From a virus: 6,142 nucleotides of DNA. Position 1 is the first letter of the stretch; every line of letters starts with the position of its first letter. Made by a program: the position numbers and the translations under genes. The notes below the pieces were generated by a model that was not told the origin of the DNA, did no database searches, and was given only the letters and a program-made list of their open reading frames with translations. The stretch covers positions 1 through 6,142 of IMG/VR virus record IMGVR_UViG_3300011982_000018. One strand, given 5' to 3'. Shown here one piece after another: positions 1 to 6,142 of the stretch.

Positions 1-26
1 AATAACGTTATAATACTTAAGAGTTA
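1..26. repeat. Terminal redundancy copy 1 (assembly overlap of a circular genome)
   Basis: aataacgttataatacttaagagtta at 1-26 is identical to 6117-6142. Confidence 0.95.
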
Positions 27-942
27 AATTATCTAATGAAATTAATTTATATTGTATATATTTTTCCGTATCAACTTTTAATATCCTATCATATAAAGCA
101 TTACTTTTTAAACCTTTACGACCATCAAAGGCTAACACGTTAGAATACATATATTTATTAATTACATATTGAGGTATCGGAGCGTATTTTTTCGTTAAAG
201 GGTTTAAAATACCACGATGCAAAGTTCCCGAAAAATCATTAATTAGCTGATTTTCAAGAGATTGACCAATACCATTACTCTGAAGAATACGAGGAAAACA
301 ACGCAATACTTCAAGAGCTTTCTCATATTCCTTTTTACTTTTCAACTCATAGTAATATTGTTTTAATCTAATTATTTTCGGATGTCCTAAATAGGCAACA
401 TCTTTTGTAATATATTTAGAAACGTAAGAAGCGGCAGAGTGTCGAGAACGTAACAAAGCTTTATTATAACTACCTATATTTTTATCGGGGAATACAAAGC
501 CAAGTTTTAAAGAATTATCCCAAATATCTCGGACTAAATCAATAAAATCTCTATATTTAGATTTATCGTGTACAAATAATAATAAATGGTAATGCTGTCT
601 TTTAGTTTCAGTTCCGTATTCCATACAAATAAAATACTTATAACCGCCTAATTGTTTACGACGGCTATATACTTTTAATCGGTTAAGAAAAATCTGCAAG
701 TGTTCACGATTAAACACAGGCGCATACTCGTTATATAAAGGATTATAAGTAAAAGGCAAAGACTTATTATTATATGTAAGAAGCAACATTAAGCAAGTGC
801 CGCCAATTTTATAAGTATCATAAATCTCACTGCATAAACGTTGGTAGTATCCATCACGCCTAACAGCTGAATTTATAACACTATTTTCAGGTACATAAGT
901 ACCGCAACTAAAGGAAAAATAAGAGGGTTTATTAATTAACAT
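1..942 (-). CDS. VP4: Rolling-circle replication initiator (Microviridae VP4 / phiX174 gene A-like HUH endonuclease), N-terminal 314 codons. The ORF runs off the window start and continues at 6116 across the circular junction.
   Basis: ATG at 942-940 follows an in-frame stop at 954-952, and the frame stays open to base 1 (exactly 314 codons). My translation begins MLINKPSYFSFSCGTYVPEN. Motif 1-like LMLLLTY lies at aa 51-57. The HUH motif RQHYHLLLF has H-Y-H encoded at 594-586. The double-tyrosine motif YVSKYITK is encoded at 426-403, with Y-x-x-x-Y spacing as in phiX174 protein A. It is missing from the ORF track only because there is no stop inside the window. Confidence 0.9.
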   Translation of the reverse strand, partial: MLINKPSYFSFSCGTYVPENSVINSAVRRDGYYQRLCSEIYDTYKIGGTCLMLLLTYNNKSLPFTYNPLYNEYAPVFNREHLQIFLNRLKVYSRRKQLGGYKYFICMEYGTETKRQHYHLLLFVHDKSKYRDFIDLVRDIWDNSLKLGFVFPDKNIGSYNKALLRSRHSAASYVSKYITKDVAYLGHPKIIRLKQYYYELKSKKEYEKALEVLRCFPRILQSNGIGQSLENQLINDFSGTLHRGILNPLTKKYAPIPQYVINKYMYSNVLAFDGRKGLKSNALYDRILKVDTEKYIQYKLISLDNLTLKYYNVI

Positions 943-981
943 AATGAAATATTATTTATATAGAGTAAATGTACATATTTC

Positions 982-1004
982 ACAACACAGGGGTTGTCGG
1001 TTGT
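982..1004. other. GC-rich motif and short hairpin in the VP2-Rep intergenic region; copy 1 of the shared motif
   Basis: Sequence acaacacaggggttgtcggttgt. ACAAC (982-986) can pair with either GTTGT (993-997 or 1000-1004). GGTTGT occurs twice in tandem. It contains AACACAGGGGTTG-TCG-GTTGT. Confidence 0.4.
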
Positions 1005-1008
1005 ACCG

Positions 1009-1036
1009 ATTGAGCATAATTAGGCAAGTGAGCACC
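1009..1036 (-). other. dif-like 28-mer (possible XerC/D recombination site); weak call
   Basis: Minus strand reads GGTGCTCACTT-GCCTAA-TTATGCTCAAT. E. coli dif is GGTGCGCATAA-TGTATA-TTATGTTAAAT. Matches are 7/11 in the left arm, 9/11 in the right arm and 17/28 overall. The site is intergenic. Confidence 0.25.
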
Positions 1037-1086
1037 CACTAACTAACGCGTGGATGTTTTAAATGTATTTTTCACAGTATAGATTA

Positions 1087-2370
1087 TCATTTCTTTACGT
1101 GATTTACTGTTACAGTTCTAGATTTACCAAGTGCACCACCTGTAGCAGCACCAGCAGCAGCAGGCGCAGCGTTTTGCAACGTTTCACCAATACCACCAAG
1201 TAAACAAACACCAAGAGCAGCCCAATCCATTTTACCAGTATCGAAATATTTCTTCATAATATTCTTAAAAGTAAACGACATTTCCGCTACTTTGTCACTA
1301 ATATCTAAAGATTTCAAAAGGCTATCTAATTTAGTAAATGCATCCATTTGTCTAATATTTGCCCACATTTCTCTAATATGAGCATCTATCTCACGAATCT
1401 TAGAATTATTTAAATTAATTTCAGAAGCATTTTTATCAATATTAGACTGAGTTAAAGCAACTTGTAACTCTTCAACTTTTAATCTAAACTGTTTACAAGC
1501 TTCAAAAAAGTCGTTACCATTTTTAAGCTGTCTAACTTCTTCAACAGCTTTTTTATAGATTTCAACAGGAAGCTGAGAAATAGCTTTGATACTTTCTGGG
1601 TTATCCATAATAGTATAAAGGTTTTGCTTATAAATATATTCTGCTCGTTGACTCTCTTGTTCTGCTCGTTCAATATCCATACCCTGAGAAATTAAATCAA
1701 GCTGACCAATAGCGTACTTAAAACGTGTCTCACTCATATATCCGTCAGAAGCTTTAGCTATAACGGTAGCTCCGTCTTCATCCATCTTCTTACGTTCCTC
1801 ATCAGTAAGATTTGCATCTGCAACACGTTTCTTTTCCTCGAAGAAATTACGTAACCATTCAATGCGATAATTAGATTGTTTAGTTTCATCCTCATATTGA
1901 CGTTTCTTATTTGCGTTTTCAATGTCCTGACCTTCCTTTTCAGATACCAATTTATCAGCCGTTTTTTCAAGAACTTTAGATTGTGTAAGATTCATAATAC
2001 CCGAAAGCAAATCACCACTAGAGGGCTGCGAAATGGAAGATACGGGAACTTGCTGAGTAGCATTAGAATTAACACTACCACCATTAAATCCACCGTTCAA
2101 GGCAGCTACGGAAAGCCCTGCAGCCTGCTGCCCACTTTTCTGTATTAATGGAGTATCATACATTAAATTACGCTGATATTTGTCATTTGTAGCTGCCATT
2201 TCTTTAGCGTTTGCCATATCTATAGCTGTTTTTTTCCTATATTGAGCAATAGCTGAAGCACTATCAACTTTATTACCTAAAAATTTTGAAAGCAAACCAA
2301 AACCAAGTTTAAAACCTAATCCGCCTATACTTTGACCAGCAATCCCACTCAAAAAACTACCTAAACTCAT
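1087..2370 (-). CDS. VP2: Minor capsid / DNA pilot protein (VP2, functional analogue of phiX174 H)
   Basis: 427-aa ORF directly downstream of the major capsid gene. The N-terminus is Gly-rich and hydrophobic (MSLGSFLSGIAGQSIGGLGFKLGFGLL). The centre is long, K/E/Q-rich and looks like a coiled coil. The C-terminus is Gly/Ala-rich and hydrophobic (ALGVCLLGGIGETLQNAAPAAAGAATGGALG). This architecture and gene position match microvirus pilot proteins. The call rests on architecture, not on recognised sequence identity. Confidence 0.8.
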   Translation of the reverse strand: MSLGSFLSGIAGQSIGGLGFKLGFGLLSKFLGNKVDSASAIAQYRKKTAIDMANAKEMAATNDKYQRNLMYDTPLIQKSGQQAAGLSVAALNGGFNGGSVNSNATQQVPVSSISQPSSGDLLSGIMNLTQSKVLEKTADKLVSEKEGQDIENANKKRQYEDETKQSNYRIEWLRNFFEEKKRVADANLTDEERKKMDEDGATVIAKASDGYMSETRFKYAIGQLDLISQGMDIERAEQESQRAEYIYKQNLYTIMDNPESIKAISQLPVEIYKKAVEEVRQLKNGNDFFEACKQFRLKVEELQVALTQSNIDKNASEINLNNSKIREIDAHIREMWANIRQMDAFTKLDSLLKSLDISDKVAEMSFTFKNIMKKYFDTGKMDWAALGVCLLGGIGETLQNAAPAAAGAATGGALGKSRTVTVNHVKK

Positions 2371-2403
2371 AAATATAAAATATAAGGGGGGGATATACCC
2401 CCC
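2371..2403 (-). terminator. Intrinsic-terminator-like hairpin plus T-tract between VP1 and VP2
   Basis: Minus strand reads GGGGGG-TATAT-CCCCCCC (2403-2386), followed at once by TTATATTTTATATTT (2385-2371) and then the VP2 ATG at 2370. The stem is 6 G:C pairs with a 5-nt loop. It lies 23 nt after the VP1 stop. Confidence 0.5.
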
Positions 2404-2426
2404 AAGTTAACAATAAATAATAAAAA

Positions 2427-4445
2427 CTAAACGTTAGATACAGAAGTAGTAGAATTGTCAGTATCCTCTTCAAAAGTATCAAAAGAATTAGAAAGAGGTT
2501 TTAACGAGTTTACAAATTTAGCACTCACAACGCACTGAATAGTAAAATTATCGTCAGCACGTGATAAAGTATCATCTTCAGGAGAAGAGTTACCCGAATT
2601 TAAGAATATACGGTTAAAATAACCTAATTGAGGATATTTTGAGATATACCGCCATTCTGTCCCAGCATCAGGAATATCGTTGCGAATAACCAATAAATTT
2701 TTATCGCTATCAACAATAATTTCCTTGCGTTGTATCCACCTATCAAGATGAAAAGATAAAAAACTGTCTTTGGTAGAGTGCAAACGCATATCTCCATTTA
2801 TCAAATTTTTCTTATACTTGAATTGACTATAACGGGGTAAGAAGCCAAAAGATTTATTAGTAGTATTATCCAAATTGTCAATATTGATACCGTTATTATC
2901 AATTATTTGCGCAAGTGGGGTTAGCTCATATCCGAGTGAATCAAATTCAGCAGTGGGAAAAGTGTACCGGCTTGTCATATATAATTGTGGGTCGTCTCCT
3001 TGAAAATAATAACTAACAGGATATACAGCTGTAAAACCAATCAAAAAGCCAAATTCAGAAGCTTTAAACTTAAACGAGTTTTCACCACTAAAACCATCAC
3101 CACGCCCGCCACGCTTACCAAGTGGCTCGCCTTGTGTACCATCTTTAGTTAAAGTATCTGCACTACTGTACATGTCGTCTAACTGCACATCTGTTATAAA
3201 AGTTGCAATATCGTTAGAATCTCCAAATAACTCACTAACTTTTGCACTACCATAATGAACTCTTACCCATTCTTTAATACGGTTGCCAACTAAAGAGTTT
3301 TTGTTAAGAAAACGAGTAACTCGTTGTAATGTTTGAATATTAATTAAAGATAAATCGGTTTTATTGTCAATATTCGGAACAGATTGTTTACCGTAAGGAC
3401 TAGGAGTTTCAGCAGAAGAAGAACCCGACTTTAAACCTAGTGTAATATCCCCTGCAACATTTTCGAGCGGAGAAGTTTGATTTGCTGAAAAATAATCATC
3501 AGGAAATACATACCAAGTATTAGCCAACTCTTCAAAAAAGTTAATCAAAAGAGAATGATATGTATTATTTTCTTTAGTGTCTAAAGTGGTTAAATCCTGC
3601 AAATTGGCTTCAAATATCGTGTTAATGAGCTCAAAACAAGCAGTATTCTGCCAACCTTTAAAACGAGTAGGATAATACTTATCGAACCAAGCCTTATAAT
3701 ACGCAAACAAAGGCAATACGCTTACAGGATTCATATTACACGCATCAAGAGAGTAACCAAGACCTTTAAATATTTTAAATAAACGCTTACCAGCGTTTGA
3801 CAAACGAATATATAAAATTTTATTATCGTCCATAGTTAGCATAAAATCACAATTACTATACGATATTGTAGTATCGATAAAATCGCCACTACGTAAAGTG
3901 TACTTTGATTTAAATACATCGTATTTATCATCGAATTTCATACCTTTATTTTTGAAAAACTTCAAATATAAATCCCAACTACTAGGTATTGAATTCGTAA
4001 GTGTCATCTTTATCAAAGAATTAGGACTAATATGCAAAGCTTTTGTTTTTTCAGCTCGGTAACCTTGAAAATTTAATTTACCATAAAAAAGTCCAAGCAT
4101 AAAAACTAAGTAAGAATTCGAAATGGTAGGTACTTTTGTGGGCTTATAATTGACCAAATAAGAATGTATATCTTTACCAGCTAATAAAGCTTCAAATTGC
4201 GGAAATATTTCACGCATTGGCACAAAGCGGAAATTATTCACACATTTTATAAAACCAAAAGTAGGATTTGGCATAACGGCATTACGTACCAACTGTTTAA
4301 ACTCTCTTATAATATAAGTGTCGTTTGGTGCTAAATATTGGCTACAAATTGGTTGAAAACTTCCGAAGTCACTAGTAGTATTTATATTATAACTACCATC
4401 GTGAGCATATTTTTTTGTATGAGAACCTAAATTAAACTTCAACAT
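2427..4445 (-). CDS. VP1: Major capsid protein (VP1 / phiX174 F-like)
   Basis: 672-aa ORF, the largest in the genome, with ATG at 4445-4443. The N-terminal pattern is typical of microvirus capsid N-termini: ...TTSDFGSFQPICSQYLAPNDTY...QLVRNAVMPNPTFGF...FRFVPMREIFPQF (D-x-G-x-L-x-P, then P-x-D, then R...P...P, then FVP). The size and the VP1-VP2-VP4 gene order fit Alpavirinae-like gut microviruses. Confidence 0.9.
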   Translation of the reverse strand: MLKFNLGSHTKKYAHDGSYNINTTSDFGSFQPICSQYLAPNDTYIIREFKQLVRNAVMPNPTFGFIKCVNNFRFVPMREIFPQFEALLAGKDIHSYLVNYKPTKVPTISNSYLVFMLGLFYGKLNFQGYRAEKTKALHISPNSLIKMTLTNSIPSSWDLYLKFFKNKGMKFDDKYDVFKSKYTLRSGDFIDTTISYSNCDFMLTMDDNKILYIRLSNAGKRLFKIFKGLGYSLDACNMNPVSVLPLFAYYKAWFDKYYPTRFKGWQNTACFELINTIFEANLQDLTTLDTKENNTYHSLLINFFEELANTWYVFPDDYFSANQTSPLENVAGDITLGLKSGSSSAETPSPYGKQSVPNIDNKTDLSLINIQTLQRVTRFLNKNSLVGNRIKEWVRVHYGSAKVSELFGDSNDIATFITDVQLDDMYSSADTLTKDGTQGEPLGKRGGRGDGFSGENSFKFKASEFGFLIGFTAVYPVSYYFQGDDPQLYMTSRYTFPTAEFDSLGYELTPLAQIIDNNGINIDNLDNTTNKSFGFLPRYSQFKYKKNLINGDMRLHSTKDSFLSFHLDRWIQRKEIIVDSDKNLLVIRNDIPDAGTEWRYISKYPQLGYFNRIFLNSGNSSPEDDTLSRADDNFTIQCVVSAKFVNSLKPLSNSFDTFEEDTDNSTTSVSNV

Positions 4446-4454
4446 AATAAAAAA

Positions 4455-4727
4455 TTAAACATTAATATCTTGTGCATTCAAAACCTTTAAAGCTGAAGTA
4501 TCATCAATAGGAGTTATACCTAACACAGAGGGGTTGAGTTGTGTTAGGCTTATTCCTGCATCTAGAAGTACGTCTAACTCGTACTCTTTATATGGCGGCA
4601 ATACAGCAGGTTTATTGACATTTTTAGTAACTAATACTTTACCATTCTGCAAAGTATCTTTTAACGTAACTCTGTCGGTATTAATTCCTCCTGCAATAAC
4701 AGGAGGGGGAAGAATTTTTCCAAACAT
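4455..4727 (-). CDS. Hypothetical 90-aa protein immediately upstream of VP1. A scaffolding or minor structural role is possible but unproven.
   Basis: ATG at 4727-4725. The TAA stop at 4457-4455 lies only 9 nt before the VP1 ATG. It is on the same strand as all other genes and packed tightly with its neighbours. Pro-rich segments are present (ILPPPVIAGG, KPAVLPPYKEY). I recognise no family motif. Confidence 0.6.
   Translation of the reverse strand: MFGKILPPPVIAGGINTDRVTLKDTLQNGKVLVTKNVNKPAVLPPYKEYELDVLLDAGISLTQLNPSVLGITPIDDTSALKVLNAQDINV
4519..4548. other. 9-bp perfect inverted repeat with a 12-nt loop, embedded in the 90-aa ORF; copy 2 of a shared motif
   Basis: CCTAACACA (4519-4527) pairs with TGTGTTAGG (4540-4548); the loop is gaggggttgagt. 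It contains AACACAGAGGGGTTG-A-GTTGT, closely similar to 984-1004. Confidence 0.5.
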
Positions 4728-4728
4728 A

Positions 4729-4824
4729 CTACTTACGAATTTTAGGTTTTTTTGTGAATAAGCCTATTACAAAACTTACTACCGCAATGATAGCGTTAAT
4801 TAACTCTGGGTTTAAATGTTCCAT
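4729..4824 (-). CDS. Small 31-aa single-pass membrane protein (not in the ORF track); candidate holin-like or lysis accessory protein
   Basis: Hand translation gives MEHLNPELINAIIAVVSFVIGLFTKKPKIRK. The ATG is at 4824-4822 and the TAG at 4731-4729, 1 nt before the ATG of the 90-aa ORF (TAGTATG on the minus strand). It has an acidic N-terminus, a hydrophobic stretch of about 16-19 residues and a +5 basic tail. It is the first ORF after the 217-nt noncoding island. Confidence 0.45.
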   Translation of the reverse strand: MEHLNPELINAIIAVVSFVIGLFTKKPKIRK

Positions 4825-4921
4825 AATTCAATATATTAAAATTTATAACTAAAAAATAACTATACATGGAAATTGCCGCAGGCGCAGTATTTAGGTATCG
4901 CTTACACATTCGTTTCAGCTC

Positions 4922-4963
4922 GTGCGCAAGATGCTACATTTCATTTCGCATCAACGGGCGCAC
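4922..4963. other. Compound stem-loop inside the GC-rich noncoding island
   Basis: GTGCGC (4922-4927) pairs with GCGCAC (4958-4963). Nested inside, GATGC (4930-4934) pairs with GCATC (4948-4952), leaving a 13-nt loop. That is 11 Watson-Crick pairs with one internal loop. Confidence 0.5.
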
Positions 4964-4998
4964 ATTTTAACCGCTACGCTTTATAGTGCTATCGCTAT

Positions 4999-5015
4999 GG
5001 GGGCAGTGTGCCCCC
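4999..5015. other. Perfect 7-bp / 3-nt-loop hairpin, 26 nt downstream of the peptidase stop
   Basis: GGGGGCA-GTG-TGCCCCC. A second CCCCC run at 5020-5024 offers an alternative pairing partner. On the minus strand it is followed by ATAGCGATAGCAC, which is not a T-tract, so it is not a classical terminator. Confidence 0.5.
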
Positions 5016-5041
5016 TATACCCCCTCTTTCGCCTTACAGCA

Positions 5042-5371
5042 TTATTTAGGGTCGTACTCTATATGTACGTGGTCCTTTTCTATTACAATATCCAATATTT
5101 TATTAAAATGAAACTTAAGGAAATTAACAAATTGATTTACTTGAATATCGGTTTTATCCTTAGTTCTTACATCAATGGCTAAACCTTTATAATGCAAAGA
5201 GTTCTGCATATGTTTACCATCAGTAGTAGATGTTATAACCATATAGATTTTAAATAGTTTAAAATGAATATACGCTATAATATTAACGTACATATTCATT
5301 ACACTACATAATGTATCGGTAGGTACACCGTCCTTATATTGAACGGTGTACATAAATGATTTATTTTTCAT
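5042..5371 (-). CDS. Zinc D,D-/L,D-peptidase of the LAS / peptidase M15 type (candidate peptidoglycan hydrolase or endolysin), 109 aa from the ATG at 5371
   Basis: The motif SLHYKGLAID (S-x-H-x-x-G-x-A-x-D, i.e. H-x6-D) is encoded at 5200-5171. The motif H-V-H in DHVHIEYD is encoded at 5071-5063. Order and spacing match the Zn ligands of LAS/M15 enzymes. The track ORF begins at a GTG at 5395. The ATG at 5371-5369 overlaps the upstream ORF stop by 11 nt (ATGAAAAATAA), a typical coupled arrangement, so I prefer it. Confidence 0.7.
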   Translation of the reverse strand: MKNKSFMYTVQYKDGVPTDTLCSVMNMYVNIIAYIHFKLFKIYMVITSTTDGKHMQNSLHYKGLAIDVRTKDKTDIQVNQFVNFLKFHFNKILDIVIEKDHVHIEYDPK

Positions 5372-5630
5372 ATAAATAAGAATGATAAATAACACTTTTA
5401 AACTTAACTCGCTTAAAACAATATGATTTAACCATAGCTTTTAAGCGATTTAAATCCTTAACCTTAACAAAATCGCTATTATTTTTTGTGCAATCAATTA
5501 ACGTCATATCGTAAATATAAGCCGTCCAAATATCAAAAGAAATAGGAGATTGATAACTAACAATGTAACAACCATAACCATTTGGCATAAACCTAAAATC
5601 AGTAAGACTAATTTTAACTCTCTTTGTCAT
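5361..5630 (-). CDS. Hypothetical basic 89-aa protein, first gene after the promoter and upstream of the peptidase
   Basis: ATG at 5630-5628, 31 nt downstream of a consensus Bacteroides -7 box. It overlaps the peptidase ATG. By my count it has 15 K/R against 7 D/E. I recognise no family motif. Confidence 0.6.
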   Translation of the reverse strand: MTKRVKISLTDFRFMPNGYGCYIVSYQSPISFDIWTAYIYDMTLIDCTKNNSDFVKVKDLNRLKAMVKSYCFKRVKFKSVIYHSYLYEK

Positions 5631-5661
5631 AACGTATAATATTTAAATGTTTAACTTGATG

Positions 5662-5692
5662 CAAAGTTACAAAAAAAACAGAAACTAACAAA
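5662..5692 (-). promoter_or_regulatory. Bacteroidota-type promoter: -33 TTTG, 19-nt spacer, -7 TAACTTTG
   Basis: Minus strand has TTTG at 5692-5689, overlapping the last Rep codons and the TAG stop. A 19-nt spacer follows, then TAACTTTG at 5669-5662. This matches the TTTG-N19-21-TAnnTTTG consensus exactly. The ATG of the 89-aa ORF is 31 nt downstream. Confidence 0.6.
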
Positions 5693-6142
5693 GGTTTATA
5701 GGATATTCTTTAACGCTATTACGTTTTTTTAACTCATAAGCCTCATTATCTTTTAAAATTCTTTCTTCCTGGTCTAACTCTATCAAAGTATCTAATTTTT
5801 CAATACACTTATCAAGTTTATTAGATATATCAATATACTCAAAAGATAAAGATTTAACGTAAGAAAAATATTTTTTTAGCTTATCACATTCTAAGTATCT
5901 ACTATAAGTGTCTGATTGCAAAGCAATATAACGCTTTATATTTTCGATATTAAAAGCATCGAAAAAATTATTTACAAAAGACATAACATTAAAACTATAT
6001 ATTCTAACATATTGACGATATTTTGCCAAAATGCTCGCTAATTTATATATATCATTATTTAAAATGAAACATTTTGATATATAATTAAACTCGCTATCAT
6101 TTGCAAAATGGTTTGCAATAACGTTATAATACTTAAGAGTTA
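5685..6142 (-). CDS. VP4: C-terminal part of the same Rep (VP4). Bases 6117-6142 duplicate 1-26, and 6116-5685 add 143 codons plus a TAG stop.
   Basis: Reading the minus strand from 6116 in the frame set by codon 3..1 gives ANHFANDSEFNYISKCFILNNDIYKLASI with no stop. This runs in frame into the track ORF 5685..6029. The 'M' start of that ORF is really a TTG (Leu) codon at 6029-6027. Total Rep is 314+29+114 = 457 aa. Confidence 0.85.
   Translation of the reverse strand, partial: TLKYYNVIANHFANDSEFNYISKCFILNNDIYKLASILAKYRQYVRIYSFNVMSFVNNFFDAFNIENIKRYIALQSDTYSRYLECDKLKKYFSYVKSLSFEYIDISNKLDKCIEKLDTLIELDQEERILKDNEAYELKKRNSVKEYPINLC
6117..6142. repeat. Terminal redundancy copy 2
   Basis: Exact 26/26 match to 1-26. 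The Rep reading frame is preserved across the join. Confidence 0.95.

What the first reader, a model, noticed from the sequence alone, without database searches (positions are those of the whole stretch)
5042..5371. A microvirus carrying its own LAS/M15-type zinc peptidase (candidate endolysin)
The 109-117 aa ORF contains S-L-H-Y-K-G-L-A-I-D (H-x6-D) and, 33 residues later, H-V-H. These are the two signature motifs that supply the Zn ligands in LAS enzymes (D-Ala-D-Ala metallopeptidases, M15 phage L-Ala-D-Glu peptidases, hedgehog fold). Well-studied microviruses do not use a muralytic enzyme: phiX174 lyses with protein E, which inhibits MraY, and no lysis gene is known for gokushoviruses. A dedicated cell-wall hydrolase in a 6.1-kb ssDNA genome would therefore mean a different lysis or entry strategy. 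I recall M15-like domains being noted in a few metagenomic microviruses, but none has been characterised as far as I know. The protein has no obvious signal peptide, so it would need a membrane-permeabilising partner to reach the wall.
Basis: partly seen in the sequence, partly recalled or inferred. Interest (0 to 1): 0.75.

Follow-up and report, generated by a model that had tools for sequence, protein, structure and literature searches.

The report
Microvirus cell-wall peptidase with tiny membrane partner
This small circular ssDNA phage genome encodes a 109-residue zinc peptidase of the LAS (hedgehog/DD-peptidase) fold, and a conserved 31-residue membrane peptide gene lies just downstream; together they look like a minimal endolysin-plus-holin lysis cassette, a likely but untested lysis route of a kind already reported for other microviruses.

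Summary
The minus-strand ORF 5042-5371 (ATG start, 109 aa) carries S-L-H60-x6-D67 and H101-V-H103. These residues are invariant across 37 homologues. A family profile matches Sonic hedgehog N-domains in the PDB (E 1e-8), aligning them with the Zn ligands H141/D148/H183. The AlphaFold model (pLDDT 92) matches hedgehog and LAS peptidase structures (TM about 0.72).

The candidate-endolysin reading is supported but not new. M15_3 peptidases were reported in microviruses in 2012, and a microviral peptidoglycan hydrolase was shown active in 2025. This protein is a separate LAS lineage. It scores below threshold on Pfam M15_3, borderline on HH_signal, and has no PHROG or NCBIfam match. The family holds about 6,200 clusters at 50% identity, mostly phage-borne.

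It is under purifying selection. It stays next to the peptidase in lineages with different gene orders. In 50,697 phage records, its credible matches fall only in peptidase-carrying microviruses. Homologues in tailed phages sit beside holin-like genes. Relatives are Prevotella prophages. Function is inferred, not tested.

The parts
5042..5371 (-). Gene for a 109-aa LAS-fold zinc peptidase (12.9 kDa, pI 8.9, no signal peptide or TM segment). Other possible starts: GTG 5395 and ATG 5353.
   Evidence: ORF. There are 36 homologues with invariant catalytic residues. Pfam HH_signal scores 23.2 bits (cut-off 22.1) and Peptidase_M15_3 scores 14.9 (cut-off 23.2). The family profile hits Shh N-domains in the PDB at E 1e-8. 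The AF2 model has pLDDT 92. Foldseek gives TM 0.72 to Shh/Ihh/Dhh and also hits VldE, the S. albus DD-peptidase and MepA. pI and mass are.
5171..5200 (-). Codons for S58-L-H60-Y-K-G-L-A-I-D67, the H-x6-D motif with the first two predicted Zn ligands.
   Evidence: Read directly from the sequence. Invariant in alignment A1. Aligned to Shh SLH141YEGRAVD148. The Shh ligand identities are from PMC6027127.
5057..5080 (-). Codons for E98-K-D-H101-V-H103-I-E105. The H-x-H motif gives the predicted catalytic His and third Zn ligand. E98 is nearly invariant and is a candidate general base.
   Evidence: Sequence. H101, H103 and E105 are invariant and E98 is at least 90% conserved. H101-V-H103 aligns to Shh H181-I-H183. 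E98 aligns one position away from Shh E177.
4729..4824 (-). Gene for a 31-aa single-pass membrane miniprotein, MEHLNPELINAIIAVVSFVIGLFTKKPKIRK (acidic N-end, one TM helix, basic tail). It is the candidate holin-like partner. Its stop codon lies 1 nt before the start of the 90-aa ORF.
   Evidence: Found. Homologues lie just downstream of the peptidase gene in the 17 microvirus or prophage loci where it was found, out of 20 examined (none seen in L085 or L121; L120 has a divergent 52-aa relative further downstream). Purifying selection: L001 vs L006 show 10 synonymous and 1 non-synonymous change; window vs L001 gives pS 0.89, pN 0.24. tblastn hits below E 0.05 fall in 12 phage records, all among the 14 that carry the peptidase (Fisher p 1.5e-46). 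The 58-aa variants carry a Sec-signal-like N-extension, implying N-out/C-in topology. Some TPA records name it 'holin'.
4825..5041 (-). 217-nt spacer between the two genes. It is richer in G+C (42%) than the genome (32%) and holds a conserved hairpin at 4999-5015. Its role is unknown; it may be a terminator, an origin, or neither.
   Evidence: The hairpin is GGGGGCA-CAC-TGCCCCC here and GGGGGCT-CAC-AGCCCCC in L001 and L006, which is one compensatory pair. The fold of the whole spacer is not significant (z -0.77).

Best explanation
ORF 5042-5371 encodes a minimal, single-domain Zn2+ metallopeptidase of the LAS (lysostaphin / D-Ala-D-Ala peptidase / Sonic hedgehog) superfamily. H60, D67 and H103 hold the zinc. 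H101, with E98 and H54, completes the catalytic site.

I propose that it is made late in infection and accumulates folded in the cytoplasm, because it has no export signal. The 31-aa membrane miniprotein encoded at 4729-4824 (N-out, C-in) would then oligomerise and breach the inner membrane. The peptidase would reach the peptidoglycan and cut its peptide stems or cross-links, so the Gram-negative host, probably an oral Prevotella-like Bacteroidota, bursts. In short, it is a two-gene endolysin plus holin-like cassette carried by a 6.1-kb ssDNA phage.

Shown here:
- the gene, its conserved motifs, its superfamily and its predicted fold;
- that the miniprotein gene is real and under selection;
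- the strict linkage of the two genes;
- the lysis-cassette context of tailed-phage homologues.

Inferred:
- zinc binding and peptidoglycan hydrolysis;
- which bond is cut;
- hole formation by the miniprotein;
- timing of expression;
- how the outer membrane is overcome.
For: Enzyme identity:
- The invariant residues include H-x6-D and H-x-H.
- Pfam HH_signal is just above its cut-off. 35 of 37 family members match HH_signal and 23 of 37 match M15_3 at E up to 0.1.
- The profile hits Shh at E 1e-8 with the ligands aligned.
- The confident model has TM about 0.72 to hedgehog N-domains. It also hits the LAS peptidases VldE, S. albus DD-peptidase and MepA, and viral M15A / murein endopeptidase domains.

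Site of action outside the cytoplasm:
- Some family members carry N-terminal TM, signal or lipobox segments.
- Others are C-terminal modules after motifs that resemble the end of an RHS core.

Lysis role:
- In tailed-phage contigs the gene follows the tail genes. It is preceded or followed by small TM proteins with charged tails, for example the 70-aa ORF at L003 7788-8000.
- 21 of 57 such genes have a directly adjacent TM ORF, against 27 of 257 control ORFs (p 5e-6).

Partner gene:
- It is conserved, selected, and always adjacent in two microvirus lineages that have different gene orders.
- Its credible matches occur only in peptidase-carrying phage records.
- Non-homologous tiny TM ORFs also follow the peptidase in a third lineage (L028, L056) and in microviruses with canonical M15_3 (L122, L123).

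Host: relatives are prophages in Prevotella pallens and P. bivia genomes.
Against: - There is no biochemical evidence of any kind.
- The Pfam support is marginal (23.2 bits against 22.1).
- The miniprotein is far smaller than characterised holins. It reaches no holin family threshold: Phage_holin_10 scores 19.7 against 27, and the Hol_Tox and phrog_1350 matches are weaker still.
- Whether a 31-aa single-pass peptide can let a 13-kDa folded enzyme through is unknown.
- In this genome 217 nt and a hairpin separate the two genes, against about 30 nt in the Prevotella-prophage lineage.
- Gokushovirus-like carriers (L019, L121) and L085 show no clear TM partner.
- No spanin-like function is evident.
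Confidence: 0.6

Rival explanations
1. The peptidase acts at entry rather than exit. It would be carried in or on the virion and would open the peptidoglycan locally so that the pilot protein can deliver the ssDNA.
For: The same domain occurs at the C-terminus of very large proteins: P0150 (891 aa), P0155 (746 aa), P0159 (1075 aa) and an 870-aa ORF in L026. BFVD fold hits include tape-measure and large multi-domain phage proteins. Ebor Gp7 was detected in trace amounts in virions (PMC11980548).
Against: Here it is a free-standing 109-aa protein with no virion-attachment module. It is genetically linked to a membrane miniprotein. In tailed phages the stand-alone form lies next to holin-like genes.
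Confidence: 0.12
2. The two genes are linked but the miniprotein is not a holin. It could itself be a single-gene lysis protein (an amurin-like inhibitor of wall synthesis, as phiX174 E is), a membrane anchor or regulator of the peptidase, or a superinfection-exclusion factor. The peptidase would then reach the wall by another route.
For: Tiny single-TM lysis proteins are known in small phages (from my own knowledge: phiX174 E, MS2 L, AP205 L). The miniprotein reaches no holin family threshold. Some gokushovirus-like carriers of the peptidase have no obvious TM partner.
Against: The credible matches are restricted to peptidase-carrying genomes, and adjacency is kept across rearranged genomes. 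Analogous but non-homologous TM miniproteins sit next to peptidases in other lineages, which argues for a shared, peptidase-dependent role. The peptidase has no export signal.
Confidence: 0.18
3. The protein is a non-catalytic LAS-fold module, a binding or regulatory pseudo-enzyme, as has been argued for some hedgehog proteins.
For: Its nearest sequence and structure matches are hedgehog signalling domains, whose peptidase activity is debated (PMC6027127).
Against: All Zn ligands and the catalytic His/Glu positions are invariant or nearly so, across the 37-sequence alignment and the wider family sample. By contrast, Drosophila Hh has lost them (PMC6027127). The family context is phage lysis cassettes and exported or toxin-like proteins.
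Confidence: 0.04

Closest known systems
Peptidase_M15_3 (PF08291) genes of gut Alpavirinae/Gokushovirinae and other microviruses (Roux 2012, PMC3394797; Kirchberger 2022, PMC9239249; e.g. MG945328, MG945336)
   Same: An accessory gene in a microvirus genome, belonging to the LAS superfamily, with S-x-H-x-x-G-x-A-x-D and a C-terminal His motif. It was proposed to be a horizontally acquired endolysin. These genes too are followed by a tiny conserved TM ORF.
   Different: It is a different family. Those proteins are about 131 aa and score 59 bits on PF08291. This one is 109 aa and scores 15 bits on PF08291, with its best match to HH_signal. Profile comparison with MG945328 is not significant (E 0.24).
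Hedgehog N-terminal signalling domain and bacterial Hh-like DD-peptidases (PF01085; Roelink 2018, PMC6027127)
   Same: This is the best sequence and structure match. SLHY-G-A-D and H-I-H align with Shh H141, D148 and H183.
   Different: It covers only the C-terminal two-thirds of the 161-position model. It lacks the N-terminal part, which in Shh carries the Ca2+ site (my own knowledge). It also lacks any Hint or autoprocessing domain. It is phage-borne.
LAS-fold phage endolysins: T5 endolysin and the Ply500/Ply118 catalytic domains (L-Ala-D-Glu peptidases, M15C/VanY) and the M15A endolysin of Burkholderia phage ST79 (PMC5025407)
   Same: Small Zn peptidases with H-x6-D...H-x-H that serve as endolysins and work with holins. 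This is the mechanism proposed here.
   Different: No significant direct sequence match was found in PDB searches. This protein is shorter, and its bond specificity is unknown. What I say about T5 and Ply500 rests on my own knowledge and on the citation in PMC3394797.
VldE C-terminal domain of Streptococcus pneumoniae (PDB 9flk), Streptomyces albus G DD-peptidase (1lbu), E. coli MepA (1u10)
   Same: LAS-fold peptidoglycan peptidases recovered by fold search.
   Different: The matches are weaker than to hedgehog (TM 0.47-0.58). These are cellular enzymes with extra domains.
Microvirus Ebor Gp7 (PMC11980548)
   Same: A microvirus-encoded peptidoglycan hydrolase. The same genome also encodes a 45-aa predicted membrane protein.
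   Different: Gp7 is 146 aa. Its best HHpred match was PDB 6SSC_A, an entry that is not among my LAS structure hits, so it is probably a different enzyme type. It has been verified experimentally, whereas this protein has not.
Holin-endolysin cassettes of tailed phages, and tiny single-gene lysis proteins of small phages
   Same: A small membrane protein with a charged tail is encoded next to a muralytic enzyme that has no signal sequence.
   Different: At 31 aa with one TM helix, the partner is much smaller than characterised holins. It reaches no holin family threshold. The order here is enzyme first, then membrane protein.

Membership tests
LAS zinc peptidase superfamily (MEROPS clan MD / Pfam clan Peptidase_MD) | H-x(3-6)-D and H-x-H motifs that supply the Zn ligands | tested here: met
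   H60-x6-D67 and H101-V-H103 are present. They are invariant in 37 homologues and present together in 173 of the 181 family proteins checked.
LAS zinc peptidase superfamily (MEROPS clan MD / Pfam clan Peptidase_MD) | Significant profile similarity to a member family | tested here: met
   The family profile hits Shh, Ihh and Dhh N-domains at E 1e-8 to 1e-7 over profile positions 35-113. The single sequence scores 23.2 bits on HH_signal against a cut-off of 22.1, which is marginal.
LAS zinc peptidase superfamily (MEROPS clan MD / Pfam clan Peptidase_MD) | Hedgehog/DD-peptidase fold | tested here: met
   AF2 gives pLDDT 92 and pTM 0.84. Foldseek reports probability 1.0 and TM about 0.72 to hedgehog N-domains, and also hits VldE, 1lbu and MepA. 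Viral M15A domains are hit.
LAS zinc peptidase superfamily (MEROPS clan MD / Pfam clan Peptidase_MD) | The three ligands converge on one metal site; the protein binds Zn2+ and hydrolyses a peptide bond | not testable with these tools
Only the alignment of the ligands onto Shh H141, D148 and H183 supports this.
Pfam Peptidase_M15_3 (PF08291), the family of previously reported microviral peptidases | Score at or above the gathering threshold (23.2 bits) | tested here: not met
   Scores are 14.9-15.1 bits. The best E-value among the 37 family members is 7e-4. True microviral M15_3 proteins score about 59 bits.
Hedgehog protein (PF01085 N-domain plus Hint domain) | A full-length N-terminal signalling domain and a C-terminal autoprocessing domain | tested here: not met
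   The single-sequence match covers only model positions 98-132 of 161. The profile match covers the C-terminal two-thirds. The protein ends at residue 109, so there is no Hint domain.
Phage endolysin | A muralytic catalytic domain encoded in a lysis cassette next to a membrane-disrupting protein | tested here: met
   An adjacent conserved TM miniprotein is found in microviruses. Tailed-phage homologues are enriched for adjacent TM ORFs (37% against 11%, p 5e-6), with textbook holin-like neighbours.
Phage endolysin | Demonstrated peptidoglycan degradation and a requirement for lysis | not testable with these tools
   This needs a zymogram or muropeptide analysis, plus genetics.
Holin (for the 31-aa partner at 4729-4824) | A small membrane protein with at least one TM helix and a charged, hydrophilic C-terminus, encoded beside the endolysin gene | tested here: met
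   The sequence and hydropathy fit. Adjacency and co-occurrence hold. N-out/C-in topology is implied by the signal-peptide-bearing 58-aa variants.
Holin (for the 31-aa partner at 4729-4824) | Membership of a described holin family | tested here: not met
   The best match is Phage_holin_10, at 19.7 bits against a cut-off of 27, and only for the 58-aa variant. Hol_Tox has E 0.14 and phrog_1350 has E 0.06. The only naming is the automatic label 'MAG TPA: holin [Microviridae sp.]'.
Holin (for the 31-aa partner at 4729-4824) | Timed, lethal permeabilisation of the membrane that releases the endolysin | not testable with these tools
   This needs expression or complementation experiments.

The most novel reading that the evidence does not exclude
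Peptidase-carrying microviruses in general, including the Prevotella and other Bacteroidota lineages whose lysis mechanism is unknown, may lyse with a two-gene cassette. A 28-58-aa single-pass membrane miniprotein would release a signal-less LAS peptidase of about 100 aa. These miniproteins would be the smallest holin-like proteins known. They would have been recruited at least three times from unrelated sequences (the window/Prevotella type, the L028/L056 type, and the M15_3-associated type). That would make small ssDNA phages users of a miniature holin-endolysin system rather than of phiX174-type single-gene lysis.
Probability: 0.45. Interest if true: 0.6.

Novelty: new member of a known kind. 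Interest (0 to 1): 0.4.

Why it matters
Outside phiX174-like phages, how microviruses lyse their hosts is largely unknown, although they are abundant in the human mouth and gut.

This locus gives a concrete two-gene hypothesis that can be tested in Prevotella, where related prophages exist.

It also defines a large phage LAS peptidase family (about 6,200 clusters at 50% identity) that PHROGs and NCBIfam miss. Public records name its members 'hypothetical protein' or, misleadingly, 'Sonic hedgehog protein'.

The partner miniprotein is left unannotated in most microvirus records. In Prevotella genomes it is misnamed 'LPXTG cell wall anchor'.

A 109-aa enzyme plus a 31-aa membrane peptide would be one of the smallest lysis systems known, and a compact source of Bacteroidota-directed lysins.

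The general idea of microvirus-encoded peptidase endolysins is already published, so the advance is incremental.

Tried and rejected
- PHROGs and NCBIfam gave no match for the peptidase or for typical family members.
- Profile comparison with a canonical microviral M15_3 protein was not significant (E 0.24), so I do not file this protein under M15_3.
The second scan found 31 loci in diverse MAGs but gave no host for this lineage.
- Rfam found nothing credible in the window.
- The 217-nt spacer does not fold better than shuffled sequence (z -0.77). Promoter and terminator scans were at background level.
- The '114-aa ORF' at 5685-6029 is not a separate gene. It is the C-terminal part of the 457-aa Rep, which wraps around the circle.
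- Other hydrophobic ORFs were considered as membrane partners: 5504-5581 (25 aa, overprinted on the 89-aa ORF) and 2357-2482 (41 aa, TTG start). I rejected 5504-5581 because its start codon and hydrophobic character are not conserved in L001 and L005. I did not test 2357-2482 for conservation. Such ORFs are common in this AT-rich genome.
- The neighbouring 89-aa and 90-aa ORFs have no TM segment and no family match.
- MG945906 'similar to peptidase' (L002) showed no peptidase domain.
- A weak tblastn match of the miniprotein to a Bacillus phage holin (E 2) is not evidence.
- The large fusion proteins (P0062, P0155, P0159) gave no Pfam domains that would identify their N-terminal parts.

Full report
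**The window**

The 6142-nt window has a 26-nt terminal direct repeat, so it is a circularly assembled 6116-nt genome. All genes lie on the minus strand.
- The 672-aa ORF at 2427-4445 is a microvirus major capsid protein (PHROG 514, E 7e-52; Pfam Phage_F).
- The 427-aa ORF at 1087-2370 corresponds to the ORF annotated 'DNA pilot protein' at the same position in the closest GenBank relative, Microvirus D_HF3_26 (OR148990, human saliva; capsid 87% identical).
- Once the redundancy is removed, the replication protein is 457 aa and runs from 942 across the junction to 5685. The '114-aa ORF' at 5685-6029 is therefore its C-terminal part.
- The gene order is MCP, pilot, Rep, 89-aa ORF, the ORF of interest, a 217-nt spacer, a 31-aa ORF, a 90-aa ORF, then MCP again.

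**Checking the observation**

The ORF exists at 5042-5395 (GTG start) or 5042-5371 (ATG start, 109 aa). The ATG is the start shared by the close homologues.

A search of 5.8 billion proteins returned 36 homologues. In their alignment, T47, H54, S58, L59, H60, Y61, A65, D67, R69, H101, H103 and E105 are invariant, and E98 is nearly so.

**What the protein is**

- The single sequence scores just above threshold on Pfam HH_signal (23.2 bits, cut-off 22.1) and below threshold on Peptidase_M15_3 (14.9, cut-off 23.2).
- At E up to 0.1, 35 of 37 family members match HH_signal and 23 of 37 match M15_3.
- A profile of the family hits Sonic, Indian and Desert hedgehog N-domains in the PDB at E 1e-8 to 1e-7. 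SLHY-G-A-D aligns with SLH141YEGRAVD148, and H-I-H aligns with H181-I-H183. These Shh residues are its Zn ligands (PMC6027127).
- The AlphaFold2 model built on the alignment is confident (pLDDT 92, pTM 0.84).
- Foldseek against the PDB returns hedgehog N-domains (probability 1.0, TM about 0.72). These are followed by the LAS peptidoglycan peptidases VldE, Streptomyces albus DD-peptidase and MepA.
- Against viral models the top hit is the same family in another microvirus. That record is automatically named 'Sonic hedgehog protein...' (Microviridae sp. ctoGr7). M15A, murein-endopeptidase and tape-measure-borne domains follow.

The protein is therefore a minimal LAS-fold zinc peptidase with a complete catalytic signature.

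**Size and standing of the family**

An exhaustive profile search finds 6,238 representatives (clusters at 50% identity) at E up to 1e-3, and 4,218 at E up to 1e-10. Most are about 100 aa. PHROGs and NCBIfam have no model for the family.

Of the 181 family proteins held, 173 keep both motifs. Some carry N-terminal TM, signal or lipobox segments. Some are C-terminal modules after motifs that resemble the end of an RHS core, or sit at the end of proteins of 550-1075 aa. This pattern points to an extracytoplasmic target.

In IMG/VR, 228 relatives were found, on both microvirus-size and tailed-phage-size contigs.

**Relation to what is known**

- Roux et al. 2012 reported Peptidase_M15_3 genes in 11 human-associated microviruses and proposed an endolysin role (PMC3394797).
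- Kirchberger et al. 2022 list peptidases as recurrent lysis-associated accessory genes of microviruses (PMC9239249).
- Most Occultatumvirinae encode an M15 metallopeptidase (PMC11499846).
- Purified Gp7 of microvirus Ebor degrades peptidoglycan (PMC11980548).

The present protein is nevertheless a different lineage. The microviral peptidases of MG945328 and MG945336 score about 59 bits on PF08291. Profile comparison of MG945328 with this family is not significant (E 0.24). In GenBank the 14 microvirus records that carry this family annotate it as 'hypothetical protein' or not at all.

**The partner gene**

The spacer downstream of the peptidase gene contains an ATG-initiated 31-codon ORF at 4729-4824. 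It encodes MEHLNPELINAIIAVVSFVIGLFTKKPKIRK: an acidic N-end, one transmembrane helix and a basic tail.

A homologous ORF lies just downstream of the peptidase gene in 17 of the 20 microvirus or prophage loci examined. None was seen in L085 or L121, and L120 carries a divergent 52-aa relative further downstream. Two lineages with different gene orders both have it:
- this lineage: Rep, 89 aa, peptidase, TM ORF, 90 aa, MCP, pilot;
- the other lineage: peptidase, TM ORF, Rep, MCP, 151-153 aa ORF, pilot.

The shared core is PE..N....F..GLF(T/I)(K/N)P followed by basic residues.

It is a real gene. L001 and L006 differ by 10 synonymous and 1 non-synonymous change. The window against L001 gives pS 0.89 and pN 0.24.

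The 58-aa variants put a Sec-signal-like segment in front of the same core, which implies N-out/C-in topology.

In 50,697 phage records, tblastn finds the peptide at E below 0.05 in 12 records. All 12 are microviruses, all are among the 14 that encode the peptidase, and the hit is always just downstream of it (Fisher p 1.5e-46). The only other matches are four Bacillus phage records at E 2-9, which I treat as noise.

A third microvirus lineage (L028, L056) has a non-homologous 28-31-aa TM ORF after the peptidase gene. The canonical-M15_3 microviruses MG945328 and MG945336 have a conserved TM ORF overlapping the 3' end of their peptidase gene.

**Context in tailed phages**

The stand-alone peptidase follows the tail genes there and is flanked by small TM proteins with charged tails. 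Examples are the 70-aa ORF directly upstream in L003, and a holin-like ORF plus a lipobox ORF in L004. Of 57 distinct genes, 21 have a directly adjacent same-strand TM ORF, against 27 of 257 control ORFs (odds ratio 5, p 5e-6).

**Names and hosts**

The miniprotein is in the large protein database. Two TPA records call it 'holin [Microviridae sp.]'. PGAP calls the 34-aa form 'LPXTG cell wall anchor domain-containing protein [Prevotella pallens]'. The 58-aa form is a hypothetical protein of Prevotella bivia.

The LPXTG name is a false positive of TIGR01167 (16.4 bits against a cut-off of 15.9).

These forms occur on contigs of up to 362 kb. L124 shows a complete microvirus prophage, beginning with peptidase and TM ORF, inside a 146-kb bacterial contig. 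The sister lineage therefore infects Prevotella. The window's own lineage is seen only on contigs of 6.2 kb or less, so its host is inferred to be a similar oral Bacteroidota.

The miniprotein reaches no holin family threshold: Phage_holin_10 scores 19.7 against 27, and the other hints are weaker.

**Mechanism**

The best-supported reading is a two-gene lysis cassette. The signal-less peptidase accumulates in the cytoplasm. The miniprotein permeabilises the inner membrane. The peptidase then cuts peptidoglycan peptides.

The steps shown here are gene reality, superfamily and fold, conservation of catalytic residues, linkage of the two genes, and lysis-cassette context. The inferred steps are zinc binding, muralytic activity, bond specificity, hole formation, timing, and how the outer membrane is breached.

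Three rivals remain:
- a virion-borne entry enzyme, suggested by fusions of the domain to large proteins;
- a miniprotein with a different role, such as an amurin, an anchor or an exclusion factor;
- a non-catalytic module, which the invariant catalytic residues make unlikely.

**Verdict**

The finding is real and its interpretation is essentially right. The kind is known, so I rate it a new member of a known kind. Two things are worth recording: this is a distinct, poorly annotated hedgehog-like LAS family, and it travels with a conserved membrane miniprotein that is mostly unannotated. I score interest at 0.4.

Noticed in passing
window 1-26 and 6117-6142; 1-942 plus 5685-6116 (-): A 26-nt terminal direct repeat shows that the contig is a circular 6116-nt genome. 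The replication protein (457 aa) wraps across the junction, so the apparent 114-aa ORF at 5685-6029 is its C-terminal part.
   Followed up: yes
window 4999-5015 (within spacer 4825-5041): A G+C-rich hairpin, GGGGGCA-CAC-TGCCCCC, lies 27 nt after the peptidase stop codon. It is conserved in L001 and L006 as GGGGGCT-CAC-AGCCCCC, which is one compensatory base-pair change. It could be a terminator, a replication or packaging signal, or neither. The spacer as a whole does not fold significantly.
   Followed up: partly
L122 (MG945328) 5353-5493; L123 (MG945336) 5679-5819: Microviruses with a canonical Peptidase_M15_3 gene also have a conserved small TM ORF (core ..TKEQLNKISNALCALISAVCAALSYFFS) overlapping the 3' end of the peptidase gene. 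This may be part of the 700-nt recombinant block noted by Kirchberger 2022.
   Followed up: partly
L028 4269-4364; L056 2409-2495; L043 about 4627-4716: Other microvirus lineages that carry this peptidase family have different tiny TM ORFs next to it: MAERPRARINWKALLLEVLKVVIGFTAGTQV, MKKVNWIELAVKVVALIASAIVGHNINI, and possibly MSFLVDNWDGIMTILNAIGLLLVAHKKKGQ upstream in L043. Gokushovirus-like L019 and L121 show none.
   Followed up: partly
Public records for relatives (WP_311147916.1, DAK63207.1, DAX91796.1, UniProt A0A8S5SY19): Annotation is inconsistent. PGAP names the miniprotein 'LPXTG cell wall anchor domain-containing protein' in Gram-negative Prevotella pallens, which is a TIGR01167 false positive (16.4 bits against 15.9). 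Some TPA records name it 'holin'. One microvirus TPA record names the peptidase 'Sonic hedgehog protein...'.
   Followed up: yes
L124 6618-12330; also L008, L011, L014: Complete microvirus prophages (peptidase, TM ORF, Rep, MCP, 153-aa ORF, pilot) sit inside long bacterial contigs, next to housekeeping genes. Identical miniproteins are recorded from Prevotella bivia and P. pallens.
   Followed up: partly
family members P0089, P0091, P0125, P0094, P0149, P0150, P0155, P0159: The same LAS domain is found after motifs that resemble the end of an RHS core (e.g. ..YDPETKRFTQEDP..). It also follows lipoprotein signals, and it sits at the C-terminus of proteins of 750-1075 aa. This suggests use as a secreted toxin or tail-associated module. 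Pfam did not identify the N-terminal parts.
   Followed up: partly
window 5361-5630 (-) and 4455-4727 (-): The 89-aa and 90-aa ORFs that flank the cassette are conserved in the close relatives L001 and L005 (the 90-aa ORF also in L006). They have no TM segment and no family match, so their function is unknown.
   Followed up: no
window 5504-5581 (-): A 25-aa very hydrophobic ORF (MVMVVTLLVINLLFLLIFGRLIFTI) is overprinted on the 89-aa ORF. The frame stays open in L001 and L005, but the start codon and the hydrophobicity are not conserved, so it is probably a by-product of composition.
   Followed up: yes
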